64,000 nt of DNA from an uncultured bacterium (lineage in GTDB: Bacteria > Patescibacteriota > Minisyncoccia > Phycocordibacterales > Phycocordibacteraceae). The notes under the pieces were generated by a model. It ran no database searches, had not been told where the DNA came from, and worked only from the letters and a program-made list of their open reading frames with translations. The translations under genes were made by a program, and so were the position numbers. Positions 1 to 64,000 of the stretch are shown here, in pieces (position 1 is the first letter of the stretch; every line of letters begins with the position of its first letter). The stretch covers positions 150,885 to 214,884 of the forward strand of contig CAMTYL010000004.1 in assembly GCA_947085985.1 (NCBI GenBank), in the 5' to 3' direction.

Positions 1-1850
1 GAAGAATTATTTCTGCTGCTGGAATAAGCGAGCTACCAACTGCCGGCCAGGCACAGGGAGCGCTTGATCGTCCGTACACCACGGCAACGATGCTCATTAT
101 GCTTTCCATACTTGTAACCATCACCGCGGTGGTTCTACTTGCTGCGGCAATCATGCTCGTTATTCGCGTGGTGGTGCTCTCCCTTCTTATGGTCACGTCG
201 CCTATTGGGTTTGCCGGCATGGCCATACCTGCGCTAAACGGAATTGCGAAAGACTGGTGGCATCAATTATTGAACCAATCGTTCTTTGCTCCTCTTTATT
301 TGCTTATGGTTTTTATAAGCCTCAAGCTTCTCGACGGTCTTAATGGTGAAGGGTCGAGAGCATCTGTTACTGCCGCAATCACGGGAGACATCTCGAGTGG
401 CGGAACGACAGCCGGGAACATGCAGGTGCTTGTGGTGTATGCGGTTGTGATTGGATTTATGGTGGCATCTCTTATGATTGCGAAAAAGATGGGCGCTGCA
501 GGAGCTGGGTTCGCAACAAACGCGGCCAGTGCGGTGGTGTACGGCTCTCTTGCGCGCGCAACTAATTTTGCTGCCGGTGGCGCCACCAAGGGGGCGCTTC
601 AGCTCGCCAGAAAGTATGGTGGTCAGAATACTGTCAGAGCCGCGAATGTTGCCCATAGCTTTGTGCGCGGCTCAAATATTGATATGCGTCGCATGGCTGG
701 CATGGGGGCGCTACTGGGTGTGGCAGGGGCAACTACTGGTGCGAAACCGGCCGAGCACGCAACCTTTGCTGAAATGTCGCATCAAGCGGGTGATATTCGT
801 GACGGAAAAATGATGGACAAGCTCAAGCGGCAAGCGGACGCGGATGAACGCACATACCGACTCAACCAGGTACACGGAGATACCCCGCTCAAGGACGAGC
901 AGAAGCGTGACCTGGCACTCATTACCGAAGAGAAGGAGCTCGCGGCACTGCACGGAATCAAGAGTGGAGTGGCCAGCCTTGCTCGCGCACTGTCTCCTGA
1001 GCAATTCAAGAAACTTATGGAGGGTAAGGAGTTGGGTGATGGGGAGAAAGAGAAGTTGCGCAACGCCCGCCTGGGCATAATTCCAGATCAAATGGCAAGA
1101 ATTGAGAAAGGTAAGTCACCAACCGCAACAGTAGACGAGAAAGAGGACGCTAAGAAAGCGAAGCAAGAGCTCCGGAGCATGTCTGGGTACGACCTTGGTC
1201 AGCTTGGCCGGTCGTCCGAGCACGGTGACTTGTTAAAAGACGAGAAGCTTGCAGCCCTAATTAGCGACGATCAAGCTGAGGGTCTTCAAAAGAATGACAA
1301 TTTAACAGTGACACAGAAGCAGAGTGCTAAAAATGCCCGCAAGGCTCGATTTAATGCTGCTAACGCGAAGACCACAATCGACGCAATGAGTAGAGAGCAG
1401 ATTAATAAACTCGATCAAGACACCGTTGCCGATGACAACGTATTGCCGCACATTAAGCCTGATCACTTGGTGGCCATGATGGACGACAACCGATATGACG
1501 CAACCCAGAAGGCTAAAATAGAGAATGAGCTCAAGAGAAAGTTTGACTTCACTAATGCGGCCGCAACACTCTCAACGATGAGCCCTGGTAAGGTTGCGGA
1601 ATTAAGCGGGGCCATCCTTACACAGCCACATGTGGCAGCGCTGCTTGATGATGGCCACCTAGAGAAAATTCAAAAGGCAGGAAATCTCTCCGGCCCTGAG
1701 CGCGCCGCTATAGGCACACACATACAAAGTGTGCTTGCCAGCCCTGGTAGTCCGCGGGCCGCACAATTCATGGGATACCTAAAGGCAGACCCACGTAACG
1801 CTTCTTATTGGGGAGTTACACTACCAACAAGAAGAACAACCACACCTTAA
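1..1850 (+). CDS. VirB6/TrbL-like type IV secretion membrane protein, 5' end outside window
   Basis: Frame is open from position 3. Several N-terminal TM helices (LLAAAIMLVIRVVVLSLLMVTSPIGFAG...) are followed by a long hydrophilic K/E/D-rich tail. Sits at the head of a VirB3/VirB4 cluster. Confidence 0.5.
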   Translation, partial: RIISAAGISELPTAGQAQGALDRPYTTATMLIMLSILVTITAVVLLAAAIMLVIRVVVLSLLMVTSPIGFAGMAIPALNGIAKDWWHQLLNQSFFAPLYLLMVFISLKLLDGLNGEGSRASVTAAITGDISSGGTTAGNMQVLVVYAVVIGFMVASLMIAKKMGAAGAGFATNAASAVVYGSLARATNFAAGGATKGALQLARKYGGQNTVRAANVAHSFVRGSNIDMRRMAGMGALLGVAGATTGAKPAEHATFAEMSHQAGDIRDGKMMDKLKRQADADERTYRLNQVHGDTPLKDEQKRDLALITEEKELAALHGIKSGVASLARALSPEQFKKLMEGKELGDGEKEKLRNARLGIIPDQMARIEKGKSPTATVDEKEDAKKAKQELRSMSGYDLGQLGRSSEHGDLLKDEKLAALISDDQAEGLQKNDNLTVTQKQSAKNARKARFNAANAKTTIDAMSREQINKLDQDTVADDNVLPHIKPDHLVAMMDDNRYDATQKAKIENELKRKFDFTNAAATLSTMSPGKVAELSGAILTQPHVAALLDDGHLEKIQKAGNLSGPERAAIGTHIQSVLASPGSPRAAQFMGYLKADPRNASYWGVTLPTRRTTTP

Positions 1851-2656
1851 TGGAATACACTGACGAACAAATCATTGCTGCTATAGATGCCGCGCCGGTG
1901 CCGGTGCAGGAGACGCTTCGTAGCTCAGACACGAACAAAGCGTTGGCTGATATTGGGGCTGCGCACAATCTCCACATAGACCAGATTGGTGATTTAGCAG
2001 AAATTAACAGAAATCTTCTCGTTGGTCTTGTGGCGCCAGCTGAGATGTATGGAGAACTTGTTGAGATTGGAGTATCTGCTGACGAAGCGCGCCAGATAAT
2101 GTCTGAAATTAACACTAAAATCTTTGTTCCTTTGAGGGAGAAAATGCGGAGTTCTACTGAAGACTCGCCGACAACTGCTCCAGCGCCGCTTCCAAAGCCA
2201 GCGCCAGTATCGCAAGCACAGCCGTTACCGCAGTACCCCGCAGCACCTCTTCAACAAGAACACGTCACCCGTCCCTTGTCTGGTTTGGCGCCACAGGTTG
2301 CTCCACCAGCACTGCTGTCGCCCGCTCCCCACACGCAAGTGTTTACACCAGCAAGCGGGTGGCCGGGTGCTCCGGCAGGGAACTGGCAACCGGCGGCCGC
2401 GGTACACGTGTATGTTCCGGGCCCAGCACCTGTACACCCTCAAATGGTGGCGCCTGCCACACCTCCTGCTCAACAACCAATTTACACACCCGCCTCTGTA
2501 GAGGAACTTCCTATCCAACCAACACGCCAACCTGAACAGGTGGTACGAACCGTACGTCCGATTCCAGCACCTCCTCCTAATTTGCCGGGCACAACGCCAG
2601 AGCGACCCCTAGAGAAGAACTACGTAGCAGATCCGTATCGCGAGCAGCCGCTTTAG
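1850..2656 (+). CDS. hypothetical protein with Pro/Ala/Gln-rich C-terminal half
   Basis: ATG overlaps the upstream stop (TAATG). Structured N-terminus (MEYTDEQIIAAIDAAPVPVQ...) then a P-rich low-complexity tail. Confidence 0.45.
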   Translation: MEYTDEQIIAAIDAAPVPVQETLRSSDTNKALADIGAAHNLHIDQIGDLAEINRNLLVGLVAPAEMYGELVEIGVSADEARQIMSEINTKIFVPLREKMRSSTEDSPTTAPAPLPKPAPVSQAQPLPQYPAAPLQQEHVTRPLSGLAPQVAPPALLSPAPHTQVFTPASGWPGAPAGNWQPAAAVHVYVPGPAPVHPQMVAPATPPAQQPIYTPASVEELPIQPTRQPEQVVRTVRPIPAPPPNLPGTTPERPLEKNYVADPYREQPL

Positions 2657-2691
2657 TTTGGTGATTATTCGTTCTCTGATACGCTATACAC

Positions 2692-3126
2692 ATGTCTGAA
2701 AACCCTCCTCGCAATGAGTCCGGCCCCAATTCACCAGCTGAAGCCGCGCCGACACCTTCTTTAGAAGAGACCGGGGAGCGCAACGCAGTCCCGCCAACTC
2801 CAGAAGCACCGGCGCAAGCAATTGCTGAAAGACGCGAACGTTTGGCTCGCACAGCCGTGGAAGCGACACCTAACCAAGCCCCCGCGCAACCAGCAGTAGC
2901 TGCAACTGTCCCGGTAGCTCCTACTAGGGGACCTTTTGGGAAAATCATCCATGGCACGGGCCGAGTAATGGGTAAGGGTTTTAAGATGGGCGCTGGTTTT
3001 CTTCATGGTTTTTTTGGATACATATTTGTACATATGATTTGGCACGGACTTAAGAATCTTCCTTCCTTTGGGGGAGGGGGTGGTGGCTCAAAACCAAGTG
3101 GCGGAGGGGGAGGTGGTCATCACTAA
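2692..3126 (+). CDS. hypothetical small protein with Gly-rich C-terminus
   Basis: ATG at 2692. Hydrophobic segment FLHGFFGYIFVHMIWHG followed by GGGGGGSKPSGGGGGGHH. Confidence 0.4.
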   Translation: MSENPPRNESGPNSPAEAAPTPSLEETGERNAVPPTPEAPAQAIAERRERLARTAVEATPNQAPAQPAVAATVPVAPTRGPFGKIIHGTGRVMGKGFKMGAGFLHGFFGYIFVHMIWHGLKNLPSFGGGGGGSKPSGGGGGGHH

Positions 3127-3173
3127 TTGTTTCTGTGCATAGTTCGTAGTGCCAGCTGGTATACTACGAAGTA

Positions 3174-3602
3174 ATGGAGTACCAAGTACCGCAATTCATT
3201 GAAGTAGAGGACAAGATTTTTGGTCCGTTCACTCTTAAACAGTTTATTTACGTTGCTGGTGGTGTTGGCATATGTGCAATATGTATTCTCTACGTACCCA
3301 TGCCGTTTGGCATTGTGCTTGCCATCCCGTTTGCAGCACTCTCGGCCGCTCTTGCGTTCTATAAGGTAAACAATAAGAGCTTTGTGGAAGTGCTTGAGTC
3401 TGGTTTCAAGTTTTATACCACCGATCGCTTGTACCTGTGGAAGAAGGAGCCGAAGACGGGCAAGGCCGTGGAGCAGGGACCAAGCGTCGCCGCAAGGGCA
3501 CCAGAGCGCGCAGAGCTTCAGAATCTCTCTCGTAGTCGTCTACACGACTTGGCGTGGTCGCTTGATGTGAAGGACACTGGCGCAAATAACGACAACAAAT
3601 AA
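3174..3602 (+). CDS. VirB3/PrgI-like small T4SS membrane protein
   Basis: 142 aa with two adjacent TM helices (YVAGGVGICAICILYVPMPFGIVLAIPFAALSAALAF). Lies directly upstream of VirB4. TGGTATACT extended -10 box 9 nt upstream of the ATG. Confidence 0.45.
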   Translation: MEYQVPQFIEVEDKIFGPFTLKQFIYVAGGVGICAICILYVPMPFGIVLAIPFAALSAALAFYKVNNKSFVEVLESGFKFYTTDRLYLWKKEPKTGKAVEQGPSVAARAPERAELQNLSRSRLHDLAWSLDVKDTGANNDNK

Positions 3603-3604
3603 TC

Positions 3605-4222
3605 ATGCCCCAGTCCAAAGCAACACAGGCATTTGTGCCGGTAAAGGAAGTGCGAAATGGTGTCGTCATCCTTAAAGATGGCGGCTACCGCGGCATTCTC
3701 ATGTGTTCTTCTATCAACTTTGCCCTAAAGTCTGAAGACGAGCAGAAGGCAATCATTGGCGGGTTCCAGAACTTTCTAAATACCCTGGATTTTTCTGTTG
3801 AAATCGTGGTGCACTCTCGCAAAATGGATATCCGTCCCTACCTAGTGATGCTTGAGGGGCGCATGGACTCACAGAGCAATGAGCTGATGCGTCTCCAGTT
3901 GCGTGAGTACATCCAGTTTGTGCGTGGCTTTATGGACTCTACAAGCATCATGACGAAGTTGTTCTACATCGTGGTGCCGTATTCGCCAGCTCCAGCAAAA
4001 GCAGTTGCGGGCGCCGTGTCTATGCTTAGCCGCGGGCAGGGGAGTGGTTCAGGAGACACGTTTGAAGACGACCGTGTGCAGCTAGAGCAGCGCATGGCAC
4101 TTGCTGCCGGCGGGCTCACGTCCGCAGGACTTCGCGCAGTACCGCTTGGTACTGAAGAAATTATTGAACTTTTGTATCGCTCATTTAATTTGGGGGAGCT
4201 GGAGAGCCCAATCAGACTATAA
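3605..4222 (+). CDS. VirB4/TraE-family ATPase, N-terminal domain encoded as a separate ORF
   Basis: FVPVKEVRNGVVILKDGGYRGILMCSSINFALKSEDEQKAIIGGFQNFLNTLDFSVEIVVHSRKMD resembles the PrgJ/TrsE-type VirB4 N-terminal domain. Ends at an in-frame stop 142 bp before the ATPase ORF. Confidence 0.55.
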   Translation: MPQSKATQAFVPVKEVRNGVVILKDGGYRGILMCSSINFALKSEDEQKAIIGGFQNFLNTLDFSVEIVVHSRKMDIRPYLVMLEGRMDSQSNELMRLQLREYIQFVRGFMDSTSIMTKLFYIVVPYSPAPAKAVAGAVSMLSRGQGSGSGDTFEDDRVQLEQRMALAAGGLTSAGLRAVPLGTEEIIELLYRSFNLGELESPIRL

Positions 4223-4364
4223 TGGTATGAGTATGTCTAAAAATCCCATCTACGTCGTTGCGGGTCCCCACTCATCGCTCCGCCGTATGCTTGATACGTC
4301 TCCGCTCTTCGTGTCCCCACGCCTAGTATCTGGGGCTTTTTTGACGCACTCTATACTTTAAACT

Positions 4365-6179
4365 ATGGCACTTCTTGATTTCCTCGGTAGAAACAACAAA
4401 GACGAAACCCCCAGTATCACACCGGTGTTGCCGCGTGATATTTACGCGGAGGGAGCACTAGACTTAGCTGACGCAATTGCGCCCGCTGCACTTAAAGTAA
4501 GCGCTAGAGAGATTGAACTCGGTGAGAAGTTTTCTCGCACGTTCTACACCATATCCTACCCACGCTTTTTAGCTGATGGATGGTTCACGCCCGTCATCAA
4601 CCTAGACCGGGTGTTTGATGTTGGTATTTTTATTCACCCCATAGACACAGGGTCTGCGCTTCGTGGATTCCAGCGCAAGGTGGCTGAAGTAGAGAGTCAG
4701 ATTGAGGACCGTGCAGAGAAGGGGCTGGTACGCGACCCGCTTCTTGATACCGCGTACCAAGACCTAGAAACACTTCGGGACCAGCTACAGCAGGCTCAGG
4801 AGCACCTCTTTGAGGTAGGCTTGTACATCACCATCTACGGCGACACTAAGGAAGAGTTGGACAAAATTGAAGGGGAGTTGCGCAGCATCCTTGATTCAAA
4901 ACTTATATACACAAAACCAGCGCTCTTCCAGCAGGAGCAGGGGTTCCGCTCAACTCTTCCTCTTGCACTTGACCAGCTAGAGGTACACAGCAAACTGAAC
5001 TCATCGCCGCTTTCCTCCATTTTTCCGTTTGTTTCTTTTGACCTCACAAGCGACACGGGTATTCTCTACGGCATCAACCGACATAACTCATCGCTCATTC
5101 TTTTTGACCGGTTCTCCATGGAGAACTACAACTCGGTGGTGTTCGCTAAGTCTGGTTCTGGTAAGTCGTATGCAGTGAAGCTAGAGGTTCTGCGCTCCCT
5201 TATGTTTGGGACAGATGTCATTGTTATTGACCCAGAGCGTGAGTATGAAGACCTTGCGAGCGCCACTGGTGGCCGCACGTTCAATATCTCGCTTTCCTCC
5301 GAACACCACATCAATCCTTTTGACTTGCCTCCCGTAAAAGAGGACGAGGAGCCCGCCGACATTCTTCGCTCAAACATCATTAACTTGGTAGGGCTGTTCC
5401 GCATTATGCTCGGGGGACTTACCCCAGAAGAGGACGCGATTGTGGACAGAGCTATTACCGAGACCTATGCGCTGAAGGACATTACCGGTGACAACGACTT
5501 TACGGGCGTGGAGCCGCCCCTGCTCTCTGATTTTGAACAGATTCTTTCTGGCATGGAGGGGTCACAATCTCTCGTGACACGCCTTTCTAAATACACACAT
5601 GGCACGTGGTCTGGCTTTTTGAACCAGCCAACCAACGTGGACATCAACAAGCAGTTTATTGTCTTCTCGGTGCGCGATATGGAGGACGAGCTGAAGCCGG
5701 TGGCAATGTACATCATCACGCACTTTATTTGGAACGCGGTGCGTCATGAGCTGAAGAAGCGCCTTCTCGTGATTGACGAGGCGTGGTGGATGATGAAGTC
5801 GGACGACACTGCCTCCTTCCTCTACAGCCTGGCAAAGCGTGGCCGCAAATATTACCTAGGGCTTGCAACCATCACTCAAGACGTTGAAGACTTCTTGAAG
5901 AGCCCCTATGGAAGACCAATTCTTTCAAACTCATCTATTCAGCTACTCTTGAAGCAATCACCAACCACTATCAATGTTCTGCAGGAAACATTCAACCTAA
6001 CGGACGAGGAGAAGTTCTTGCTCCTTGAATCGGGAGTAGGGGAGGGGCTCTTTTTTGCGGGACTTAAACACGTTGCCATTAAAATTGTGGCTTCGTACAC
6101 GGAGGACCAAATAATTACTTCTGACCCTTCTCAGATGCTCGCCATTAAACAGGAAAAGAGTCGGCTTGAGGCTGCATAG
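4365..6179 (+). CDS. virB4: VirB4/TraC/TrsE-type conjugal transfer ATPase, C-terminal ATPase portion
   Basis: Walker A VVFAKSGSGKSYAVKLEV and Walker B LLVIDEAWWMM. 604 aa. Different frame from the N-terminal ORF, with its own TATACT box 6 nt before the ATG. Confidence 0.85.
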   Translation: MALLDFLGRNNKDETPSITPVLPRDIYAEGALDLADAIAPAALKVSAREIELGEKFSRTFYTISYPRFLADGWFTPVINLDRVFDVGIFIHPIDTGSALRGFQRKVAEVESQIEDRAEKGLVRDPLLDTAYQDLETLRDQLQQAQEHLFEVGLYITIYGDTKEELDKIEGELRSILDSKLIYTKPALFQQEQGFRSTLPLALDQLEVHSKLNSSPLSSIFPFVSFDLTSDTGILYGINRHNSSLILFDRFSMENYNSVVFAKSGSGKSYAVKLEVLRSLMFGTDVIVIDPEREYEDLASATGGRTFNISLSSEHHINPFDLPPVKEDEEPADILRSNIINLVGLFRIMLGGLTPEEDAIVDRAITETYALKDITGDNDFTGVEPPLLSDFEQILSGMEGSQSLVTRLSKYTHGTWSGFLNQPTNVDINKQFIVFSVRDMEDELKPVAMYIITHFIWNAVRHELKKRLLVIDEAWWMMKSDDTASFLYSLAKRGRKYYLGLATITQDVEDFLKSPYGRPILSNSSIQLLLKQSPTTINVLQETFNLTDEEKFLLLESGVGEGLFFAGLKHVAIKIVASYTEDQIITSDPSQMLAIKQEKSRLEAA

Positions 6180-6191
6180 GGCCTCACTACA

Positions 6192-6731
6192 ATGGCATAC
6201 GACGGAGATCCAGCAGAATATTTACGCGCACTGGACACTCACCGCGAGCGCCAGGCGGAGCACCACGCTCGGGTTTTTGCCTCTATCGCAGAGCTTTACA
6301 GCAGCAAGGGTGAGCAGTTTGGGGACGAGGAGGCAAAGCAACTGCTTGGTGAGGGCAAGAAACCAACGATACCGGACTTTCCCGTACTTATCTTTGGACT
6401 AGCTGCGGTAAAGGATGCGCTGGACGTGCTGGACCTCACTATTGTGGGCACTATTGTTGTGTTCTTTTTTTCCGTCATTATTGCGATTATTCTGGCTATT
6501 TGGACGTTCGGGAAGATAAGTGGGGGGTGGTGGAAGAAGGCCCTCATTAAAAAAATTCTCGTCCGCTACGGAATTTGTATCGCTATTGAGCTGATCCCTT
6601 TTGTACAAATGGTCCCGACCACCATGGTGTTTGTTCTCCTTGCCCACTATCACGAGACAAAAATTGCAAAGTTATTTAATGAAGCCTTGGAGCGCATACA
6701 CCGAGGCGGCATTGCTCGAAGAGGGTCCTAG
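6192..6731 (+). CDS. small integral membrane protein, T4SS-associated
   Basis: 179 aa with hydrophobic helices (IVGTIVVFFFSVIIAIILAIWTF; GICIAIELIPFVQMVPTTMVFVLLAHY). Confidence 0.4.
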   Translation: MAYDGDPAEYLRALDTHRERQAEHHARVFASIAELYSSKGEQFGDEEAKQLLGEGKKPTIPDFPVLIFGLAAVKDALDVLDLTIVGTIVVFFFSVIIAIILAIWTFGKISGGWWKKALIKKILVRYGICIAIELIPFVQMVPTTMVFVLLAHYHETKIAKLFNEALERIHRGGIARRGS

Positions 6732-6783
6732 TGTTCAGTTGCTTGGTGTGGGCCCGTACCCACTTGAGCGGTATACTGTGTCT

Positions 6784-7776
6784 ATGTTTAGGCCTGGAGT
6801 TGTCCTTGTATTATTTCTGGTACTGCTAACACAGACGACTGTGGCGCACGCCCAGTTTTCGTCAGAAGAGAATCCTATAAATAGTATCCTTACTCCAACC
6901 TACCCGCGCCCGTATCAGACCGCTATTGTGAGTCCACGAAGTAGCCTGATTGATTTGTCTGCAAGTACAGTGGTGATTTCTGTAAACGGTACCGTAATTC
7001 AACGGGGCAGTGGTACGCAGGGCGCCGCTTTTCGTATTGGGGGCCCGGGTGAGACGACGACTGTTGTGGTGACGGTCACCGCTCCGGGAGGGAAAGTGTA
7101 CACCGACACCATCACTGTGCGCCCTGCAGATGTGGCGCTTGTGGTAGAGCCCGCGACTACCGTTCATCCCTTTTACAAGGGACTTCCGCTTGTTGCTCCT
7201 GAGGGGCGTGTTCGGCTGGTTGCCGTGCCGGACCTACGGAGCTCTGCGTCAACCAGCATAGACCCTAGTAAACTGGTGTATACCTGGAAGCTTGGGGAGC
7301 GGGTCCTTACTGACGCCTCGGGCATAGGCCGCTCGGTACTTGTCGCCACAGCACCTATTAAGTATCGCGACGCTACTATATCGCTCCTCGTGACGAGCCA
7401 AGACTCTAGCGTGGTGGCACAAGCATCGACTGTCATAGAGCCGAGTGACGCCATTGTTCGTATGTACCCATACGACCCGCTACTTGGACCAAACTATGAT
7501 CTGGCCTTAGAAAATGAATACACGCTAAACGCGACCGAGGGCACACTTAGGGCTATTCCGTACTTCTTTTCTTCTTCTCCGACGATAGAGTGGAGTGTTG
7601 GTGGGGTGCCGCAAAGCGCGCAGCGTGATATCACCGTGCGGGCAACCGGCTCGGGGCGGGGGGCAACCGCGCTTGAGGTGAGGGCACGCATAACCGGAAC
7701 CCCGAACATTGCTACCAACAGATCCTTGCTTCGATTCGGCGAAAGTGTGTCACCATTTAGTATCTTCGGCTTCTAG
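6784..7776 (+). CDS. secreted protein with repeated beta-rich domains
   Basis: Signal peptide MFRPGVVLVLFLVLLTQTTVAHA begins at ATG 6784. Repetitive T/V/S-rich domains. Confidence 0.5.
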   Translation: MFRPGVVLVLFLVLLTQTTVAHAQFSSEENPINSILTPTYPRPYQTAIVSPRSSLIDLSASTVVISVNGTVIQRGSGTQGAAFRIGGPGETTTVVVTVTAPGGKVYTDTITVRPADVALVVEPATTVHPFYKGLPLVAPEGRVRLVAVPDLRSSASTSIDPSKLVYTWKLGERVLTDASGIGRSVLVATAPIKYRDATISLLVTSQDSSVVAQASTVIEPSDAIVRMYPYDPLLGPNYDLALENEYTLNATEGTLRAIPYFFSSSPTIEWSVGGVPQSAQRDITVRATGSGRGATALEVRARITGTPNIATNRSLLRFGESVSPFSIFGF

Positions 7777-7780
7777 ACAT

Positions 7781-8635
7781 ATGCGAACACTACTCATACT
7801 TGTACTCTTGCTTGCGGTCACGGTGCCTTTTGTGGTGCTTGCTGAGCCTACAGACCCGGACAGGCCTGCCTTTGTTCCCCTCACCAGTATTCCTGGTATT
7901 GAAAGTGCTGGAAATGCAGACTCTCTGCCAGATTTTCTAAACAGTCTCTACCGTCTGGCGATTGGCCTGGCCGCAGTGCTGGCCGTGCTTCAAATTGTGC
8001 GTGCGGGCATTATGTATATGGGCGGAGACTCAGTGACGGAGAAGAAAGAGGCGAAAAGTCTCATTGCTTTGTCTATTGGTGGGTTAATTCTGATTCTTTC
8101 TCCCGTCGTTGTTTTTTCAGTCATAAACCCAGATATTCTGAGCCTTAAAATAAACGCTATTGGGGAGCTTAAACAAACCGAATTCGAAAGATACAAACAA
8201 GGCCAGGAAATTGGAGCGCGCACCGAGACATTGCTTTGGACAAATTCTTCACTTGCTCGCAGCGCTGCCGAAACAAAGTGTACGGCCGATGGTGGCGACA
8301 AGCTGGCATACGTTTGTAAGAAGCCGGATGGCACTACCCGGACCTTGGCCGCAAACCAAACGTGCGCCGCAGGAGAGATAACTACAAGTTTTTGCTACAA
8401 GACTGGAGGCACTGGTGGTGGCTCCGACAGCGAAACACAGAAGATGTGCGAGAAATATCATCGACAGATTGCGCCTTCTCCTGGATCGTGCTCTAAGCTT
8501 GCAGGCGAGGACTGGGCCTCAATTAATTCGGCCTGTTGCTTTGATGTAAAAACCGGCCAGCAGTGTTGCGGAAAAATAAAAGTTTCTCCAAACGAGCCTC
8601 CGCCCACTGGCCCCAACGTCAACCAACAGCAGTAG
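7781..8635 (+). CDS. VirB2/TrbC-like pilin candidate with Cys-rich C-terminal extension
   Basis: Signal peptide MRTLLILVLLLAVTVPFVVLA, then two hydrophobic helices separated by a short loop (LAIGLAAVLAVLQIVRAGIMYM...SLIALSIGGLILILSPVVVFSV), then a 130-aa tail with 12 Cys. Confidence 0.4.
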   Translation: MRTLLILVLLLAVTVPFVVLAEPTDPDRPAFVPLTSIPGIESAGNADSLPDFLNSLYRLAIGLAAVLAVLQIVRAGIMYMGGDSVTEKKEAKSLIALSIGGLILILSPVVVFSVINPDILSLKINAIGELKQTEFERYKQGQEIGARTETLLWTNSSLARSAAETKCTADGGDKLAYVCKKPDGTTRTLAANQTCAAGEITTSFCYKTGGTGGGSDSETQKMCEKYHRQIAPSPGSCSKLAGEDWASINSACCFDVKTGQQCCGKIKVSPNEPPPTGPNVNQQQ

Positions 8636-8637
8636 CC

Positions 8638-9843
8638 ATGAACAAGCGCACACTTATTATCGGGGCTAGCGTTGTCGTCGTTTTGGGAATTCTTGTCGCT
8701 GGATATTTTATGTTTTTCTCTGGTAGTGATGGTCCTGGTGCTACCCCCAATCCCTTTGTTGGGGCGGGGGACCGCGAGCCCGGGAATAATGATGTTCCCA
8801 CAGGTTCGGTTGAGGGGGCTGGCACGATTGTCGCACCCCGTCTCATGAAAATAACTGATGGTCCTGTGGCACACGGGGCTTTGGCAATGCAGATTAGTGT
8901 TCCGGGTCTTTCCACATCTACCCCGGCGCTGGAAGACACTGAGGTTCGCTATATTGAACGACAAAGTGGCAACGTGTATGCGTTCCGTCTTCATGACCGC
9001 ACCCTTACTCGCATAAGCAACAAAACCTTACCTGGAATTATTGATGCTTCGTGGTTCCCGGACGGCTCGCGTGCGCTCGCCCGGTTTGTATCAAACGAGG
9101 CCGGGGTTGATAGGGTGGCGACATATGCACTTCCCACAAATGGTACTGAGGGGTACTTTCTAGAGTCAGATTTAGCGTCTGTTGGTGTTTATGCTTCGTC
9201 TAGCATCTACGTTCTTACGTCTGGCTCAGCTGGGTCTGCGGCCAGCGTTATTGCTCCTGGAAGTGGGGCGGTGACCACGCTTTTTACCACACCTCTTTCT
9301 GCAGTAACCACTGTCCCTTTTGGTCGTAGCGACTTTGTGGTTACTACCAAACCTTCTCAGACGATAGACGGGTATTCGTTTATGTATTCATCCAGCTCTG
9401 GAACACTTTCTCGTCTTCTTGGTCCGCATGCCGGACTTTCAACACTTCCTGACCCCACGGGAAAATACGTTCTCTTCAGCTACATATATCGCGGTAAGGT
9501 GTTGCTCGCGGTCACTGATGTTGCTACAAGAACAGTGACGCAGCTTCCGGTAGCCACACTTGCAGAGAAGTGCACGTGGGCACCTGATGGTCTGTCGCTT
9601 TACTGCGGTGTGCCGTCGACCCTCTCCACCGATCTCCCAGACGCGTGGTACCAGGGCGCCAAGCACTTTACTGACCGCCTTTGGAGCATAGACCTTGGTA
9701 CACGCTTGGCCACTCTTATGATTGACCCGCTTGCGGTGGCAGATGTGTCTATTGATATGGTGGCGCTCACGGTAGACCCAGTAGAGGACGCTATTATTTT
9801 CACCAACAAAACAGATGGTTCGCTGTGGGCGTATGACTTCTAG
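8638..9843 (+). CDS. membrane-anchored beta-propeller-like protein (TolB/WD40-like repeats)
   Basis: N-terminal TM anchor LIIGASVVVVLGILVAGYFMFF. Repeated motifs such as WFPDGSRALA and KYVLFSYIYRGKVLLAVTD. Confidence 0.5.
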   Translation: MNKRTLIIGASVVVVLGILVAGYFMFFSGSDGPGATPNPFVGAGDREPGNNDVPTGSVEGAGTIVAPRLMKITDGPVAHGALAMQISVPGLSTSTPALEDTEVRYIERQSGNVYAFRLHDRTLTRISNKTLPGIIDASWFPDGSRALARFVSNEAGVDRVATYALPTNGTEGYFLESDLASVGVYASSSIYVLTSGSAGSAASVIAPGSGAVTTLFTTPLSAVTTVPFGRSDFVVTTKPSQTIDGYSFMYSSSSGTLSRLLGPHAGLSTLPDPTGKYVLFSYIYRGKVLLAVTDVATRTVTQLPVATLAEKCTWAPDGLSLYCGVPSTLSTDLPDAWYQGAKHFTDRLWSIDLGTRLATLMIDPLAVADVSIDMVALTVDPVEDAIIFTNKTDGSLWAYDF

Positions 9844-9848
9844 AGCGT

Positions 9849-9884
9849 AAAGAAAACGGCCCGTGTATGCGGGCCGTTTTCTTT
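9849..9884. terminator. bidirectional intrinsic terminator
   Basis: Perfect inverted repeat AAAGAAAACGGCCCG-tgtatg-CGGGCCGTTTTCTTT between convergent genes. Confidence 0.7.
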
Positions 9885-10617
9885 ACAGGGTGACTGCTTG
9901 TTTTGGGGTTTCGCCGAGGGACCTGCGTACAAAGTACTCTTGGATAATGCCAAATATATTACTGGTGATGAAATAAATCGCGATTGCACCTGAAGTGTAG
10001 GCCAGAAAGGCCATGATGAGGGGGAAGACGTAGCGCATTTGCAGTGTCATGGCGCGCGATATGTCTGCCTGCATAGACTTGTCTTCCTTTCCGGGTGCTG
10101 CGGGAATTGCGTAAAGTGCAAGTAAGTACTGAGTGATGCCAGTGAGCAGCGCTAGGGTGATACTGGTGCCCGTGATAGTGATGACTCCTAGAAATAGTGG
10201 AGACACGAACGCTGGTACGGCCACAAATGAGTAGAGGAGGGAGGGGTCTACCACCAAAAGCTCCTTGTTATGAAAGACCCAGAAGAGCGTAATAATAATT
10301 GGAAGCTGTATAAGTAGCGTCAAAATGCTGGCAAACGGGTTAACGCCGTGCTTTTTATACAAAGCCATCATTGCACGCGCTTGTTCTTCTTTGTTGTCTT
10401 TGAGTTTCTCCCGCAGCTTCTTCATTTCTGGCTCTATACCCTTCATTGCACGAGCTGTCTTTTGCGCAGCAAAGGATAGCGGCATGATGATGAGGCGCAC
10501 CACTATAGTCACCAGGACCACCGCAAGACCAATGTCTGCTCCTGGAATTATGTCTACCAAGAACATCAACAAGTTATAAATTGGCGTATAGAGAACGGTG
10601 TGAAAGAAAGCAATCAT
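9883..10617 (-). CDS. yidC: membrane protein insertase YidC/Oxa1 (short form)
   Basis: 244 aa multi-TM protein with KKLREKLKD and a hydrophobic core. Lies in the conserved rpmH-rnpA-yidC order. Confidence 0.85.
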   Translation of the reverse strand: MIAFFHTVLYTPIYNLLMFLVDIIPGADIGLAVVLVTIVVRLIIMPLSFAAQKTARAMKGIEPEMKKLREKLKDNKEEQARAMMALYKKHGVNPFASILTLLIQLPIIITLFWVFHNKELLVVDPSLLYSFVAVPAFVSPLFLGVITITGTSITLALLTGITQYLLALYAIPAAPGKEDKSMQADISRAMTLQMRYVFPLIMAFLAYTSGAIAIYFITSNIFGIIQEYFVRRSLGETPKQAVTL

Positions 10618-10628
10618 GTGTGTAGAGT

Positions 10629-10955
10629 TTACCTTAGGCGAGAGTGTGGAGGAAGCTGTTGAAGAAGCTCTGTAATTTCAGTTTTTATTGAGTCAAAGGA
10701 AAGGGTGTTGCTTCCGCTGCGAGCGTACACAATTACCGAGTATCCGTTCTTGCAATGGGGCCCTATTATTTCTAGGACGCGTCGCTTCAGGCGACTGCGC
10801 CCAACCGACGTCTTTTCGGTCTTTTTAGATACCACAACAGCACAGCCGATTTGACCTGGCTGTGCTGTTATTGAGAAGTGCGGCGAAACAAGCCGTACGC
10901 CCTTTTTAGGGTTAGAGATTGCTGCCCGAGACAACCGCAAGCGGCGGGGAAGCAT
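10629..10955 (-). CDS. rnpA: ribonuclease P protein component
   Basis: 108 aa with RLKRRVLE motif. Immediately downstream of rpmH. Confidence 0.8.
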   Translation of the reverse strand: MLPRRLRLSRAAISNPKKGVRLVSPHFSITAQPGQIGCAVVVSKKTEKTSVGRSRLKRRVLEIIGPHCKNGYSVIVYARSGSNTLSFDSIKTEITELLQQLPPHSRLR

Positions 10956-10963
10956 AAAACGGC

Positions 10964-11101
10964 TTAAACAGTGAGTTTTGCGCGACCCTTGCGGCGGCGT
11001 GCAAGCAGGACACTGCGTCCGCCTGGGGTTTTTGAACGTGCACGAAACCCGTGTGTTCGGGCGCGCTTTCGCTTCTTTGGTTGGTAGGTGCGCTTTGGCA
11101 T
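10964..11101 (-). CDS. rpmH: 50S ribosomal protein L34
   Basis: Hand-translated from the minus strand: [45 protein letters not shown] (45 aa). Absent from the ORF track because it is under 60 aa. Confidence 0.8.
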
Positions 11102-11267
11102 ATGTGTGTGGATACTATCAGCTTCACTGTATTTGGGCAAGGATGTCGGGCACTTCCACCCACGAGCAGGGAGGGTATACTAGTGCACACATGGGCAGCT
11201 TTTTGTGCTGATTGGCACAACCGAAAGAGTGTTGCCTGGTGTAATTATCAGTTTTGTTCCGTACCAC

Positions 11268-12641
11268 ATGTCTACACTAACGGGGGGCGCCAGCAGGCTA
11301 GAGCCTAAAGAGTTGTGGGAACAGGTGCTGACACAGGTTGAACTTTCAGTGTCGCCGGCAAATTTTAATACATGGTTTCGGGAGTCCTCCATTGTAAAGG
11401 TAGAAGAGGGAATTGTGTTTGTTGGTGTACCTAGTCAGTTTTTTCGCGACTGGTATCTAAAGAAATTTCACTCGCTTCTCCTTAAAATAATTCGTGGCAT
11501 TTCGTACGAGTACCGGAACATTGAGTATCAGATTGTTAAAGATGACCGCCGCAAGCCCAAAACAGAGCGTCGCCAGCCGACTCAGCAGGTGGCCGAGCTG
11601 CCGCTTGATGATTTTTATATAAACAAGAGCGACAACCTAAATCCACGGTACACCTTTGAGTCTTTTGTGGTTGGTGGCTTTAACGAGCTGGCATATACCG
11701 CTGCGCAGGCTGCTATAAAGCGGCCAGGTATAACCTACAACCCGTTCTTTATTTACGGAGAAACAGGGCGCGGAAAGACGCACCTTATCCAAGCAATTGG
11801 AAACCAGTTCAAGAGAATGTACCCAAACCGAAAGGTGTTCTACCTAACGTCAGAAAAGTTTGGAACAGACTACACTGACTCTCTTCAACAGGGAACTGCT
11901 AACCGTTTTAAGGAAAAATATCGCCAGTTTGATTTGCTCATCATGGACGATGTGCAGTTCCTTTCTAAGAAGGAAAAGATGCAGGAGGAGCTGTTCCATC
12001 TCTTTAACGCCTTCCACGACAACAATAAACAAGTAATTTTCTCCTCAGACCGTCCGCCGGTAGCTATTCCTGATATTGCAGAGCGTCTGCGCGGCAGGTT
12101 TGCGAGCGGAATGGCAGTGGATATTGGTGAGCCCGACATGGAAAGCCGTATGGCAATCGTCCGAAAAAAGGCGGCTGTTCATGGCGTTAACCTTTCCGAC
12201 GAGGTAGTGGAACACATAGCAACGTCTATTTCTGGTTCTATTCGCGAACTTGAAGGTGTTATTAACTCTGTAGTGTGCCACACACAGGTTAAAGGCACCC
12301 CGCCAGACCTAGCAGAGGTGCGTCAGTCCCTGCGCTCTTTCGCACGTCCTCAAAAGACTGTGTCCGTGAAGCATGTTGTTTCTAAGGTTGCTGAGTATTA
12401 CGGTATCGATGAAGAGAGTATTTACGAAAAGACGCGTAGGAGGGAAGTGGTTCGTCCTCGCCAGGTGATTATGTATCTACTTCGCGAAGACTTTAGTGTT
12501 TCGTATCCGAACATAGGCTCTAAGCTTGGTGGCCGCGACCACACTACCGTCATTCATTCGTGCGAGAAGGTGAAGCGAGAGATTCTAGAGAACCACGAAC
12601 TGGCAAAGGAGATTGCTGAAATACGAACCCTTTTGGTCTAA
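11268..12641 (+). CDS. dnaA: chromosomal replication initiator DnaA
   Basis: Walker A GETGRGKTHLIQAIGN and C-terminal DNA-binding segment GSKLGGRDHTTVIHSCEKV. Alternative GTG start at 11205. Confidence 0.9.
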   Translation: MSTLTGGASRLEPKELWEQVLTQVELSVSPANFNTWFRESSIVKVEEGIVFVGVPSQFFRDWYLKKFHSLLLKIIRGISYEYRNIEYQIVKDDRRKPKTERRQPTQQVAELPLDDFYINKSDNLNPRYTFESFVVGGFNELAYTAAQAAIKRPGITYNPFFIYGETGRGKTHLIQAIGNQFKRMYPNRKVFYLTSEKFGTDYTDSLQQGTANRFKEKYRQFDLLIMDDVQFLSKKEKMQEELFHLFNAFHDNNKQVIFSSDRPPVAIPDIAERLRGRFASGMAVDIGEPDMESRMAIVRKKAAVHGVNLSDEVVEHIATSISGSIRELEGVINSVVCHTQVKGTPPDLAEVRQSLRSFARPQKTVSVKHVVSKVAEYYGIDEESIYEKTRRREVVRPRQVIMYLLREDFSVSYPNIGSKLGGRDHTTVIHSCEKVKREILENHELAKEIAEIRTLLV

Positions 12642-12877
12642 TTGTTGATAACTCTGTGGATATTCTATGAAAAACTGCCGACTTATTCTGGGGAAAACAT
12701 GTGGGGAAGCCTCGCTTGGCAGGGGGTTGTGTGGAGATAGAAAAAAAGTAGTCCACAGCTGTGCGCCTAGTACCCCTACTTTCTCACCAGGATGTACAAT
12801 GAAGGGGAAGGAAAGTATGGCTTCTTGTCTAGGTCGTAGACGTTATCCCCGCTATCAACACCCCTAATAATAGTCGT
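12642..12877. promoter_or_regulatory. candidate oriC: DnaA-box cluster plus AT-rich unwinding region between dnaA and dnaN
   Basis: TGTGGATAT (12653), TGTGGGGAA, TGTGGAGAT, GTCCACA and TTATCCCCG. AT-rich stretch AATAATAGTCGTATGATCATTATTTTAGATAAAAAAG just before dnaN. Confidence 0.5.
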
Positions 12878-13978
12878 ATGATCATTATTTTAGATAAAAA
12901 AGAGTTCGCAGACGGGGTAGCGAGTGTTGCCAAGTTTGCACAGCGCACATCAGCAAGTCTCCCAGTACTTTCAGGGATAGCAATCATCGCAGGAGACGAT
13001 GGAATTAAACTGCGCGCTACTAATCTAGAGACAGGAATAGACCTTGCTCTCACAGGAACTATCAAAGAGCCAGGAGTGGTTGCCCTGCCAGCAACAGTAC
13101 TGAGAGAGATAACCGCATCAATTTCTGGAAACGGCCCCCTTACCCTGGAACAGTCTGGAAGCACTGTCGTCGTCACCTCGGGGACAGGCACCAGCACACT
13201 TAAAACGCTCGCCTACGAAGACTTCCCGGTACTTCCGCTCCCCGAGTCTCCGAAAGCAACCTTCACGCTCCCAGGGGCAATTTTGCGCTCTTTAATTACG
13301 TCGGTTGCAGCCTACGCGTCCACCTCTACCGTGAGACCAGAGCTTTCTAGCGTGTACCTTTCAGTAGAGGGTGGGGTAATTACCGCAGTTGCTACCGACT
13401 CTTTCCGATTAGCTGAGAAGAAAATTAACCTCTCAAATTCCGTTACGCCCTGCACCTTCCTTATTCCAGCAAAAAACGCGCAGGATATTGTGCAGGTTCT
13501 ACCAGATACTGATATTCAGATCTCACTAGATGACCACCAGTGTGTATTTACCTGGAAGGGAGGACTCGTCACCACAAGACTGGTGGCTGCTACGTACCCA
13601 GACTACGCACAAATTATTCCAAAGGCAGCAACGGGTGAAGCGGTCGTATTAAAGAAAGACTTTGAAGCAGCGCTCAGACGAACGGCAGTATTTTCAGACG
13701 CGTTTCAAAAAATACGCCTAGGACTTTCGCCAGAGGATAAAAAAATAACCCTGCGTTCCCAAAACACAGAAGTGGGGGAGTCGCTGGAAAGTATTTCAGG
13801 AAACCTAAGTGGTGAAGGGGCGGAGCTATCATTTAATCACCGGTACCTTTCAACCCCACTGGCACACATTGGAAGTGAGAGCGTCACCTTATCGCTCTCT
13901 GGAATTGGACGCGCAATGATAATGCGCGGAACCGGCGACCCATCATTCTTGTATCTGGTGATGCCAATGAACCAATAA
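12878..13978 (+). CDS. dnaN: DNA polymerase III beta sliding clamp
   Basis: 366 aa in three-domain clamp pattern. Position directly after dnaA. Confidence 0.9.
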   Translation: MIIILDKKEFADGVASVAKFAQRTSASLPVLSGIAIIAGDDGIKLRATNLETGIDLALTGTIKEPGVVALPATVLREITASISGNGPLTLEQSGSTVVVTSGTGTSTLKTLAYEDFPVLPLPESPKATFTLPGAILRSLITSVAAYASTSTVRPELSSVYLSVEGGVITAVATDSFRLAEKKINLSNSVTPCTFLIPAKNAQDIVQVLPDTDIQISLDDHQCVFTWKGGLVTTRLVAATYPDYAQIIPKAATGEAVVLKKDFEAALRRTAVFSDAFQKIRLGLSPEDKKITLRSQNTEVGESLESISGNLSGEGAELSFNHRYLSTPLAHIGSESVTLSLSGIGRAMIMRGTGDPSFLYLVMPMNQ

Positions 13979-13979
13979 G

Positions 13980-14012
13980 AAGTAAAAGAGCCCTGTCCAG
14001 GCTCTTTTACTT
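13980..14012. terminator. bidirectional intrinsic terminator
   Basis: AAGTAAAAGAGCC-ctgtcca-GGCTCTTTTACTT between dnaN and the convergent PBP gene. Confidence 0.7.
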
Positions 14013-14013
14013 C

Positions 14014-16218
14014 TTATTGGTTCTCTACGCCGCGTAGATCCTGCAGCTCTCCCTGAGCAGGGGATGTTGTTGATACGGTATTTGGCTGCTGCACCACAGC
14101 AGTGCCCCCGGCGGCCCAAAATGTAACCGGGTACTCCCAGTGATAATACTGAGGGTCAGAGGCTGGGTTGCTCGGCGCTCCTCCGCGAGGATTATTTTTG
14201 TTCGTCCAGTGCAAAAGGCTGTGTGAGACACGAGAGCCATCCGGAAGGGTAAGTGTTCCAATACCACGCAGTGCAGGAGGGAGGTTCTCAGGAATAGCTG
14301 GTGGTTCATTGAAGTATTCCTTTGGCATCTTCGCAATAGCTACCAACATAAACTCACGCCACATAGGAGCAACAATATACCCAGCAATCTCCTTTACCAT
14401 CGGAGTGTTGTTATTGTTTCCAGCCCACACACCAACCGCAATCGTTGGGGTATATCCAACAGTCCACGCGTCTCGGGACTCGTTCGTAGTACCCGTTTTA
14501 GCAGCCACATCGTAATCAGGGAAAAAGAACGGGTTCTCTGGAGGATACTCTGGCTGGCGCGCCTGGTTGTCGGACATCATAGCCGAAACGCCGCGCGCCA
14601 CCTCAGCGTCTAATACCTGCTGTGGTGAAGCGGTGAATCGTTCGAGCACACTGCCGCGCTTGTCACGAATTTCTAGAATACCCGTCGGGGGATTGCGAAC
14701 ACCATCGTTGGCTAGCACACCAAACGCACCAGTGATTTCAAGCAGCTTCACTTCAGCCGCACCAAGCGCAAGAGAGAGTCCATATTCCTTTGCCGAACCA
14801 AGCGTGGTGATACCCACCGCCTGACCAAGCGCCAGCACATTATCCATGCCAGCCAAATACAATGCTTTCACCGCTGGAATGTTTATAGACTGCGCCAGTG
14901 CGGTGGTGAAGGTCATTTGGCCACGAAACTTGTCGTCGTAGTTTGATGGGGCATAGCACGGATAGGTGTTGTTGTAGATATCAGTAGCGGAACATGCGGT
15001 TGAAAATTGTGTGGGAACATCAAATATTGCTGTTTGCGTGGTGTAGCCCTTCTTTAGGGCTGCGGCATACACAAATGGCTTAAACGCAGAGCCCGGCTGA
15101 CGCTTCGCAAGGGTTGCGTTGAAGTTTCCATCAATCTCCGTATCAAAATAATCACGAGACCCAACCATTGAGAGAATCTGTCCTGTCTTAGGGTCAATCG
15201 CCACAAGCGCAGCATTACTTGCATTAAAGCGTGACTGATTAGAGAGAGCGTGACGATTCACAATCGTCTCGGCTTCGTGCTGCAGGTCCGCGTCCAGAGT
15301 CGTAATGACCGTTAGTCCTTGAGTGGCGACGTCAGAACCATACTTGCGTTCCAACTGCTGCTCTATGAAGAACACAAAATGAGGAGCAAGAATAGAATTG
15401 TTCTGCTGGCGGCTAAAAACAACCCGTTCCGCTTTTGCTTCAATAAACTCTTTCTCAGTTATATATCCAAGCGCTCGCATACGAGAGAGCACAATGTCCT
15501 TACGCTCGTCTAGGGCGGCACGGTTGTTGCCATACGGAGAGTAGTACGTCGGAAGCTGGGGAATGGCGGCCAGGTAGGCCGCCTCAGCAACAGTGAGCGA
15601 GTTAGCGCTTTTGCCGTAGAACGCCTTACTAGCTACCTCCGCACCATAGAGCGTCCCACCATAGGGGGTCACGTTGAAATAAAACTCCAGAATCTGAGCC
15701 TTCGTATATTTTTGCTCAAGCTTAATAGCAAGAATGACCTCTTGCACCTTGCGAGTAATGCTCTTCTGTCCAGTAAGAATAGTGTTCTTTACCACCTGCT
15801 GGGTAATGGTAGAACCGCCTTGGGCAAAAGAACGAGTGGTAATGTCAGCAATAATTGCTCGCGCAATACCGCGGAACGAAATACCCACATGCGAGTAAAA
15901 CGTAGAATCCTCAATAGCAAGGGTCGCCTTCTGTAGGTTTACCGACACTTCGCTAAGCGGAATGATGTTTCGGCGAACATCGTGGTTTAGGTCATACAAA
16001 ACAGTTTTTCCTGTTCGGTCATAAATCTTAGTAGACTGAGCCACCTTACGGGAATCGAAGTTATTCAGGTCCGGTATGGGGCGCATAGCCACAACCAGCA
16101 CCGCAATGCCCGCCGCCACAAACAAAAGACCCGCGAAAATAAACGCAACTCGAAGGTACGGGTGGGGGTTTTCCAGATGCTTCCGCAAAGCTGGCTTTTT
16201 ACGCTTAGGGCGCGGCAT
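14014..16218 (-). CDS. class A penicillin-binding protein (transglycosylase/transpeptidase)
   Basis: GT51 motifs (EDSTFYSHVGISFRGIARA; QGGSTITQQVVKN) and transpeptidase SAFKP and KTGT motifs. N-terminal TM anchor. Confidence 0.9.
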   Translation of the reverse strand: MPRPKRKKPALRKHLENPHPYLRVAFIFAGLLFVAAGIAVLVVAMRPIPDLNNFDSRKVAQSTKIYDRTGKTVLYDLNHDVRRNIIPLSEVSVNLQKATLAIEDSTFYSHVGISFRGIARAIIADITTRSFAQGGSTITQQVVKNTILTGQKSITRKVQEVILAIKLEQKYTKAQILEFYFNVTPYGGTLYGAEVASKAFYGKSANSLTVAEAAYLAAIPQLPTYYSPYGNNRAALDERKDIVLSRMRALGYITEKEFIEAKAERVVFSRQQNNSILAPHFVFFIEQQLERKYGSDVATQGLTVITTLDADLQHEAETIVNRHALSNQSRFNASNAALVAIDPKTGQILSMVGSRDYFDTEIDGNFNATLAKRQPGSAFKPFVYAAALKKGYTTQTAIFDVPTQFSTACSATDIYNNTYPCYAPSNYDDKFRGQMTFTTALAQSINIPAVKALYLAGMDNVLALGQAVGITTLGSAKEYGLSLALGAAEVKLLEITGAFGVLANDGVRNPPTGILEIRDKRGSVLERFTASPQQVLDAEVARGVSAMMSDNQARQPEYPPENPFFFPDYDVAAKTGTTNESRDAWTVGYTPTIAVGVWAGNNNNTPMVKEIAGYIVAPMWREFMLVAIAKMPKEYFNEPPAIPENLPPALRGIGTLTLPDGSRVSHSLLHWTNKNNPRGGAPSNPASDPQYYHWEYPVTFWAAGGTAVVQQPNTVSTTSPAQGELQDLRGVENQ

Positions 16219-16239
16219 ATGTAGGCGTATGCTAACATA

Positions 16240-16264
16240 AAAGCGGTCCGTACTGGACCGCTTT
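16240..16264. terminator. intrinsic terminator hairpin
   Basis: AAAGCGGTCC-gtact-GGACCGCTTT. Confidence 0.55.
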
Positions 16265-16274
16265 CGTGAAAAGA

Positions 16275-16406
16275 TTAGTAGGATTCTGCTTCCTCTTCCT
16301 CCTCGTCCGCACCAACCTCATCCTCTTCAACACCCTCGTCTTCGTCTTCAGGAATGTCGGTTAGGACTTCGTCGTCAAGATTCTGGAAATCGTCTTCGTA
16401 CAGCAT
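16275..16406 (-). CDS. candidate 43-aa extremely acidic small protein
   Basis: Hand-translated: MLYEDDFQNLDDEVLTDIPEDEDEGVEEDEVGADEEEEEAESY. Lies between ruvC and a terminator. Weak RBS. Confidence 0.25.
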   Translation of the reverse strand: MLYEDDFQNLDDEVLTDIPEDEDEGVEEDEVGADEEEEEAESY

Positions 16407-16493
16407 GATGCGTAACGTTAGGTAAATTATGAATACTCCCCACAGACAGAGAGTATCACCATAATAAGAGCACAGGCTTGCTTTGCAAGGGGA

Positions 16494-16982
16494 CTACCGC
16501 GGCCGTGTGGACAGTGCGGCGATGCCAAGAGCGATAGCATCAAACTCATCATCTAATCGTTTGCGCAAAGGAAGGGAGACAAGTTTGGGTACCATAACCA
16601 TAACTGCCTTCTTGTCTGCGTTGCCATACCCCGTGACCGCAAGCTTTACTTGTTGCGGAGAAAATTCAAGCACAGGAACCCCTGCGCGCCCTGCAGCAGC
16701 AAGCACCGCACCGCGCGCCTCTGCCACCCCAATACCTGTCTGCTGGTTCTTGGTAAAAAACAGAGACTCAATCGCAAGCACGGCGGGGGAGTATTCAATA
16801 AGTAAGCGCTCAATCGCATTAAACACAAAAGCAAGTCGCTCTTCTCGCTCGCCCTTTGGTGGCTGCACCACCTCACTCCACAGACACACCGGTTTACTCG
16901 GGTCGCCCTCAATAATAGCCACACCAAGCCGGTCATAGCCGGGGTCTACGGCAAGCACTCGTGTAGGAGGACGTGCACTCAT
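16494..16982 (-). CDS. ruvC: Holliday junction resolvase RuvC
   Basis: RVLAVDPGYDRLGVAIIEGD N-terminus, 162 aa. Confidence 0.9.
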   Translation of the reverse strand: MSARPPTRVLAVDPGYDRLGVAIIEGDPSKPVCLWSEVVQPPKGEREERLAFVFNAIERLLIEYSPAVLAIESLFFTKNQQTGIGVAEARGAVLAAAGRAGVPVLEFSPQQVKLAVTGYGNADKKAVMVMVPKLVSLPLRKRLDDEFDAIALGIAALSTRPR

Positions 16983-17045
16983 ACAGCAACACTAAAACAC
17001 AAACTCGAAACACTACCATATATGGTAGTGTTTCGTTCAGTCCAA

Positions 17046-17606
17046 TTACTCATTGTCTGTGGTCTCATATCCACGCGCGTTCGTGAACACGCGCTGTACG
17101 TCCTCGTGTTCATCAAAAAGGGACAATAGCGAGCCAAAGGTTTCCTCGTCCTTGGGCGACAAGTCTGTGAGTGGTTCGTTTGGAGTAAGGGCCCCGCCGC
17201 CTTGTTTTGAGAAAGCCCACAGTGCACTCCCTTGAGCGCCAAGCTCGTACCCATTCTTAGTGAGCAGGTGCTTTACCTCTGCCGTGGTGCGATTCTTGTT
17301 GTCGGTGAGTGCGTCTACTACCACCGCAACCCCGCCCGGGCCGTACCACTCGTACACCACCTGCTCTAAATTGCCGGCGTCCTTGCTCGTGCCTTTAGCG
17401 ACCGCGCGCTCAATACTGTCTTTTGGCATGTTTATTGCCTTGGCACGCGAAATGGCAGCAGCAAGGGACGAGGAGGAGAGGTTGCCCGCAGCCTTTTTTG
17501 ATTCTAAGGTGATGAGTTTTGCAAAACGCGAGAACTCGCGACTCTTGGCCGCGTCCGACGCGCCCTTCTGCCGCTTAATTTGTGACCATTTGTTGTGTCC
17601 GCTCAT
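17046..17606 (-). CDS. yebC: YebC/PmpR-family transcriptional regulator
   Basis: MSGHNKWSQIKRQKGASDAAKS N-terminus. Conserved ruvC-yebC-ruvB neighbourhood. Confidence 0.85.
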   Translation of the reverse strand: MSGHNKWSQIKRQKGASDAAKSREFSRFAKLITLESKKAAGNLSSSSLAAAISRAKAINMPKDSIERAVAKGTSKDAGNLEQVVYEWYGPGGVAVVVDALTDNKNRTTAEVKHLLTKNGYELGAQGSALWAFSKQGGGALTPNEPLTDLSPKDEETFGSLLSLFDEHEDVQRVFTNARGYETTDNE

Positions 17607-17624
17607 TTAAAGAGTATACAAAAC

Positions 17625-18632
17625 CTAGACCAAATACTCACGGCCTTTTTGGGTGAGCATGCGCCCGCGAGGGGAGCGCTCAATGAAGCCAAGGCGAAGC
17701 AGGAAGGGCTCGTACACGGTCTCCACTGTGTCAGGGTCTTCGTGAAGCGCACTTGCGAGTGCGCGGATTCCAGCCGGACCACCCTTAAACGAGTCGCGAA
17801 GCGTGGTGAGATATCGTTGGTCGTCCTTAGTAAGGCCGAGAACATCAATACCAAACAGCTCGCAGGCAGCGTCAGCAACATCACCCGAAAGTGGTAATTC
17901 ATGTACTTCGCCATAATCGCGCACTCGCTTCAAAAGAGCGTTAGCGACACGTGGCGTTGCGCGGCTGCGCGTAGCAACACGGTCAATAACTTCCTCTGGT
18001 GCAGACAGAGAGAGCACCTCGGCTGATCGACGGATGATGCTGCGCAAGTCGTCCTCAGTATAAAAATCAAGCTGGTACACACCACCACCAAAGCGAGAGC
18101 GAAGTGGGGGAGAGAGCTGGGCCATACGAGTAGTTGCGCCCACAAGCGTGAATGGAGGCAGGGCAAGCTCCACGGTGCGGGCAGAGGGCCCCTTACCAAG
18201 GACTAAATCAAGGGAGCCTGACTCAAGTGCGGGGTAGAGCAGCTCCTCAATCTTGTGGGAGAGCTGGTGAATCTCATCAATAAAGAGCACAGTGCCTGGC
18301 TCTAGGTTAGTGAGAATGGCAGCCAAGTCGCCTGCGCGCTCAATAGCAACTCCGGAGGTGGTCTTTAGTGGGGCGTCCAGCGACGCGGCTACCAGGTGGG
18401 CGAGGGTTGTCTTGCCAACTCCCGGAGGTCCATAAAAAAGAATGTGTTCCGGCATACCGCCGCGCTTCTTTGCGGCCTCAAGCACTATCTGCACGTTGGA
18501 TTTTACGTGTGCCTGGCCCACATAGTCGTCCCAGAGAGAGGGGCGCAGCGCCGCGTCCAGGGATTGGTCGCGAATAGGGCTTGCCTCGCTGTTAGTCTGG
18601 AGAAGCGGGGAGTCGCTGGGGGTGCTTGACAT
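17625..18632 (-). CDS. ruvB: Holliday junction branch-migration helicase RuvB
   Basis: GPPGVGKTTLAHLVA and VLFIDEIHQL motifs. ATG at 18632 gives 335 aa. The ORF-track N-terminal extension was rejected. Confidence 0.9.
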   Translation of the reverse strand: MSSTPSDSPLLQTNSEASPIRDQSLDAALRPSLWDDYVGQAHVKSNVQIVLEAAKKRGGMPEHILFYGPPGVGKTTLAHLVAASLDAPLKTTSGVAIERAGDLAAILTNLEPGTVLFIDEIHQLSHKIEELLYPALESGSLDLVLGKGPSARTVELALPPFTLVGATTRMAQLSPPLRSRFGGGVYQLDFYTEDDLRSIIRRSAEVLSLSAPEEVIDRVATRSRATPRVANALLKRVRDYGEVHELPLSGDVADAACELFGIDVLGLTKDDQRYLTTLRDSFKGGPAGIRALASALHEDPDTVETVYEPFLLRLGFIERSPRGRMLTQKGREYLV

Positions 18633-19006
18633 AAAAATGGTCTGTGCTAGTATTCTAGCATACGTGGGAAAGGCCCGAGAGACACCGTCTCTACAGGCCT
18701 TTCTTGTTGAAAAAACGCTAATACGGGCCTTGCGCAAAGCATACCGCTTCGCACGAGGTCTTAGGCGTTTTTCCTTTGACATCCTACACACAACCCTCTA
18801 GGCAAGGCTTGACGGCTTCAGAGCGTTTCCCCAAGGACCTTCTGGTTCCCACCTCGTAGTGGGCGCGCTGGGAGAATCCCCAGGTGTCTCGTTCACCTTT
18901 CGTTTACGAAAGGAGTGCCTGGAGGGTTGTGTGCGGGATGTTTTTGTTTTCTGTACACTAGTAGACGTGGGTGTCATGGTGGCGCCCACACAACAGGAGA
19001 GCAGTA

Positions 19007-19294
19007 ATGCTTAATCTGACGGTTGCGGTCCCTGTACCGCTTGTACTTTTCATTAGCGTACTCGCTTTAGCCGTTATCGGCTATGTGAGGACGAAAGAAA
19101 CCGAGGCCCGCATGTTGTGGGTCACGATCGGATTTTGTGAGGTCATACTCGCACTCATCTGCTTCGTGGGCATTGATGCCCTGTTCCACAGAAACCTGAC
19201 CATCGTCTGGTTCGTGGTGCCTATCACGTTTTCTTTCATCTCCTTACTTGCCCTTCTGGGCAGCAGTCTCCTTATGGTGAAGGGAAAACTGTAA
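19007..19294 (+). CDS. small membrane protein
   Basis: AGGAGA RBS 9 nt before ATG 19007. Three hydrophobic helices. Confidence 0.4.
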   Translation: MLNLTVAVPVPLVLFISVLALAVIGYVRTKETEARMLWVTIGFCEVILALICFVGIDALFHRNLTIVWFVVPITFSFISLLALLGSSLLMVKGKL

Positions 19295-19371
19295 AAGCGA
19301 GTTCCACTACCTGTGGCCCTCGATGTATGTACCCTCATCGAGGGCCATTACTATTTGTGTATACTTGGAGC

Positions 19372-19554
19372 ATGAACGCCCCGCATATTTCTGCAGCCTA
19401 TACGAAAGCAGCCGACCACATTCTGGCCCAGGTGCGCGAAGAAGTTGCAGCCATAACAGCTGCAGCCCGCGCCATTTCACAAGAGGCAAAAAAGGAGAAA
19501 GAGAGCAGCGCTCTCGCTGCTCTGCGCGCAAAACTATTTGATACACGGCCATGA
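19372..19554 (+). CDS. small hypothetical protein
   Basis: ATG 19372. Ala-rich helical sequence. Stop overlaps the next start (ATGA). Confidence 0.3.
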   Translation: MNAPHISAAYTKAADHILAQVREEVAAITAAARAISQEAKKEKESSALAALRAKLFDTRP

Positions 19555-20159
19555 ACGGAGCGCACGAACATCTGCCGCCGGTAGCGAAAGCAGAAAGAGA
19601 ATTAGTGGGTGGCAGCGAGGAGCGCGTACACAATGAGCACGAGCTCGTTGCAGCAAGCCTGAATGCTAAGCTTGCGCTTAACGAAGCAATGCAAGCGGCA
19701 CCAGGACGCGCAGAAGAATTGGAAGTTCTGCGCAAGAGACTTGACTCACTCATTACAGATGCGAACGAGGCACTTAAGACGCTTGGGGCAGTAGCGGCCG
19801 TTGGTGACGTGCTTGAGGGTGCGCGCACAAAAAGTACTGAGCAGTCGGGACTGGTTGACCCCCAAACACTTGTGGAGAACCCCGACAAGGCTGAACAGCT
19901 TCTCGAGGGCGTAATTGCGATTACTGAGAACGTGTCTGACGACCCAGCACATCGTGCACTCTCAAACGAGGCGAAAGCAGCGCTCGCAGAGATTCCCCGC
20001 ACAAAGCAGACGGGCAGAAGGCTGGCACTTACTATTGCCGAGCGTGTTGCGAAAATATGCCTAGACCTGGCTGGTCTTGGTGCCGTAAGTCACGCGCTAG
20101 ACCTGATTGAAGACTGTACGCGAGTATTTATGGAGAATCGGCGCGCAGCCACCGCTTAG
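19551..20159 (+). CDS. hypothetical alpha-helical protein
   Basis: 202 aa, E/A/L-rich. Translationally coupled to the upstream small ORF. Confidence 0.4.
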   Translation: MNGAHEHLPPVAKAERELVGGSEERVHNEHELVAASLNAKLALNEAMQAAPGRAEELEVLRKRLDSLITDANEALKTLGAVAAVGDVLEGARTKSTEQSGLVDPQTLVENPDKAEQLLEGVIAITENVSDDPAHRALSNEAKAALAEIPRTKQTGRRLALTIAERVAKICLDLAGLGAVSHALDLIEDCTRVFMENRRAATA

Positions 20160-21856
20160 TCGCGCGGCACGTCCACCACCTTGAAGACCTCTTCAAGCGA
20201 CGTCTCGCCACTGATTGCTTTCAACACACCCTCTTGTGCCATGGTGAGGTAGCCCTGACGACGCACTGATTTTGCAATGTCACTCTCGCTTGGGTTGTCG
20301 CGAAGGAAGGTGCCCAACTCTTCGTCCATAAATATTGCCTCATGTACGCCGACGCGTCCTTTGTATCCCGTCTCGTCCTCTGACTTCGGGTCCGGTACCC
20401 ACACCATATCTATAGAAGCCGGTAGAAGACTCTTGTCTTCTACCGTAGAGAGCACGCGCTCCATGAGTGTCTTCTCTTCGTCCGTTGCGGGCACTTGCTT
20501 GCGCGCGTTTGGGTCAAGGGTTCGCACCAAACGTTGCGCCATCGCAACCGAGACCGCAGAGGCAAAGGTTTTTGGATCAAGCCCAAGGTCTACCAAGCGA
20601 GGGAAGGTACCCGCTGCGTTGTTGGTGTGGAGTGTTGAAAACACGAAGTGTCCGGTGAGTGCTGCCTGTACCGCCACTTGCGCCACTTCAGCGTCGCGGA
20701 TTTCTCCCACCATGATTACGTCCGGGTCCTGGCGAAGTACCGAGCGCAGTCCGGAGGCAAACGTATAGTCAGTGCCATTTGTTTGAGTCTGCACAATGCC
20801 TGGCAGGTGATACTCAATCGGGTCCTCAATGGTCACAATTTTAATCTCAGGGGTATGGATATGGCGCAGGAACGCGTAGAGGGAGGTGGTCTTTCCGGAA
20901 CCAGTCGGACCAGTCACTACCAACATGCCGTTAGGGCGAGTGATTTCGTCGGTGAGACGCGTCAGTAGTTTCGGGTGAATACCAAGCTTCTCAAACTCAA
21001 CTCCAAGCACAGAGGGGTCAAGTAAGCGAAGCACAAACGATTCACCAAACGCTCCAGGAATAACCGAGGTGCGGATCTCAACGTCGCCAGAAGGTCCTGG
21101 CACCGAGATGCGGCCGTCTTGCGCGCGGTTGGTGACGTTTAGTTTAAGGCCGGACAACAGCTTGATACGGCTTGCGAGCAAGCGGTACGCGTGAGGGTCA
21201 AAGGTATACATGTCGGTAAGCACACCGTCCAGACGCATACGAAGACGAACACCCGTTTCTTCTGGCTCCAAGTGAATGTCAGAGGCACGAAGCGCAAGCG
21301 CGGAGGCCATGATGTCTTCCAACAGTCCCGACACTTTTGCATGCGCGCCATCAGCAAACGCCTTGTCTAGGTGCGCGCGAAGCGCAGACACGGTGGTAAG
21401 TTCGCGGGTGAGTGCCGCCTGAGCCTCGTTTGAAAGGTCAAACACGCCAGAACGACTCACGCTTGCCAGGGAGAGATCCTGATATCGAACCCACGCAGTT
21501 TCTAGGCTTTTCATAGAGACCAGGAACCGCTCCAAAATGAAACCCTGTGCCTCAAGCGCCTGCTCAATCGCAGGCCAATTCTTGTTCTGCGGATTATGAA
21601 TGGCAACCGAGAGGTGGCGGCCACTTTTATCAAACAGAACAACCTCTGCCGCGTGTGCGTCCGCTTCAGGGAGAAGCCGAAGTGCGTCCACATTGATGGG
21701 CATGATGGTGAGGTCGGTGTAGGTGTAGCGGTACTTTTCAGCAAGTATTCGCGCCAAATCCTCCTCCTCCTTTTCGCGCAGGTGCGCCAATTGCTCACTC
21801 TGTGCTTGGTCGTCAAAATGAACCGTCATATATACGTGAATCATAGCACCCAGCAC
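20156..21856 (-). CDS. pilB: type IV pilus assembly / type II secretion ATPase (PilB/GspE family)
   Basis: Walker A VTGPTGSGKTTSLYA, plus TIEDPIEY and MVGEIRD. N-terminal GspE_N-like domain. GTG start at 21856 with in-frame ATGs at 21844 and 21829. Confidence 0.85.
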   Translation of the reverse strand: MLGAMIHVYMTVHFDDQAQSEQLAHLREKEEEDLARILAEKYRYTYTDLTIMPINVDALRLLPEADAHAAEVVLFDKSGRHLSVAIHNPQNKNWPAIEQALEAQGFILERFLVSMKSLETAWVRYQDLSLASVSRSGVFDLSNEAQAALTRELTTVSALRAHLDKAFADGAHAKVSGLLEDIMASALALRASDIHLEPEETGVRLRMRLDGVLTDMYTFDPHAYRLLASRIKLLSGLKLNVTNRAQDGRISVPGPSGDVEIRTSVIPGAFGESFVLRLLDPSVLGVEFEKLGIHPKLLTRLTDEITRPNGMLVVTGPTGSGKTTSLYAFLRHIHTPEIKIVTIEDPIEYHLPGIVQTQTNGTDYTFASGLRSVLRQDPDVIMVGEIRDAEVAQVAVQAALTGHFVFSTLHTNNAAGTFPRLVDLGLDPKTFASAVSVAMAQRLVRTLDPNARKQVPATDEEKTLMERVLSTVEDKSLLPASIDMVWVPDPKSEDETGYKGRVGVHEAIFMDEELGTFLRDNPSESDIAKSVRRQGYLTMAQEGVLKAISGETSLEEVFKVVDVPRD

Positions 21857-21899
21857 CTGCGGGGGTCGGGCGTTGCGTGGGGGCAGGGCACAGTCGCCC

Positions 21900-21928
21900 T
21901 TGACAAAACACCCTTTTGGGTGTAATAT
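21900..21928 (+). promoter_or_regulatory. consensus sigma70-type promoter
   Basis: TTGACA (21900-21905), 17-nt spacer, TAATAT (21923-21928). AAAGGAGG RBS follows before ATG 21998. Confidence 0.6.
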
Positions 21929-21997
21929 GTATATATAAAGTCGCTCTTTCCAGACGAATAGTCAGAAAGGGCTCACGCCGCAAAAAAGGAGGGACGC

Positions 21998-22705
21998 ATG
22001 TCCGCTCGCAAAATCACTGCCGCTCTGTTCGCCTTGGCTCTGTTGGCTCCGGCCACCAGCGTCTTCGCGCAGACGGTACCGGCCGAAGACGGCTGGTACA
22101 GCGCGGGCGACACCGTCACCCGCTCACCGAAACCGTCCTGCGGCAAGATGCCGAAGGACGGGGAATACGAGCCGCTCTTCAAGATGGAGGGCGGCGTGTA
22201 CACTACTTGTCGCTGGTCCTACAAGGGGCCGAAGAAGAAGGCGGTGTATACCGGCTGGGGCTGGTTCCAGTGCTCAATGCAACACTTCATGTCGGTAGAA
22301 GACTGTCGTGCAGGGTTGATGAACTTCGTCACCCCCACACAATACTTCTCGGGCGGATTCCAGCCCGACTACTCCGGTTTCCGGCAGTACGGCGGGTACC
22401 AGCAGCCCTACTACAGTGGCGGCGGGTACCAGCGACCGTACGTCTGCCGCAACCAGGGCGACCCGGCCTGCTACCAAGGCTCGCGTTCGGGCGGCGGCTA
22501 CTATCCGCCACCACCGCCAACGCGCGGGCCTGTCTCTGGACAGCTCTACGTCTGCCGGGGATCGGGTGATCCCGGCTGCTACCAACAGACGCCTTCCGGA
22601 GGCGGATACACTCCGCCCCCGGCGACCCAGAACCCATCTTCCGGTAGCGTATATAGCTGCCAGGGGACGGGGGACCCGAACTGCTACCGGGCTCCGCGCC
22701 AGTAG
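21998..22705 (+). CDS. secreted Gly/Tyr/Cys-rich repeat protein on a GC-rich island
   Basis: Signal peptide MSARKITAALFALALLAPATSVFA. Three C-x3-GDPxCY repeats (VCRNQGDPACYQ, VCRGSGDPGCYQ, SCQGTGDPNCYR). Local GC about 65%. Confidence 0.6.
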   Translation: MSARKITAALFALALLAPATSVFAQTVPAEDGWYSAGDTVTRSPKPSCGKMPKDGEYEPLFKMEGGVYTTCRWSYKGPKKKAVYTGWGWFQCSMQHFMSVEDCRAGLMNFVTPTQYFSGGFQPDYSGFRQYGGYQQPYYSGGGYQRPYVCRNQGDPACYQGSRSGGGYYPPPPPTRGPVSGQLYVCRGSGDPGCYQQTPSGGGYTPPPATQNPSSGSVYSCQGTGDPNCYRAPRQ

Positions 22706-22729
22706 CTCACCCTGACTATCTCGTCGAAT

Positions 22730-22759
22730 CGCGCTCATCCTTCGGGATGGGCGCGTTTT
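22730..22759 (+). terminator. intrinsic terminator
   Basis: CGCGCTCATCC-ttcg-GGATGGGCGCG followed by TTTT. Confidence 0.6.
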
Positions 22760-22822
22760 GATGTCCAATTACTGATCTGTGTGCCAGTTCCGTTGCTATT
22801 TGGGGCGGGGTACAATTAGGGC

Positions 22823-23275
22823 ATGCAACGATTCCTCCCTGACTTAGAAGCGCTTACCAAGGAGGCAAAGACATTTACCGGAACGCTTGTACCAAAAGCG
22901 CGCGGAGCAACCTTGGTGACTCTCTCGGGAGAACTTGGGGCGGGGAAGACATCCTTTGCGCAGGGTGTAGCCGCAGCACTCGGTGTCGCAGGCTCGGTCA
23001 CCAGCCCCACTTTTGTTCTTGAAAAGGTGTACGAGCTGCGAGGTCAGCCATTTTCTAAACTCATTCACATAGATGCGTATCGGCTGGTAAGTGGGGACGA
23101 GTTGCGAGCTCTTGGCTTTGACGAGCTGATGGGCGAGGCCAGCAATCTCGTACTGCTTGAGTGGCCAGAAAAAGTATCGGATCTGCTTCCAGCCCCCGCG
23201 CACCGCATTACACTCACGGTGCCGGAACCAGCAGATAATCCGGCAACCGCCGGGCGAACTATTTCGTATGCCTAA
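22823..23275 (+). CDS. tsaE: tRNA threonylcarbamoyladenosine biosynthesis ATPase TsaE
   Basis: LSGELGAGKTSFAQG P-loop and SPTF motif, 150 aa. Confidence 0.8.
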   Translation: MQRFLPDLEALTKEAKTFTGTLVPKARGATLVTLSGELGAGKTSFAQGVAAALGVAGSVTSPTFVLEKVYELRGQPFSKLIHIDAYRLVSGDELRALGFDELMGEASNLVLLEWPEKVSDLLPAPAHRITLTVPEPADNPATAGRTISYA

Positions 23276-25664
23276 GACCGCACCACAGAGAACAAAACGG
23301 CTCGTGCTCCTTGATGCGCACGCCATCATTCATCGTGCGTATCATGCGCTCCCTGATTTCACGGGCCCTGGCGGACAACCAACAGGAGCACTATACGGGC
23401 TCTCAAGCATGTTGCTAAAAATAGCGACCGATTTGCGACCCGACTACATTGTGGCGTGCTACGACTTGCCAAAGCCCACGGTACGTCACGAAGCGTATGA
23501 GGGCTACAAAGGCACCCGAGGAAAATCGGACGACGCACTCATCACGCAACTGCAAAGTTCACGCCAAGTGTTCAAGGCGTTCTCAATCCCAATATACGAG
23601 CGCGAAGGGTTTGAGGCCGACGATGTGCTCGGAACTATTTGCAAAGAGCTTGCAGACGACACAGACACAGAAATCATTATCGCTTCCGGCGACATGGACA
23701 CCATGCAGCTGATAGATCAGGGGCGAGTGTCGGTATATACCCTTAAAAAAGGATTAAACGACACTATTTTGTACGACGAGCACGCGGTGCGGGAGCGCTA
23801 CGGCTTTCCGCCAGAACTTATTGCCGATTACAAGGGGTTGCGCGGCGACCCCTCTGACAGCATCAAGGGCGTGCCAGGGGTGGGGGAGAAGACGGCAACC
23901 GAGCTGATTCAGAAGTTTGGCTCGGTGGAAAACATTTACAAGACAATCAAGAAGAATGAAGCGCTGCTGCTTGAGGCTGGGGTGAAGCCACGCATCATCG
24001 GCCTTCTCAAAGAGCACGAGGAAGACGCACTCTTCTCCAAGATGATGGCAACCATTCGCACCGATGCACCGATTGCGTTTCGGATTCCAAAGGACACGTG
24101 GCGAGACACGATATCGCAGGAGGCAATCTTTGCACTCTTTGATGAGTTTGGGTTTAGAACCCTGCGCGCTCGCGTGCGCACCCTCACTGGGGAAGAAGAC
24201 ATGGAGGACGAGGCGATGCTCGCAGCCCTTGAAGAATCAACTGAAGAGTCGGCAGGGTCTGTTGACCCGGCGCGCTTGAAAGAAGCGAAAGTGATGCTGT
24301 GGCTTTTGTATTCAGAGTTCACGAACCCAGACTACGACGACGTGCTCGGGTTTACCAAAACGCACACCTTTGACGAAGCATACGAGGAACTCGGGCGACG
24401 CCTCGCTGAAATTCCGACACTGCAGAACCTGTACGACACCATAGAAAAGCCGCTTATACCCATTGTGGACGAGATGGGGCGACACGGTGTGCGCATTGAC
24501 CGTGCGCTTCTAGAAAGACTTCGAAGCGAGTACCAGGAGGAGCTGACCGGCATTGAGAAAAACATTTTCCAGATGGCAGGGCGAGAGTTTAATGTAAGCT
24601 CGCCAAAGCAGTTAGGAGAGGTGTTGTTTGACGAGCTTGAACTCACCGTAAAGGGGCAGAAGAAAACCGCTGGCGGACAGCGCAGTACCAAGGAAACCGA
24701 GCTTGAAAAGATTCGCGACCTGCACCCGATTGTGGACGAGGTGCTCAAGTACAGAGGACTGAAGAAATTGCTCGGCACCTACATTGAAGCAATCCCGCCA
24801 CTTCTGGATAGCGAGGACCGACTTCACGCAGAATTTTTGCAGACAGGCGCAGTGACGGGTCGCATGGCGAGCCAAAACCCTGGGCTGCAAAACATTCCGG
24901 TGCGCACCGAGCAGGGCAGAGCAATCCGTGCAGCCTTTATCCCCACAGAGGGGTACACCCTTGTGGGGCTTGATTACTCACAGATTGAACTTCGTATCGC
25001 GGCGATTCTCTCGGGGGACGAGAAGCTGTGTGAAATTTTCAAGAGCGGACGCGATGTACACACTGAAGTAGCTTCTGCGGTTATGGGAGTTCCTGCGGGC
25101 GAAGTGGATAGAGAGATGCGACGCCGGGCAAAGATCATTAACTTCGGCATCCTCTACGGCATGGGAGTGAACGCGCTCAAGGTACAGCTCGGCACTACCA
25201 TCGGTGAGGCACAGCAATACCTGGAGGATTATTTCTCCACGTTCTCTCGCCTCAAGGAATACCTGGAAGAGACAAAGGGATACGCGCGCAAGCACGGATA
25301 CACGGAAACTATGTTTGGCCGCCGCCGCCAGTTCCCAGAAATGAAGTCGCCGCTGCCATATGTGCGCGCACAAGCAGAGCGCATGGCTATAAACGCGCCG
25401 ATACAGGGCACTCAGTCAGACGTGATTAAAGCGGCCATGGTGCGCGTAGACGAATGGCTCCGAGAAATAGGTGCGCGAGAAGACGTACACCTCATGTTGC
25501 AGGTGCACGACGAGTTGGTGTACGAAGTAAAAAACGAGCGAGTAGAAGAGATTGCGCGTGGGATTGAGGACATTATGGAAGGGGTGCTCACTGACGAGCA
25601 AAGAAAAGACGTGCCGATTTTGGCGGAGTGGAAGGCTGGACCGAACTGGGGAGCAATGGAATAA
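23268..25664 (+). CDS. polA: DNA polymerase I
   Basis: 5'-3' exonuclease N-terminus (RLVLLDAHAIIHRAYHAL). Polymerase motifs (DYSQIELRI; KIINFGILYGMG; QVHDELVYE). ATG 23268 overlaps the tsaE end. Confidence 0.9.
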   Translation: MPKTAPQRTKRLVLLDAHAIIHRAYHALPDFTGPGGQPTGALYGLSSMLLKIATDLRPDYIVACYDLPKPTVRHEAYEGYKGTRGKSDDALITQLQSSRQVFKAFSIPIYEREGFEADDVLGTICKELADDTDTEIIIASGDMDTMQLIDQGRVSVYTLKKGLNDTILYDEHAVRERYGFPPELIADYKGLRGDPSDSIKGVPGVGEKTATELIQKFGSVENIYKTIKKNEALLLEAGVKPRIIGLLKEHEEDALFSKMMATIRTDAPIAFRIPKDTWRDTISQEAIFALFDEFGFRTLRARVRTLTGEEDMEDEAMLAALEESTEESAGSVDPARLKEAKVMLWLLYSEFTNPDYDDVLGFTKTHTFDEAYEELGRRLAEIPTLQNLYDTIEKPLIPIVDEMGRHGVRIDRALLERLRSEYQEELTGIEKNIFQMAGREFNVSSPKQLGEVLFDELELTVKGQKKTAGGQRSTKETELEKIRDLHPIVDEVLKYRGLKKLLGTYIEAIPPLLDSEDRLHAEFLQTGAVTGRMASQNPGLQNIPVRTEQGRAIRAAFIPTEGYTLVGLDYSQIELRIAAILSGDEKLCEIFKSGRDVHTEVASAVMGVPAGEVDREMRRRAKIINFGILYGMGVNALKVQLGTTIGEAQQYLEDYFSTFSRLKEYLEETKGYARKHGYTETMFGRRRQFPEMKSPLPYVRAQAERMAINAPIQGTQSDVIKAAMVRVDEWLREIGAREDVHLMLQVHDELVYEVKNERVEEIARGIEDIMEGVLTDEQRKDVPILAEWKAGPNWGAME

Positions 25665-25808
25665 CCAGGCAAAAATGTTCGGATACGTCGTTGCGGGCCC
25701 CAAGGAGCTCATGCGCCGTACTATATGTACGTCTTATTAGTTCCTTCTCCCGCGCCTCGTCTGCGAGCATTTTTGCTCTGGTTAGAGTGATGTAGGTATA
25801 CTAATCGG

Positions 25809-26468
25809 GTGATTTATCTTTTCTGTGGAAGCGACACGAATAAGGTTCGGGCCAAGGCCTTTCAGTGGGTAGAGGCTGCGCGCAGTAAGGCGCCAGACGC
25901 GGTGTATGTGCGACTTACGCCCGAGATGGTGACACCAGAAATGGTGCGCGGCGCGCTCAGTAGTCAGGGACTCTTTTTTTCTAAGTCACTCATCCTTCTA
26001 GACGACCCTTTTTCGCAAAGTGAAACAAGTGAGACGGTACTTGAGCTTCTAGAGGAACTCGCAGCGTCGCAGAATCCCGTTGCCATTCTTGCGCCAAAGC
26101 TTTTGGCCGCGAGAGTGAAAAAGGTAGAAGCAAAAGCAGAGAAGGTATTCAAAATTGATGTTGATAGCGCGCGCCTGCCTGCCGGCAGGCAGGGGTTTAA
26201 TAGTGCGCTCGTAAATGCGCTCGCGAACAAAGACAGCGCAGGGCTGTGGAAAGAATTACATAAAGCGTACCGACAGGGAGACGCGCCCGAACTAGTGCAC
26301 GGACTACTCCACTGGAAAGCACGCGACATGATGCAAAAAGGGAATCCGAAGTGGGGGAAGGACGGAGCGCGTACACTCTCGCGCGAACTGATTGAGTTGG
26401 TGAGCGATTCTAGAAACGGGGACTTGGCGCTTAGGGAGGGGTTGGAGCGGTTTGTGTTAAAAGTGTAG
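25809..26468 (+). CDS. DNA polymerase III delta subunit-like protein (HolA-like)
   Basis: N-terminus IYLFCGSDTNKV resembles HolA. GTG start 13 nt after a TATACT box. Confidence 0.45.
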   Translation: MIYLFCGSDTNKVRAKAFQWVEAARSKAPDAVYVRLTPEMVTPEMVRGALSSQGLFFSKSLILLDDPFSQSETSETVLELLEELAASQNPVAILAPKLLAARVKKVEAKAEKVFKIDVDSARLPAGRQGFNSALVNALANKDSAGLWKELHKAYRQGDAPELVHGLLHWKARDMMQKGNPKWGKDGARTLSRELIELVSDSRNGDLALREGLERFVLKV

Positions 26469-26478
26469 ATATCAGCAC

Positions 26479-26675
26479 GTGCGCCTACCTGGGACGTGAT
26501 TACACTTCTCGCTCCTTACAGGAGCAGTACACCTTGTGGAGATTTTGCTTCATGACTTCGCAAAATCTGCTCACAAGGTCTTCGAGCCCAGGACGCAGGC
26601 TTCCCAAGCCTGCTTAGGCGCACAAATTAAAGAACCGCCAGTGGGGCGGTTCTTTAATTTGTGCGCCTACCTGGG
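26479..26675 (-). repeat. tRNA-3'-associated structured element, Lys copy
   Basis: 15-nt direct repeat GTGCGCCTACCTGGG at 26479-26493 and 26661-26675. 23-bp hairpin GGCGCACAAATTAAAGAACCGCC-agtg-GGGCGGTTCTTTAATTTGTGCGCC overlaps the tRNA 3' end. GCAGGCTT-ccc-AAGCCTGC hairpin. Terminal GTG-TAAT-CAC hairpin. Confidence 0.6.
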
Positions 26676-26734
26676 CTCGAACCAGGGACCGTCTCCTTAA
26701 AAGGGAGCTGCTCTACCAACTGAGCTATAGGCGC
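26662..26734 (-). tRNA. tRNA-Lys (anticodon TTT)
   Basis: Hand-folded cloverleaf: GCGCCTA acceptor, D-arm GCTCAGTTGGTAGAGC, anticodon loop CTTTTAA, T-arm CCTGG-TTCGAGC-CCAGG. Confidence 0.85.
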
Positions 26735-26752
26735 ATGCTCACTGTTATACCG

Positions 26753-27754
26753 CTAATAGGTGTATAGGTCTACGGTTAGCCCATTCTCGTCCAGTAATCT
26801 AATAGCTTCACGCGAGTCTTTCCAGAGCTCTCCGTACCGCATGGTGGAGTCATTCCTGCGGGTTATTTCGGTGCGCCCCAGATAGATGCGCCAGATATCG
26901 CTATAGAAAGATGAGCTGTAGCGATAGTTCTCCACACAACCATTGTACGTGAGGCGTGAGTAGATAAGCGAAAGACAGTTGGCTGAGGTGCGGCTATCTT
27001 CCTGTGGGGTCACACACATGCTCGTATTTCTCACTAAGTTGTAGCAGGCAGTTTCTTTGTACGGGTTTCCGGTGAAGTGCCTATCAAACTCGGACGAAGG
27101 GGAAGGGCAGCGGCGACCAAGAGCAGGAGAGAAACTTTGATTCACTCCCAAATACCCCGTGCACATGTTTTCTGCAAAAGAGCCCCCTATAGGCGATTCT
27201 CCAGTTATCACGTACGCACGCTCACCTGGATACAGCACAATAGGTTCTGAAGCATTAAGTGTGCCACTTGTCGGAAGCTTTGTGCCTTGTGGAATTGTCG
27301 CACTCCTGTCGGTTGCTACAGAGACAAGCTTCCACCCAGTAATGGTTATGGGCTCTGTGGCGCTTGAGGACGCCTGAAGGACAAGGTACTCATGCTGCGG
27401 GTCGGTGGACGAAACATTCCCGCCACTGATAGTCACCAGGCCGCGCTTTGGAGAAGGGGTGCTGAACAGTGCCTGGCGCTTAGACTCTATCTGCAGATTA
27501 CCCAACTGGTACTCAATACTTTGCACACTGCTGCGCACTTCTGCAGAGCGGATACTTGGCAGGCCCCCCGTCACGTTGATGCCACCCTTATACCAATCGG
27601 TGTCACCATAGCCAACTTGAGTCTGTCCAACGCCCGTAACGGGGGTGATGAATGGCCCCGAGAATGAAATAGGATTGCTCGGGCCACCACCAGCAAGCCA
27701 CAAGACAAAGAAAAAGACCATCACTCCGAGAAAAAAGAGGAAGTCGCTTTGCAT
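26753..27754 (-). CDS. secreted/membrane-anchored hypothetical protein
   Basis: N-terminal hydrophobic segment FLFFLGVMVFFFVLWLAGG. 333 aa, Cys-containing C-terminal region. Confidence 0.45.
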   Translation of the reverse strand: MQSDFLFFLGVMVFFFVLWLAGGGPSNPISFSGPFITPVTGVGQTQVGYGDTDWYKGGINVTGGLPSIRSAEVRSSVQSIEYQLGNLQIESKRQALFSTPSPKRGLVTISGGNVSSTDPQHEYLVLQASSSATEPITITGWKLVSVATDRSATIPQGTKLPTSGTLNASEPIVLYPGERAYVITGESPIGGSFAENMCTGYLGVNQSFSPALGRRCPSPSSEFDRHFTGNPYKETACYNLVRNTSMCVTPQEDSRTSANCLSLIYSRLTYNGCVENYRYSSSFYSDIWRIYLGRTEITRRNDSTMRYGELWKDSREAIRLLDENGLTVDLYTY

Positions 27755-27773
27755 AAAAGTATAATACCGCGCC

Positions 27774-29030
27774 CTACTTCATTCGCTTGAGTTCTTCACG
27801 TACTACCTCCGCATCACTCCATGGAGTCCTTTTTCCATTTGCTTCCATGATGTATGGGTCTGTGCCTTTGCCAGTGATAAGCACCGCGTCTCCTGTGCGG
27901 GCAAGCGAAAGGGCAGTGGCAATTGCTTCTCGGCGGTCCATGATAATGCGCGGCTCACGACTCATGCCAGAGGCCATGGCGTCCATAATTGCCTGCGGGT
28001 CTTCGTCGTAGGGGTCTTCGTTTGCAAGGATTACTTCGTCGCAGTGTTCGTCTGCGATTTTACCCATCAGCGGCCGCTTCCAGGTGTCGCGGCCGCCCCC
28101 GGTGTTTCCAAGTACACAAATCTTTCTGCGCTTTCCGTACGCACCGTATAGTGCTGTGAGCGAGTCAGGGGTGTGAGCGTAGTCAACCACCGCAAGAAAA
28201 TCCTGGCCCTCTTCAATTTTTTCAGCGCGTCCTGGAATACGAGTAAGTAAGTGGAGCGCCTCACTACTTTTCTCTAGCGGCACACCAAGCCACGCAGCAG
28301 TCTTAATTGCAGCGAGAGCATTGCGTACAGAAAACTCACCGGGTTGTGGAATATCAAACGACACCCCCTCGTACGTAAACGAAACCGACTCGTTTTGATA
28401 GGAGATATTTGCGGCGTCTCCAATGCTAAACGGCAGCGCTGTTTCTACAGGAAGAGCCAGGTAGGGCTTCGCGTACTCACTGTCACTGTTAGCAATTATC
28501 GCGCGCGGGCGCTTTGTTGAGCGCGCCAGCTCTTCCCCTAGGCGGAACTTCGCGCGCGCGTATGCCTCCATGCTTCCGTGTGACTCAATATGCTCGCGTT
28601 GCAAGTTAGTAAAAATAAGCGCGTCCATAGCAAGGAACAGGTGACGATTCTGGACCGCACCTTCAGAAGTCACTTCAAGCACCGCGTAGCGCGCGCCCTT
28701 ATTTGCAGCGTCAAGCAAAAACTTTTGCAGAAATCCGCGACCAGGCATGGTCATCTTGAATAGGTTTGGGCGCGACTCCTCGTTCACCGCAAAACGGATA
28801 GTGCCGGCCATGGCGGTGGGGTAGTCTGCATGGCGCAAAATAGCAAAGAGCATTTCTGAAACCGAAGACTTTCCCTTGGTGCCCGTGATACCAATCACGG
28901 TTAGCTTTTTCGCAGGGAAGCCGTAGACAAGAGCTGCACCAAACGCCCAGAGCGCATGATAGATACGCATAAGTGCCTGGTGCAGCGAGCGGGGAAGAAG
29001 TGTTGCTAAGAGTGAGCGAAGGAAGTGCAT
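27774..29030 (-). CDS. Mur ligase family protein, MurE-like
   Basis: ATP-binding loop IGITGTKGKSS and DYAHTPDSL motif typical of MurE. Confidence 0.7.
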   Translation of the reverse strand: MHFLRSLLATLLPRSLHQALMRIYHALWAFGAALVYGFPAKKLTVIGITGTKGKSSVSEMLFAILRHADYPTAMAGTIRFAVNEESRPNLFKMTMPGRGFLQKFLLDAANKGARYAVLEVTSEGAVQNRHLFLAMDALIFTNLQREHIESHGSMEAYARAKFRLGEELARSTKRPRAIIANSDSEYAKPYLALPVETALPFSIGDAANISYQNESVSFTYEGVSFDIPQPGEFSVRNALAAIKTAAWLGVPLEKSSEALHLLTRIPGRAEKIEEGQDFLAVVDYAHTPDSLTALYGAYGKRRKICVLGNTGGGRDTWKRPLMGKIADEHCDEVILANEDPYDEDPQAIMDAMASGMSREPRIIMDRREAIATALSLARTGDAVLITGKGTDPYIMEANGKRTPWSDAEVVREELKRMK

Positions 29031-29032
29031 AA

Positions 29033-29587
29033 CTACTTTGATGCGGATGAGAGAGCCGCCTTAAGGCGTGCATCTTTACCAACGGCGGAGCGGGGAATCT
29101 GTCCAAGTGCTCCACGGGCCTCGCGCTCCGTATAGCCGAGTGCAACTAACATATCAAATACGTCCGCGTCGCTTTCATCGTGCCCCTGGTCTCGGCCCCC
29201 AAGCTTCTCAGCAAGTTCTACGATAATTTTCTCCGCAGCTTTCTTTCCAAGGCCGGCAACGCGAGTGAGGTAGTCGAGGTCACGCCCTGCAATCGCGCTC
29301 TCAAGTGAGGCGCGTGGACCACGCCGCATGATTGAAAGCGCGGTCTTTGGTCCTACGTTTGGTACTGAAAGGAGAAGTTCAAAAAAAGCCCGCTCCTCCT
29401 CAATAACAAAGCCGTATAAATCCACCCCGTCCTGTTTAATGGAGAGATAGGTCTTTAAGGTCACCTCGCTGCCGGGAGAAAGCTGTTCCGGAGCAGCCAG
29501 ATGCACAAATACACCCCAGCCAGCCACGTCTACCACCGCACCGACGGTGTCTACTGATAAAACCCTGCCACGAATCTCTCTAATCAT
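29033..29587 (-). CDS. ruvA: Holliday junction DNA helicase subunit RuvA
   Basis: MIREIRGRVLSV... OB-fold N-terminus, helix-hairpin-helix region, 184 aa. Confidence 0.85.
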   Translation of the reverse strand: MIREIRGRVLSVDTVGAVVDVAGWGVFVHLAAPEQLSPGSEVTLKTYLSIKQDGVDLYGFVIEEERAFFELLLSVPNVGPKTALSIMRRGPRASLESAIAGRDLDYLTRVAGLGKKAAEKIIVELAEKLGGRDQGHDESDADVFDMLVALGYTEREARGALGQIPRSAVGKDARLKAALSSASK

Positions 29588-29643
29588 GCCTATATCCTAG
29601 CATTCTTGCATCTGCACCGGATATATCGTACTATCCGTTCTAC

Positions 29644-29907
29644 ATGGCAATCACTTCATCAGCAAAGAAGGCGCACCGAGCTTCCCTTAAGAAGCGCGTA
29701 TATAACGTGCGCCGCAAGCGTGCAGTTACCGACACTACCAAAGCAGTAAAGAAGCTTATGGGGACGGACACCAAGGCAGCAAACGAGTCGCTCAGCGCCG
29801 CATTCAAGGCACTTGATAAGGCAGCAAAGGGAGGCACGATTAAGAAGAACACCGCTGACCGCAAGAAGTCGCGCCTCGCAAAGGCTATCGCTCGCGCAGC
29901 AAAGTAA
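29644..29907 (+). CDS. rpsT: 30S ribosomal protein S20
   Basis: MAITSSAKKAHRASLKKRVYNVRRKRAVT... basic 87-aa protein. Confidence 0.85.
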   Translation: MAITSSAKKAHRASLKKRVYNVRRKRAVTDTTKAVKKLMGTDTKAANESLSAAFKALDKAAKGGTIKKNTADRKKSRLAKAIARAAK

Positions 29908-29911
29908 GAAG

Positions 29912-29937
29912 AAACCCCGGCAAGGCCGGGGTTTTTC
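29912..29937 (+). terminator. intrinsic terminator after rpsT
   Basis: CCCCGGC-aag-GCCGGGG followed by TTTTT. Confidence 0.65.
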
Positions 29938-29949
29938 TTTTATTACTGA

Positions 29950-30139
29950 CTCGGTAGGAACCGGCGAGTACGCCTTTCGGTCACACATAAATCTCTGCTA
30001 AGATTTTGCGCGACCCCCACTCGCCGTCGACACGGCTCCGTGCTTCGATTCCTACACGTGAGCCTCCCAGGCTCACTCGAGAGCACCAAATGAAAACAGC
30101 CCTAACTGGGCTGTTTTCATTTGGTGCTCTCGGTAGGAA
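29950..30139 (-). repeat. tRNA-3'-associated structured element, Arg-GCG copy (element D)
   Basis: 11-nt direct repeat CTCGGTAGGAA at 29950 and 30129. 24-bp hairpin GAGAGCACCAAATGAAAACAGCCC-taact-GGGCTGTTTTCATTTGGTGCTCTC (30079-30131). GAGCCT-ccc-AGGCTC hairpin. Core shares GAATCGAA, GCGAGTGGGGGTCGCG and CGAAAG-GCG-TACT-CGC with the other copies. Confidence 0.6.
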
Positions 30140-30196
30140 TCGAACCTACATTGCATCCTCCGCAAGGATGCGTCCTATCCATTGAACGACGAGAGC
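30125..30196 (-). tRNA. tRNA-Arg (anticodon GCG), CCA encoded
   Basis: Hand-folded: acceptor GCTCTCG/CGAGAGC, anticodon stem CATCC/GGATG with loop TTGCGGA, T-arm GTAGG-TTCGATT-CCTAC, discriminator A then CCA. Confidence 0.75.
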
Positions 30197-30206
30197 GAGT
30201 GAGGCA

Positions 30207-30400
30207 AATAGAAATGTGAACGCAGTTCATGTTTCTATTTCGCCGAGCGAGCTCGTGTACCCCTAACGAGTCTTCGAGTGTACGGGGTACGAGAGCGAGG
30301 TGCTCATTCTGTGCGCCGAACGAGCTTGTGTACCCCCGCGAGTCCTCGAGCAGAGGGGTACGAGAGCCTGGGCTCGCTGACACGTTTTTGACTTTATCCT
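30207..30400. repeat. palindrome plus two tandem ~55-nt structured repeats upstream of tRNA-Arg(GCG)
   Basis: AAATAGAAA...TTTCTATTT palindrome at 30207-30241. Units CGAGCTCGTGTACCCCTAACGAGTCTTCGAGTGTACGGGGTACGAGAGC and CGAGCTTGTGTACCCCCGCGAGTCCTCGAGCAGAGGGGTACGAGAGC, each with a GTACCCC/GGGGTAC stem. Confidence 0.5.
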
Positions 30401-30422
30401 TTCTGAGCACTATTGGCAACTT

Positions 30423-30896
30423 TTACAGGCGGAAGCGATGGATGAGCATGTCAAAGAAAGATTCATCATGTTTACCTTCTTCAACGTGCGCGCTGAAGAA
30501 GTCGTACACCTCTACGGGGTCGTGATCAACAATAGGAACAAGAATGTGGGGGGCAAAAATACGCTTGGTCTTTATGGAGAGAGATGGCGGCCACGCTGGG
30601 TCTGCGTATTCAAGGACCGAGAAGTGGAGCATCTCCTCGTAGGTATATAGAATCTGGTCAACATACAGTCCCTCTTCGGTAATGGTAAATACGTGTCGTG
30701 TCGGAGCGCGCAGTGCCTGAAGGGCAACAGTACCGCTGGCGGCTATCACCACGAGAGCGAGGATGAAATTTCCAAAGAGAATACAGGCAACCACTCCAGC
30801 GACAGCGATAACGCCAAGAGACCAGTACCAGTCGGCACCTTTTTCTTCAAACGTGTATTCCTGTGCTTCCCACTGGTAGAAGACCGTGCGGGCCAT
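30423..30896 (-). CDS. small membrane protein
   Basis: 157 aa with two TM helices (WSLGVIAVAGVVACILFGNFILALVVIAASG). Confidence 0.4.
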   Translation of the reverse strand: MARTVFYQWEAQEYTFEEKGADWYWSLGVIAVAGVVACILFGNFILALVVIAASGTVALQALRAPTRHVFTITEEGLYVDQILYTYEEMLHFSVLEYADPAWPPSLSIKTKRIFAPHILVPIVDHDPVEVYDFFSAHVEEGKHDESFFDMLIHRFRL

Positions 30897-30950
30897 ATAA
30901 ATGTAATACTAGCACTCGTGAGTTGATGTAGATGGAGTAATGCACCAAAA

Positions 30951-30980
30951 GATAAAACCCGCCATGTGGCGGGTTTTATC
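30951..30980. terminator. bidirectional terminator after tRNA-Ser
   Basis: GATAAAACCCGCCA/TGGCGGGTTTTATC perfect palindrome. Confidence 0.65.
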
Positions 30981-30985
30981 TTTTG

Positions 30986-31070
30986 CGGAGGAGGTGGGAT
31001 TCGAACCCACGGAGACTTTCGCCTCGGCGGTTTTCAAGACCGCTCGTTTCGACCACTCACGCACTCCTCC
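30986..31070 (-). tRNA. tRNA-Ser (anticodon TGA)
   Basis: Anticodon loop CTTGAAA, long variable arm CGAGGCGAAAGTCTCCG, T-arm GTGGG-TTCGAAT-CCCAC. Confidence 0.85.
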
Positions 31071-31079
31071 AGAGTGTTT

Positions 31080-31376
31080 TTACGCTTCCGTAGAAGCTGA
31101 TGGTGCTGGTGCCGGTGCGGGAGCAACATGAGAAGCGCTCACGCCTTTATTACGGAACCAGACAAGGTACACAATCTCTGGAATGCCAAGCAGATTCACA
31201 ACAAGCAGAAAGATAAACCAACCGTTCTGCGAGCCGCGCGCTGCGTGCCACAACGCATAGCCCTTAATCGCTACCGTCCATACGACAAACGCCATAAGGA
31301 GAGGAAACGCAAAGGGAAGCGTGAGGAACGACACCATTTCTGGAGCTCCCGGAGCCATGAACCAAGAATTCACCAT
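31080..31376 (-). CDS. small membrane protein
   Basis: 98 aa with two to three TM helices. Ala-Pro repeat at the C-terminus. Confidence 0.4.
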   Translation of the reverse strand: MVNSWFMAPGAPEMVSFLTLPFAFPLLMAFVVWTVAIKGYALWHAARGSQNGWFIFLLVVNLLGIPEIVYLVWFRNKGVSASHVAPAPAPAPSASTEA

Positions 31377-31423
31377 ACCGGGAGACTATAGCACGCCGGC
31401 TGGCTCCCGTGTAGGATTTAGCT

Positions 31424-31837
31424 ATGAGGTACTTGGCAATAGATTTTGGCACCAAGCGTGTGGGGCTTGCGCTCTCCGACGAAGGCGCACACATGGGATT
31501 TCCTCACGGCACACTTCCAAATAACGGACGCCTTATTGATGAGGTGCTAGATTTGGTTGCGCGCAAGGAAGTGGGCGCAGTGGTGATAGGAGAGTCACGC
31601 AATTACGATGGCACTCCGAACCCAGTCGCAAAAGCTGCGAAGGAATTTGGTGCACTTATTGAGCGCAGGCTAGTGGGCATGCCGGTCTACTTTGAACCAG
31701 AGACGCTTACCACCCAAGAAGCCCGTAGAAATTTTGAAGGGGTGCGCGAGCCGGGGAGTGGGGGCGCGCACGTCGACGCGTCAGCCGCTGCACTTATTTT
31801 GACCAGCTACTTAGATAGACTACACAACCATGGATAA
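31424..31837 (+). CDS. ruvX: Holliday-junction-resolvase-like nuclease YqgF/RuvX
   Basis: MRYLAIDFGTKRVGLALSD N-terminus. Confidence 0.8.
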   Translation: MRYLAIDFGTKRVGLALSDEGAHMGFPHGTLPNNGRLIDEVLDLVARKEVGAVVIGESRNYDGTPNPVAKAAKEFGALIERRLVGMPVYFEPETLTTQEARRNFEGVREPGSGGAHVDASAAALILTSYLDRLHNHG

Positions 31838-32213
31838 TTCCGAAGAACCAGTTCTTGAAGAGGTATCAGTGCAAGAGGAGCCGCGCATCAGTATTGATGA
31901 CCTTGCAAAAGTAGAAGTGAAAATTGGAACCGTACTCTCGGCGGAGCAGGTACCAGAGACAGACAAATTGCTAAAGCTCTCCGTTGAATTTGGAGAGGAG
32001 CAAGGAGCACGGCAAATCGTGTCGGGCATTAACGAGTATGTCTCGTCCCCCGAAGAGCTGGTTGGTAAGCAGCTTGCCTTTGTCACGAATTTAAAGCCGC
32101 GCACCATCAAAGGACTTGAAAGCAACGGCATGTTGTTTGCGGTAGGGAACAAGGAGACGTTTGCGTTTCTCACCCCAAGCAAGGAGGTGCCCCCTGGCAC
32201 AAGCGCGCACTAG
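31830..32213 (+). CDS. tRNA-binding domain protein (CsaA/Trbp111-like)
   Basis: DLAKVEVKIGTVLSAEQVPETDKLLKLSVEFGEE pattern of the OB-fold tRNA-binding domain. Confidence 0.7.
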   Translation: MDNSEEPVLEEVSVQEEPRISIDDLAKVEVKIGTVLSAEQVPETDKLLKLSVEFGEEQGARQIVSGINEYVSSPEELVGKQLAFVTNLKPRTIKGLESNGMLFAVGNKETFAFLTPSKEVPPGTSAH

Positions 32214-32278
32214 TTTTACACGACAGTGAAGAGAAGCCGGTCAGCGACCGGCGAGGGAGGCGGTATACTACGAATATA

Positions 32279-33382
32279 ATGTCGGACAGTCTTTTGACCC
32301 GTATAGCACGTACAGAGTTCGCGCCACCGCGGTATCTCTCGCTTACTGCGGCTGGTATAGATATTTCAACCAGCGGAATAAAGGCCGCAGTTCTTGCAGA
32401 ACGTATACACGGCCTTGAGTTAGTGAAATTTGCAGAACACCTATTACCTGCAGGTGCGGTGGTGGGTGGTGAGATAGCGGATCCAAAAGCCGTCATTGAA
32501 GCAGTGCAGACCATCGTCAAAAAGAACAATATCAAGTTTGCAAACATCGCACTTTCGGAATCCCGCAGCTATTTGTTTGAAGCAGTGCTAGAGGGTAACC
32601 ACGAGCAGGCCACCTCTAAAGAGCTCCGCAGCCTTACGGAGTCACACTTAGATGAATACGTGCCCTTGCCGCCAGCAGATGTTGCGTTTGATGTCGCGCT
32701 CACTGCAACAACAAAGGACACCACCACGGTGGTGGGCGTGGGGTATGCACGACGAGTGATAGACGAATCGCTCGCAACGCTAGACGACGTCGGCATCACC
32801 ACGCGCGCGATTGAAAGCGAAATATTTTCAATTGCACGCGCGCTTATTCCCCATGACAGCACCGAGACGGTACTCATCATTGATATAGGAAAGACCACCA
32901 CAAAGTTAGCGGTGGTAACGGGGCAAACCCCACGATTTGCGACAACACTAGATATTGGAGGAGACTCGCTCACGCAGGCAGTGATGAAGCACTTTGGTGT
33001 AAGTGAAGAGGAAGCAAAGAAAGTAAAGGCGGAGAAGGGCTTGGTAAGCGAGGGCGGCAAGGACGAGTACATGTCTTCTATGCTCCTCACGGTTTCAGCA
33101 ATTCGCGACGAAATTAGTCACCGCCTTGAGTACTGGCAGGGGAGGGCGCAGATGGGAACTGCACACGAACCAGTTACTCGTGTCATCCTAACGGGCGGAA
33201 ACGCCACCGTCCGCGGGCTACCAGAGTATTTGGAGACTGCCATTAAGCTCCCGGTGGCACTTGGTGACGTGTTCACCAACCTAGCTTCTCGCGATCATTG
33301 GCTGCCACCCCTTGATTACATGGAGTCGCTCGCGTACGCAACCGCCATTGGTCTTGCACTGCGTGATTTTCACACAACCTAA
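32279..33382 (+). CDS. pilM: type IV pilus assembly protein PilM
   Basis: Actin-like ATPase N-terminus GIDISTSGIKAAVL. 367 aa. Followed by pilN/pilO-like genes. Confidence 0.75.
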   Translation: MSDSLLTRIARTEFAPPRYLSLTAAGIDISTSGIKAAVLAERIHGLELVKFAEHLLPAGAVVGGEIADPKAVIEAVQTIVKKNNIKFANIALSESRSYLFEAVLEGNHEQATSKELRSLTESHLDEYVPLPPADVAFDVALTATTKDTTTVVGVGYARRVIDESLATLDDVGITTRAIESEIFSIARALIPHDSTETVLIIDIGKTTTKLAVVTGQTPRFATTLDIGGDSLTQAVMKHFGVSEEEAKKVKAEKGLVSEGGKDEYMSSMLLTVSAIRDEISHRLEYWQGRAQMGTAHEPVTRVILTGGNATVRGLPEYLETAIKLPVALGDVFTNLASRDHWLPPLDYMESLAYATAIGLALRDFHTT

Positions 33383-33385
33383 GCC

Positions 33386-33931
33386 ATGAACCTGCTCCCC
33401 GACAGTAGAAAGAAGCGTCTCGCACAACTCTATCTGGTGAGGCTAAGTGTGGTGAGCGCCGCACTCCTCGCGGCGGTGGGCGTAATTCACGCTGCGCTCT
33501 CCATTCCTTCACTTGTGTACGCACATCAGCTGGTGACCGACCGCACACAGACACTCTCCAGTCTTGGTGAGCAGCTGGCAGGAGCGGAGGATAAGCAGGT
33601 TGGAGAGCGTGTAGCGCACCTGGCTACTTCTGCCACAGCGCTCACGGGAAGCACACAAGGAGTGGCAGTGAGCAGCTTACTTCGCGCGCTCACTCAGATT
33701 GATCATCCGGGAGTTTCAATTACAGGCATGTCGTTTACTCGCGCACAGGCCCCGGATGCACACCGGCTTACTATTTCTGGAAAGGCAATAGGAAGAGGAG
33801 CACTACGCTCATATGCGACTGCACTTGGAACGCTTTCGTACGTAAAGACTGTTGATTTGCCCGTCAGTGCGTATGCAAAGGAAAGTGATATTGATTTCTC
33901 GCTTACGCTCATAGGTACCCTCACGCCATGA
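33386..33931 (+). CDS. PilN-like pilus assembly protein
   Basis: Single N-terminal TM helix (LSVVSAALLAAVGVIHAAL) with coiled-coil. Position after pilM. Confidence 0.5.
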   Translation: MNLLPDSRKKRLAQLYLVRLSVVSAALLAAVGVIHAALSIPSLVYAHQLVTDRTQTLSSLGEQLAGAEDKQVGERVAHLATSATALTGSTQGVAVSSLLRALTQIDHPGVSITGMSFTRAQAPDAHRLTISGKAIGRGALRSYATALGTLSYVKTVDLPVSAYAKESDIDFSLTLIGTLTP

Positions 33932-34458
33932 ACCGCCCCCTCTTACTTCACGCGCTCGTTGCTCTAGCCTTACTAGTAATTGCACTTAGTGCAGTGGTTG
34001 GCACGTCGATCGTGCTTGTAAGTACGGAAAAGGAGGCGGACCGTCTCGCAGCACAGATTGAAGAGAAGCAGGCAGAAATGCTCCGTGTGGCCGCAGCAAA
34101 GGCAGCGCTCCCGCTACTGGTAGAGGCTGAAGGAAAACTCGCAAAGCACAGCTTGCAAACAAGCGACATAGTCCCGTTTCTGGAAGAACTTGAGAGGCTG
34201 GGTAGGGTGCAGGGAGCAGACGTTGAAGTACTGTCAGTAACGGGAGGGCAAGGAAATCCTGCTCAACGTTTTTCACTCTCTCTCAAGGTGTCTGGCTCCT
34301 ACGACGCAGTGGCGCGCACCATTGGACGCATTGAATACGGACCGTACGACACTCAACTCACCACGCTCACTATTGATAGCGGCTTCGCAGAAGGATCAAA
34401 GAACAGGACATGGACTGCAGCGGCTGTTTTCTCAATAGGCGCCAGCGCCACCAACTAG
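33928..34458 (+). CDS. PilO-like pilus assembly protein
   Basis: N-terminal TM helix plus coiled-coil (AAQIEEKQAEMLRVAAAKAAL). Overlapping start with the upstream gene. Confidence 0.5.
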   Translation: MNRPLLLHALVALALLVIALSAVVGTSIVLVSTEKEADRLAAQIEEKQAEMLRVAAAKAALPLLVEAEGKLAKHSLQTSDIVPFLEELERLGRVQGADVEVLSVTGGQGNPAQRFSLSLKVSGSYDAVARTIGRIEYGPYDTQLTTLTIDSGFAEGSKNRTWTAAAVFSIGASATN

Positions 34459-34459
34459 T

Positions 34460-34765
34460 ATGAAAAAATTATTTCCCTCACTACACACGGTTAAAGAGCT
34501 GTTTAAGGTACGGACGCACACGCACCCCGCGCGCGATTGGTTTGTGTTGCTTGGTCTCACTGCACTCCTAATAGGCCTAAGTATTGGTTGGAATGTATGG
34601 AGGTACCTTTCAGTTACCAGCACTCCTGCAACAGAGAGCGAGACAGTGGCAATACCTGAGTTTGATACGAGTGCCGTGGACGCTGTGGAGAAGGTGTTTG
34701 AAGAACGCGCCGCTGAAGCGCGTCGCTACCAGGACACCTATCGTTTCGTTGACCCAAGCCGATAA
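34460..34765 (+). CDS. small membrane protein in the pilMNO cluster
   Basis: 101 aa with one TM helix (FVLLGLTALLIGLSIGWNVW). Confidence 0.35.
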   Translation: MKKLFPSLHTVKELFKVRTHTHPARDWFVLLGLTALLIGLSIGWNVWRYLSVTSTPATESETVAIPEFDTSAVDAVEKVFEERAAEARRYQDTYRFVDPSR

Positions 34766-34784
34766 CCTGGGCTACTGTAGAGGA

Positions 34785-34856
34785 GCCCCCATAGCTCAAT
34801 GGATAGAGCAGGAGACTTCTAAGCTCTTGATGTAGGTTCGATTCCTGCTGGGGGCA
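34785..34856 (+). tRNA. tRNA-Arg (anticodon TCT)
   Basis: Acceptor GCCCCCA/TGGGGGC, D-arm GCTCAATGGATAGAGC, anticodon loop CTTCTAA, T-arm GTAGG-TTCGATT-CCTGC. Confidence 0.85.
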
Positions 34857-35043
34857 CAAAAATGAAAAACTAAGACGGCGTCTTAGTTTTTCTATTTTTT
34901 GTAGGCACCAGCAGGAATCGAAAGCCGGAGCGATACGCGAGCAGCAGCGAGCGTCGCGAGGTGGGGTCGCGTGCATTTGCGAGTGACGACGAGCAAATAA
35001 CAGGTGACCGAAAGTGGTACTCCACGGTTCCTGCTCCAGGCAC
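34857..35043 (+). repeat. tRNA-3'-associated structured element, Arg-TCT copy (element A)
   Basis: AAAATGAAAAACTAAGACG hairpin overlaps the tRNA 3' end. Core has GAATCGAAAGCCGGAGCGAT, GCGAGGTGGGGTCGCG, GCGAGTGACGACGAG and CGAAAG-TGG-TACT-CCA-CGG. Ends with a degenerate copy of the tRNA 3' end (TTCCTGCTCCAGGCAC). Confidence 0.6.
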
Positions 35044-35052
35044 ATAAACACG

Positions 35053-35080
35053 AAAAGGACCGGCAACGGCCGGTCCTTTT
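35053..35080. terminator. bidirectional terminator after tRNA-Val
   Basis: AAAAGGACCGGC-aac-GCCGGTCCTTTT. Confidence 0.65.
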
Positions 35081-35089
35081 CTGTGCGGG

Positions 35090-35162
35090 TGGGCGATAGA
35101 GGACTCGAACCTCTGACCATTCCGGTGTAAACGGAGTGCTCTACCAACTGAGCTAATCGCCC
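35090..35162 (-). tRNA. tRNA-Val (anticodon TAC)
   Basis: Acceptor GGGCGAT, D-arm GCTCAGTTGGTAGAGC, anticodon loop TTTACAC, T-arm AGAGG-TTCGAGT-CCTCT. Confidence 0.85.
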
Positions 35163-35235
35163 GCAGGAGAACAATACCGCAGGTATGAAATTTTGGAAAG
35201 CAACCAACGTCGGCTATGCTTGGTTCTTATAGACT

Positions 35236-35514
35236 ATGAACGAGCGCATAGAGGCAAAGGTTAGTGGCCGAGTGCAAATGGTGATGTATCGCGATTTTGC
35301 TACACGCAAAGCGCGTGGGCTGCGCCTCGTGGGGGAAGTGCAAAACCTACCTGACAAAACGGTGCGCGTGGTCGCCGAAGGACCGAAAGAGAAACTGGTT
35401 GTGTACACACAAAAGCTGAACAAGGGCTCATTACTCTCGCACGTGACAAACGTAGAGGTCTCGTGGCTACCTGCGCAGGGAACACACACTACCTTTTCAA
35501 TTAACTATGACTAA
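35236..35514 (+). CDS. acyP: acylphosphatase
   Basis: VSGRVQMVMYRDFATRKARGLRLVGEVQNLPDKTVRVVAEG matches the acylphosphatase signatures. Confidence 0.8.
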   Translation: MNERIEAKVSGRVQMVMYRDFATRKARGLRLVGEVQNLPDKTVRVVAEGPKEKLVVYTQKLNKGSLLSHVTNVEVSWLPAQGTHTTFSINYD

Positions 35515-36196
35515 AGGCGAGGTACCGAAGGCTATCGGGGTGATTCTTGATGGTAACCGCCGCTGGGCGAGGGAGCAGGGCCTACCTCCGTTTGAAGGTC
35601 ACCGTGAAGGTTCCGAGCGAGTAAAAGATCTGGTGCGGTGGGCGCGAGAAGTTGGTATCGGAACAGTGTATATTTATGCATTTTCAACAGAAAACTGGAA
35701 CCGAGCAGAAGAAGAAGTCAGTTATCTCATGAAGCTGATGGCAAAATTCTTTTCCGAGGGGATTGTGGATGAAATAGAAAAGGAAGACGGCAGGGTTGTT
35801 TTCTTGGGCGACCGGGGCCGCATACCGCCGGAGCTTGTTTATGAGATGGAACGCGCCGAGGAGCGGACGCGTAATGGAAAGGGTGGGACGCTTGCGGTCT
35901 GTTTGTCATACGGAGGACGTGCGGAAATTGTGGCGGCAGCAAACAAGCTCATTCGGGAAGGGAAAGAAATTGAGAGCGAAGAGGAATTTTCGCGAGCATT
36001 ATGGAGTGCGGACCTTCCTGATCCAGACCTCATCATTCGCACGAGTGGGGAGCAGCGCCTCTCAGGGTTTCTCACCTGGCAGTCAGTGTATAGCGAGCTG
36101 TTTTTTACCGACACCAAGTGGCCAGCGTTCACTAAGGAGGAATTCCTTTCTATCCTTGAGGAGTACAGTGCGCGAGAGCGCCGTAAAGGAAAATAG
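35507..36196 (+). CDS. uppS: isoprenyl transferase (undecaprenyl-diphosphate synthase)
   Basis: AIGVILDGNRRWAREQGL and FSTENWNR motifs. Confidence 0.85.
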   Translation: MTKGEVPKAIGVILDGNRRWAREQGLPPFEGHREGSERVKDLVRWAREVGIGTVYIYAFSTENWNRAEEEVSYLMKLMAKFFSEGIVDEIEKEDGRVVFLGDRGRIPPELVYEMERAEERTRNGKGGTLAVCLSYGGRAEIVAAANKLIREGKEIESEEEFSRALWSADLPDPDLIIRTSGEQRLSGFLTWQSVYSELFFTDTKWPAFTKEEFLSILEEYSARERRKGK

Positions 36197-36218
36197 GTAT
36201 CTGTGATAGGGTGAGCTC

Positions 36219-36959
36219 ATGAACCCTGAAATCCTCTATGAGGACGACAATATTGTCGCTATCAATAAGCCGGCGGGCACCATGACGCACCCAGATGGGC
36301 ACACCTCCGACGAAACGGTGAGTGATTGGTTTGCGCGTGCGTACCCAGCTTCACGCGAGGTAGGGGAGACGCAGCGCCTACCTGACGGCACGGAGATAGC
36401 GCGCCCTGGCGTAGTGCATCGTCTTGATCGCGACACGTCGGGTGTGTTGATTTTAGTAAAGACTCCTGAGGCTCACGTGTTCTATAAGGCAGCATTCCAA
36501 GAGCGGCTCACCAAGAAGACGTATCTTGCGGTGGTGTACGGCACGCTAAAAGAAGAGAAGGGAACCATTGAGTTTGCTATTGGCCGTTCTCGAAAGGATT
36601 TCCGCCTACGTTCCGCACAGCCAAAGGCGCGCGGCACGCTGCGGGAGGCCATCACGCACTACGAGGTTATAGATAGTATCGGCACGCATTCGCTCGTGAA
36701 AGTAATGCCAGAAACGGGCAGAACGCATCAAATCCGTGTCCACCTGAAAGCACTCCATCATCCGGTTGTCTGCGATCCGCTGTACGCGATTGGAAAACCG
36801 TGTGATTTGGGGACCTCGCGACTGGCCCTTCATGCAGTGAGCCTGGTCCTACCACTCCCAGAAGGAGGCACTGTTCGCGTACAAGCACCAGTCCCGGGCG
36901 ATCTTGCCAACGCCATTTCGGTCTTTCCAGAAGCCGCGTCAGTTATTGCCTCATTCTAG
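36219..36959 (+). CDS. RluA-family pseudouridine synthase
   Basis: RPGVVHRLDRDTSGVLILVKT catalytic Asp motif and HQIRVHL. Confidence 0.8.
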   Translation: MNPEILYEDDNIVAINKPAGTMTHPDGHTSDETVSDWFARAYPASREVGETQRLPDGTEIARPGVVHRLDRDTSGVLILVKTPEAHVFYKAAFQERLTKKTYLAVVYGTLKEEKGTIEFAIGRSRKDFRLRSAQPKARGTLREAITHYEVIDSIGTHSLVKVMPETGRTHQIRVHLKALHHPVVCDPLYAIGKPCDLGTSRLALHAVSLVLPLPEGGTVRVQAPVPGDLANAISVFPEAASVIASF

Positions 36960-36983
36960 GCCGCATGGTAGAGTGCGCGAATC

Positions 36984-37493
36984 ATGCATACCGTAATCAC
37001 CCCCGTACCAACCAATGAACGAGCCAGTCTCGGCATTCGTTCCGGCGACACCGTTCGCGTCCACCAGAAGGTGGTAGAGAAGGGTAAGACCCGTCTCCAG
37101 GTATTTGAGGGCCTTGTTATTGCCGTTAAGCACGGCACAGAGCCAGGAGCTACCTTTACCGTACGCGCCACCCTATCAGGTGTTGGTGTAGAGAAGATTT
37201 TCCCTCTATACAGCCCAGTTATTGATAAGATTGAGATCACCAAGCGCTCTAAGGTTCGCCGTGCAAAGCTCTACTTCATCCGTGAGAAGGTTGCTCGCGA
37301 GGTACGTCGCCAGCTTCGCAACATGCGCATGGTGAAGATCTCCACCGATGACTTCAAGAAGGAGGAGGCTCCTATCGTTGAGGAGACTGTAGAAGAGGCA
37401 ACTGAAGCTCCTGAGGTAGTGGTTGAGGCTACTGAGACCGAGGAGGTGGCTGCCGCGACCGAAACTACTGAGGAAGAGAAGAAGGACGCGTAA
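36984..37493 (+). CDS. rplS: 50S ribosomal protein L19 with acidic C-terminal extension
   Basis: [27 protein letters not shown]19 core. E/T-rich tail. Confidence 0.9.
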
Positions 37494-37514
37494 TACGCCC
37501 CAGCATATTTGTAA

Positions 37515-37556
37515 AAAATGAGCCGGCCCGCTATAGTAAGCGGGCCGGCTCATTTT
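37515..37556 (+). terminator. intrinsic terminator after rplS
   Basis: AAAATGAGCCGGCCCGC-tatagta-AGCGGGCCGGCTCATTTT. Confidence 0.7.
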
Positions 37557-37571
37557 GAGCTCGTATGCCAT

Positions 37572-37656
37572 GCCCAGGTGGTGAAATTGGTATACACGCA
37601 TCCTTGAGGTGGATGTGGCTTCGGCTGTGGAGGTTCAAGTCCTCTCCTGGGCACCA
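37572..37656 (+). tRNA. tRNA-Leu (anticodon GAG), CCA encoded
   Basis: Anticodon loop TTGAGGT, long variable arm TGGCTTCGGCTGT, T-arm GGAGG-TTCAAGT-CCTCT, acceptor GCCCAGG/CCTGGGC. Confidence 0.85.
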
Positions 37657-37852
37657 AATGAAAAAACGCCTTCGGGCGTTTTTTCATTTGGTGCCCAGGA
37701 AGCAGGGTGTCTGCACACCCTGCAGGAGGACTTGAAAGCCGGAGCGATGCTTTGCTCAGCAGAGCAAAGCCGCGAGGCGGGGCTGCGACCGAGCCGAGTG
37801 ACGACGAGGCGAGAGTTGTAGCCAAAAGCGTAATCGCGTGTCCTCTCCTGGG
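37653..37852 (+). repeat. tRNA-3'-associated structured element, Leu copy (element B)
   Basis: 25-bp hairpin CCTGGGCACCAAATGAAAAAACGCC-ttcg-GGCGTTTTTTCATTTGGTGCCCAGG. GCAGGGTG-tctgca-CACCCTGC hairpin. Core carries GGAGGACTTGAAAGCCGGAGCGAT, GCGAGGCGGGG, GAGTGACGACGAG and AAAGCG-TAAT-CGC. Direct repeat GTCCTCTCCTGGGC at 37639 and 37839, exactly 200 bp apart. Confidence 0.65.
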
Positions 37853-37898
37853 CCGCATTTCATCATTTTCCGAAAAACGTGCTATAACGCATCTACAT

Positions 37899-37972
37899 GG
37901 CGGCTATAGTTTAGTGGTAAAACTCAGGTTTGTGGAGCCTGTATCGAGAGTTCGATTCTCTCTAGCCGCCCA
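37899..37972 (+). tRNA. tRNA-His (anticodon GTG) with G-1
   Basis: G-1 followed by GCGGCTA acceptor and discriminator C. Anticodon loop TTGTGGA. T-arm GAGAG-TTCGATT-CTCTC. Confidence 0.85.
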
Positions 37973-38175
37973 GATATGAAAACCGCCTTTGGCGGCTTTT
38001 TCATATCTGGGCGGCTAAGCAGGTAATCTGCATTACCTGCGAGAGAGAATCGAACGCCGGAGCATGTTTCTCTCAGTAGAGAGAAACAGCGAGGCGGTGC
38101 CCAGAGCAAGCCGAGTGACGACGAGGCGCAGACTCGCGGGCGAAAGTGGTAATCCACGTTTCTCTCTAGCCGCCC
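37973..38175 (+). repeat. tRNA-3'-associated structured element, His copy (element C)
   Basis: Hairpin TAGCCGCCCAGATATGAAAACCGCC-tttg-GCGGCTTTTTCATATCTGGGCGGCTA. GCAGGTAAT-ctgc-ATTACCTGC hairpin. Core carries GAGAGAGAATCGAACGCCGGAGC, GCGAGGCGGTG, GAGTGACGACGAG and CGAAAG-TGG-TAAT-CCA-CG. 17-nt direct repeat TTCTCTCTAGCCGCCCA at 37956 and 38159. Confidence 0.65.
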
Positions 38176-38286
38176 AAATCAGCCAACCCAGAAGTGAATA
38201 CTTCCGGGTTGTTGCTGTTTGCAGAAGCTAGCTTGTCTTTTGGTCTGGTTGCACATACCATTCCCTTCGGAAAAGGGGGTATCAAC

Positions 38287-38859
38287 ATGTACAAAGTTTT
38301 TGCAGGGTTCAAGGTTCCCGAAATCTTGAACCCGTTTGCGGAAAATATCGACCGACTCGTGGTGGTACACGGCGGACCTGTCGTGCGGCGTAAACACCCA
38401 CTACACGTCACCGTCATGGCGCCACGAACCGTACGAGATCAGCAGCGCCATGAGCTCGAAGCGTTTGCACAGGAGTTCAATACTGACTACGGAAATGTGC
38501 CGTGTCGTATTGCGTCCCTTCAGCGCTACGAGCACCGCAGCAAGAAGTTCTTTGTTGCAAGTCTCACGGGGCAGCAATTGAGCGACACCATTGATCACTT
38601 TCACCACGAGCTGCATAGGAGATTTTCCTTCACACGGCGTCAACATGAGGGAACAAAGCCTCACATAACGCTGGTCAGCTCCAAGCACACGCGAAGGCAA
38701 GAGGTGTTTGACCGCGTGGTCAGTGCCGCTCACAGTATTGAGTACCCGCGAGAGCCTCTCCGTCTCCCGCACATCGTTCTTCATGTCCACAAGGAGGGAA
38801 CAGAATTACCGCACGTTTCGCCGCCACCAGGTGAACCGCACGCTGGGTGGCAGCCATAG
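38287..38859 (+). CDS. 2H phosphoesterase superfamily protein (LigT / 2'-5' RNA ligase-like)
   Basis: Two H-x-T/S-x motifs (HVTVM; HITLVS) at the expected spacing. AAGGGGG RBS before ATG 38287. Confidence 0.6.
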   Translation: MYKVFAGFKVPEILNPFAENIDRLVVVHGGPVVRRKHPLHVTVMAPRTVRDQQRHELEAFAQEFNTDYGNVPCRIASLQRYEHRSKKFFVASLTGQQLSDTIDHFHHELHRRFSFTRRQHEGTKPHITLVSSKHTRRQEVFDRVVSAAHSIEYPREPLRLPHIVLHVHKEGTELPHVSPPPGEPHAGWQP

Positions 38860-38918
38860 CGAGTCGGAGAAGGGAGGGTCGCATGACCCTCCCTTGTCAC
38901 TTTGGTATACTCACTTCC

Positions 38919-39338
38919 ATGAAATCATTCATTAAAGAATTTAAGACATTCGCCCTTAGAGGAAACGCCATAGATTTGGCAATCGGAGTCGTGATTGGTG
39001 CGGCGTTCAACGCCGTCACTACCTCCTTGGTGGCTAACATCATGACCCCACCCCTCTCCCTCCTGACCAGGGGTATAAATTTCAGTGATTTGGCAGTTAG
39101 TATTCCTGGTACTGATGCTCACATTCAGTACGGACTCTTTATCCAGGCGGTCATATCTTTTGTTATCACCGCATTCGCGCTCTTCTTGCTCGTGCACGGC
39201 ATGAACAAATTGGCAGCGGCGGCAAAGAGGGAACAGGAAGAGGGAACGGCACCACCACCCCCAAAGAGCCCAGAATTAGAGGTGCTTGAAGAGATTCGTG
39301 ACGCACTCAAAGCGCCAGAAAAGGAAATTAACATCTAA
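38919..39338 (+). CDS. mscL: large-conductance mechanosensitive channel
   Basis: MKSFIKEFKTFALRGNAIDLAIGVVIGAAF N-terminus, 139 aa. TGGTATACT box 7 nt before the ATG. Confidence 0.85.
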   Translation: MKSFIKEFKTFALRGNAIDLAIGVVIGAAFNAVTTSLVANIMTPPLSLLTRGINFSDLAVSIPGTDAHIQYGLFIQAVISFVITAFALFLLVHGMNKLAAAAKREQEEGTAPPPPKSPELEVLEEIRDALKAPEKEINI

Positions 39339-39341
39339 TGC

Positions 39342-40004
39342 ATGAAGCAACTGTTTGCGCTCACCACGATACTAGTAGTTGTGGGCATTGGCGGTTTTCT
39401 ATATAGAAACGCCCTTGAGCGACCAATCACGGTTGGGGAAGGTGAGGGAGCTTGTACAAAAGAAGCGAAGCTTTGCCCTGACGGAAGCGCAGTCGGACGA
39501 ACAGGGCCCACGTGCTCCTTTGCCTCGTGCGCACTACCGAATGCTGAGGACGCCACCATCGGCATTTCTTTTGTCATTCCTGCTGGATACGCGCAAAAGC
39601 CAGACACTGTCGCCTCCGACCAAACACTCCGCTGGGTGCTTGAAAAGCCTCTCAATCAAGATGAGAGCCACTCCATCATCATTCGTCACTACACCACTGC
39701 GCCAGACGAAGACCCTAATGTACTTATTAGAAGGCACTCAGTTCTTGAGCCTAAGGGAGAAGCACCAGAGTCCATGGCCCTCTACGAGATCGCGAACCTG
39801 GGTAGATACGAGTTCCGCTCCATAACATTAGAGCGGTTTGAAGGCATCGTGCGCACCGCCTACTTTTTAGTGCGAGACCAAGACGTACTGCAGTTTGAAG
39901 TTGTAGAGCGTGGCGTTGATTGGACGAACCCTGACCTGGTAATTACTGCGCTTCCTGAACACAAAGCACTACTTTCCTTGCTCACCACACTCCAATCAAA
40001 CTAG
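39342..40004 (+). CDS. membrane-anchored hypothetical protein
   Basis: N-terminal TM helix LFALTTILVVVGIGGFLY, then a Cys-containing extracytoplasmic domain. Confidence 0.4.
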   Translation: MKQLFALTTILVVVGIGGFLYRNALERPITVGEGEGACTKEAKLCPDGSAVGRTGPTCSFASCALPNAEDATIGISFVIPAGYAQKPDTVASDQTLRWVLEKPLNQDESHSIIIRHYTTAPDEDPNVLIRRHSVLEPKGEAPESMALYEIANLGRYEFRSITLERFEGIVRTAYFLVRDQDVLQFEVVERGVDWTNPDLVITALPEHKALLSLLTTLQSN

Positions 40005-40008
40005 ACGG

Positions 40009-40779
40009 TTACTCAAGCAAAAGCAGTAGAGCCATTACCAAGATACCTACTCCAATAGCAATAAGCTGGGTGAACGATTTCTTAATACCCGAAGTTTTAT
40101 GAAGCTCCGGTATCAAGTCCGAGCCGGCTATGTAAATAAACATTCCTGCCGAAAAAGCTGCAATGAGTGGAGCGGCGCTCTCAAAAAAGCTTGCAAGCAC
40201 AAACGCAAGACCAACTCCCACAAAGGCAGAAACTGCAGAGAAGAGGTTCATGATGAGCGCCTGTGTGCGTGAGAATCCCGCGTGCACCAAGAGTGCAAAG
40301 TCTCCAATCTCTTGCGGAATCTCATGAAGAAGAATTGCTGCGGTCGTGGCGATACCAACAGCGGGGGAGACCATAAAGGCCGCACCAATAGCAACACCGT
40401 CAATCAGGTTGTGCATGCCGTCTGATACCAGCACCAGGTGTCCTAGGGGGTGAATGCGAGCATGTTCGGCAGCATCAAGCGGCTCGTCCGCGTGTACGTG
40501 ATGCCAGTGGAGAAATTTCTCTAATACAAAAAACGTGAAGAACCCCGTGAGAACCAGTAGGGATACTGCAAGGGCACTCTCTGCCTCCGCAAATGCCTCT
40601 GGCAAAAGGTGAATGAATGCATCTCCGAGCAGGGCACCGGCTGCAATAGAAATAAGAATAAAAAGCACACGTCGCAAGCGCGCCTCGTTCCAGGCAAGAG
40701 TGACAATACCAAGAAGCGAAACAGAGCTCACGAGGGCGACGGCAACCACTGCTGGAATGAGGTATGTGAGTGTATCCAT
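40009..40779 (-). CDS. zupT: ZIP-family zinc transporter (ZupT-like)
   Basis: HNLIDGVAIGAAF and LHEIPQEIGDFA motifs. ATG 40779 gives 257 aa. The ORF-track N-terminal extension was rejected. Confidence 0.8.
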   Translation of the reverse strand: MDTLTYLIPAVVAVALVSSVSLLGIVTLAWNEARLRRVLFILISIAAGALLGDAFIHLLPEAFAEAESALAVSLLVLTGFFTFFVLEKFLHWHHVHADEPLDAAEHARIHPLGHLVLVSDGMHNLIDGVAIGAAFMVSPAVGIATTAAILLHEIPQEIGDFALLVHAGFSRTQALIMNLFSAVSAFVGVGLAFVLASFFESAAPLIAAFSAGMFIYIAGSDLIPELHKTSGIKKSFTQLIAIGVGILVMALLLLLE

Positions 40780-40861
40780 ATCGTGTACCGTACAAGACAA
40801 TATAATTAGATGCAAATCATTCGCAGGTGGAAAAGTTACCTTCTTCGCGTATGATGGGGGA

Positions 40862-41287
40862 GTGAAAACAGCACCACCACAAACGGAACTGCAGCTACTT
40901 AAGACTGCGGGGCTGCGCGCCACGACGCAACGCGTTGCGCTCCTGCACGTACTTTCGCGCGCCACAAAGCCTCAATCAGTAGAGGCGCTTACGCGTTCGC
41001 TGCGAGGGGAATTGGACATGGCAACCGCATATCGCACGCTCAGTACTTTTGTAGAGGCTGGTTTTGTGCGACAAGTAGAGCTTTCAGCGGGTAAGGCGTT
41101 TTACGAGATAGCAGGAGAGCACCACCATCATGTGGTGTGCACTACCTGTAATCGAATTGAGGATGTGGACGTGTGCCTGCCGGACGCTCTTTCTAGTACG
41201 GCACGCAAGTCATCGGGCTTCGCGTCCATACGTGAACACACCCTAGAATTTTTTGGTACGTGTAAGCGATGTGCACGCGCGGTATGA
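40862..41287 (+). CDS. zur: Fur-family metalloregulator, likely Zur
   Basis: TTQRVALLHVL winged helix. HHHHVVCTTCNRIEDVD and CKRCA metal sites. Start is probably GTG 40862 since there is no in-frame ATG. Divergent from zupT. Confidence 0.7.
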   Translation: MKTAPPQTELQLLKTAGLRATTQRVALLHVLSRATKPQSVEALTRSLRGELDMATAYRTLSTFVEAGFVRQVELSAGKAFYEIAGEHHHHVVCTTCNRIEDVDVCLPDALSSTARKSSGFASIREHTLEFFGTCKRCARAV

Positions 41288-42411
41288 GCAAAATCATACT
41301 CTCGCTCCTCGTAGCTTTCTCAGTTCTCGCTCCCGTGGTGGCGGTAGCGCAGTCACTTACGCCCGACACTGAAACATTTGAAAGAGCTCGAGTCATATCA
41401 GTGGGAATGGAATCTGTGGCGCAGCTTCCTGGCACTGACACGACCGCAAAGACACAAGAAATTACCGTCAGGGTGCTCTCAGGTGCGGACAAGGGGGAGG
41501 AAGTAACGTTTGTGAATGATTTCACTCAACTGTCTGTTGGGGACGAATTCTTTTTGCGTCACGAAGTGAGCGCGAGCGAGGGGAGAGAGTATTACGCCGT
41601 GGCCGATCCGTATCGTCTACATGTGCTCATCGCACTACTAATCATATTTATTGTGTTGACCGTGCTGGTTGGCGGTAAACAGGGTGTGCGGGGACTCCTC
41701 TCGCTCGCAGGAAGCATGTTTCTCATCATGTATGTGCTACTTCCAGGAATTTCAGCAGGGCACTCGCCAATGGTGGTAGCGATTGGAACCGCATCTCTGA
41801 TTATCATTGCCGGCTCCTACGTGACACATGGAATTAATCGCACCACTACTGCAGCCGTACTCGGAATGATTATTACGGTGGTGATTACGGGCATTGCTGC
41901 CTGGTATACCGTCACTCTTGCACACCTATCAGGGTACGCCTCCGAGGAGGTGACATACGTCTTCTTTCAGTTTAACGGCACCATAGACCTGGTCGGTCTG
42001 TTGCTCGGCGGAATCCTCATCGGTCTTCTTGGGGTGCTGTATGACAGCGCCATTGGTCAGGCGGTTGCCGTAGAAGAGTTGATGCGCGCAGGCAAGGAAC
42101 TCTCTCCCGCACATGTGTTTGGTAGAGCTATGCGTATGGGGCGCGAACACATTGGCGCGCTCGTAAACACGCTTGCTATTGCGTACGTGGGCGCCGCGCT
42201 CCCGCTCCTCTTGCTGCTTGAGAAGGCTTCAGCATCTTTTGCATATCTGGTAAACGCTGAAGTTCTAGCAACGGAAATTATTCGCATCTTGATAGGGAGT
42301 ATCGGGCTCATTTTGGCTGTTCCTATAACAACAGCCATCGCCGTGCTTATTCTTGGTACCTATGGCATTCCTGAAAGAAAAGCGCCCGCCCACCGTCATA
42401 CGCATGAGTGA
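41284..42411 (+). CDS. YibE/F-family membrane protein
   Basis: Signal and periplasmic N-domain, then multiple TM helices. ATGA overlap with the zur stop. Confidence 0.65.
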   Translation: MSKIILSLLVAFSVLAPVVAVAQSLTPDTETFERARVISVGMESVAQLPGTDTTAKTQEITVRVLSGADKGEEVTFVNDFTQLSVGDEFFLRHEVSASEGREYYAVADPYRLHVLIALLIIFIVLTVLVGGKQGVRGLLSLAGSMFLIMYVLLPGISAGHSPMVVAIGTASLIIIAGSYVTHGINRTTTAAVLGMIITVVITGIAAWYTVTLAHLSGYASEEVTYVFFQFNGTIDLVGLLLGGILIGLLGVLYDSAIGQAVAVEELMRAGKELSPAHVFGRAMRMGREHIGALVNTLAIAYVGAALPLLLLLEKASASFAYLVNAEVLATEIIRILIGSIGLILAVPITTAIAVLILGTYGIPERKAPAHRHTHE

Positions 42412-42465
42412 TATACTTGAGATATCCCGCCTTTTTGGCGAATTTAAGAATAAAACTATCGTTGT

Positions 42466-43257
42466 ATGACAGATTTCTTGGCAAACAAGAACGTGCGCTA
42501 CGCAGTACTTAGTGTACTCGTACTTCTCTCACTTTTTCTAGCAGCCGCCACCTGGGACGCGCTTTTTGGTCGCGACCAGTTTGAGCCTACGAATGTGGTG
42601 ACCGTAGAGGGGACGGGCGAAGTGTTTCTCGTGCCGGACGTTGCTCAGATAACGTTTAGTGTCACTGAATCCGCAGCCTCTGTGAAGGCTGCACAAGAGG
42701 CAGCAACTAAAAAGACTGATGCCGCTGTAGAAGCAATAAAGGGTCTTGGCGTTGATGATAAGGACGTAAAGACCCTAAGCTACAATGTCTCACCAAAGTA
42801 TGAGTACAATCAGCCGTGTCGCCCAGGTATGGCGTGTCCTGGCATGGTCTATGGCTCTTCACGCATTGTTGGATACGAAGTATCACAAACCATTGAGGTT
42901 CGCGTAAAGGATACGGCAAAGGCAAGCGAGGCACTCGCAGCGCTTGGCGAAATTGGTGTGCAGAATATCTACGGGCCAAACTTTATGGTTGACGACGAGG
43001 ACGCCGCGCGCGCCGAGGCTCGCGGGAAAGCCATTGAGGAAGCTCGCGCCAAAGCAAAAGTGCTTGCCAAGCAGCTTGGCGTATCGCTTGGCGAAGTGAT
43101 CAGCTACTCAGAGGGTAGCATGTACCCTCAGCCGATGATGTATAGCGCCGTTGCCAAGGGTGGCATGATGGACACTCGTATGGAGGCAGCGCCGTCACTT
43201 CCAACTGGCGAGAACAAGACAACAGTCACGGTCTCTATTACGTACGAGATTCGCTAG
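42466..43257 (+). CDS. SIMPL-domain (DUF541/BP26-like) periplasmic protein
   Basis: N-terminal anchor, then a domain with VAQITFSV...EVRVKD pattern typical of SIMPL. Confidence 0.7.
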   Translation: MTDFLANKNVRYAVLSVLVLLSLFLAAATWDALFGRDQFEPTNVVTVEGTGEVFLVPDVAQITFSVTESAASVKAAQEAATKKTDAAVEAIKGLGVDDKDVKTLSYNVSPKYEYNQPCRPGMACPGMVYGSSRIVGYEVSQTIEVRVKDTAKASEALAALGEIGVQNIYGPNFMVDDEDAARAEARGKAIEEARAKAKVLAKQLGVSLGEVISYSEGSMYPQPMMYSAVAKGGMMDTRMEAAPSLPTGENKTTVTVSITYEIR

Positions 43258-43272
43258 GGAATAAGAACAGTT

Positions 43273-43306
43273 ACGCAAAAACCTCCCAGCAGGGAGGTTT
43301 TTGCGT
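43273..43306 (+). terminator. intrinsic terminator
   Basis: ACGCAAAAACCTCCC-agca-GGGAGGTTTTTGCGT. Confidence 0.7.
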
Positions 43307-43396
43307 TATTGACACTTTGGGGGAGTGCGGTATCATATTCACTACATAAAGGCCCGCAGGGCTTTTTTATTTACGAGACGAAATAACTCCAGAGCT

Positions 43397-43585
43397 ATGC
43401 GCGCATTCATCAGCTATCTCAAGAACGTACAGGGCGAGTTGAAGCACGTGGTGTGGCCAAAGCGCAACACGGCAATTATTCACACCGCCATCATCATTTT
43501 GATCTCGGCGTTTGTGGCACTCTACATTGCGGGTCTGGACTACGTGTTCACGAGCGTGGTGAATCGTCTTGTTTCGGGCTATTAG
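43397..43585 (+). CDS. secE: preprotein translocase subunit SecE
   Basis: MRAFISYLKNVQGELKHVVWPKRNTAIIHTAIIILISAFVALYIAGLD: 62-aa single-TM protein directly upstream of nusG. Confidence 0.75.
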   Translation: MRAFISYLKNVQGELKHVVWPKRNTAIIHTAIIILISAFVALYIAGLDYVFTSVVNRLVSGY

Positions 43586-43604
43586 TCGGTAATACAACTC
43601 TAGT

Positions 43605-44174
43605 ATGGACACAAAGACCGCACCCCACTTTTCAGAAGAGGCAGAGAACAGCGAGCCACGCTGGTACACCATTCACACCTACGCAGGATATGAGAATGCC
43701 GTTGAGCGCAACCTAAAGCAGCGCATTGAGAGTCTTGGTATGGAGCACAAAATCTTTGAGGTGGTCGTTCCTACCGAGAAGAAGATTCGCGTAAAGGCAG
43801 GGAAGCGCATCGTAGAGGAAGAGAAGATTTACCCGGGCTACATCCTCGTAAAGATGATTGTGGACGAGGACTCATGGTTCGTGGTGCGCAACACGCCCCG
43901 TGTGACTGGGTTCGTAGGAAGCGGCACGACACCGGTGCCAATGGAAGAGAGTGAGGTCACAACGCTTATGAAGCGTATGGGCCAAGAGGCGCCAAAGCAC
44001 CGCATCGACCTCGTGAAGGACGACCCAGTAGCTATCGTTGATGGACCGTTTAAGGATCTCGAGGGCAAGATTGGAGAAATTGACGAGGATCGCGGAAAGG
44101 TAAAGGTGCTTGTAGCTATGTTCGGCCGCGAGACCCCAGTAGAGTTAGATTTCCTGCAAATTAGGAAATTGTAA
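43605..44174 (+). CDS. nusG: transcription termination/antitermination factor NusG
   Basis: NGN domain (WYTIHTYAGYENAV) and KOW domain (GPFKDLEGKIGEID). Confidence 0.9.
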   Translation: MDTKTAPHFSEEAENSEPRWYTIHTYAGYENAVERNLKQRIESLGMEHKIFEVVVPTEKKIRVKAGKRIVEEEKIYPGYILVKMIVDEDSWFVVRNTPRVTGFVGSGTTPVPMEESEVTTLMKRMGQEAPKHRIDLVKDDPVAIVDGPFKDLEGKIGEIDEDRGKVKVLVAMFGRETPVELDFLQIRKL

Positions 44175-44204
44175 TCCATTTATGGATTACTAATTTTCTT
44201 ACTT

Positions 44205-44239
44205 ATAAATGTGGCGAGCATTCCCCGCGCCACATTTAT
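44205..44239 (+). terminator. hairpin/terminator between nusG and rplK
   Basis: ATAAATGTGGCG...CGCCACATTTAT 12-bp stem. Preceded by palindrome GTAATCCAT-tt-ATGGATTAC at 44171-44190. Confidence 0.5.
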
Positions 44240-44257
44240 GTTAGGAAATAGGACGCA

Positions 44258-44286
44258 TTGACCCAAAGCATTATTTAGGATACATT
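44258..44286 (+). promoter_or_regulatory. candidate sigma70 promoter for rplK
   Basis: TTGACC, 17-nt spacer, TACATT. ATG at 44295. Confidence 0.45.
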
Positions 44287-44294
44287 CCACACAC

Positions 44295-44714
44295 ATGGCA
44301 AAAGCAGTTAAAAAAATCAAACTCCAAATCCCAGGCGGCAAGGCTACTCCAGCTCCGCCTATTGGTACCGTGCTTGGACCTGCCGGTGTGAACATTGGTG
44401 ACTTCGTCAACAAGTTCAACGAGGCAACCAAGGACAAGCCAGGCATCATTATTCCGGTTGAAATGACCGTGTACGATGACCGCACCTTCACCTTCATCAT
44501 GAAGGTGTCTCCGATGCCTCGTCTTATTTTGAAGGCGCTTGGCGTTGAGAAGGGTTCTGGAAAGGCTCCGCTTGCACGTGTCGGTACACTCTCACGCGCT
44601 CAGGTTCGTGAGATCGCCGAGACTAAGATGCCAGACCTTACTGCAAATAGCATTGAGGCAGCAGAGCGCATGGTAGAGGGCACGGCCCGCTCCATGGGCG
44701 TGGAGGTAAAGTAA
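44295..44714 (+). CDS. rplK: 50S ribosomal protein L11
   Basis: [34 protein letters not shown]... Confidence 0.9.
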
Positions 44715-44764
44715 GGATGCTTAAACAAAAAACTGCAGGGCAAGCCCTGCGGTTTTTTGTATTT

Positions 44765-45262
44765 CTACGGACGCTCAAGCACCACCCAGTCGTAGGAAAT
44801 TCCATTTTCCTCCCGCGTCTCTCGCGACAATTCATTCGTGAAGTCACTGTAGTCAGGGAAGGTGACGCTACCTGCTGTGGCATCGTCCACAAGCGTAAGA
44901 TACAGGCGACTGGCGAAGGGGAGTGCTGCTCGGTATAACTCTCCACCACCAATTATAAAGATTTCATTGCTGCCTTCGGCTTCTTTTGCGTAGGAGAGTG
45001 CTTCAGGAAATGAGTATGCGGTTTGTGCCCCCTTCGCTTCGTACCAGCCGCTCCTTGTCACTACGAAGTTGGCGCGCCCTGGCAGCGGGCGAAACTTCTC
45101 TGGAAGAGACTCCCATGTTTTGCGGCCCATGATTACGGGGTGCCCCTTGGTAATCTCTTTAAAATGCGCGAGGTCGCCCGGAAGATGCCAGGGCAGATCA
45201 GTGCCGGTACCAATAACGCGGTCGTGTCCGAGGGCTGCAATAAGACTGATGCGAGGGTTCAT
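44765..45262 (-). CDS. folA: dihydrofolate reductase
   Basis: ISLIAALGHDRVIG, PWHLPGDLAHFKEIT and GRKTWESLP motifs. Confidence 0.85.
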   Translation of the reverse strand: MNPRISLIAALGHDRVIGTGTDLPWHLPGDLAHFKEITKGHPVIMGRKTWESLPEKFRPLPGRANFVVTRSGWYEAKGAQTAYSFPEALSYAKEAEGSNEIFIIGGGELYRAALPFASRLYLTLVDDATAGSVTFPDYSDFTNELSRETREENGISYDWVVLERP

Positions 45263-45264
45263 AG

Positions 45265-45729
45265 CTAGAGCGTATCAGACGCTGGCATTCGTGCACGAGT
45301 CTCGTGTACTGAAAGAGTACCGTCTTTGCGTGAGACAACGCATACGACGTCCACAGGTTCGTCCCAGGGCTTGCGGGCAAGTGGGGTGGGGGAGAGTTGA
45401 TCGTCAAAACAAAACCCGATGCGTAGCCACTCTACTGGAGCCACTGCCAGGAAGCGGTCGTACCATCCGCCGCCCTGACCAAGGCGAGTACCAAGCACAT
45501 CAAACCTGCGCCCTGGCAGCAATATGGCAGCAGGAAGCTCGCCTAGGGTGGCGCAGGCGCGTGCAGCTTCCTCAGACGGGTTAAGAGACGCGCGTGGTGC
45601 TATTTTGTGTTGTGTAGCAGTCTTCGGCAAATTGAAAAGGAGCTCAAAATCTACCTCCGTGCGGAGTGGTTGATACGTTACAAAGGCTCCAAAAGGGGCA
45701 AGAAAAGCAAATTCCAATTTTCTATTCAT
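45265..45729 (-). CDS. 5-formyltetrahydrofolate cyclo-ligase family protein
   Basis: GQGGGWYDRFL signature. Confidence 0.7.
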   Translation of the reverse strand: MNRKLEFAFLAPFGAFVTYQPLRTEVDFELLFNLPKTATQHKIAPRASLNPSEEAARACATLGELPAAILLPGRRFDVLGTRLGQGGGWYDRFLAVAPVEWLRIGFCFDDQLSPTPLARKPWDEPVDVVCVVSRKDGTLSVHETRARMPASDTL

Positions 45730-45750
45730 GTGCCGTATACTAACAATACT

Positions 45751-46419
45751 ATGGCAATAAACGCTGGAATTTTTGGAGACGGCACCAATCTAAAGGACCG
45801 GTATATTCCTGACCAAAAGAAGCTAGCTAGTCAGGTGAAGCATTGGAAAGAGCTTGGGTTGCGGGTGGTGCTTACCTCCGGAACATATGATCTGTTCCAC
45901 GTCGGGCACGCGGAGTATTTGGAGCAGGCGAAAAAGCAGGGAGATCTGCTCATCGTTGGTGTTGATAGTGATGCGAAGGTGCGGGAACGCAAGGGTCCAC
46001 ATCGTCCAGTAGTGCCAGAAGGGGAGCGAGTTAAGATTTTGTCGCATCTCCGACACGTAGATGCAATAACCTTAAAGCCACCAAAAGAGAAAGCGAACGC
46101 ACTTATAAAGTTGATCAGGCCAGATGTGTTGGTACTCTCGAAAAGTACAAAGCACAAGAAAGAGGATATAGAAGAAAAGAAAAAGTATTGCGGCAAGGTT
46201 GTACTTCTTCCACCTCAAGCCGAGACCTCAACAAGTGCTAAGGTCCGTCTCCTGCACACTAGTGGAGCCGGTAAGTTTGCCGAAGAAATCACTCCGAAGC
46301 TCTCTTCCATGGTTGAGCAGAAACTTGCCCACAGCTCCAAACAACTCGCCCAGGCAATCGCGAGCGATATTCCACGGCTGATTGAAGAGACGTTGCGAGC
46401 AATAGAGAAAAAGAAGTAG
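45751..46419 (+). CDS. cytidylyltransferase-like nucleotidyltransferase (TagD/RfaE-domain-II-like)
   Basis: VLTSGTYDLFHVGHAEYLEQAKKQGDLLIVGVDSD (HxGH motif). Confidence 0.6.
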   Translation: MAINAGIFGDGTNLKDRYIPDQKKLASQVKHWKELGLRVVLTSGTYDLFHVGHAEYLEQAKKQGDLLIVGVDSDAKVRERKGPHRPVVPEGERVKILSHLRHVDAITLKPPKEKANALIKLIRPDVLVLSKSTKHKKEDIEEKKKYCGKVVLLPPQAETSTSAKVRLLHTSGAGKFAEEITPKLSSMVEQKLAHSSKQLAQAIASDIPRLIEETLRAIEKKK

Positions 46420-46421
46420 TC

Positions 46422-47252
46422 ATGCAGACCCTTATTGCTTATGTACCTGTTCTGCATGAGGGATACAGGAAGTTCTTTGAATCGGTAGAGGGAGAGAGGA
46501 GGTTATTCATACTAGATTCGTCACTCATAACCGAATTTTCAGAGCTCCGAAAAGAAATACGAGAACTCAAACCGGAACTGATGGTACAAGCCATTGAGGC
46601 GCTCGGCATTTTTTCAAGTGTTGAATTGCTGGATGCCAAAAATGCAATTGAGATGAACGAAGCCGGTGTGGAAATCATCATGCCAGACGAAGAGGTGGCA
46701 AGAAAACTCACGGAAACGTACTTCTCACGCGCATCTGTAGAATACCGCCCAATATTCTTGCGCTGGGACAAACACAATTCTCTGCAAGAGAGACCGGTTG
46801 TGCCAGACGAATACATTACGAGGGAGACCCTCCATCGGAAGTTAATGGATACTGCAGAAGCAGAAGCAAAAAAGAGCTCAGATAATTGGCGACATGTTGG
46901 CGGCCTTGTTAGCCGGGATGGGGTAGTGTTGTTGCAGTCTCATAACACGCACCTCCCAAGCGAGCACACTCCGTACGTTAACGGGGATCCACGCAATAAT
47001 TTTCATAAAGGGGACCACATAGAGTTCTCTTCAGCACTCCATGCAGAAGCGGGATTGATTTCTGAGGCGGCAAGACGGGGAATTGCACTTGAAGGCTGCG
47101 ACATGTATGTAACTGTCTTTCCGTGTCCTCCCTGCGCCAAGTTAATAGCAAACGCAGGGATAAAAAATCTGTACTGCGGAGGCGGATATGGAGTACTCGA
47201 CGGTGAAGAGGTGCTAAAAAGTGCAGGAGTGAGTATACGGTACGTTGAATAA
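46422..47252 (+). CDS. dCMP deaminase with N-terminal extension
   Basis: C-terminal HAEAGLI...PCPPCAKLIANAGI zinc-binding deaminase motifs. Confidence 0.7.
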   Translation: MQTLIAYVPVLHEGYRKFFESVEGERRLFILDSSLITEFSELRKEIRELKPELMVQAIEALGIFSSVELLDAKNAIEMNEAGVEIIMPDEEVARKLTETYFSRASVEYRPIFLRWDKHNSLQERPVVPDEYITRETLHRKLMDTAEAEAKKSSDNWRHVGGLVSRDGVVLLQSHNTHLPSEHTPYVNGDPRNNFHKGDHIEFSSALHAEAGLISEAARRGIALEGCDMYVTVFPCPPCAKLIANAGIKNLYCGGGYGVLDGEEVLKSAGVSIRYVE

Positions 47253-47260
47253 ACGGAGCC

Positions 47261-47707
47261 CTATCCGAGTTTTACGCGAACGGATTCGTGGTCTGGGGCT
47301 TCAACATCCCCCATAAGAAGATGGGCGTGTAAGTGCGCAACACTGCTTCCTGTGTATTTACTTTCACCAAAGCGCATAAAGAATGAGCCGCCCGGGATAG
47401 AAAAATGTTTTGTGGCCCATGACATAAGCGCGAACAAATCCCCAGTCTCTGTGGCAGTGAGCAAGGAAGGGTCCTCAATATGTGTTGGTTTATATACAAA
47501 AATGAAGTGATACTTCGTTCCTGCATACGGACTCATGTTCTCGGTGAAGTACCAGTAGTCAGTCTCCTTAAGAACTGGCTTTGGGTGATATGTAGAAAAA
47601 TACTCCTTGCAGAAAGGGCAAACCCCGTCCTGCTGGATTTGCTCCATTAGCTTTCTCTGTTCCTCGGTGCGTGCGTTCCCTATATTGAGCAGATGCGCCT
47701 TGCTCAT
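47261..47707 (-). CDS. HIT-family hydrolase
   Basis: HLHAHLL histidine triad. Confidence 0.75.
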   Translation of the reverse strand: MSKAHLLNIGNARTEEQRKLMEQIQQDGVCPFCKEYFSTYHPKPVLKETDYWYFTENMSPYAGTKYHFIFVYKPTHIEDPSLLTATETGDLFALMSWATKHFSIPGGSFFMRFGESKYTGSSVAHLHAHLLMGDVEAPDHESVRVKLG

Positions 47708-48588
47708 ACAGCGACAGGAATACCCTTAATTGGGTCGTGTGGCTCGTAGTCCGACAACTCGAAGTCGTCGGCGCGGTACGCAAAGACATCGTCTTTTTTG
47801 TTTACCATCGTAACTGTTGGAAGCCGTCGTGGCTCGCGCGCAAGCATTTCTTCCATCAAGGGAATCTGGTCAACATAGATGTGGGCGTCCGAAACACTGT
47901 GAACAAATTCATATGGCTCTGTTCCAGTCGCGTGAGCAATCATCATGAGTAGTGCCGCATACTGCACCATGTTGGATGGTACTCCAACAGGAAAGTCTGC
48001 CGAGCGCTGGAACATGTGGAGGGTCAGTTTGTTATTGATGATGCGTAAATGGATCCATCCATGACAAGGAGCAACAACTACTTTTTGTTGCTTTCCTTCA
48101 CCTCGAATTATGTACTGTGGAATCCAAGGAGAGATAAAGTGTGTTCGGAGGTGTGGGAACTCAATCATCTGCTCAATAATGTTCTGAATCTGGTTGTACG
48201 GCACTCCTTCTGCGGTGGGGAAATCGTGGAATGCGGCGCCATACGAACCTGGCCCCAAGTCACCCACATCTAAACCGCGCTTCGCGGCCTTCTCAGGAGT
48301 TCCCCAGGGTGTCCAAAATTTACAACCGAAAGCCTCAAGCTCTTCGAGTGTGCGTGCGCCGTTTATGAAAGCGCAGATTTCTCCAATTGAACCTTTCCAG
48401 AACCCTTTAATGCTCCGCTCAGTAATCATGGGGAACCCATTCTCAAGCTTGAAGTGCATTGGCGGTGGAGCAATCACTGTGAGTGCGTCCACTCCTTGCT
48501 GGCTTTTCACCACCTCGCCATTCTCCAAAATGTATCGAATACGGTCACGATACTGAGTGTCTGGTGCGCGCTCCGAGAATGGTTTCAT
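47704..48588 (-). CDS. thyA: thymidylate synthase
   Basis: PCHGWIHLRI, LHMFQRSADFPVGVPSNMVQYA motifs. ATG at 48588 gives 294 aa. The longer ORF-track form is antisense to dut. Confidence 0.9.
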   Translation of the reverse strand: MKPFSERAPDTQYRDRIRYILENGEVVKSQQGVDALTVIAPPPMHFKLENGFPMITERSIKGFWKGSIGEICAFINGARTLEELEAFGCKFWTPWGTPEKAAKRGLDVGDLGPGSYGAAFHDFPTAEGVPYNQIQNIIEQMIEFPHLRTHFISPWIPQYIIRGEGKQQKVVVAPCHGWIHLRIINNKLTLHMFQRSADFPVGVPSNMVQYAALLMMIAHATGTEPYEFVHSVSDAHIYVDQIPLMEEMLAREPRRLPTVTMVNKKDDVFAYRADDFELSDYEPHDPIKGIPVAV

Positions 48589-48642
48589 GAGGTAAATAGT
48601 AGCATCTGTGAGGGGTTGTGGCAGGGGTGGTAGAATCTCGGT

Positions 48643-49074
48643 ATGAAGGTCCAGATACGACGAAGTGACAAGGAGGTTGCGCTCCCAGAATATAAGACTT
48701 CCGGAGCTGCTGCTATGGACTGTGCTGTGCGAGAGGACGTGGTTATAGCACCTCGAAGCATTGGATACGCCCCACTTAATTTCTCGCTTAAGCCACCGCC
48801 CGGCCATTTCGTTATGATGGCCGCAAGAAGTTCTTTGCATAAGCGAGGGCTTATGATGGCAAACGGTGTAGCCATTTTTGACGAGGACTACTGTGGAGAC
48901 GAGGACGAATTTAAGGTGATTTTCTATAATTTTACTGACGAAGCAGTGGAGATTAAAAAGGGGGAACGAGTTACTCAAATAATGGTGATTCCCGTTGAGC
49001 GGACTGAGTTAGAAGAAGTTGGGTCGCTTGGAAGTCCTGCGCGAGGAGGAATTGGTTCTACCGGAAACACCTAA
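48643..49074 (+). CDS. dut: dUTP diphosphatase
   Basis: SGAAAMDCAV, RSSLHKRG and GDEDEF dUTPase motifs. Confidence 0.85.
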   Translation: MKVQIRRSDKEVALPEYKTSGAAAMDCAVREDVVIAPRSIGYAPLNFSLKPPPGHFVMMAARSSLHKRGLMMANGVAIFDEDYCGDEDEFKVIFYNFTDEAVEIKKGERVTQIMVIPVERTELEEVGSLGSPARGGIGSTGNT

Positions 49075-49138
49075 GAACGAAACGGCTTATGAGATAAGAA
49101 CTGGTCGACCCATATTCCACCACTTAACCCCACATCCT

Positions 49139-50404
49139 ATGGATTACTACGCACACATCAAAAAAGAGGACAGCGACGTATACGATGCAATTGTCGGAGA
49201 AGAGAAACGCCAGGCAGAAGGTCTGGAACTTATTCCAAGTGAGAACTATGTATCAAGCGCAGTGCGCGAGGCGATGGCAAGTGTGCTCACCAATAAATAC
49301 TCGGAAGGGTACCCAGGCAAGCGTTACTACGGCGGGCAAGAGTTTACCGACCAAGTAGAGCGTATCGCTATAGCGCGCGCCTGTGAGCTCTTTGGTGCGA
49401 AGTTTGCAAACGTGCAGCCACTTGGAGGAGCCAACGCAAACATTGCCACCTACATGGCACTCCTTGGGCCGGGGGACACAATTTTGGGCATGGACCTCTC
49501 CCATGGCGGACACCTCACCCATGGGCACCCGGTGACCTACATTAGCAAAATCTTCAACTTCATCCGCTACAAGATGAAGGATATTGAGACGGGCGAAATT
49601 GATTACGGCGAGCTGCGTGAGACCGCGCTTCGAGAGCGACCAAAGGTAATTCTTGCTGGATTCTCTGCGTACCCACGCGAGCTTGATTGGAAGCGTATCG
49701 CTGATATTGCACACGAGGTGGACGCACTTGCGGTTGCAGACGTGGCGCATATCGCAGGACTTATCGCAGGGGGCGCTGCAGAGAATCCCTTTACGCACGG
49801 CTTTGATGTAATGACCACCACCACCCACAAGACGCTGCGTGGTCCACGTGGCGGCATGATACTTGTGCGCGAAAGCGAGGAGATTGCGAAGAAAATTGAT
49901 AAAGCGGTATTCCCAGGACTCCAGGGTGGTCCGCACATGCACCAGATTGCTGCAAAGGCCATCGCTTTTAGAGAAGCGCTTCAACCGTCTTTTAAGGACT
50001 ACGCGCAGCAGGTAGTAAAGAACGCTGCGGCCATGGCAGGAGTATTCACCGAAGGAGGCGTGCGCCTTATCACTGGCGGCACGAGCAATCACCTTATCCT
50101 GGCTGATGTGTGGGGCTCACTCCAGATTTCCGGGCACGACGCAGAGACACTGCTGGATAGAGCGGGCATTACTCTTAACAAAAACACGATTGCAGACGAC
50201 ACGCGAAAGCCACTAGACCCGTCCGGCATCCGCTTTGGAACACCAGCGATGACGACCAGAGGACTAAACGAAGAAGACTCGCGCGAAGTGGCTCGCATCA
50301 TGCTGGAGGTACTTCAAAAGCGCGACGACGAAACGGTGGCAAAAGCCAGCGAACGCGTCAAAGCGCTCGCGCACAAGTACCCAGTGCCAGAATCATTTCT
50401 ATAG
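49139..50404 (+). CDS. glyA: serine hydroxymethyltransferase
   Basis: LIPSENYVSSAVREA and the PLP-lysine segment TTTTHKTLRGPRGG. Confidence 0.9.
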   Translation: MDYYAHIKKEDSDVYDAIVGEEKRQAEGLELIPSENYVSSAVREAMASVLTNKYSEGYPGKRYYGGQEFTDQVERIAIARACELFGAKFANVQPLGGANANIATYMALLGPGDTILGMDLSHGGHLTHGHPVTYISKIFNFIRYKMKDIETGEIDYGELRETALRERPKVILAGFSAYPRELDWKRIADIAHEVDALAVADVAHIAGLIAGGAAENPFTHGFDVMTTTTHKTLRGPRGGMILVRESEEIAKKIDKAVFPGLQGGPHMHQIAAKAIAFREALQPSFKDYAQQVVKNAAAMAGVFTEGGVRLITGGTSNHLILADVWGSLQISGHDAETLLDRAGITLNKNTIADDTRKPLDPSGIRFGTPAMTTRGLNEEDSREVARIMLEVLQKRDDETVAKASERVKALAHKYPVPESFL

Positions 50405-50406
50405 AC

Positions 50407-50997
50407 ATGGAAGAAATAGAAATTAAATTCCTGGACATAGAAAAGGAAAAGCTCGAGGCGCAGCTTAAAGAAATAGGAGCAGAGAAGGTGGGTGTGTATC
50501 ACTATCGCAGGGTTATCTTTGATCACTCTGATTTCAGACTTGATAAAACATCCGCGTTTCTTAGACTTCGTGATGAAGGGGAGAAAACTACGTTGGCCTT
50601 CAAGCAGAGACTTGGGGTTGTGGCCGACAGTCTTGCTGGGGACGATGACGGAATGTACGAAAAGGAGGTGGTAGTTAGCGACTTTGATGCGACAAGAGAG
50701 ATACTACTGCGCACTGGACTCGTAGAGAAGATGTACCAAGAAAATTACCGTACACGATATGTTCTTGATGGGGTTGAGTACGACATAGACGAGTGGCCAC
50801 TACTACCGGCGTATCTTGAAATTGAAGGTCAAGACTGGGAGCAGGTGTACGCTGCAGCTGCAGCTCTCGGGTTAAGAAAAGAAGACGCCAAGAAATTCAC
50901 AGCAAATCAAGTGTATAAGCTTAGTGGCCTTGATGACCGAAACTATTCAAAACTCACATTTGATGAGCAGATACTGAAGACAGAGAACTTGTTTTAG
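50407..50997 (+). CDS. CYTH-domain protein (triphosphatase/class IV adenylate cyclase fold)
   Basis: EIEIKFL N-terminal signature, 196 aa. Confidence 0.7.
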   Translation: MEEIEIKFLDIEKEKLEAQLKEIGAEKVGVYHYRRVIFDHSDFRLDKTSAFLRLRDEGEKTTLAFKQRLGVVADSLAGDDDGMYEKEVVVSDFDATREILLRTGLVEKMYQENYRTRYVLDGVEYDIDEWPLLPAYLEIEGQDWEQVYAAAAALGLRKEDAKKFTANQVYKLSGLDDRNYSKLTFDEQILKTENLF

Positions 50998-51017
50998 TTT
51001 TCTGCTACTATCGCGGT

Positions 51018-52718
51018 ATGGAAGACGCTATTAGAAAGGCTACAGAAACGGCGCTCGCTGAAGCGGGTGCTGAGAGCGTGACCTTTGCCGTTGAATGGCC
51101 AGCAGACCTCGCCCACGGTGACTACGCCGTGAATGCTGCTATGGCAGCCGCTAAGGGGCTTGGCAAGAATCCTCGCGAGTTGGCCGAGGCTCTCGCGCCA
51201 ACTATTGCGCGCGAGCTTGGTGCGCTTGCGGCAAGTGTAGAAGTGGCAGGACCTGGGTTCATAAATATTCGTCTATCAGCTTCTGCAGTCGCAGAGAGTC
51301 TCGTTGGCGCAACGGACAGTACGTGGGGAACGGGTACTGCGCGCGTGGCAGAGAAGATTGCATTTGAGTATTCGTGCCCGAATCCATTTAAGGAAATGCA
51401 CATCGGGCACCTGATGAGCACCGTCATTGGTGAGGCATGCTCGCGCATTATTGAGAGTCAGGGCGCGCGCGTCCTTCGCGACACATACGGGGGCGATGTT
51501 GGCCCACACGTGGCAAAGGCCATCTGGGCTCTTCAGAAGAAAGGAATTACTGAGCCCTCCACGGCGCGTGAGCTTGGAGATGCGTACACGCACGGTTCTC
51601 GTTCGTATGAAGAAAGCGAGACCGCAAAGATTGAAATTGATGCGCTCAACACCAGACTCTACCAAACACTCGCAAAAGATGAGGCGGAGCGAACGAGCGA
51701 GGACCGTGAGTTGCTAGAGCTGTGGCGCCACGGACGTGATGTTTCCTACGACGCGCACAAGAGCGTTTGGAAGTTGCTTGGAACAGAGTTTGATTACATC
51801 CTGCACGAAAGCGACACAACCCCAATCGGTATGCGGGTGGTGAATGACGGTCTTGCTAAGGGAGTGTTCGCAGAGAGTGAGGGTGCAGTGATTTATCGCG
51901 GAGAAGAGAAGGGTCTCCACACGCTCGTATTTATTACGAGCCGTGGCACGCCTACCTACGAAACAAAAGAAATGGGTCTTGCGTTTATGAAGGAGGAACA
52001 GTTGGGGCCGCTCGACCACTCCTACATCATGACTGCCGCAGAGCAGTCCGGACACTTTGCAGTATTTCTTGCAGCTCTTGAAGAAGTGGCACCAGAGCTG
52101 GCCCGCCACACCTATCACATGCCACACGGGTTCCTGCGCCTTACTACCGGCAAGATGTCGTCGCGCGAGGGAAGTGTCATTACTGCAAAGGAATTTCTTG
52201 AGGGACTTATTGAAAAGGCGAGCGAGCGAAACCCTGACCCGCTCATCAGTACACAGGTAGCAGTGGGTGCTGCGAAGTATTTGATACTGCGCCAAGCGCC
52301 AGGAGGGGACGTCATCTTTGATGTGGAGAAGTCACTGTCGCTTGATGGCGACTCGGGGCCATACCTGCAGTACGCACTTGTGCGCGCAAAGAGCATCCTC
52401 GCACAAGTCTCAACGAAGAATTCAGGAATGGGAAACACTACCATATATGGTAGTAATTCTGATGGTGAGATTGAAGTGCTTGCAAGAATGATTGCTCGAT
52501 TCCCGGAAGTGGTGCGCCGAGCGGAAGCACTTCAGGCACCGCATGCAATAACCCAATATCTCACTCAGCTCGCGAGCGAGTGGAACTCGTACTACGCGTC
52601 AGGAAAAATTATTGGAAGCACGGACGAGGAGAACAAGATTGCTCTCGTGAAAGCATTTGCAAGAACGATGGAGAACGGGCTCACGCTTCTTGGAATCCCA
52701 GCACCAGAGAGAATGTAG
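51018..52718 (+). CDS. argS: arginine--tRNA ligase
   Basis: HIGH motif (MHIGHLMSTVIG), KMSSR segment and C-terminal DALR anticodon-binding domain. Confidence 0.9.
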   Translation: MEDAIRKATETALAEAGAESVTFAVEWPADLAHGDYAVNAAMAAAKGLGKNPRELAEALAPTIARELGALAASVEVAGPGFINIRLSASAVAESLVGATDSTWGTGTARVAEKIAFEYSCPNPFKEMHIGHLMSTVIGEACSRIIESQGARVLRDTYGGDVGPHVAKAIWALQKKGITEPSTARELGDAYTHGSRSYEESETAKIEIDALNTRLYQTLAKDEAERTSEDRELLELWRHGRDVSYDAHKSVWKLLGTEFDYILHESDTTPIGMRVVNDGLAKGVFAESEGAVIYRGEEKGLHTLVFITSRGTPTYETKEMGLAFMKEEQLGPLDHSYIMTAAEQSGHFAVFLAALEEVAPELARHTYHMPHGFLRLTTGKMSSREGSVITAKEFLEGLIEKASERNPDPLISTQVAVGAAKYLILRQAPGGDVIFDVEKSLSLDGDSGPYLQYALVRAKSILAQVSTKNSGMGNTTIYGSNSDGEIEVLARMIARFPEVVRRAEALQAPHAITQYLTQLASEWNSYYASGKIIGSTDEENKIALVKAFARTMENGLTLLGIPAPERM

Positions 52719-52753
52719 GGTTGCAAATTCTTGAATACGTGCTACTATTAATT

Positions 52754-52981
52754 ATGCCGCGATTAACCGCGGTGTTCTTAATTGAGGGGGACATTTTGTC
52801 CGAGAGCTACGAAGACCAGCCGCACGGCAACACGAACCCGCGTCGGCGTGAGCCCACGCACAAGGGCCATGCTCAGAAGACGCTTGAGATGATCGCGCGC
52901 AATTCGGGTGGACGGCCCAAGCCGACCGCCGCGCAACAGCGTCTGCTGTTCGGCGAGTTCAGCTCGCTTCGTCGTCGCTAG
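52754..52981 (+). CDS. small hypothetical protein on GC-rich island 2 (ORF1)
   Basis: 75 aa. ATG 4 nt after a TACTAT box (leaderless-type). Basic C-terminus. Confidence 0.3.
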   Translation: MPRLTAVFLIEGDILSESYEDQPHGNTNPRRREPTHKGHAQKTLEMIARNSGGRPKPTAAQQRLLFGEFSSLRRR

Positions 52982-52998
52982 CGACAGGAGGAAGTCCA

Positions 52999-53235
52999 AT
53001 GGAACGACTTTGTTCACCCGAAGCGGTGGAACAACAAATTCGTTCCATTGGCTTCCCGGTCGCTCTTCATGCGGACGGGCCGAGCGGCATGACCGATCGG
53101 TACTACATCCGCAACGAAGAGTGCCTTCACGAACAAATCCTGCACGCCCTTGCGGCGGCAGAAAAAGACAAAGCGAACGGAGTCCTCGTACTCCCGTTCC
53201 CAAACTCCCGGCGGATGCCGGCCAGGCCTCCATAG
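52999..53235 (+). CDS. small hypothetical protein on GC-rich island 2 (ORF2)
   Basis: 78 aa. Strong AGGAGG RBS 8 nt upstream. Stop lies inside a terminator hairpin. Confidence 0.35.
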   Translation: MERLCSPEAVEQQIRSIGFPVALHADGPSGMTDRYYIRNEECLHEQILHALAAAEKDKANGVLVLPFPNSRRMPARPP

Positions 53236-53250
53236 TGGGGCCTGTTTCAT
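53222..53250 (+). terminator. intrinsic terminator
   Basis: CAGGCC-tccatagtgg-GGCCTG followed by TTTCATTTT. Confidence 0.55.
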
Positions 53251-53282
53251 TTTAGGTAGTAAAACGCTAGGATAGAGAAATC

Positions 53283-56200
53283 ATGGCCGAACAAGAGAAA
53301 TCAGAGCTTGTTGCAAGAGAAGAGGCAATACTCGCTTTTTGGAACAAAGAGCAGATTTTTGAGAAGACACTCACCAAGCCCGCGCCGAAGGGAGATTTTG
53401 TATTTTATGAGGGCCCACCAACTGCAAACGGGCGCCCTGGTATCCACCACCTAGAACCACGATCATTCAAGGACGCGCTTCCGCGCTACAAAACTATGCG
53501 TGGCTATCGTGTGCCGCGTCGCGCGGGGTGGGATACGCACGGTCTCCCGGTTGAGCTTGAGGTAGAGAAACAACTTGGCTTCAAGGGTAAGCAAGATATT
53601 GAGACGTACGGCATTGCGGCCTTCAACAAGAAGTGCCGCGAGAGCGTGCTGACCTATATTGATGAGTGGAAGGCGTTCACTGAGCGCATCGGCTACTGGG
53701 TAAACTTCAACACTGCCTACTTTACGTACAACGCTCCCTACATGGAGTCCCTGTGGAACATCATGAAGAAGGTAGACACTGATGGCAGGCTCTACAAGGA
53801 CTACAAAGTACTGCCGTGGTGTGTGAAGTGCGGGACAGCACTTTCTAGTCACGAACTCGCCCAAGGGTACGAGGATGTAAAGGATTTGTCGCTCACGGTG
53901 AAGTTCAAAGTGGTAGGTGAGGAGAATACCTACTTCCTCGCATGGACCACGACGCCGTGGACTCTGCCTGGGAATGTGGGGCTCGCGGTGGGGAAGGATG
54001 TTGTGTACGGAAAGTACACGAATAACGGAGAGACTGTCATTATTGCAAAAGCATTGGAGCGAAAGCTCGGTGAAGGGTGGGTGCTTGCTGAGGAAGTCGC
54101 TGGTAGTGAGCTTGTTGGAAAATCGTACGAGCCACTCTACCCATTTGCAAAGGACATTGCTGCAAAAACAGAAGTAGAAAAGTTTGCGAATGCATACAAA
54201 GTGTACGCGGCAGATTTCGTAACCACCGAAGACGGGACGGGTATCGTACACACCGCCGTCATGTACGGACAAGAAGATTTTGATTTGGGACAAAAGGTTG
54301 GTCTGCCAAAGGTGCACCTGGTAGCACCAGACGGCACCTTCGTACAAGGCACGGGAATGTTTGAAGGGAAGTCAGTCATTGATGCGGAAACAAATGTTGA
54401 GGTATTGAAGGACCTGCAGGCCCGCGGACTCTACTTCTCTAAGGAGAGTTACAACCACTCCTACCCACACTGTTGGCGCAGCAAGAACCGCCTCATCTAC
54501 TACGCACGCGATTCGTGGTACATCCGCATGCAGGATTTGCGCGATACGCTCATTGCGGAGAACAAGAAGATTAATTGGGAGCCCGCGCACATTCGTGACG
54601 GGCGAATGGGCGAGTGGCTTTCTAATGTAAAGGACTGGGCTATTAGTCGTGAGCGCTACTGGGGTACGCCGCTTCCCGTATGGCGAAGTGAAAATGGAGA
54701 AGAACAGCTGGTGATTGGTTCGGTAGAAGAGTTAAAGAAGTATACGAAGCGAAGCGGAAATCGGTACGTGGCTATGCGCCACGGGGAATCAGAGAACAAT
54801 GTCGCAAACATTGTGGACTGCACTAACGAGAAGAAGTGGCCGCTGACACAGAAGGGTCACGAGCAGGTACGCTCTGCCGCCGTTTCACTCAAAGAAAAGG
54901 GAATTGAACTGATTTACGCATCTCCGTTTGAGCGCGCACAAGAAACGGCGCGCGTAGTAGCGGCTGAGCTCGGTCTTTCCTTAGAAAGTATCGTCACTGA
55001 CGAGCGTATAAAGGAAATAAATGCAGGAACCCTTTGTGATAAATCACTAGACGAATTCCTAGCGTACCGTAAGGTGCATGCGTACGAAGAGCCGCTGCCG
55101 GGAGGCGAGAGTCATCTAGACGCGAAGCGTCGCTTTGGTGCTTTCTTGTACGACCTGGAGGAACAGCACGCGAACAAAACCATACTGATTGTCACGCACG
55201 GTATTGGGCTTGAGATGTTCATGCCGGTCATTGCGGGAAGTGATGCGCGCGCTACCCAGGCAATGGTAGAGAACGACCTGCCGGTAAATGCAGAAGTGCG
55301 CGAGCTTGATTTCGTGCCACTGCCACATAACGACGACTACGAGCTTGATCTGCACCGCCCATATATTGATGATGTAGTGCTCGTAAGTGAGAAGGGAACC
55401 AAGCTTCGCCGTGTAAAGGAGGTAATGGATGTCTGGTTTGACTCAGGCGCCATGCCCTTTGCACAGGCTCACTATCCGTTCGCAAAAGAGGCGCCAGCAT
55501 TTCCTGCCGACTTTATTTCAGAGGCTATTGATCAGACGCGTGGCTGGTTCTACACACTGCTTGCCGTTTCTGTATTGATGGGGAAGGGGACGCCATACCG
55601 AAACGTAATTTGTCTCGGACACTTGCTTGATGAGAAGGGAAAGAAGATGAGTAAGTCTTTGGGGAACGTCATTGTTCCAGCGGACGCTATTGCAACGTAT
55701 GGTGTGGATACGCTGCGCTTCTGGATGTACTACGTCAATCAGCCTGGCGACTCAAAGAACTTTGACGATAAGACCGTGCGCGAAGCCGCTCGTGTTATCT
55801 CGTGGCTAGATAACAGCGCCAAATTCTACGAACTCTTTGCAGCAGGAAGTCAGTCATCACAAAAGACCGCACTTGATGAATGGATGCTCGCGCGCACTAA
55901 TCAAACAGTGAAGACTGTAACGGAGGCCATGGACCGCTATGACCTCTACACAGCGTCGCGCACCATCGCGCTCTTGCTGGAAGATGTCTCGCAGTGGTAC
56001 GTGCGCCGTATTCGCGATAGAGCGCGCGACGGTGATGCTGCTGCACTTTCCACACTCCGCGAAACACTCAAGACCTGTGCTCTTCTCATTGCGCCACTTG
56101 CTCCGTTTGTGGCAGAAGATGTGTACCGAATTGTAAAGAGTACAGAGGACGCAGAGAGTGTGCATCTAGCTAACTGGCCTGAGGTACAGGCGGGTATCTT

Positions 56201-56627
56201 TGACGTACTTACTGGTAAGGGAAAGAAAGAAGCGGCACTTATAGAAGAAATGGTGCGCGTGCGCACGCTTACGTCAGAGGCACTGATGCTTCGCCAAAAA
56301 GCTGGAGCTAAGGTGCGGCAGCCGCTCGCATCACTTTCAATTGTTGGCGAACTTTCGCTGGAGATGCAAAGAATACTCGCAGACGAGCTTAATGTGAAGG
56401 AAATACGAACCGGTGCGAAGGAGCTCGCGCTTGATACGGTCCTTACCCCAGAACTTATTAAAGAGGGAGATGAGCGCACTCTTGCGCGAGCAGTTGCAGA
56501 GGCACGCAAAAGTGAGGGGTATGCACAGAAGGACCAGGTGAAGGTAGAGATGCGTGAGGACGGTGCGCACAGTGCAGAGATATCCAGTGGGGTGGTGAAG
56601 TTTTCTCTAATACGCGATGCGGCATAA
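53283..56627 (+). CDS. ileS: isoleucine--tRNA ligase carrying an inserted histidine-phosphatase (PGM-like) domain
   Basis: HIGH ([11 protein letters not shown]), editing-domain [19 protein letters not shown] and KMSKSLGN motifs. About 190 extra residues (494-680) have RHGESENN and IVTHG motifs. Confidence 0.9.
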
Positions 56628-57144
56628 GTACGTCACGCGAGCGGTGGTACTTGGTCGCGGTGCGGCTCGCGAGTCTGGGCTCATGCTCACGCTCCTGACC
56701 GAGGACTTCGGATTGGTGAGAGCAAAAGCCGAGGGTCTGCGAAAGCCTGGTGCAAAATTAGCGGGTGCGCTGCAAACACTCTGTGAGAGTGATGTCACCT
56801 TGGTGCGCGGCAAAGAAGGGTGGCGCCTTACGGGTGCTCTCTTGGTAGAGAATAGATTTCACACACTAGACAGTGATGCACGCGCCTGTGCAGCACGTAT
56901 TGCTTCACTGTTCCTGCGCTTGATGCCGGAGGGTCCGCAGGATGCGGGGTTTTTCAGTTTGTACCGCAGATTCCTCACAGATTTGGTGGGAGCACCCTCA
57001 GTAGAGCGAGACACTATAGAATGCAGAGCAGCGCTTGAGTTACTCATGCTCTTGGGGCTTGATACAGGGACTGATACGGTAAAGCTTGCGCGAAACGATA
57101 TGGTTGTTCGCATCAATAAAGGAATCGCCGCGTCAGGACTCTAG
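56617..57144 (+). CDS. recO: DNA repair protein RecO (short form)
   Basis: N-terminal OB-fold [36 protein letters not shown]. 175 aa. Confidence 0.65.
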
Positions 57145-57175
57145 AACACGTCGGTGCGCTATACTGGTGTGGTAT

Positions 57176-59068
57176 ATGCCACCGAATGCACCCAAGGAGA
57201 ACAGCAGCGCGCTTGAGGAGCTGCGTCAAAAGCTCTACGCAACGGATGCGCCACAGAGCTTCCCAGAGCAAGCCATACACGCACCCTCAGTGCACCAGGG
57301 TAGCGTAGAGGAGACCACTGCCTGGGCAGCCGAGGTGCCGAAAAGGAAAGTGGCCTGGTCGGTGATGTTTCTTTTTGGTGCAATCGGGGTATTTGTATTG
57401 GCGCTTGCCATAGCTGCGTATTTCCTCGTATTTGGTGGCGGCGCCGTATCCACTGACAATGTTGAGATTACGGTGGCACCTATTCCATCACTACGTAGTG
57501 GCGATGTCGCGCCTCTTTTGGTAACGATTAAAAACAATAACCCAACGCCAATGGTTGGTGCGGTACTCTCCGCGTCGTTTCCTGAGACAGCGCGTTCTGC
57601 AGATGACCATACAATTCCGTATCCCCGATATGAAGACATGGTGGGGGATATAGCACCAGGGGCCGCGATTACGCGCACGGTGCGCGTGGTGCTCTCGGGT
57701 GCCGAGGGAGATGTGTTCAGTATCCCCCTAAAGGTGGAGTACAAAACAGAAGGCTCCAATGCCACATTCGTGAAAGATGATAGTCACGATGTCACCATCA
57801 CCTCCTCGCCCCTGTCGGTGCGCGTAGTTGCTCCAGTGCAAGCAACAGCAGGACAGGACATCACGCTACAAGTATTTATCCGCTCAGACGCTCCGACCGC
57901 GCTTGAAAATATCGTGGTATTTGCTGAATACCCGTTTGGTTTCATTCCGGCAAAAACAGGACTCTCAACAACGCTCTTTGATGTGGGCACCATTTCCCCT
58001 GGACAGGAGGTTTCCGTGAATGTGCAGGGAACATTGTCCGGAGAGGACATGGACGAACGAGTCTTTCGGTTTAAGGTGGGTACCCGCGGAGCGCAGGGAG
58101 CGCTTGGTGTTACCTACGCGTTTGGGCAGGGAAGTGTAGGACTGTCCAACCCATTCCTCGCTACTACGTTTGCCGTGAACGGGAACCGCGGGACGGATTT
58201 GGTGGTGCCAGTGGGTGAGTCAAACTCGGTAAGTGTGGAGTGGGTTAATAGTTTGCCTCAAGAGCTTACCGATGCTCGCATAACAGTGAAGCTTGCCGGA
58301 GACGTACTTGACCCGTCGTCCGTGGTAGTTGCTGGAGGCTTCTACCGCTCAGTGGACCAGACAATCATTTTTGGGCGAGAAACAAATGCTACGCTCGCTC
58401 GTCTTACTTCGGGCACAAAGGGCTCCGGGTCCTTCACCTTCAGGACAAAACAGATTGACTCTATTCGTGCACTTCGCAATCCAACCATTGCCGCAACGGT
58501 GACGGTGTCAGGGCGAAGTAGTAAGGATGGAAACACACCCGTATTGAATACAGCCACCATAAACCGCACCATTCAGATAGGTACTGATTTAGGCTTCAAC
58601 TCGTACTCTTCGCGAACAACAGGGCCGTTTACAAACACAGGTCCTGTTCCACCGAAAGCCAACACGGAAAGCACCTACACCATATTTTTTGACTTTACCT
58701 CAACCGTTAATTCCGTAGCAGGTGCCACCGCAAAGGGAGTGCTTCCGCCGTATGTCAGGTTTGTGGGCGCCACGAGCCCAAACGATGGTTCAATCACCTT
58801 TGACGAGAACACCAGAACGGTAACGTGGGCAGCAGGAGAAGTGACCGCCGGAACCACAAGCGCCGCGCCGAAGCGGGGTGCGTTCCAGGTTGCACTCTTG
58901 CCAAGCTTCTCCCAACAGGGTACAAGTCCAATACTGATGTCCTTCGTCTCGTACAGTGCGACTGACCGTTTTACCAAGCGTCTGCTTGAGGGGCGGGGCC
59001 AGGATGTGTCTACCCAGACACTGCGCGACCCTGGCTTTGTAAGTGCGCAGGGAGAAGTAGCACGATAA
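57176..59068 (+). CDS. large membrane-anchored surface protein with repeated beta domains (DUF11/CARDB-like)
   Basis: TM anchor WSVMFLFGAIGVFVLALAIAAYFLVF after a short cytoplasmic N-terminus. Repetitive T/S/V-rich Ig-like segments. Confidence 0.5.
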   Translation: MPPNAPKENSSALEELRQKLYATDAPQSFPEQAIHAPSVHQGSVEETTAWAAEVPKRKVAWSVMFLFGAIGVFVLALAIAAYFLVFGGGAVSTDNVEITVAPIPSLRSGDVAPLLVTIKNNNPTPMVGAVLSASFPETARSADDHTIPYPRYEDMVGDIAPGAAITRTVRVVLSGAEGDVFSIPLKVEYKTEGSNATFVKDDSHDVTITSSPLSVRVVAPVQATAGQDITLQVFIRSDAPTALENIVVFAEYPFGFIPAKTGLSTTLFDVGTISPGQEVSVNVQGTLSGEDMDERVFRFKVGTRGAQGALGVTYAFGQGSVGLSNPFLATTFAVNGNRGTDLVVPVGESNSVSVEWVNSLPQELTDARITVKLAGDVLDPSSVVVAGGFYRSVDQTIIFGRETNATLARLTSGTKGSGSFTFRTKQIDSIRALRNPTIAATVTVSGRSSKDGNTPVLNTATINRTIQIGTDLGFNSYSSRTTGPFTNTGPVPPKANTESTYTIFFDFTSTVNSVAGATAKGVLPPYVRFVGATSPNDGSITFDENTRTVTWAAGEVTAGTTSAAPKRGAFQVALLPSFSQQGTSPILMSFVSYSATDRFTKRLLEGRGQDVSTQTLRDPGFVSAQGEVAR

Positions 59069-59078
59069 CCAGAACACC

Positions 59079-60416
59079 ATGTCCAAGAAAATAGAATCTT
59101 TAGAGCCTATCGTTTCCCTCGCAAAGCGTCGCGGTTTCATATACCCGGGCTCCGATATTTATGGCGGCTTGGCAGGAACGTTTGACTACGGCCCCCTTGG
59201 CGTCGCGCTAAAGGACAATGTAAAGAAAATCTGGTGGCGTATGTTTGTTGAGACGCGCGACGACATGTACGGTGTAGACGCTGCTATTTTAATGAATCCA
59301 AAAGTGTGGGAAGCATCTGGTCACGTATCAGGATTCTCTGACCCTCTAGTTGAATGTTCAAATTGTAAGAAGCGCTTCCGTGCCGACCACCTGGAAAATG
59401 CAGACACCTGTCCTGCCTGCCAAAAGAAGGGAACCCTTGGAGAAGCCCGCCAATTCAACATGATGTTTGCTACAAAGGCGGGTGCCATGGAGGACGAGTC
59501 CGCCACAGTGTATCTGCGTCCAGAAACCGCAGCAGGCATGTTTGTGAACTTCAAGAATGTAATTGATTCGTTCCACCCAAAGCTGCCGTTTGGACTAGGG
59601 CAAATTGGAAAAGCATTTCGCAATGAAATAGCCCCGCGTGATTTCATTTTCCGTCTGCGCGAGCTGGAGCAAATGGAAGTGGAGTATTTTGTGCGCGAAA
59701 GCGACTGGGAGCGCGCGTTTGCTGAATGGCAGGAGAAAATGCACGAATTTGCACGCGCAATTGGCCTTCCCGGCGAGGCGCTTCACGAGCTTGAAGTAGA
59801 GTCGCAAGACTTGGCGCACTACTCAAAGCGCACCATTGATTTTGAGTTCGACTATCCATTTGGGCGCAAAGAGCTCTGGGGTCTTGCATACCGCACGGAC
59901 TTTGACCTCCTGGCCCACGAGAAAGGCTCAACGGTAAGCCTCAACTACCTTGATGAAGAATCAGGAGAACGATTTACACCGCACGTGATAGAACCATCGC
60001 TTGGTGTGGACCGCACCGTGCTCGCGATACTTTCAAGCGCATACTGCGAAGACGAGCTTGGTGGGGAAGTGAGAAGCTATTTGAAGCTCGCGCCGTCAGT
60101 GGCGCCTGTCAAGGCAATGGTGTCGCCCCTTCTCAAGAACAAGCCAGAACTTGTAGAGAAGGCAAAAGAGGTGAGAAAGAAGCTGCAGACGGTACACCCA
60201 GCTATTGCGTGGGACGACAACGGAAATATTGGCAAGCGATACCGAAGACAGGACGAAATTGGCACGCCATTTTGTATTACCGTTGACTTTGACACCCTTG
60301 GTGAGAAACCAGAGCTTCTAAACACCGTTACGCTTCGCCACCGCGACACTGGAGAGCAGGAGCGGCTTACTGTGGACGAGGTAGTGGAGCGAATTCGTCA
60401 GGCGAGCGTATACTAA
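59079..60416 (+). CDS. glyQS: glycine--tRNA ligase (dimeric class II type)
   Basis: RGFIYPGSDIYGGLAGTFDYGPLG and RPETAAGMFVNF motifs. 445 aa. Confidence 0.85.
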   Translation: MSKKIESLEPIVSLAKRRGFIYPGSDIYGGLAGTFDYGPLGVALKDNVKKIWWRMFVETRDDMYGVDAAILMNPKVWEASGHVSGFSDPLVECSNCKKRFRADHLENADTCPACQKKGTLGEARQFNMMFATKAGAMEDESATVYLRPETAAGMFVNFKNVIDSFHPKLPFGLGQIGKAFRNEIAPRDFIFRLRELEQMEVEYFVRESDWERAFAEWQEKMHEFARAIGLPGEALHELEVESQDLAHYSKRTIDFEFDYPFGRKELWGLAYRTDFDLLAHEKGSTVSLNYLDEESGERFTPHVIEPSLGVDRTVLAILSSAYCEDELGGEVRSYLKLAPSVAPVKAMVSPLLKNKPELVEKAKEVRKKLQTVHPAIAWDDNGNIGKRYRRQDEIGTPFCITVDFDTLGEKPELLNTVTLRHRDTGEQERLTVDEVVERIRQASVY

Positions 60417-60420
60417 AGAC

Positions 60421-61479
60421 ATGAGCACCGAGACGCGCATTGCTATCACAACCGGCACCTTCCTACGGGCTATTTTGATCGGTGGGCTTGCGTACGCGGC
60501 GTGGATTCTGCGGGACCTATTCTTGCTTGTGCTCACGGCGATAGTTATCGCCTCGGCAATCGAGCCTGGGGTGGCATTTTTTGTAAAGCGTCGGATTCCG
60601 CGCGCTATCGCCGTGCTCGGTATGTATGGCATGGTGTTCGGGTCATTATTTGCCGTTACGTATTTGTTCTTGCCTCCTGTACTAAACGATGCGCAGACAT
60701 TCCTACAGGCTGCTCCTGAATACCTAGATACGCTCCATGTGCCAGCCTCGCTCACCAATATCACTGACGCTGCGCATGACGCAACGTCCAATCAGTCGCA
60801 GTCCATCTTTGAAACTATCCTCTCATTCCAGTCTGCATTCTCTGATACGTCTGGCGGAACGGTGCGCGTGCTCTCCACGTTCTTTGGTGGTATCTTCGCT
60901 CTTCTGCTGGTGATTGTGTTGTCTTTCTACTTTGCACTGCAGGAGACTGGTGTGGACGACTTCCTCCGTCTTATCACCCCCGCTAAGCACGAGGAGTATG
61001 TGGTGAATCTGTGGGTGCGCGCAAAGAAAAAGATTGGACAATGGATGCAGGGCCAGTTGCTCCTGTCACTTTTGGTGGGAATCATTGTGTATCTCGGTCT
61101 CCTTATTCTGGGAGTACCGTACGCACTTTTCTTGGCGGTCGCGGCAGCACTTTTGGACCTTATTCCGCTGTTCGGTTCATTCCTTGCAGGAATTCTCGGC
61201 GTGGTAGTCGCTTTCTCTTCCGGTGGTTTCACCCTCGCGCTTATCGTGGCGGGCCTCTATTTCATTGTGAATCAGTTTGAGGCGCACCTTATCTATCCAT
61301 TAGTAGTGAACAAGGTGGTGGGTATACCTCCGCTTCTCGTGATTCTCTCACTCATTATTGGAGGAAGTCTTGCGGGCTTCCTCGGTATCCTGCTTTCTAT
61401 TCCTATTGCAGCTGGACTTCGTGAGTTCTTGAATGACTTTGATAAGTCTAAGCAGCGCGCACGAGACCTGGTGCTGTAG
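60421..61479 (+). CDS. AI-2E family transporter (PerM/UPF0118)
   Basis: Eight predicted TM helices. Conserved C-terminal LLSIPIAAGLREF. Confidence 0.75.
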   Translation: MSTETRIAITTGTFLRAILIGGLAYAAWILRDLFLLVLTAIVIASAIEPGVAFFVKRRIPRAIAVLGMYGMVFGSLFAVTYLFLPPVLNDAQTFLQAAPEYLDTLHVPASLTNITDAAHDATSNQSQSIFETILSFQSAFSDTSGGTVRVLSTFFGGIFALLLVIVLSFYFALQETGVDDFLRLITPAKHEEYVVNLWVRAKKKIGQWMQGQLLLSLLVGIIVYLGLLILGVPYALFLAVAAALLDLIPLFGSFLAGILGVVVAFSSGGFTLALIVAGLYFIVNQFEAHLIYPLVVNKVVGIPPLLVILSLIIGGSLAGFLGILLSIPIAAGLREFLNDFDKSKQRARDLVL

Positions 61480-61490
61480 CAAACAAGCCT

Positions 61491-62930
61491 ATGGCAAGGT
61501 ACCTCACAACCACACTCCCGTATGTAAACGACGAACCGCATCTGGGCTTTGCACTTGAGAGTGTGTACGCAGATGTGCTCGCGCGCGCGTGGCGCTTGGC
61601 AGGAGAAGACGTCTTTTTTTCAACAGGCACCGACGAACACGGGCAAAAAATATTTGAAGCCGCACAGAAGAAGGGACAACATGTGCAAGAGTATGTAGAT
61701 TTCTATGCTTCAAGAGTTGAAGGACTAAAAGACGTACTTGCTCTCACGCCAGACAACTTTATTCGCACCTCAAGTGAGGCGCACAAACAAGCCGCGCAGG
61801 AGATGTGGCGACGCTGCGACGCTGCAGGAGACATATATAAGAAAGCCTATTCTGGTACGTACTGTGTTGGGTGCGAGGCGTACAAAACCGAAAAGGATTT
61901 GACTCCAGAGGGCACCTGCGAACTGCACCCAAGCACACCCGTCCAAATCATTGAAGAAGAGAACTACTTTTTTCGTCTCTCAAAGTACCAGCAGGACCTA
62001 GAAGAGTATCTTTCGCACGAAGGGGTAATTATTCCTGAGTGGCGCCGTCAGGAAGCACTCAATTTTGTACGAGGCGGACTAGAGGATTTCAGCATCTCTC
62101 GCTCTAAAGAAAAACTGACTTGGGGGATTTCTGTGCCTGGAGACGATGAGCAAGTGATGTATGTCTGGTTTGACGCGCTTACCGACTACATTTCAACACT
62201 AGGCTGGCCAGAGGACGCGCAGGGGAACTATAAGAAATTCTGGGAAGAGGGAAGCACCGTGCAGGTGGCAGGGAAGGACCAGGTGCGGTTCCAGTCAGTT
62301 ATGTGGCAGGCCATGCTTATGTCCGCACAGATTAAGACTACCGACCAGGTGTTCTATCACGGCTTCATCAACTCAAACGGGCAACGTATGAGCAAGTCCA
62401 CCGGCAACGTTATTAGCCCGTACGAGCTGGTAGAGAAGTATGGGGTGGACGCGACCCGCTACTTGCTCCTTCGTCACGTGCATCCAACCGAAGACTCCGA
62501 CATAACCTGGGAGCGACTAGATGAGTGGTACACCGCTCACTTGGTGAACGGACTTGGGAACTTGGTATCGCGCGTAATGAAGCTTGCGCAGGAACATTTG
62601 CCAGGCCCAGTGTCACTGGTTGATTTGGGTCACACCATAGACCCTACATTTTTTACGCGTCTTGAAGCATTCTCATTCCAGGAGGCCATGAATGAAATTT
62701 TTGCTCTTGTTGGAGAGGGGGACGAGTTCATGACAAGAGAGGAGCCGTTCAAAAAAATTAAGGTAGAGGATACAGAAGGCATTGCACGAGCTGATATTGC
62801 AAAGCTTGTGAGCGATGTTGCACGCATCGCCCTATATCTTGCGCCGTTCATGCCGAGCACGAGTGTGCGGATATTAGACGCAGTACATACAAACACCAAG
62901 CCTGAAAACCTTTTCCCGCGCCTTCCATAA
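61491..62930 (+). CDS. metG: methionine--tRNA ligase
   Basis: PYVNDEPHLGF (HIGH-region variant), zinc knuckle CVGCEAY...CELHPS and QRMSKSTGN. Confidence 0.85.
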   Translation: MARYLTTTLPYVNDEPHLGFALESVYADVLARAWRLAGEDVFFSTGTDEHGQKIFEAAQKKGQHVQEYVDFYASRVEGLKDVLALTPDNFIRTSSEAHKQAAQEMWRRCDAAGDIYKKAYSGTYCVGCEAYKTEKDLTPEGTCELHPSTPVQIIEEENYFFRLSKYQQDLEEYLSHEGVIIPEWRRQEALNFVRGGLEDFSISRSKEKLTWGISVPGDDEQVMYVWFDALTDYISTLGWPEDAQGNYKKFWEEGSTVQVAGKDQVRFQSVMWQAMLMSAQIKTTDQVFYHGFINSNGQRMSKSTGNVISPYELVEKYGVDATRYLLLRHVHPTEDSDITWERLDEWYTAHLVNGLGNLVSRVMKLAQEHLPGPVSLVDLGHTIDPTFFTRLEAFSFQEAMNEIFALVGEGDEFMTREEPFKKIKVEDTEGIARADIAKLVSDVARIALYLAPFMPSTSVRILDAVHTNTKPENLFPRLP

Positions 62931-62932
62931 GC

Positions 62933-63724
62933 ATGAAATACTTTGACGCGCACTGTCATATCCAATTTCCCATGTTTGACGAAGACCGGGAAGCACTTGC
63001 TCTGCGAATGGAGCAGGAAGCATTCGGTGGGGTCGTTGTCGGAGTAGACCGAACCTCTAGCGAGCAAGCAGTTGCACTCGCTGAAACACATCCGCACTTG
63101 TGGGCTGCTGTTGGATTGCATCCAAACTACACTGAAAAGCAGGCGTTTGAGGTGGATGCATTCAAGCTACTGGCCATGCATGAGAAGGTGGTCGCGATTG
63201 GAGAATGCGGACTAGATAACTTTCGCCCAGAGAATCCCCACGAGACACGCGCTACGCAACGAGCGGTGTTTGAGCAACACATTCGTCTAGCGATTGAGGT
63301 TGATAAACCACTCATGATTCATGCGCGCCCCACAAAGGGAACGCAGGATGCTTACCAGGATTTGATTGAAATACTCACGTCGTACAAGAAAGAGCATGGA
63401 GAGCGTCTGCGCGGCGACATCCACTTCTTTGTGGGTGGGGTAGAGGAGGCTCGAGCACTTATTGACTTGGACTTCACTCTGTCGTTTACCGCGGTGCTCA
63501 CTTTTACCCACGATTATGATGACGTGGTGCGGTTTGCACCAATCACGCACCTGCTGTCAGAGACCGACGCTCCGTATGTGGCGCCCGTCTCTCGTCGCGG
63601 GCAGAGAAATGACCCATTTTCAGTTCGCGACGTCGTACAGGCTATGGCCGCGATACGTGGCGAGGACGAAGAGCTGGTACGGCAGACGGTACTCAGTAAT
63701 GCCAAGCGCCTCTTCAAGCTATAG
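62933..63724 (+). CDS. tatD: TatD-family metal-dependent deoxyribonuclease
   Basis: FDAHCHIQF, IGECGLD and IHAR motifs. Conserved metG-tatD adjacency. Confidence 0.85.
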   Translation: MKYFDAHCHIQFPMFDEDREALALRMEQEAFGGVVVGVDRTSSEQAVALAETHPHLWAAVGLHPNYTEKQAFEVDAFKLLAMHEKVVAIGECGLDNFRPENPHETRATQRAVFEQHIRLAIEVDKPLMIHARPTKGTQDAYQDLIEILTSYKKEHGERLRGDIHFFVGGVEEARALIDLDFTLSFTAVLTFTHDYDDVVRFAPITHLLSETDAPYVAPVSRRGQRNDPFSVRDVVQAMAAIRGEDEELVRQTVLSNAKRLFKL

Positions 63725-63782
63725 CAAGCAAATAGAGGGGTTTATTGCCGAGAGCGCTCCCGCGTGGTACAGTTCGCCCGTT

Positions 63783-64000
63783 ATGAAAAAAGAATTCGAT
63801 AACGGTGCCGAGAGCACCGAGCTAGAGACGGAGGCGGGATATAACGAGTCCCGCGTGTACGAACTCGGCTTCCACCTCGACCCTGAGCTTCCTCAGGAAG
63901 AGGCGAAAAAAACGTACCAGGTACTTCGCGACATTGTGTCAGGAGCAGGAGACATTATTGCTGAAGGCCAGCCACAGAAGGTGCAGCTTGCCTACACTAT
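63783..64000 (+). CDS. rpsF: 30S ribosomal protein S6, 3' end outside window
   Basis: Hand-translated open frame: MKKEFDNGAESTELETEAGYNESRVYELGFHLDPELPQEEAKKTYQVLRDIVSGAGDIIAEGQPQKVQLAYT. The YE..F...P pattern matches S6. Confidence 0.55.
   Translation, partial: MKKEFDNGAESTELETEAGYNESRVYELGFHLDPELPQEEAKKTYQVLRDIVSGAGDIIAEGQPQKVQLAYT

Follow-up and report, generated by a model that had tools for sequence, protein, structure and literature searches.

Small non-coding modules with a structured core that adjoin tRNA and tmRNA genes of Patescibacteria: candidate miniature insertion elements

The window, that is, the whole 64-kb stretch of DNA analysed, carries seven tRNA genes, and tRNAs are the only Rfam matches within it. 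A phage origin of the window was rejected, as its genes are chromosomal (PolA, RuvA, Mur ligase, PilM, UppS, and L19), and besides the tRNAs it has no similarity to phage DNA. Five of the seven tRNAs (Leu, His, Lys, Arg-GCG, and Arg-TCT) possess a common module that begins and ends with a direct copy of the tRNA 3' end (Table 1); tRNA-Ser and tRNA-Val of the window are without such repeats. An initial annotation of this DNA had listed four repeat pairs running from the T-stem 3' strand to the acceptor end. All four exist with that extent, each repeat starting at T-loop nt 59-60 or at the T-stem 3' strand and ending at the discriminator, although two of the second copies had been placed one nucleotide early (Leu at 37839 instead of 37840, His at 38159 instead of 38160). 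Overlooked were the tRNA-Arg-TCT case and three features that each pair encloses, namely a terminator, a conserved core of ~85-105 nt, and the same tRNA segment in inverted copy. By our own arithmetic, a given 14-mer has a chance of ~1e-6 of being found again within 300 nt of the same strand. Since the repeats occupy an equal relative position at five tRNAs of the window, and the same arrangement is found at 46 tRNAs in unrelated Patescibacteria loci, a chance origin is excluded.

The order of parts is (i) the tRNA 3' end; (ii) a predicted terminator directly 3' of the tRNA, consisting of a GC-rich hairpin and a T-run; (iii) the inverted copy; (iv) a core of three hairpins; and (v) the second direct copy of the tRNA 3' end, here called the tail. 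The His hairpin was scored as terminator-like by a scan; those of Leu, Lys, and Arg, with their T-runs, were identified directly in the sequence. Elements measure ~130-210 nt and contain no ORF, and the spacing of the repeats is tightly distributed (130-215 nt). The inverted copy, which complements the acceptor, T-stem, and T-loop by Watson-Crick pairing, is in most cases interrupted by a small hairpin (h) at the acceptor/T-stem junction; where h is lacking, its arms are contiguous. These arms are tRNA-specific and 8-24 nt long, and the T-loop complement matches the neighboring tRNA exactly in 49 of 51 family members. The inverted copy is Watson-Crick to the 3' strand even at G-U positions of the tRNA (all seven acceptor cases that were read), and for this reason a derivation from the 5' strands of the tRNA itself was rejected. 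A primer-binding site, which would complement the mature CCA end, was likewise rejected, since in genes without an encoded CCA (tRNA-Lys) the inverted copy corresponds to the genomic trailer. An aminoacylatable tRNA mimic was rejected for Ala, where the acceptor-like stem has A-U in place of the G3-U70 of tRNA-Ala (L004, L026).

Table 1. Coordinates of the tRNA-associated modules in the window.
Feature	Position	Strand	Evidence or remark
tRNA-Leu(GAG), host gene	37572-37656	+	ARAGORN; Rfam tRNA 52.3 bits
Leu direct repeat copy 1, GTCCTCTCCTGGGC	37639-37652	+	T-loop nt 59-60, T-stem 3' strand, and acceptor 3' strand of the working tRNA; probably arrived with the insert
Leu trailer and terminator-like hairpin	37656-37689	+	A-tract, GC stem, T-tract
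Leu perfect inverted repeat, 26 nt	37645-37670 / 37675-37700		terminator stem running unbroken into the tRNA 3' end and its inverted copy
Leu inverted copy, acceptor 3' strand and ACC	37690-37699	+	Watson-Crick
Leu hairpin h	37702-37723	+	~9 bp, exactly at acceptor/T-stem junction of inverted copy
Leu inverted copy, T-stem 3' strand and whole T-loop	37724-37736	+	ACTTGAA = reverse complement of TTCAAGT
Leu type-A core	37737-37839	+	covariance model R1, 98.9 bits; covariation; fold
Leu direct repeat copy 2 (tail)	37840-37853	+	exact repeat of copy 1; displaced original tRNA 3' end, adjoining ancestral flank and tRNA-His promoter
tRNA-His element	37956-38176	+	type-A core model, 100.8 bits
His direct repeats, TTCTCTCTAGCCGCCCA	37956-37972 and 38160-38176		similarity extends to 32 nt at 81%
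His terminator	37973-38007
His inverted acceptor	38008-38017
His hairpin h	38019-38040
His inverted T-stem and T-loop	38041-38054
His type-A core	38055-38158
tRNA-Lys element	26479-26675	-
Lys direct repeats	26661-26675 and 26479-26493		15 nt
Lys terminator	26624-26660
Lys inverted acceptor	26615-26623
Lys hairpin h	26595-26613
Lys inverted T-stem and T-loop	26581-26592
Lys type-B core	26494-26580
tRNA-Arg(GCG) element	29950-30139	-	tail truncated in acceptor part
Arg(GCG) direct repeats	30129-30139 and 29950-29960		11 nt exact, or 14 nt at 93%
Arg(GCG) terminator	30088-30122
Arg(GCG) inverted acceptor	30078-30087
Arg(GCG) hairpin h	30058-30076
Arg(GCG) inverted T part	30044-30055
Arg(GCG) short type-A core	29961-30043		77.4 bits
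tRNA-Arg(TCT) element	34839-35048	+	without hairpin h; inverted acceptor degenerate
Arg(TCT) direct repeats	34839-34862 and 35025-35048		24 nt at 79%; partly decayed
Arg(TCT) type-A core	34923-35027		99.6 bits

In the type-A core, the internal loop of hairpin P1 is GGA/GA, and hairpin P2 contains tandem G-A (GAGUGACGACGAG). A GAAA/AAAA linker then leads to P3, a small hairpin whose loop is UAAU and which a conserved G separates from the tail. In type-B elements the unique sequence amounts to just ~60 nt. In the core alignment, 95.4% of cells are paired, compared to 29-42% in slid controls, double changes occur at 18 of the 22 pairs, and the covariation score is 0.664 against at most 0.124 in controls. 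The seed alignment was picked by a strict pattern, and the conservation of the motifs CGGAGC, GCGAG, and GTAMTC is consequently overstated. The element folds are very stable (z -6.7 to -8.6). The core is biased in strand (43 G-U against 13 A-C), and these counts, together with the tandem G-A motifs, disfavor an RNA from the minus strand. A mutual-information scan gave nested helices only, with no pseudoknots or tertiary pairs. The core matches no Rfam 15 family at the gathering threshold and only hairpin-type noise at E<=10. In literature searches the module appears to be undescribed, the nearest descriptions being the anticodon-loop group I introns of Patescibacteria tRNAs and the Islander concept.

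Among GTDB representatives, the strict core pattern was found at 78 loci, of which 76 are real. Sixty-nine of the 78 are labeled Saccharibacteria, Paceibacterota/Parcubacteria/Nomurabacteria/Kaiserbacteria/Minisyncoccia, or Patescibacteria, eight are unlabeled bacteria, and one is an archaeon; the archaeal locus and one unlabeled locus fail the covariance model and were rejected as chance matches. Searches of viral contigs with three patterns returned 0, 0, and 1 match, the last a chance match inside a coding region, and carriage by phages or viruses was therefore rejected. The family is diverse and was found only in Patescibacteria (CPR). Its host genes are tRNAs for 15 amino acids and tmRNA (L006, L027), and the element always lies on the tRNA strand, directly 3' of the terminator. 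The cores cluster neither by genome nor by tRNA. Copies are at most ~84% identical in the core, except for two likely orthologous pairs, and in the sampled genomes with more than one copy, the window included, the nearest core of the same genome is at most 80% identical.

At orthologous tRNAs of close relatives the module is either present or absent. Empty sites, which the initial annotation had proposed to look for, were found for tRNA-Leu (L084, L104, L147) and tRNA-Arg-TCT (L100, L082), as well as in the pair L139 (filled) and L099 (empty), where the filled site has 131 extra nt and the right flank is 96% identical. In the comparisons of L139 with L099, of the window Arg-TCT with L082 and L100, and of Leu with L084, the tail adjoins the ancestral flank, and the downstream repeat is therefore the displaced original 3' end, as at an attR. 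The tail is free to decay: it is identical to the tRNA 12-mer in only 29 of 51 copies, and its changes look neutral, which led us to reject selection on tail:antisense pairing, though the selection of cases was biased. Whole copies decay as well, and frequently (L081, L101). Across lineages, at least four core types occupy the orthologous tRNA-Leu(GAG), and tandem arrays occur at L012, L068, and L145. Cargo ORFs are rare (L016, L007, L033) and have no recombinase domains. At L033, a tyrosine recombinase adjoins a tRNA-like 3' half, and the locus also has three units of ORF plus module, an arrangement unique among ~160 loci; by tblastn, this integrase has no homologue in ~0.9 Mb of the other loci or in the window. 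Between the window Leu element and its ortholog in L081 there are at least six compensatory double substitutions, located in the terminator, trailer, h, P1, and P2. These suggest selection on structure in situ, which fits a function at the level of the host better than inert selfish DNA.

Two alternative global folds are predicted for the transcripts. Those that terminate would give a normal pre-tRNA. In those that read through, the inverted copy could capture the first copy of the repeat in a hairpin of ~40 bp, and the displaced copy could then pair with the tRNA 5' strand and so complete the tRNA. This refolding is predicted to be favored by 16-27 kcal/mol, with tRNA nt 1-7 (nt 4-7 for Arg-GCG) paired to the tail. 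Guide-like pairing with both the T-loop end and the tail is present, and the junction pairs are all Watson-Crick, without a U-G. According to these fold predictions, the refolded RNA may resemble a pre-tRNA with an insert of ~190 nt in its T-loop.

We incline, if only slightly, to the view that the repeat pairs mark small (130-210 nt) non-coding insertion elements at the T-loop/T-stem boundary of tRNA and tmRNA genes. The modules as a group are best read as miniature insertion elements of a new family, which have a structured RNA core but no integrase and target the genes of tRNAs and tmRNA, a reading held with little more than even confidence. The attL/attR-like signature proposed at the outset is seen at the T-loop/T-stem boundary, with the downstream copy on the ancestral flank, and the insert is indeed too small for an integrase. 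Such elements would be mobile now or have been so formerly, with repeated gains at tRNA 3' ends. Because the element brings a matching 3' end and a terminator, even a single-copy tRNA would stay functional. The core would act in cis on the tRNA-sense strand, most probably as RNA, either in the handling and processing of read-through RNA or in recognition by a trans-acting mobilization factor, for which the inverted copy may serve as a target-matching guide. As to the match of the arms to each new tRNA, our guess is that elements pass from relative to relative by homologous recombination after DNA uptake, with template-switch correction of the quasi-palindrome. Several observations weigh against mobility. 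No transposase, integrase, or reverse transcriptase was found associated with the elements in the fetched loci or the window, and as there are no near-identical copies at different sites, nothing shows recent transposition. Polymorphism alone could stem from loss, through deletion between the direct repeats, and arms that match each of >15 tRNA species were also counted against the insertion-element reading.

Genes for tRNAs and tmRNA are classic landing sites for mobile DNA. To our knowledge, the cases that target them all use integrase-bearing elements of kilobase size. The elements described here share with such islands, with prophages, and with CIMEs (non-autonomous derivatives) a regenerated gene and a displaced 3' fragment that forms a direct repeat and adjoins the ancestral flank, as well as tmRNA as a target and tandem accretion. 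Unlike these kilobase-sized islands, they measure 130-210 nt with no integrase in or near them, carry an inverted target copy and a conserved structured core, occupy >15 tRNA species (five in one 64-kb window), and often have a repeat that begins after the T-loop rather than inside it. Islander-type islands, by comparison, are characterized by tyrosine integrases, tRNA or tmRNA genes, and a T-loop sublocation (PMC4383910). Like REP/REPIN, Correia, other bacterial MITEs, and integron attC sites, the elements are short, non-coding, hairpin-forming, and intergenic, and often overlap terminators; arrays with cassettes are seen in L016 and L033. The label MITE-like given initially is nonetheless a loose fit, since the arms are host-tRNA-specific and there are no generic terminal inverted repeats, no fixed-length target duplications, no high-copy family of near-identical members, and no RAYT or IntI partner in sight. 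Guide-carrying mobile elements include IS110 with its bridge RNA, IS200/IS605 with omega RNA, and group II introns with their EBS. In these, too, a structured non-coding part lies beside a segment complementary or identical to the target. In contrast, the present elements have no linked recombinase, TnpB, or reverse-transcriptase gene and no similarity to them by sequence or model, and their guide and both target copies are on one strand, as a simple long hairpin. The intervening sequences (IVS) of rRNA are removed by RNase III, and two-piece tmRNA is permuted. Both resemble the present elements as sporadic, strain-variable, non-coding hairpin inserts in stable-RNA genes, and all may be tolerated because RNA processing or folding works around the inserts. 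We know of no rRNA IVS with a duplication of the host gene end or a conserved multi-hairpin core.

A live rival, named as an alternative in the initial annotation and in our estimate rather unlikely, is that the module is not a mobile element and benefits the host as a cis-acting RNA in the tRNA 3' trailer. It could mark the transcript for punctuation or processing by RNase P and RNase Z, or trap read-through transcripts within a long duplex, to be degraded or matured in a regulated way, with gains and losses reflecting dispensability. The element alone folds in a tRNA-like manner, with an acceptor-like stem, a hairpin, and a T-like stem closing the core, and is therefore a possible RNase P/Z signal. 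Strong covariation in the core, the compensatory changes between orthologous copies of close relatives, the tRNA-like geometry with h exactly at the acceptor/T-stem junction and its stable folds, the constant position on the tRNA strand directly after the terminator, and the two alternative global folds all argue for such a role. On the other hand, only some tRNAs carry the module, the same tRNA lacks it in close relatives, and decayed copies are frequent; the relatives thus display filled and empty sites and not the uniform arrangement that had been thought to favor a trailer role. Also awkward for it are the several unrelated core types found at a single orthologous tRNA, the tandem arrays, the cargo ORFs, the decay of the tail that the closed tRNA-like fold requires, and the loss of identity pairs from the acceptor mimic (G3-U70 of Ala to A-U), and a generic processing signal needs no copy of its neighbor's sequence. 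That large islands or prophages with an integrase entered the tRNA and later shrank by deletion to ~200 bp, leaving the modules as scars, is exceedingly improbable and already contradicted. Islands of this kind are characterized by a regenerated gene together with a displaced fragment (Islander, PMC4383910), and the integrase of L033, with its tRNA-like 3' half and cassettes, would suit this explanation. However, that integrase is the sole one among the fetched loci, in which no integrase-bearing version of the architecture was found. A core that covaries, together with an inverted copy, at 76 loci and at least 15 tRNA species is not what random deletion would leave, and neither is so tight a repeat spacing. 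The intervening DNA is a conserved structured module across Patescibacteria and not a remnant.

The modules might also be intron-like intervening sequences in the T-loop, self-splicing, host-spliced, or excised by RNase III like an rRNA IVS, which we consider distinctly unlikely. Under this proposal, exon 1 would end in the T-loop and exon 2 would start with the tail, and the inverted copy would be an internal guide that pairs with both. The intron 5' end would be the first repeat copy, which competes for the guide (cf. P1 extension and P10 of group I), and mobility would come by reverse splicing into the universally conserved T-loop, a target that would account for the range over all tRNAs and tmRNA. 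The predicted minimum-energy fold of the full-length RNA corresponds exactly to exon 1, insert, and exon 2, the tRNA 5' strand being paired with the tail, and the order of the guide (3' part to exon 1, 5' part to exon 2) fits group I logic. The conserved G after P3, directly before the tail, also speaks for an intron. Patescibacteria are rich in tRNA group I introns, which sit in anticodon loops (PMC13011429). These introns are likewise small structured RNAs, sporadic in tRNA genes of the same phylum, with an antisense segment able to pair with both exon ends and an insert start that resembles the 3' exon start. The present elements differ in that they lie at the T-loop, match neither Intron_gpI nor any group II or ribozyme family at the gathering threshold or at E<=10, lack a G-U wobble at the putative 5' splice site, give no pseudoknot signal, and have a much smaller unique core, in particular in type B. 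Furthermore, a terminator stands inside the supposed intron and a full replacement 3' end makes the tRNA complete, so that splicing is not needed; exon 2 is decayed in ~40% of copies, and the first copy would not be created by reverse splicing alone. A bolder proposal, which we regard as tentative and on the whole doubtful, is a new RNA-based class of element: a guide-carrying, T-loop-targeting intervening sequence able to enter tRNA and tmRNA genes of any kind by way of the T-loop, which is universally conserved. Such an element would insure its host by a spare 3' end and terminator, and its core would be a new ribozyme or a handle for an RNA-guided enzyme. It would be the bacterial counterpart of archaeal T-loop introns and split tRNAs, arisen in ultra-small symbionts.

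In these elements the regenerate-and-displace logic is carried out by a non-coding module of ~200 nt whose RNA fold covaries and which has an antisense copy of its target built in. The module occurs at tmRNA and at no fewer than 15 tRNA species, in a phylum whose genomes are minimal and whose tRNAs are single-copy. If mobile, the modules would imply a new route of mobilization, guided by RNA or ssDNA structure or proceeding by transformation and homologous recombination, and would explain in part why CPR assemblies are fragmented at tRNA loci. If functional, they would form a new class of conserved RNAs linked to the formation of tRNA 3' ends in hosts where RNA processing is poorly known. Either way, the type-A and type-B cores provide a concrete RNA and a marker of recent genome change in Patescibacteria. 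For annotation, displaced fragments and tRNA-like folds can mislead tRNA and island finders. Contigs assembled from short reads break inside elements.

The 3' ends of five tRNA genes in the window recur downstream as direct repeats. Four of these pairs, at tRNA-Leu, tRNA-His, tRNA-Lys and tRNA-Arg-GCG, had been reported in the initial annotation and are present, the second copies at tRNA-Leu and tRNA-His lying 1 nt from where they had been placed; the repeats start at T-loop nucleotides 59-60 or the T-stem 3' strand and end at the discriminator or just past it. A fifth pair, partly decayed, follows tRNA-Arg-TCT, and tRNA-Ser and tRNA-Val of the window are without such repeats. By our own arithmetic, a 14-mer recurs within 300 nt with a chance of ~1e-6, and five position-matched repeats of 11-17 nt rule out chance. 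The window genes (PolA, a Mur ligase, RuvA, PilM, UppS, a pseudouridine synthase and L19) are those of a bacterial chromosome, and a phage origin is ruled out.

Positions of direct repeats and other features, in the window or in the database locus named
Feature	Sequence	Position or first copy	Second copy (tail)	Strand
tRNA-Leu repeat	window	37639-37652	37840-37853	
tRNA-His repeat	window	37956-37972	38160-38176	
tRNA-Lys repeat	window	26661-26675	26479-26493	
tRNA-Arg-GCG repeat	window	30129-30139	29950-29960	
tRNA-Arg-TCT repeat	window	34839-34862	35025-35048	
tRNA-Arg(TCT) and tRNA-Val(TAC)	window	34858-35088		
Their bidirectional terminator	window	35056-35083		
L19 gene	window	36984-37493		+
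Contig-break site	window	~38116		
LigT-like gene	window	38287-38859		+
Weak covariance-model match	window	4254-4321		-
tmRNA gene	L006	3942-4332		-
tmRNA gene	L027	91-471		+
tRNA-Ser and two cassettes	L016	2939-5000		
Tyrosine integrase locus	L033	1540-6240		-
tRNA-like 3' half	L033	5036-5055		
LOOT RNA	L033	6959-7075		+
LOOT RNA	L022	4219-4346		-

The same module order is found after all five tRNAs (Leu, His, Lys, Arg-GCG and Arg-TCT): (i) the tRNA 3' end, or first copy; (ii) the trailer, followed by a terminator-like hairpin; (iii) the trailer, discriminator/CCA and acceptor 3' strand again, now as a Watson-Crick inverted copy that continues the terminator stem unbroken into perfect inverted repeats of 25-26 nt; (iv) usually a hairpin (h) of 8-9 bp, located exactly at the acceptor/T-stem junction; (v) the T-stem 3' strand and the entire T-loop, likewise as an inverted copy; (vi) a core of 83-105 nt; and (vii) the tail, a second direct copy of the tRNA 3' end. 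The Leu, His, Arg-TCT and Arg-GCG elements share a type-A core, which consists of three hairpins, P1 (GGA/GA internal loop), P2 and, after a GAAA linker, P3 (UAAU or UACU loop); tandem G-A is present in P2 of the first three. The Lys element has a type-B core, in which a long hairpin, GUACUG and a 5-bp hairpin (UGUAA loop) precede a P3 like that of type A.

The core is a real structure, and it is formed on the tRNA strand. When 22 proposed pairs were tested in an alignment of 76 cores, 95.4% of the cells were paired versus 29-42% with the partners slid, double changes occurred in 18 of the 22, and the covariation score was 0.664 versus at most 0.124 in the controls (RNAalifold was also run). 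A mutual-information scan of the alignment returned nested helices only. G-U/U-G combinations outnumber A-C/C-A by 43 to 13, and the tandem G-A motifs are explicable only if the RNA is tRNA-sense. Choosing the seeds by pattern inflates the invariance of CGGAGC, GCGAG and GTAMTC; copies outside the pattern comprise GNA/GA variants and several other core types. Core similarity groups follow neither genome nor tRNA, and the best matches (~80-84% identical) often lie in another genome and at another tRNA, two likely orthologous pairs aside.

One-genome-per-species GTDB contigs yielded 78 loci in a search with a strict pattern derived from the type-A core; viral contigs and shuffled versions of the window yielded none. 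By label, 37 of these loci are from Saccharibacteria, 26 from Paceibacterota, Parcubacteria, Nomurabacteria, Kaiserbacteria or Minisyncoccia, 6 from the 'Patescibacteria group', 8 from unlabelled bacteria and 1 from an archaeon; two of them, the archaeal locus and an unlabelled one, are not accepted by the covariance model and represent expected chance matches. A same-strand tRNA end lies 60-80 nt upstream of the core in 49 loci, most of which have a direct repeat 130-215 nt downstream. Host genes are tRNAs of 15 amino-acid specificities and tmRNA (L006, L027). The two tmRNA elements belong to different core subtypes in two Paceibacterota MAGs, and L005 and L042 apparently hold further tmRNA 3' ends cut at the contig edge. 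A core-blind detector, which scores only the inverted T part and the direct repeat, was positive at 5 of 7 window tRNAs, 46 of 120 in the pattern loci and 24 of 146 in the relatives' loci. No Rfam family matches the element, which is undescribed as far as literature searches went; the nearest report concerns a different thing, group I introns located in the anticodon loops of tRNAs from Patescibacteria (PMC13011429).

The arms of the element match the neighbouring tRNA. In 49 of 51 element/tRNA pairs, picked with the core as sole criterion, the 7-nt T-loop complement and the neighbouring T-loop are exact reverse complements, variable positions 59-60 included. The inverted acceptor matches the 3' strand by Watson-Crick complementarity even at tRNA G-U positions, and thus was templated on, or selected against, that strand; a copy of the tRNA's 5' strand is ruled out. 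A faithful aminoacylation mimic is likewise ruled out, as Ala G3-U70, for instance, becomes A-U. The tail is identical to the tRNA 12-mer in 29 of the 51 and degraded in the others, with changes that look neutral in this biased selection of cases.

Relatives were represented by 80 metagenomic loci with L19 orthologues (59-96% identity), a fragmentary sample. Judged by its relatives, the window probably derives from a Saccharibacteria-like Patescibacterium. The order rplS, tRNA-Leu(GAG), tRNA-His is kept across them, and module presence varies. After tRNA-Leu, the module is present in the window and L081 (L19 94% identical) and absent in L082, L084-L086 and L092, with 68 nt from tRNA-Leu to the tRNA-His start in L084; three groups (L089/L101/L109, L132/L088 and L139/L145/L158) have other core types there. 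After tRNA-His, the window, L098, L101 and L107 are filled and L081 is empty. The Arg-TCT module is absent in L100 (L19 96% identical) and L082, where the shared terminator and tRNA-Val come right after tRNA-Arg-TCT, and the window tail and flank (GGCACATAA) equal the L082 tRNA end and flank. Filled L139 and empty L099 are 96% identical in the right flank. The difference between the two sites is 131 nt, with a 24-nt repeat that spans G53 to CCA at its edges; the flank adjoins the tail, not the first copy. The filled/empty pairs thus identify the tail as the gene's original 3' end, moved downstream, and the first copy as part of the inserted DNA, as at attL/attR.

The tRNA-Arg(TCT) and tRNA-Val(TAC) genes of the window are convergent on one common terminator; their gap is only 43-46 nt in element-less relatives. 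In some relatives a tRNA-Leu(CAG) lies between the two instead. The C-terminal extension of the window L19, ~60 residues long, is acidic and rich in Thr and Glu. The tRNA-His element has as its immediate downstream neighbour a gene for a LigT-like 2H phosphoesterase (2'-5' RNA ligase family, weak Pfam match), which is syntenic in element-less relatives (L084), so the adjacency is probably coincidental.

Further observations also favour insertion, as does the lack of core grouping by genome or tRNA. Decay of copies is common: the L081 copy has lost P3 and half of its tail, and only terminator, P1 and P2 remain of the L101 Arg-TCT copy. Tandem arrays occur in L012, L068 and L145, the last with a 78-nt duplication that includes the whole hairpin. 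Cargo is rare and lies between first copy and terminator; examples are a 130-aa ORF in L007 and two cassettes in L016. The L016 cassettes follow tRNA-Ser, and each ends in an element module; of their ORFs, one (267 aa) encodes an ART-PolyVal ADP-ribosyltransferase domain and one (162 aa) matches nothing in Pfam or PADLOC. In L033, a tRNA-like 3' half (TTCGATTCCTACTGGGGGCA; not called by ARAGORN) comes after a tyrosine integrase (PF00589, 9e-31), and three units lie downstream of both, each a methyltransferase-like paralogue plus an element module, with every ORF flanked by conserved ~95-nt and ~100-nt repeats. This integron-like layout is unique among the fetched loci, and no homologues of the integrase were found in the others or in the window.

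According to fold predictions, a transcript stopping at the hairpin is an ordinary pre-tRNA. For read-through transcripts of four out of four intact copies, the predicted minimum-energy fold is more stable than 'tRNA + closed element' by 16-27 kcal/mol: in it the inverted copy captures the first copy with its T-loop in a ~40-bp hairpin, and the 5' acceptor strand of the tRNA pairs with the tail. Such an RNA would resemble a pre-tRNA with a ~190-nt T-loop insert, and the single-stranded trailer could be a toehold for strand exchange. The isolated element is predicted to form an acceptor-like stem, hairpin h and a T-like stem closing the core (z -6.7 to -8.6).

We interpret the modules as a family of miniature insertion elements that target tRNA and tmRNA genes specifically at their 3' ends, close to one of two origins offered in the initial annotation. 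The other was that the repeats are scars of excised elements; the conserved core contradicts an origin as the remnant of a large island. Different core types at the same tRNA in neighbouring lineages suggest that elements were gained repeatedly, gains and losses not being formally separable in the relatives sampled. They would be tolerated because a matching 3' end and terminator are supplied. The conserved core probably functions as a cis-acting RNA, which may deal with read-through transcripts or offer a handle to a trans-acting mobilisation factor, the inverted copy then being the target guide. One possible route is spread by homologous recombination between relatives, with tRNA and flank as homology arms; it is consistent with the data, and the L145 duplication fits it. 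Template-switch correction of quasi-palindromes is a known mutational process. As a candidate one-step source of arm matching it is also consistent with the data: the inverted arm would follow the tRNA arm under selection, the correction would end at the shared T-loop, and hairpin h would disappear, as in variants that lack it.

Chief among the rival readings is that the module serves the host, by helping to process the 3' trailer or to control read-through. In its favour, the window copy and its L081 orthologue are separated by six or more compensatory double substitutions; the patchy distribution, the decay, the tandem arrays and the multiple core types weaken it. An intron-like insert would agree with the predicted fold and the guide geometry, but any ribozyme signature is absent and splicing would be needless. 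Among known systems, integrase-driven islands (PMC4383910) share the regenerate-and-displace logic and tmRNA targets, whereas the element has no defining integrase and is 10-100 times smaller. Group I introns, bridge RNAs and omega RNAs recall its guide-like inverted copy, but none of their models, protein partners or splice-site signatures matches it; rRNA intervening sequences are similar as sporadic non-coding inserts in stable-RNA genes. The element is best placed among tRNA-gene-targeting elements, as a variant not described before. We regard it as rather unlikely that the element belongs to a new category altogether, that of an RNA-based intervening or mobile element of the T-loop.

L022 and L048 have, ~200 nt upstream of the core and at the expected tRNA position, a conserved structured-looking stretch (…GACCGAGACG…GGAGTAGAAGGGATC…) with an adjacent 3' end that mismatches the element arms; it gave no Rfam match (no group I intron) and no ARAGORN tRNA. 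The weak covariance-model match in the window (9.3 bits, E 0.19), without an adjacent tRNA, is probably noise. LOOT RNA (RF03000, an orphan motif), found in L033 (74 bits) and L022 (68 bits), is unrelated to the element and occurs in the same genomes. Independent short-read contigs with window genes start or end inside elements, the window site being in the His-element core; L001 stops ~650 nt past rplS, and L162-L164 have a common start, 171 nt upstream of the LigT-like gene. In CPR metagenomes, the core segments that elements share seem to behave as repeats at which assemblies break.

Follow-up and report, generated by a model that had tools for sequence, protein, structure and literature searches.

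Long hairpins at tRNA 3' ends mark the left edge of a structured non-coding element in a patescibacterial genome

Results

Long hairpins at the 3' ends of tRNA genes

The window (the whole 64,000-nt stretch of DNA that was analyzed) contains seven tRNA genes as identified by ARAGORN, and the 3' ends of several of these genes run into long hairpins. The genes, hairpins, and two internal negative controls are as follows.

37572..37656, + strand: tRNA-Leu(GAG), CCA encoded (ARAGORN, Rfam tRNA)
37900..37971, + strand: tRNA-His(GTG), with G-1 at 37899
34785..34857, + strand: tRNA-Arg(TCT) (ARAGORN)
30122..30196, - strand: tRNA-Arg(GCG), CCA encoded (ARAGORN)
26661..26734, - strand: tRNA-Lys(TTT) (ARAGORN)
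37645..37700, + strand: long hairpin of tRNA-Leu, made of the tRNA 3' end, hairpin Y, and antisense arm I1
37963..38017, + strand: long hairpin of tRNA-His (inverted repeat), its inner hairpin terminator-like in the terminator scan
30078..30132, - strand: long hairpin of tRNA-Arg-GCG (inverted repeat)
26615..26669, - strand: long hairpin of tRNA-Lys (inverted repeat)
30946..30985, - strand: plain terminator behind tRNA-Ser, overlapping the tRNA by 1 nt; control without the element
35052..35081, - strand: plain terminator behind tRNA-Val, with zero tRNA overlap; control without the element

An initial sequence-only reading of this DNA held that the 3' termini of tRNA-Leu, tRNA-His, tRNA-Arg-GCG, and tRNA-Lys are embedded in long perfect hairpins. 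Our inverted-repeat search confirms that description, with arms of 20 to 26 nt overlapping the tRNAs by 9 to 12 nt, and places the hairpins within 1 nt of the positions originally given. The tRNA-Leu hairpin has 26-nt arms (37645-37670 and 37675-37700) that are 100% complementary across a 4-nt loop, and its stem takes in 12 nt of the tRNA, which ends at 37656, including the encoded CCA. The 25-nt arms at tRNA-Arg-GCG (30078-30102 and 30108-30132) and at tRNA-Lys (26615-26639 and 26645-26669) are likewise 100% complementary; the former stem takes in 11 tRNA nucleotides, the encoded CCA among them, and the latter takes in 9 nt of a tRNA without an encoded CCA. At tRNA-His, 20-nt arms (37963-37982 and 37998-38017; 100% complementary) enclose an inner CCGCC/GGCGG hairpin, and 9 tRNA nucleotides lie in the stem. 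The outer part of the 5' arm is in each case the final 9 to 12 nt of the tRNA. A fifth, degraded case that the initial reading did not include is found at tRNA-Arg-TCT, where 26-nt arms (34837-34862 and 34897-34922) are 81% complementary.

The initial reading also held that these hairpins double as terminators, a statement that would apply to their inner parts. A terminator scan marks the inner hairpins at tRNA-His (37983-37995 plus CTTTTTCATA) and tRNA-Arg-TCT, as well as the hairpin at tRNA-Val, and the tRNA-Leu inner hairpin, read directly from the sequence, carries GGCG followed by TTTTTT. A short G+C-rich hairpin with a U tract immediately after it makes these inner hairpins candidate intrinsic terminators. 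As at tRNA-Ser and tRNA-Val, the inner module consists of a short G+C stem between an A tract and a U tract. Unlike an ordinary intrinsic terminator, however, the stem runs 9 to 12 bp further into the tRNA, because an antisense arm follows the U tract. This outer 3' arm belongs to a larger element.

Anatomy of the element

The long hairpin is the left edge of a larger non-coding, structured element that lies behind the tRNA, measures approximately 110 to 190 nt (≈150-190 nt for the copies with a long hairpin), and holds both antisense and sense copies of the 3' end of its host tRNA. A search for copies of the tRNA tails revealed the same layout behind all five tRNAs (Leu, His, Arg-TCT, Arg-GCG, and Lys). 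On the tRNA strand, the order from 5' to 3' is A, Y, I1, P2, I2, core, P6, D, and the resident flank. Copy A is the final ≈18 to 20 nt of the tRNA itself, and Y is a terminator-like module of A tract, GC hairpin, and U tract. I1 is an antisense copy of the acceptor 3' strand; together, A, Y, and I1 correspond to the long hairpin described initially. I2 is likewise antisense, to the T-stem 3' strand and T-loop, and ends in TCGAA or TTGAA, and D repeats the T-stem 3' and acceptor 3' strands of the host tRNA in direct orientation. Between I2 and D lie a core of ≈100 nt and an optional small hairpin, P6. The type A core is built of the irregular hairpins H1 and H2, which contain many tandem G-A motifs, and the type B core is a different central module on the same I1/P2/I2/P6/D scaffold. 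The parts of the tRNA-Leu copy, all on the + strand, are as follows.

37657..37688, + strand: Y, terminator-like inner hairpin AAUGAAAAAACGCC-UUCG-GGCGUUUUUUCAUU, its U tract ahead of I1
37689..37699, + strand: I1, antisense of the acceptor 3' strand and CCA (TGGTGCCCAGG); 16-nt inverted match
37702..37723, + strand: P2, predicted 9-bp hairpin GCAGGGUGU-CUGC-ACACCCUGC at the acceptor/T-stem junction
37724..37736, + strand: I2, antisense of the T-stem 3' strand and T-loop (AGGAGGACTTGAA); 11-nt inverted match
37738..37823, + strand: type A core (fold, covariation, and covariance model CM R1, 109.8 bits)
37738-37778, + strand: H1 (GCCGGAGC...GCGAGGC), predicted fold
37781-37823, + strand: H2 (tip GAGUGACGACGAG), predicted fold
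37828..37837, + strand: P6, hairpin GCG-UAAU-CGC by folding; it covaries in the His, Arg-TCT, and Arg-GCG copies
37840..37853, + strand: D, direct repeat (GTCCTCTCCTGGGC) of the tRNA-Leu T-stem 3' and acceptor 3' strands; 14-nt direct match

The remaining copies in the window are listed below.

38008..38176, + strand: His element, type A (CM R1, 87.9 bits), with I1 38008-38017, P2 38019-38040, I2 38041-38055, H1 38055-38096, H2 38098-38142, P6 38146-38157, and D 38160-38176
34897..35043, + strand: Arg-TCT element, type A, degraded (CM R1, 88.7 bits), with H1 34924-34962, H2 34965-35009, P6 35014-35025, no P2, a decayed I1, and a diverged D
29950..30091, - strand: Arg-GCG element, divergent type A (CM match at 29956-30056, 40 bits, E 3.5e-11)
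26479..26627, - strand: Lys element, type B, with I1, P2, I2, P6, and a 15-nt D; missed by the type A profile

The exact D repeats are 14 nt (Leu), 17 nt (His), 15 nt (Lys), and 11 nt (Arg-GCG), with 8 nt left in the degraded Arg-TCT copy. The Arg-GCG copy, where D is thus shortened, also has a tetraloop in place of the H2 tip. Equivalents of P2 are present in the His, Arg-GCG, and Lys copies and at many other loci, and P2 is missing from the Arg-TCT copy.

Folded alone, the I-to-D segments adopt a common predicted shape in which I:D pairing closes a multi-branch structure (z-scores of -3.7 to -8.3). For the Leu, His, and Lys copies, the predicted closing helix equals the acceptor stem plus T stem of the adjacent tRNA, with P2 at their junction. 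Several RNAs are known to use tRNA-like structures or scaffolds, including viral 3' tRNA-like structures, the tRNA-like domain of tmRNA, mascRNA, YrlA, and engineered tRNA-scaffold RNAs. The Leu, His, and Lys folds would resemble these in their acceptor and T-stem closing helix, in a side hairpin at the position of the D/anticodon arms, and in a cargo RNA that replaces a loop. They differ in that the mimic is specific to the neighboring tRNA and is built from antisense sequence, and the acceptor part is missing in most members of the family.

Arms copied from the local tRNA

We compared the arms of 42 elements with cognate and non-cognate tRNAs. The median longest exact match of D is 9 nt to the cognate tRNA (with the full 13-nt query matched in 17 of the 42) versus 5 nt to non-cognate tRNAs, for which the 95th percentile is 6. 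I2, the antisense copy of the T arm, matches its cognate over a median of 11 of 12 nt versus 5 for non-cognate tRNAs, and I1 is complete (8/8) in 14 of the 42 elements. Because the cognate match is far better than the non-cognate match, the extension of the stem into the tRNA is not due to chance. I1 and a perfect or full D occur together in only ≈6 to 8 of the 42 members; often I1 is missing while D is perfect, or the reverse. A tRNA-like closing helix is therefore no universal requirement, even though the predicted acceptor and T-stem helix is full in the Leu, His, and Lys copies of the window. The constant part of the family is I2 plus the core.

The initial reading noted that a copy of the acceptor 5' strand is recreated downstream of the tRNA, and this observation holds; the alanine copies reveal how the strand is specified. 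In loci L121, L143, and L134, I1 reads GGACCGT or GGACCTA, which gives an A3-U70 pair instead of G3.U70. I1 is thus the Watson-Crick complement of the 3' strand and so an antisense copy of it; it does not copy the tRNA 5' strand. We also considered mimicry of aminoacyl-tRNA synthetase substrates and rejected it for the alanine copies, in which the identity pair G3.U70 is not kept. CCA follows D in loci L137, L150, L168, L176, L180, L219, and L229. A retro-origin inferred from encoded CCA was likewise set aside, given that the share of tRNAs with an encoded CCA is ≈22% both with and without an element.

Covariation and the conserved core

In the covariance model alignment, which is fitted to the model so that its pairing and covariation figures lean towards the modeled structure, standard pairs occupy 89.8% of alignment cells versus 64.4% in shuffles, double-change cells number 553 versus 156 in shuffles, with double changes at 29 of 29 pairs, and the covariation score is 0.633 versus 0.07 to 0.10 when partners are slid by one to three columns. 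The same compensatory changes are seen in a plain MAFFT alignment. Among the core pairs, GU and UG together number 115 compared with 28 for AC and CA, and this excess of G-U over A-C identifies the folded strand as the tRNA-sense strand. Judged from these patterns, the tRNA-sense strand would most simply fold as RNA.

The unpaired segments GGAG, CGAG, and GAGUGACGACGA are conserved across classes of Patescibacteria and lie within tandem G-A internal loops. Such conservation of unpaired core nucleotides suggests a specific partner or a catalytic role. The likenesses to hammerhead, K-turn, sarcin-ricin, T-loop, and T-box motifs that we weighed by eye are tentative leads at most, as none of these motifs fits the consensus. 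No conserved open reading frame is present in the 110 to 190 nt of the element, which encodes no protein. We did consider one small open reading frame, since GGAGCGATG in H1 resembles a ribosome-binding site and start codon; compensatory changes in the stem break its frame and bring in stop codons, so the GGAGCGATG frame is not coding.

Distribution of the family

To place the core in other genomes, we ran the pattern GCCGGAGC-N15-40-GCGAGG-N10-35-GAGTGACGA over one genome per GTDB species and obtained at least 119 loci. Among the matches listed, lengths show a sharp peak at 62 to 68 nt, and ≈66 matches that fit this length come from MAGs of Patescibacteria (Saccharibacteria, Paceibacteria, Kaiser-, Woese-, and Uhrbacteria, Minisyncoccia, and unclassified Patescibacteria); those off the peak are chance matches in G+C-rich genomes. 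Also among the matches listed, 39 lie 33 to 85 nt 3' of a same-strand tRNA, with Ala, Arg, Cys, Gln, Glu, Gly, His, Leu, Lys, Pro, Ser, and Val as host isotypes. Trp hosts turn up among tandem or more distant copies.

A covariance model, CM R1, built from 51 copies, finds 78 copies in 56 Patescibacteria sequences, and 62 of the 78 lie less than 120 nt 3' of a same-strand tRNA of one of many isotypes. Of the others, 7 are second in tandem arrays, 4 are at locus edges, and 3 have no nearby tRNA. The orientation is always that of the tRNA. In these loci, which were chosen for carrying at least one copy, 62 of 129 tRNAs (about half) carry an element. Four copies are found by CM R1 in the window, namely Leu, His, Arg-TCT, and the divergent Arg-GCG. 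The type B module is also found behind tRNA-Trp (loci L196 and L152) and as the second copy at L208 and L218. The element thus sits near-exclusively 3' of tRNA genes, in Patescibacteria, where it appears to be widespread.

Rfam 15 contains no family that matches the element, whether at the gathering score, at E ≤ 10 (37640-38200), or at E ≤ 1 (26400-35100); those searches returned only tRNAs and spurious hairpins. The strict core pattern has zero matches in IMG/VR, where a 14-mer scan gives chance matches only. We found no description of the element in the searchable literature, including searches with the literal core sequence, and it is apparently undescribed so far. A phage origin for the window was at first suggested by its dispersed tRNAs and by PHROG matches to DNA polymerase. 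It is ruled out by Pfam matches to Mur ligase, RuvA, PilM, UppS, and LigT and by L19 (PF01245) in the window, and our search found no related phage record, with tRNA-Leu being the only part of the query that matched. Homologs of the window L19 are labeled Paceibacteria or Patescibacteria, and the host is a small bacterial genome of the Patescibacteria (CPR).

Empty sites, alternative alleles, and turnover

We used L19 homologs to fetch the syntenic rplS - tRNA-Leu - tRNA-His loci of relatives. In loci L249 and L250 (L19 86% identical) and L251 (88%), both tRNAs are followed by plain terminators, with neither antisense arm nor core. At L247 and L248 the Leu element is of another kind: its Y differs, its antisense arm is contiguous and has no P2, and its core is a variant. 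L247 has an empty His site, and the L248 contig stops within tRNA-His, short of the His 3' flank. The L19 proteins encoded at L245 and L246 are identical, but the Leu elements differ: a mostly deleted copy of the L247/L248 type in L245 and the window type in L246. In L209, the His core is placed after another hairpin, and a 58-nt insertion interrupts the conserved H2 tip.

In an alignment with L249, the sequence directly behind the window Leu D is recognizable as what is left of the empty-site terminator's 3' arm. Y is homologous among the filled alleles (window, L209, and L246) and is unlike the L249 empty-site terminator. Because Y is common only to the filled alleles and a terminator remnant follows D, the simplest reading is that A, Y, I, and core were inserted and that D is the displaced end. 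Direct repeats of the tRNA 3' end flank the insert, and the left tRNA is intact, as is found for integrative elements. At L172, L182, L193, and L233, copies lie in tandem or nested and several D segments are left over, a pattern that fits repeated insertion. These comparisons indicate an insertion that appears to be gained and lost and not an integral signal of tRNA maturation. The suggestion in the initial reading that the feature could be a recombination core comes close to these data on empty sites and alternative alleles.

A different view is that the element is a non-coding RNA that benefits the host and is inherited vertically: a regulatory or protein-binding RNA on a tRNA scaffold, transcribed together with its tRNA, processed by tRNA enzymes, lost in places, and immobile. 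The deep conservation of unpaired core nucleotides and tandem G-A motifs across Patescibacteria classes, the I1/P2/I2/P6/D scaffold common to two core types, the invariable orientation, and the many perfect D copies with CCA and good terminators after them would all suit such an RNA. It accounts poorly for empty sites and allele replacement between genomes with 86 to 100% identical L19, for truncated, internally deleted, and tandem or nested copies, and for an H2 tip that is broken in L209 and missing in the window Arg-GCG copy; nor is there a reason for a trans-acting RNA to copy the arms of neighboring tRNAs. We regard this immobile RNA as a minority possibility that deserves to be kept in mind.

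The relationships among copies bear on how the elements spread. A nearest relative within the same genome is seen for only 2 of 44 copies, on which ground we rejected recent intragenomic bursts, and the nearest core neighbor is at the same anticodon in 9 of 57 cases. Over long times, core lineages appear to pass from one tRNA type to another, with their arms rebuilt, although a short conserved core makes this a noisy inference. Because core lineages are not tied to tRNA identity, homing to orthologous tRNAs fails to explain the rebuilding of the arms. A LAGLIDADG gene adjoins tRNA-Leu in L209 and L251 and shows no correlation with presence of the element. Contigs from several assemblies end at 38145, a position that we considered as a recombination hot spot; adjacent contigs overlap by 30 nt there, so these ends are only de Bruijn repeat breaks. 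The read sets ERR4904395 and ERR3478701 include the locus in exactly this form.

Replication could in principle generate such repeats with no function at all. Template switching from the terminator hairpin, where the strand folds back, to the T-arm palindrome, where it returns, would leave a DNA palindrome in which the 3' end is triplicated as sense, antisense, and sense. This would yield tRNA-specific arms everywhere without a guide, the antisense copy does span exactly from terminator to T-loop, and a second copy of Y follows D in L182. The same process leaves the homologous, covarying junction cores unexplained. Under it, the terminator behind D should also be a copy of Y, and usually it is not (L168, L176, L219, and the window compared with L249). 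The conserved core and the difference between Y and the post-D terminator largely refute fold-back triplication as the sole origin, and we give a functionless palindrome very little credence, the least of the readings considered here. Fold-back triplication may nevertheless contribute to the rebuilding of arms.

Relation of the hairpin to tRNA 3' processing

The initial reading proposed that the tRNA gene uses the hairpin as its own device to sequester the 3' terminus or CCA, so as to regulate RNase Z and RNase P or protect the end, in addition to serving as a terminator. The perfect stems, which include the discriminator and CCA, lend themselves to this proposal, and the tRNA 3' end is predicted to pair with the antisense arm in the minimum-energy fold of the read-through transcript. 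The order of the parts argues against it. At tRNA-Leu the U run begins at 37679, before an antisense arm that begins at 37689, which places the U tract inside the 3' arm; because the U tract is ahead of I1, a terminated transcript never holds the sequestering strand. That strand is, moreover, the 5' end of a larger element with its own partner, D. The same tRNA-Leu and tRNA-His genes lack the element and have plain terminators in close relatives (L249-L251), so the feature is dispensable for these tRNAs. The initial reading had itself named tRNA genes lacking the hairpin as evidence that would count against it, and the window partly supplies this in tRNA-Ser and tRNA-Val. A dedicated role of the element in 3' processing is unlikely on these comparisons, and we consider the sequestration proposal as a whole improbable.

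In full read-through folds, all four related strands are paired, and the predicted minimum-energy form joins the tRNA 5' strand to D and makes A, Y, and I into one rod. The order of synthesis would instead favor a co-transcriptional form with an intact tRNA, Y, and an I:D helix. The minimum-energy form raises the prospect of a T-loop 'intron' or alternative 3' exon, in which the 5' part of the tRNA pairs with D while A, Y, I, and core are excised, possibly as a circle, and re-insert at the RNA level with reverse transcription. Both read-through minimum-energy folds are predicted to pair the tRNA 5' acceptor strand with D and to form the A-Y-I rod, many members keep a perfect D with CCA even if they lack I1, and the insertion point is the T-loop. 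Against such splicing, no known ribozyme or intron family in Rfam 15 matches, the upstream tRNA is already complete and would not need it, the scanned genes adjoining elements include no reverse transcriptase, and, to our knowledge, the archaeal splicing endonuclease is absent from bacteria. We judge an intron slightly less probable still than sequestration.

Discussion

A proposed insertion element nested at tRNA 3' ends

On balance, we favor the explanation that a small, structured insertion element without any protein lies nested at the tRNA 3' end and that the long hairpin forms its left junction. Our proposal starts from the observed architecture, cognate arms, sense-strand covariation, near-exclusive tRNA 3' position, and gain, loss, and replacement of the element, and the mechanistic steps that we attach to these observations are conditional. 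A, Y, I, and the core would be the inserted DNA, and D with its flank would be the displaced original tRNA 3' end. By analogy with integrative elements, the insertion quite probably supplies a working tRNA 3' end. Most transcripts would stop at the U tract of Y before I1 is made, which would leave the tRNA end unsequestered. In read-through transcripts, the I:D helix would copy the T stem and, where I1 is intact, the acceptor stem, and would close the core as a three-way junction. We are evenly divided on whether read-through gives a tRNA-scaffolded small RNA that RNase P could release, as the predicted folds would allow.

How the element spreads is a more tentative matter. It could use the tRNA as its left homology arm and D as its right arm, with no element-encoded enzyme, or else template switching at the T-loop, in naturally competent hosts; we put either route forward only with reserve. 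We know of no enzyme that mobilizes the element, which counts against the proposal, and so does the length of D, 17 to 20 nt being little for RecA-type recombination. The small number of members with a full closing helix, the conserved unpaired core nucleotides, and the spread of core lineages across tRNA types weigh against it as well.

Comparison with known systems

The insertion reading invites comparison with the integrative elements that target tRNA 3' ends, which include phages, ICEs, and genomic islands bounded by attL and attR as well as tycheposon-type islands with partial tRNA repeats. Like these, the element supplies a replacement 3' end that keeps the tRNA gene intact and displaces the original end as a direct repeat, and repeated insertions leave several partial tRNA ends (as in L172, L182, and L193). 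Unlike them, it measures 110 to 190 nt as opposed to kilobases, a 100-fold difference, and its additional parts are an antisense version of the tRNA end and a structured core that covaries. Its right junction also lacks the T-stem/T-loop sense core expected of a tyrosine-recombinase crossover site. No integrase or recombinase lies in or beside the element, whose adjacent genes are housekeeping genes (Mur ligase, RuvA, PilM, UppS, LigT, and L19).

Miniature non-autonomous repeats such as MITEs, REP/BIME sequences, Rickettsia palindromic elements, and IS200/IS605-derived PATEs share with the element a small, non-coding, hairpin-rich, multi-copy form and presence/absence polymorphism. The terminal segments of a MITE are fixed inverted repeats, whereas those of the element vary from copy to copy with the local tRNA sequence, and the duplicated segment, unlike a MITE target duplication, is 14 to 20 nt of the tRNA. 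The near-exclusive tRNA 3' target, the finding that copies in one genome are not each other's closest relatives, and the absence of a known partner transposase further distinguish the element from miniature repeats.

Some structured RNAs occupy a comparable position. HDV-like theta ribozymes are reported to sit immediately 3' of phage tRNA genes (PMC10879173). The likeness is one of position only, a conserved structured RNA on the same strand just downstream of tRNA genes; the element differs in residing in a bacterial chromosome, in having a terminator hairpin between it and the tRNA, and in its tRNA-derived arms. Rfam 15 shows no match of the element to HDV-like or other self-cleaving ribozymes, to group I or group II introns (the upstream tRNA being complete), or to the T-box riboswitch; elements are downstream of tRNAs and have varying downstream neighbors.

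We describe the element as a variant of tRNA-nested insertion elements. It is conceivable, though we would not expect it, that it represents a new class of protein-less, RNA-structured mobile element at CPR tRNA genes, in which a conserved RNA or single-stranded DNA module inserts at the universal T-loop and the closing helix is rebuilt from the recipient tRNA, giving the sense-antisense-sense triplication of the 3' end. In such a class, the core might act as a ribozyme or as a handle for a universal host enzyme, and the intermediate might be a rod-like circle in which D-Y-I closes the core.

Implications

These results bring to light a strongly covarying element that is absent from Rfam 15 and from the searchable literature. 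Its presence has practical consequences: the repeat breaks metagenome assemblies at tRNA loci, with contigs of several samples ending within the His element, and it gives rise to pseudo-tRNA 3' fragments that annotation should recognize. Should the core prove to be a ribozyme or a handle for proteins, it would constitute a new functional RNA class that is easily tested in vitro. If the element is mobile, it would mark DNA exchange among uncultivated ultra-small bacteria and would represent a way to colonize essential genes harmlessly, without encoding any enzyme.

The type-B central module and variation of the core tip

Type-B elements use the same I1-P2-I2...P6-D scaffold as type A, in which the antisense tRNA copies I1 and I2 surround P2 and P6 precedes the direct repeat D. 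In their central module a long hairpin, ACCUUGUGAGCAGAUU...AAUCUCCACAAGGU, precedes a GUACUGC hairpin, after which comes GAGA. The host is tRNA-Lys in the window and tRNA-Trp elsewhere, and the module is found at loci L196, L152, L208, and L218 of the compared genomes, including second-position copies behind Arg-TCT (L208) and Leu-TAG (L218).

Window 26479-26627, minus strand: type-B element behind tRNA-Lys
L196:6707-6860: type-B module behind tRNA-Trp, preceding a type-A copy

The H2 tip, the most strongly conserved loop in the type-A core, is interrupted between GAGU and GACGACGAG by a 58-nt insertion in the tRNA-Leu copy of a closely related genome (L209:2102-2160), and the Arg-GCG copy in the window carries no trace of the tip. 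Because the tip is split in one element and missing from the other, persistence of the element does not require it.

Genomic surroundings of the Leu and His elements

The following genes lie at the rplS-tRNA-Leu-tRNA-His locus in the window or in relatives.

L209:1187-1861: LAGLIDADG-like free-standing ORF between rplS (L19) and tRNA-Leu
L251:3082-3762: LAGLIDADG-like free-standing ORF between rplS (L19) and tRNA-Leu
Window 38287-38859: gene for a LigT/2'-5' RNA ligase-like protein (2H phosphoesterase), immediately following the His element

The L209 ORF matches Pfam LAGLIDADG_3 at 25 bits (cut-off 22.5). No such ORF is present in the window, and its presence in relatives is uncorrelated with that of the element. 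The LigT-like gene also occurs at the empty-site loci L249 and L251, so its adjacency to the His element looks coincidental.

Within the core of the His element, a 30-mer at window 38116-38145 is where contigs from independent assemblies end or start: Logan ERR4904395 and ERR3478701, with ERR3478703 and ERR3478709 on the opposite side, and the GTDB MAG contig L209, which stops at the same point. The assemblies break here because the element family repeats this k-mer; the position is not a biological breakpoint.

Upstream of tRNA-Leu, at window 37509-37537, TTGTAA-17-TATAGT resembles a promoter and overlaps the hairpin after rplS; tRNA-His is preceded by the conserved TGTGCTATAAC box. Inside the elements, no promoter-like sites were found.

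tRNA 3' ends and hairpin Y

In most tRNA genes of the window and of loci L121-L235 from Patescibacteria, the acceptor stem is followed by N73-C-A-(A/T/G); the full CCA is encoded by only ≈22%, an equal fraction with or without an element. The terminator-like hairpin Y has GC stems and UUCG-type loops in the window, but in several lineages it is an A/T-rich stem under a C-GNA-G triloop, such as GCGAAGC, in the tRNA-element spacer (L143, L167, L132, L190, and L181). The C-GNA-G triloop motif (e.g., GCGAAGC) forms a DNA mini-hairpin of unusual stability. These Y hairpins may point to a stage as single-stranded DNA.

Follow-up and report, generated by a model that had tools for sequence, protein, structure and literature searches.

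The short hairpin that ends each of five related sequences downstream of tRNA genes in this stretch of DNA, referred to as P5 in the following, is a genuine hairpin, kept by selection on its pairing. It is the last helix of a fold of 130-210 nt that lies 3' of tRNA genes (P1, hpA, P2, P3, P4, P5), and a modest but real part of that element. On balance, we favor the view that P5 is a hairpin at the periphery of the junction in a structured mobile element that bears a guide and is probably active as RNA. With similarly measured confidence, we regard the element itself as a protein-less folded mini-element that inserts into the T-loop of Patescibacteria tRNA genes and supplies a spare tRNA 3' half.

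The window, i.e. the whole 64,000-nucleotide stretch analysed here, is a segment of a bacterial chromosome encoding PolA, PBP1, a MurE-like ligase, PilM, UppS and IleRS. It harbors seven tRNA genes, and related sequences of 170-210 nt lie downstream of five of them (Lys, Arg-GCG, Arg-TCT, Leu and His), in each case on the strand of the tRNA (Table 1). All five copies carry the series RAAAG, stem, TAMT loop, return stem and CG; the CG and one further nucleotide then lead into a repeat of the tRNA's own T-loop-3'/T-stem-3'/acceptor-3' sequence. A sequence-only reading had described this motif in all five copies, and its coordinates as well as its stem and loop assignments proved correct. While its pairing and loops were right, it left out an invariant G-C pair that closes P5, which gives the Leu and Lys copies a 3-bp stem and the other three a 4-bp stem; moreover, the GAAAG it gave as the 5' flank is AAAAG in the Leu copy and GAGAAG in the Lys copy. 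AAGNNNTAMTNNNCG occurs five times in the window against 0.77 expected, a count that none of 100 shuffles reached, and three of these five matches are accounted for by the element copies with a 4-bp stem.

Table 1. Host tRNA genes, element copies and their modules in the window. Positions on the minus strand are given in the direction of the tRNA for modules and in ascending order for genes, whole elements and t2.
Feature	Position	Strand	Evidence or remark
tRNA-His(GTG), host of the flagged copy	37900..37971	+	ARAGORN, Rfam
His element, inserted DNA past the tRNA end	37972..38159	+	121 bits; z = -8.5; core 130/130 identical to L197
His t1, last ~19 nt of tRNA-His	37953-37971	+	
His terminator palindrome	37972-38007	+	
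His antiAcc, TGGGCGGCTA	38008-38017	+	then AG
His hpA	38020-38039	+	then CG
His antiT, AGAGAGAATCGAA	38042-38054	+	
His P3	about 38055-38097	+	
His P4	about 38098-38141	+	then GAAA and P5
His GAAAG	38142-38146	+	junction GAAA 38142-38145
His P5, GTGG-TAAT-CCAC	38146..38157	+	stem strands 38146-38149 / 38154-38157; MFE fold, covariation; followed by G38158, T38159
His t2, direct repeat TTCTCTCTAGCCGCCCA	38160..38176	+	displaced native T-loop-3'/T-stem-3'/acceptor-3'
Older-element remnant, trailer hairpin and degenerate antiAcc (TGCAGAAGCTA)	38177..38232	+	L197 comparison
tRNA-Leu	37572-37656	+	ARAGORN, Rfam
Leu element	37657..37839	+	107.9 bits
Leu terminator palindrome	37657-37689	+	
Leu antiAcc	37689-37699	+	
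Leu hpA	37703-37722	+	
Leu antiT	37724-37736	+	
Leu core	37737-37823	+	then AAAA
Leu P5, AAAAG, GCG-TAAT-CGC	37828-37837	+	then GT
Leu t2, GTCCTCTCCTGGGC	37840..37853	+	
tRNA-Arg(TCT)	34785-34857	+	ARAGORN, Rfam
Arg-TCT element	34858..35027	+	117.5 bits; near-identical copy in L214
Arg-TCT terminator palindrome	34858-34901	+	then degenerate antiAcc; no hpA
Arg-TCT antiT	34910-34922	+	then core
Arg-TCT GAAA	35010-35013	+	
Arg-TCT P5, GTGG-TACT-CCAC	35014-35025	+	then GG
Arg-TCT t2, TTCCTGCTCCAGGCAC	35028..35043	+	acceptor part mutated, GGG to CCA
tRNA-Arg(GCG)	30122-30196	-	ARAGORN, Rfam
Arg-GCG element, short-P3 subtype	29961..30121	-	85.5 bits; z = -5.5
Arg-GCG terminator palindrome	30121-30089	-	
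Arg-GCG antiAcc	30088-30078	-	
Arg-GCG hpA	30075-30059	-	
Arg-GCG antiT	30056-30044	-	then core
Arg-GCG GAAA	29978-29975	-	
Arg-GCG P5, GGCG-TACT-CGCC	29974-29963	-	then GG
Arg-GCG t2, TTCCTACCGAG, truncated	29950..29960	-	then 8 nt and the native rpsT-shared terminator; filled vs empty
tRNA-Lys	26661-26734	-	ARAGORN, Rfam
Lys element, type-B core	26494..26660	-	same core type in L124 and at L214 Ser
Lys terminator palindrome	26660-26625	-	
Lys antiAcc	26624-26615	-	
Lys hpA	26612-26596	-	
Lys antiT	26593-26581	-	
Lys type-B core, ACCTTGTG..CACAAGGT, GTAC, GCTCC-TGTAA-GGAGC	26580-26511	-	then GAGAA
Lys P5, GAGAAG, GTG-TAAT-CAC	26505-26496	-	then GT
Lys t2, CCCAGGTAGGCGCAC	26479..26493	-	

The case for selection on P5 comes from copies in other genomes. 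These were collected with a genome scan pattern that fixed only the 5' half and the loop of P5 and left its 3' strand free, and with a metagenome scan pattern that fixed only CRAAAG and left the hairpin wholly free. In 35 additional distinct copies, the unconstrained 3' strand is paired in 97-98% of cells. In alignments made by sequence only, this amounts to 97.2% for the 18 four-bp hairpins, compared with 72.8% in shuffles (0 of 500 reaching the observed value) and 24-68% when the partner is slid, and to 98.0% for the 17 three-bp hairpins, compared with 90.6% and 0-80%, respectively. The two middle pairs of the 4-bp stem covary (CG 6, UA 6 and GC 5; GC 11 and CG 7) and the 3-bp stem has a single variable pair (CG 11, UA 6), counts that overstate the number of independent events, as the copies are phylogenetically related. 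There are at least seven stem versions (CG/CG, CGG/CCG, GCG/CGC, TGG/CCA, TG/CA, CCG/CGG and TCG/CGA), and the loops are TAAT or TACT, with a single TACC. The earlier proposal that compensatory stems point to selection on a hairpin is thereby much strengthened, as complementarity is kept in the expanded alignment.

P5 itself contains no G.U pair, so it cannot on its own be assigned to RNA or DNA, nor to one of the strands. With a covariance model made from 14 copies, 80 copies were detected, of which 68 are distinct. In the fold as a whole, 92% of their cells are paired, as opposed to 69% for shuffles and 35-45% for a slid partner, and both sides change in 26 of the 30 pairs. Likewise, single-sequence MFE folding recovers P1, hpA, P2, P3, P4 and P5, with z = -8.5 for the His and -5.5 for the Arg-GCG copy. 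On the tRNA-sense strand, G.U pairs outnumber A.C pairs by 126 to 30, which indicates that it is this strand that folds, either as RNA or as top-strand ssDNA, and not a duplex palindrome; one G.U pair is conserved in 51 of the 68 sequences. One of the two options in the sequence-only reading, an RNA-type single-strand structure, fits with this larger fold around P5 and with the bias in its other helices.

Read in the tRNA sense, the element begins with t1, a replacement copy of the tRNA 3' half that extends from C56/U59 of the T-loop to the 3' end of the tRNA and leaves the gene intact. It is followed by a bidirectional terminator (AAATGAAAA, a G+C hairpin and TTTTCATTT) and by antiAcc, which is complementary to trailer and acceptor 3' strand. 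Next come hpA (AG-hairpin-CG), which is often present and sits exactly at the acceptor/T-stem boundary, and antiT, the complement of the T-stem 3' strand and the T-loop (..GGAATCGAA). The remaining modules are P3, with tandem G.A pairs at its base (CGGAGC/GCGAG), GGG, the long irregular hairpin P4, often with a GAGUGACGACGAG loop, GAAA, P5 and finally t2. This last repeat, 3' of P5, is the displaced and decaying native tRNA 3' half, an identity that the earlier reading did not contain. The G.A motif of P3 is not a kink-turn, since it has tandem GA/GA pairs but a bulge of just a single G. A second core type, type B, is found in the Lys copy and elsewhere; it features ACCUUGYG..CRCAAGGU, GUAC and a UGUAA hairpin within the same flanks and with the same P5.

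The antisense segments are complementary to T-loop 54-60 and the T-stem 3' strand, and equally so to the element's own 5' end. By pairing with t2, they form P2 and, where t2 is complete, also P1, which closes the junction; they may alternatively pair with t1, with which they form a long perfect palindrome across the terminator. Where t1 and t2 differ, the antisense fits t1 no worse than t2: of the 21 informative cases, which include several alignment artefacts, eight favor t1, nine favor t2 and four are equal. The pairing of P2 with t2 may hence partly reflect common descent rather than selection. A consensus scan found no promoter-like site before the core; given the strong terminator between tRNA and core, core RNA could only arise by read-through.

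Within this architecture, P5 is an optional module. It is present in ~39 of the 68 distinct family members and missing from ~29 (~40%). In copies without it, P4/core directly adjoins the repeat in the form GTGAC/CGATT (..GUGAC/CGAUU-T-stem3', the slash marking the boundary), whereas P5-bearing copies read GUGAC-CGA-[AAG stem UAMU stem CGN]-UU. P5 is thus a module of 15-17 nt that divides a T-loop-like CGA/UU at the boundary between element and target; neither this position nor the optional nature of P5 was part of the sequence-only reading. In the Leu copies of loci L197 and L214 and in both copies of L161, its place is taken by GCGAAGC or a GGCGAAGCC mini-hairpin, the former being a GAA-triloop mini-hairpin unrelated to P5. 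Being absent from ~40% of the family and swappable for such a mini-hairpin, P5 is not essential to the basic mechanism. Nor is it an intrinsic terminator, as its 3' side is followed by CG and the T-stem repeat instead of a T run; a terminator scan picks up the palindromes that follow the tRNA but not P5.

In a gapped pattern scan with one genome per species, true relatives were found only in Patescibacteria MAGs (Saccharibacteria, Paceibacterota and Minisyncoccia), and a scan of metagenome contigs added 58 loci. Family copies always lie 3' of a tRNA and on its strand, with more than 20 tRNA species as hosts; matches to the 5' half only are composite or degenerate copies, or chance. At the gathering threshold, Rfam recognizes only the tRNAs in the whole window, and cmscan runs with the Leu and His copies and with the Lys copy returned no family for either core type at E <= 10, apart from tRNA and micro-RNA-like noise on the palindromes. 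A megablast search with positions 34700-38300 gave no match in phage records and a specific pattern scan gave none in viral contigs, where 120 matches to a 14-mer were discarded as chance. Full-text literature searches brought up no description of the element, only papers on Patescibacteria anticodon-loop group I introns.

The element contains no ORF and encodes no protein. Furthermore, no transposase, integrase or Rep gene was found among the scanned ORFs of the window or in four syntenic loci, and Pfam assigns 20 window ORFs to housekeeping functions only (PolA, MurE-like, RuvA, RuvX, PilM, UppS, RluA-like, MscL and LigT-like). The LigT-like gene beside the His copy was considered as a part of the element and rejected, since it is also present at empty sites. 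Longer autonomous versions were rejected as well: around the 105 tRNAs of the fetched loci, repeats of the tRNA 3' end occur only 116-263 nt downstream, and kilobase distances are seen solely between similar tRNAs.

The four syntenic loci, reached via MurE homologues, document that occupancy changes between relatives. Their tRNAs follow the order of the window for most of the region, and the neighboring housekeeping genes do so in L214, L215 and L217; L216 differs locally in both respects. L214 (93% MurE identity) carries the element at His, Leu, Arg-TCT and Arg-GCG, L215 (84%) at no tRNA, with spacers of 46-79 nt that are too short for one, and L216 (79%) at Val, Ser(TGA) and Leu. L217 (75%) has no model match, although a ~275-nt spacer after its tRNA-Leu may hold a variant core. 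The Arg-GCG site is particularly instructive. When empty, as in L215, the native terminator (AAAAGAAAAACCCCG.., shared with rpsT) follows directly after the tRNA, and L217 has a similar one in this position; in L216, the tRNA is separated from the native terminator by another terminator, followed by the gene of a tRNA-Arg(CCG). When filled, as in the window and L214, the native terminator comes after t2, which is truncated differently in each. It follows that the element brought t1 and its own terminator and that t2 is the displaced native end. As judged from these sequence comparisons, the insertion thus takes place inside the tRNA gene, in the T-loop, with the gene restored by the element's copy.

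Other copies bear witness to turnover and recent movement. The window and L197 have an identical His core (130/130), while the flanking genes are 75-78% identical; in tRNA-Leu, the 5' part is 86% identical, compared with 97% from the T-arm to t2. The window and L214 are relatives at 93% protein identity and yet hold different subtypes at Arg-GCG, and the L214 His copy has the P3 stem of the L214 Arg-GCG copy. L124 carries two complete elements in tandem after one tRNA-Glu, and L216 four successive core-end/t2 remnants after tRNA-Ser. Finally, there are footprints consisting of t1 and the terminator, sometimes with antiAcc, at L214 Lys, in the older-element remnant of the window and possibly at window Ser. 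The window remnant borders on the native upstream region of the LigT-like gene at its 3' side, and in L197 the same sequence lies directly 3' of tRNA-His and 5' of the core. Such footprints without a core imply that the core is dispensable to the host and lost by deletion, which fits a selfish element; the conservation of the core is in line with selection for the element's own spread.

The main rival to an RNA-based element is a structure of top-strand ssDNA on which a HUH, Y1 or Xer-like enzyme acts in trans. In that case, the element would be a non-autonomous ssDNA transposon or an integrative circle, moved by a HUH/Y1 transposase acting in trans (IS200/IS605-, IS91- or Helitron-like) or by a recombinase that, like the one used by CTXphi, acts on an att site of folded ssDNA. 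The enzyme would recognize P5 as the subterminal 3' hairpin (P4 where P5 is missing), and the hairpin of t1 and antisense would mimic the duplex target. We take this possibility seriously, although we assign it a clearly lower probability than the RNA reading. The G.U/A.C asymmetry is specific to a strand, not to RNA, a hairpin is always found 0-3 nt from the 3' boundary, and both junctions can be read as CGA/TT. Moreover, the T-loop contains GTTC, a known IS91 target, the long perfect palindrome of t1, terminator and antisense looks like a folded att site, and the terminator blocks transcription into the core. Against this, known ssDNA transposon ends are single hairpins, whereas several helices join in the core, which also has tandem G.A pairs, modular hairpin insertions and a G.U pair that is conserved. 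Copies are present on both strands of the window under a uniformly positive GC skew, which is at odds with a strict lagging-strand-template bias, and the scans of window ORFs, syntenic loci and viral contigs described above yielded neither a candidate enzyme gene nor a match.

A benefit to the host appears doubtful, and less probable again. The element could be a tRNA-linked RNA that acts as a read-through fail-safe, as a 3'-processing aid or as a tRNA-like decoy, with P5 as a protein- or RNA-binding hairpin and the repeat as a functional strand. Its presence at five of seven window tRNAs and the high conservation of the core across CPR classes would agree with this, as would the mimicry of the cognate acceptor/T-stem stack by P1 and P2, which includes the G-1:C73 pair of His, and the retention of exactly the T-stem part of t2 in many old copies. 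However, the close relative L215 is empty at every tRNA and L216 is occupied at other tRNAs; cores have been deleted with t1 and the terminator left behind; and there are tandem arrays (L124), graveyards (L216) and an identical core shared by divergent genomes. The other option of the sequence-only reading, in which P5 is a palindrome of duplex DNA that binds a recombinase or regulator as a dimer, is very improbable and can be set aside: P5 does lie exactly at the element/target boundary as a short inverted repeat with a 4-nt spacer, but its arms have just 3-4 bp, its half-sites vary freely, with conservation limited to pairing, loop and closing G-C pair, and it is missing from ~40% of members or replaced by GCGAAGC or the other mini-hairpin in L197, L214 and L161.

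If the element is indeed a guide-bearing mobile fold that is probably active as RNA, its parts could work together as follows. The fold would act in read-through transcripts from the tRNA promoter. Guided by the antisense, either of the two tRNA 3' halves would be aligned with the P3/P4 core, in a junction closed by antisense and t2 (or t1) from which P3, P4 and P5 radiate; the T-loop junction would thereby be positioned for the cutting and joining that spread of the element requires. P5 would stack on P2 as a peripheral helix and stabilize or mark the junction. As a closed circle, the unit from t1 to the 3' end of the core could be drawn with three or four hairpin arms, and the circle would open at GAC/CGA or at P5-CGN/UU. 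A more far-reaching version, which we consider rather unlikely, would make the element an intron-like ribozyme of a new class, small and guide-bearing, its core measuring about 90-110 nt and its free form being this closed circle, opening at GAC/CGA (or P5-CGN/UU). It would cut and rejoin nucleic acid at the T-loop in the absence of an element-encoded protein, use the antisense as a re-programmable guide and bring its own replacement 'exon', by which the tRNA of the host would remain functional. No catalytic motif of any known ribozyme is present in the element.

Should the favored reading be true, a compact mobile element spreads by means of a folded nucleic acid with a target-matched guide instead of an encoded enzyme, and has colonized most tRNA species across a very large bacterial radiation. 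It would explain the duplicated 3' halves, the long palindromic terminators and the repeat graveyards in Patescibacteria genomes, and it adds a structured family with no match in Rfam. If catalysis or RNA guidance were confirmed, it would provide a minimal natural scaffold for programmable insertion. For genome annotation, its downstream repeats and antisense copies can mislead predictors of tRNAs, terminators and islands.

Among known systems, group I introns share the host, as those of tRNA genes are abundant in Patescibacteria (PMC13011429). Host phylum and kind of host gene are the same; the guide is complementary to both sides of the insertion point (AAUCGAA and anti-T-stem), which may be akin to an internal guide that forms P1 and P10, although it matches the element's own 5' end equally well; and optional peripheral hairpins and loop insertions are tolerated. 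Unlike these introns, the element does not match Rfam Intron_gpI at E <= 10, its core of about 85-110 nt is too small for P3-P9, it ends before the repeat in G, T or A rather than consistently in G, and it sits in the T-loop rather than the anticodon loop. It also starts with a full copy of the 3' exon and a terminator, so that the tRNA can function unspliced; many copies have a truncated or mutated t2, and the upstream copy is the intact gene.

The P2/P3/P4 junction of P5-less copies resembles a hammerhead of type I topology: its linkers measure about 7, 3 and 1 nt, the last hairpin is preceded by a GAAA linker, and the strand that pairs with the 5' guide follows this hairpin directly. However, its linkers are UCGAA(A)G, GGG and C/GAAA, with UCGAAAG in place of CUGANGA, and it lacks the A15.1-U16.1 pair and has no Rfam match.

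With the 3' hairpins of IS200/IS605, IS91/ISCR and Helitron elements and with TnpB/IscB guide RNAs, the element shares a hairpin a few nt from its 3' end (P5 or P4), a strand-specific structure and an RNA or DNA end that abuts target-derived sequence; its long direct repeat could be an element-borne copy and not a duplication. It differs from them in its complex junction, in the combination of a long target-derived direct repeat with an inverted repeat, in its occurrence in both orientations relative to replication, and in that no transposase was found among the window ORFs or in the four syntenic loci. In the folded attP of CTXphi-type phages (IMEX), an inverted target-like pair likewise folds into a duplex copy of the target, and both copies stay beside the junction, but here the target is a tRNA gene instead of dif, there is no phage genome and there is an extra conserved core. 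A MITE was considered and rejected, given that the inverted pair (antisense and t2) is target-specific, that there is no fixed-length duplication and that the repeat of 7-24 nt is the tRNA 3' end.

Lastly, integrase-borne genomic islands and prophages are reported to integrate in the T-loop sublocation of tRNA genes (K. P. Williams, NAR 2002). As in these, the direct repeat starts in the T-loop and ends at the tRNA 3' end or slightly beyond it, the gene is restored by the copy that the element brings, the displaced native end stays beside the native flank, and repeated insertion leads to tandem arrays; a direct repeat at both ends and a restored gene, by which tRNA-gene integrative elements are recognized, are both found here. 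In contrast, the element measures 130-210 nt instead of kilobases, i.e. it is 100-fold smaller, it has neither an integrase nor any ORF and its neighbors are housekeeping genes, one conserved core serves more than 20 tRNA species, and it carries an internal antisense copy of its target and a covarying multi-helix fold. We rate the element as lying outside the known kinds and as previously undescribed.

Exchange between copies of the element is indicated in L214, a close syntenic relative of the window. Its His copy (785-915, minus strand) carries the P3 upper stem (GTTTTGGTCAGCAGACCAAAAC) of the Arg-GCG copy from the same locus (8964-9093, plus strand), while the remainder matches the window His core; from sequence, this combination indicates that modules are exchanged between copies within one genome. 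The Leu element of L197, a locus that shares the window's His core, contains an insertion (see the table).

Other sites retain parts of the element. The stretch downstream of tRNA-Lys in L214 is an element footprint without the core or t2, the displaced native tRNA 3' half, and its terminator is unlike that of the window Lys element. In the more distant relative L215, the stretch immediately 3' of tRNA-Lys (12368-12470) consists of N, being masked or unassembled, and is precisely the place that an element would occupy. The sequence flanking the window His repeat on its 3' side is found in L197 between tRNA-His and the core, and is the left portion of an older element whose core has gone. The adjacency of a LigT-like gene to the His element is not element-specific, because this gene is also found at the empty sites of the relatives L215 and L217.

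At tRNA-Ser(TGA), the terminator in the window is the same as in L214, although the window site has no element. In L214, this shared terminator is followed by antiAcc (the antisense of trailer and acceptor 3' strand), the inserted hairpin hpA, a core of the second type (type-B) and a t2 remnant. The window site may be the footprint of a lost element, or else represent the pre-insertion state. In the relative L216, the series of remnants at this tRNA is a graveyard left by repeated insertions.

Element remnants, insertions and neighbouring features in the window and related loci
Locus	Position	Strand	Feature	Basis
L197	about 636-691	+	56-nt insertion in the Leu element, within its GAGTGACGACGAG loop	
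L214	12371-12420	+	terminator palindrome and antiAcc (GTGCGCCTA) after tRNA-Lys, then native flank; nothing else of the element	
window	38177-38232	+	second trailer hairpin and degenerate antiAcc, 3' of the His repeat	
window	38194-38859	+	LigT-like 2'-5' RNA ligase / cyclic phosphodiesterase gene, immediately 3' of the His element	
window	30930-30985	-	tRNA-Ser(TGA) downstream region, without element	sequence comparison with L214
L216	7913-8200	+	four consecutive 'core 3' end + t2' remnants after tRNA-Ser(TGA)	

Two features of the host translation apparatus were also observed. An IleRS-like class I aminoacyl-tRNA synthetase (window 53283-56627, plus strand) harbors an inserted histidine-phosphatase domain (His_Phos_1) at residues 498-658. 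Furthermore, a tRNA-Arg (window 30122-30196, minus strand) has the anticodon GCG, which is kept in L214, L215, L216, L217 and a further locus, L136, instead of the usual bacterial ACG.
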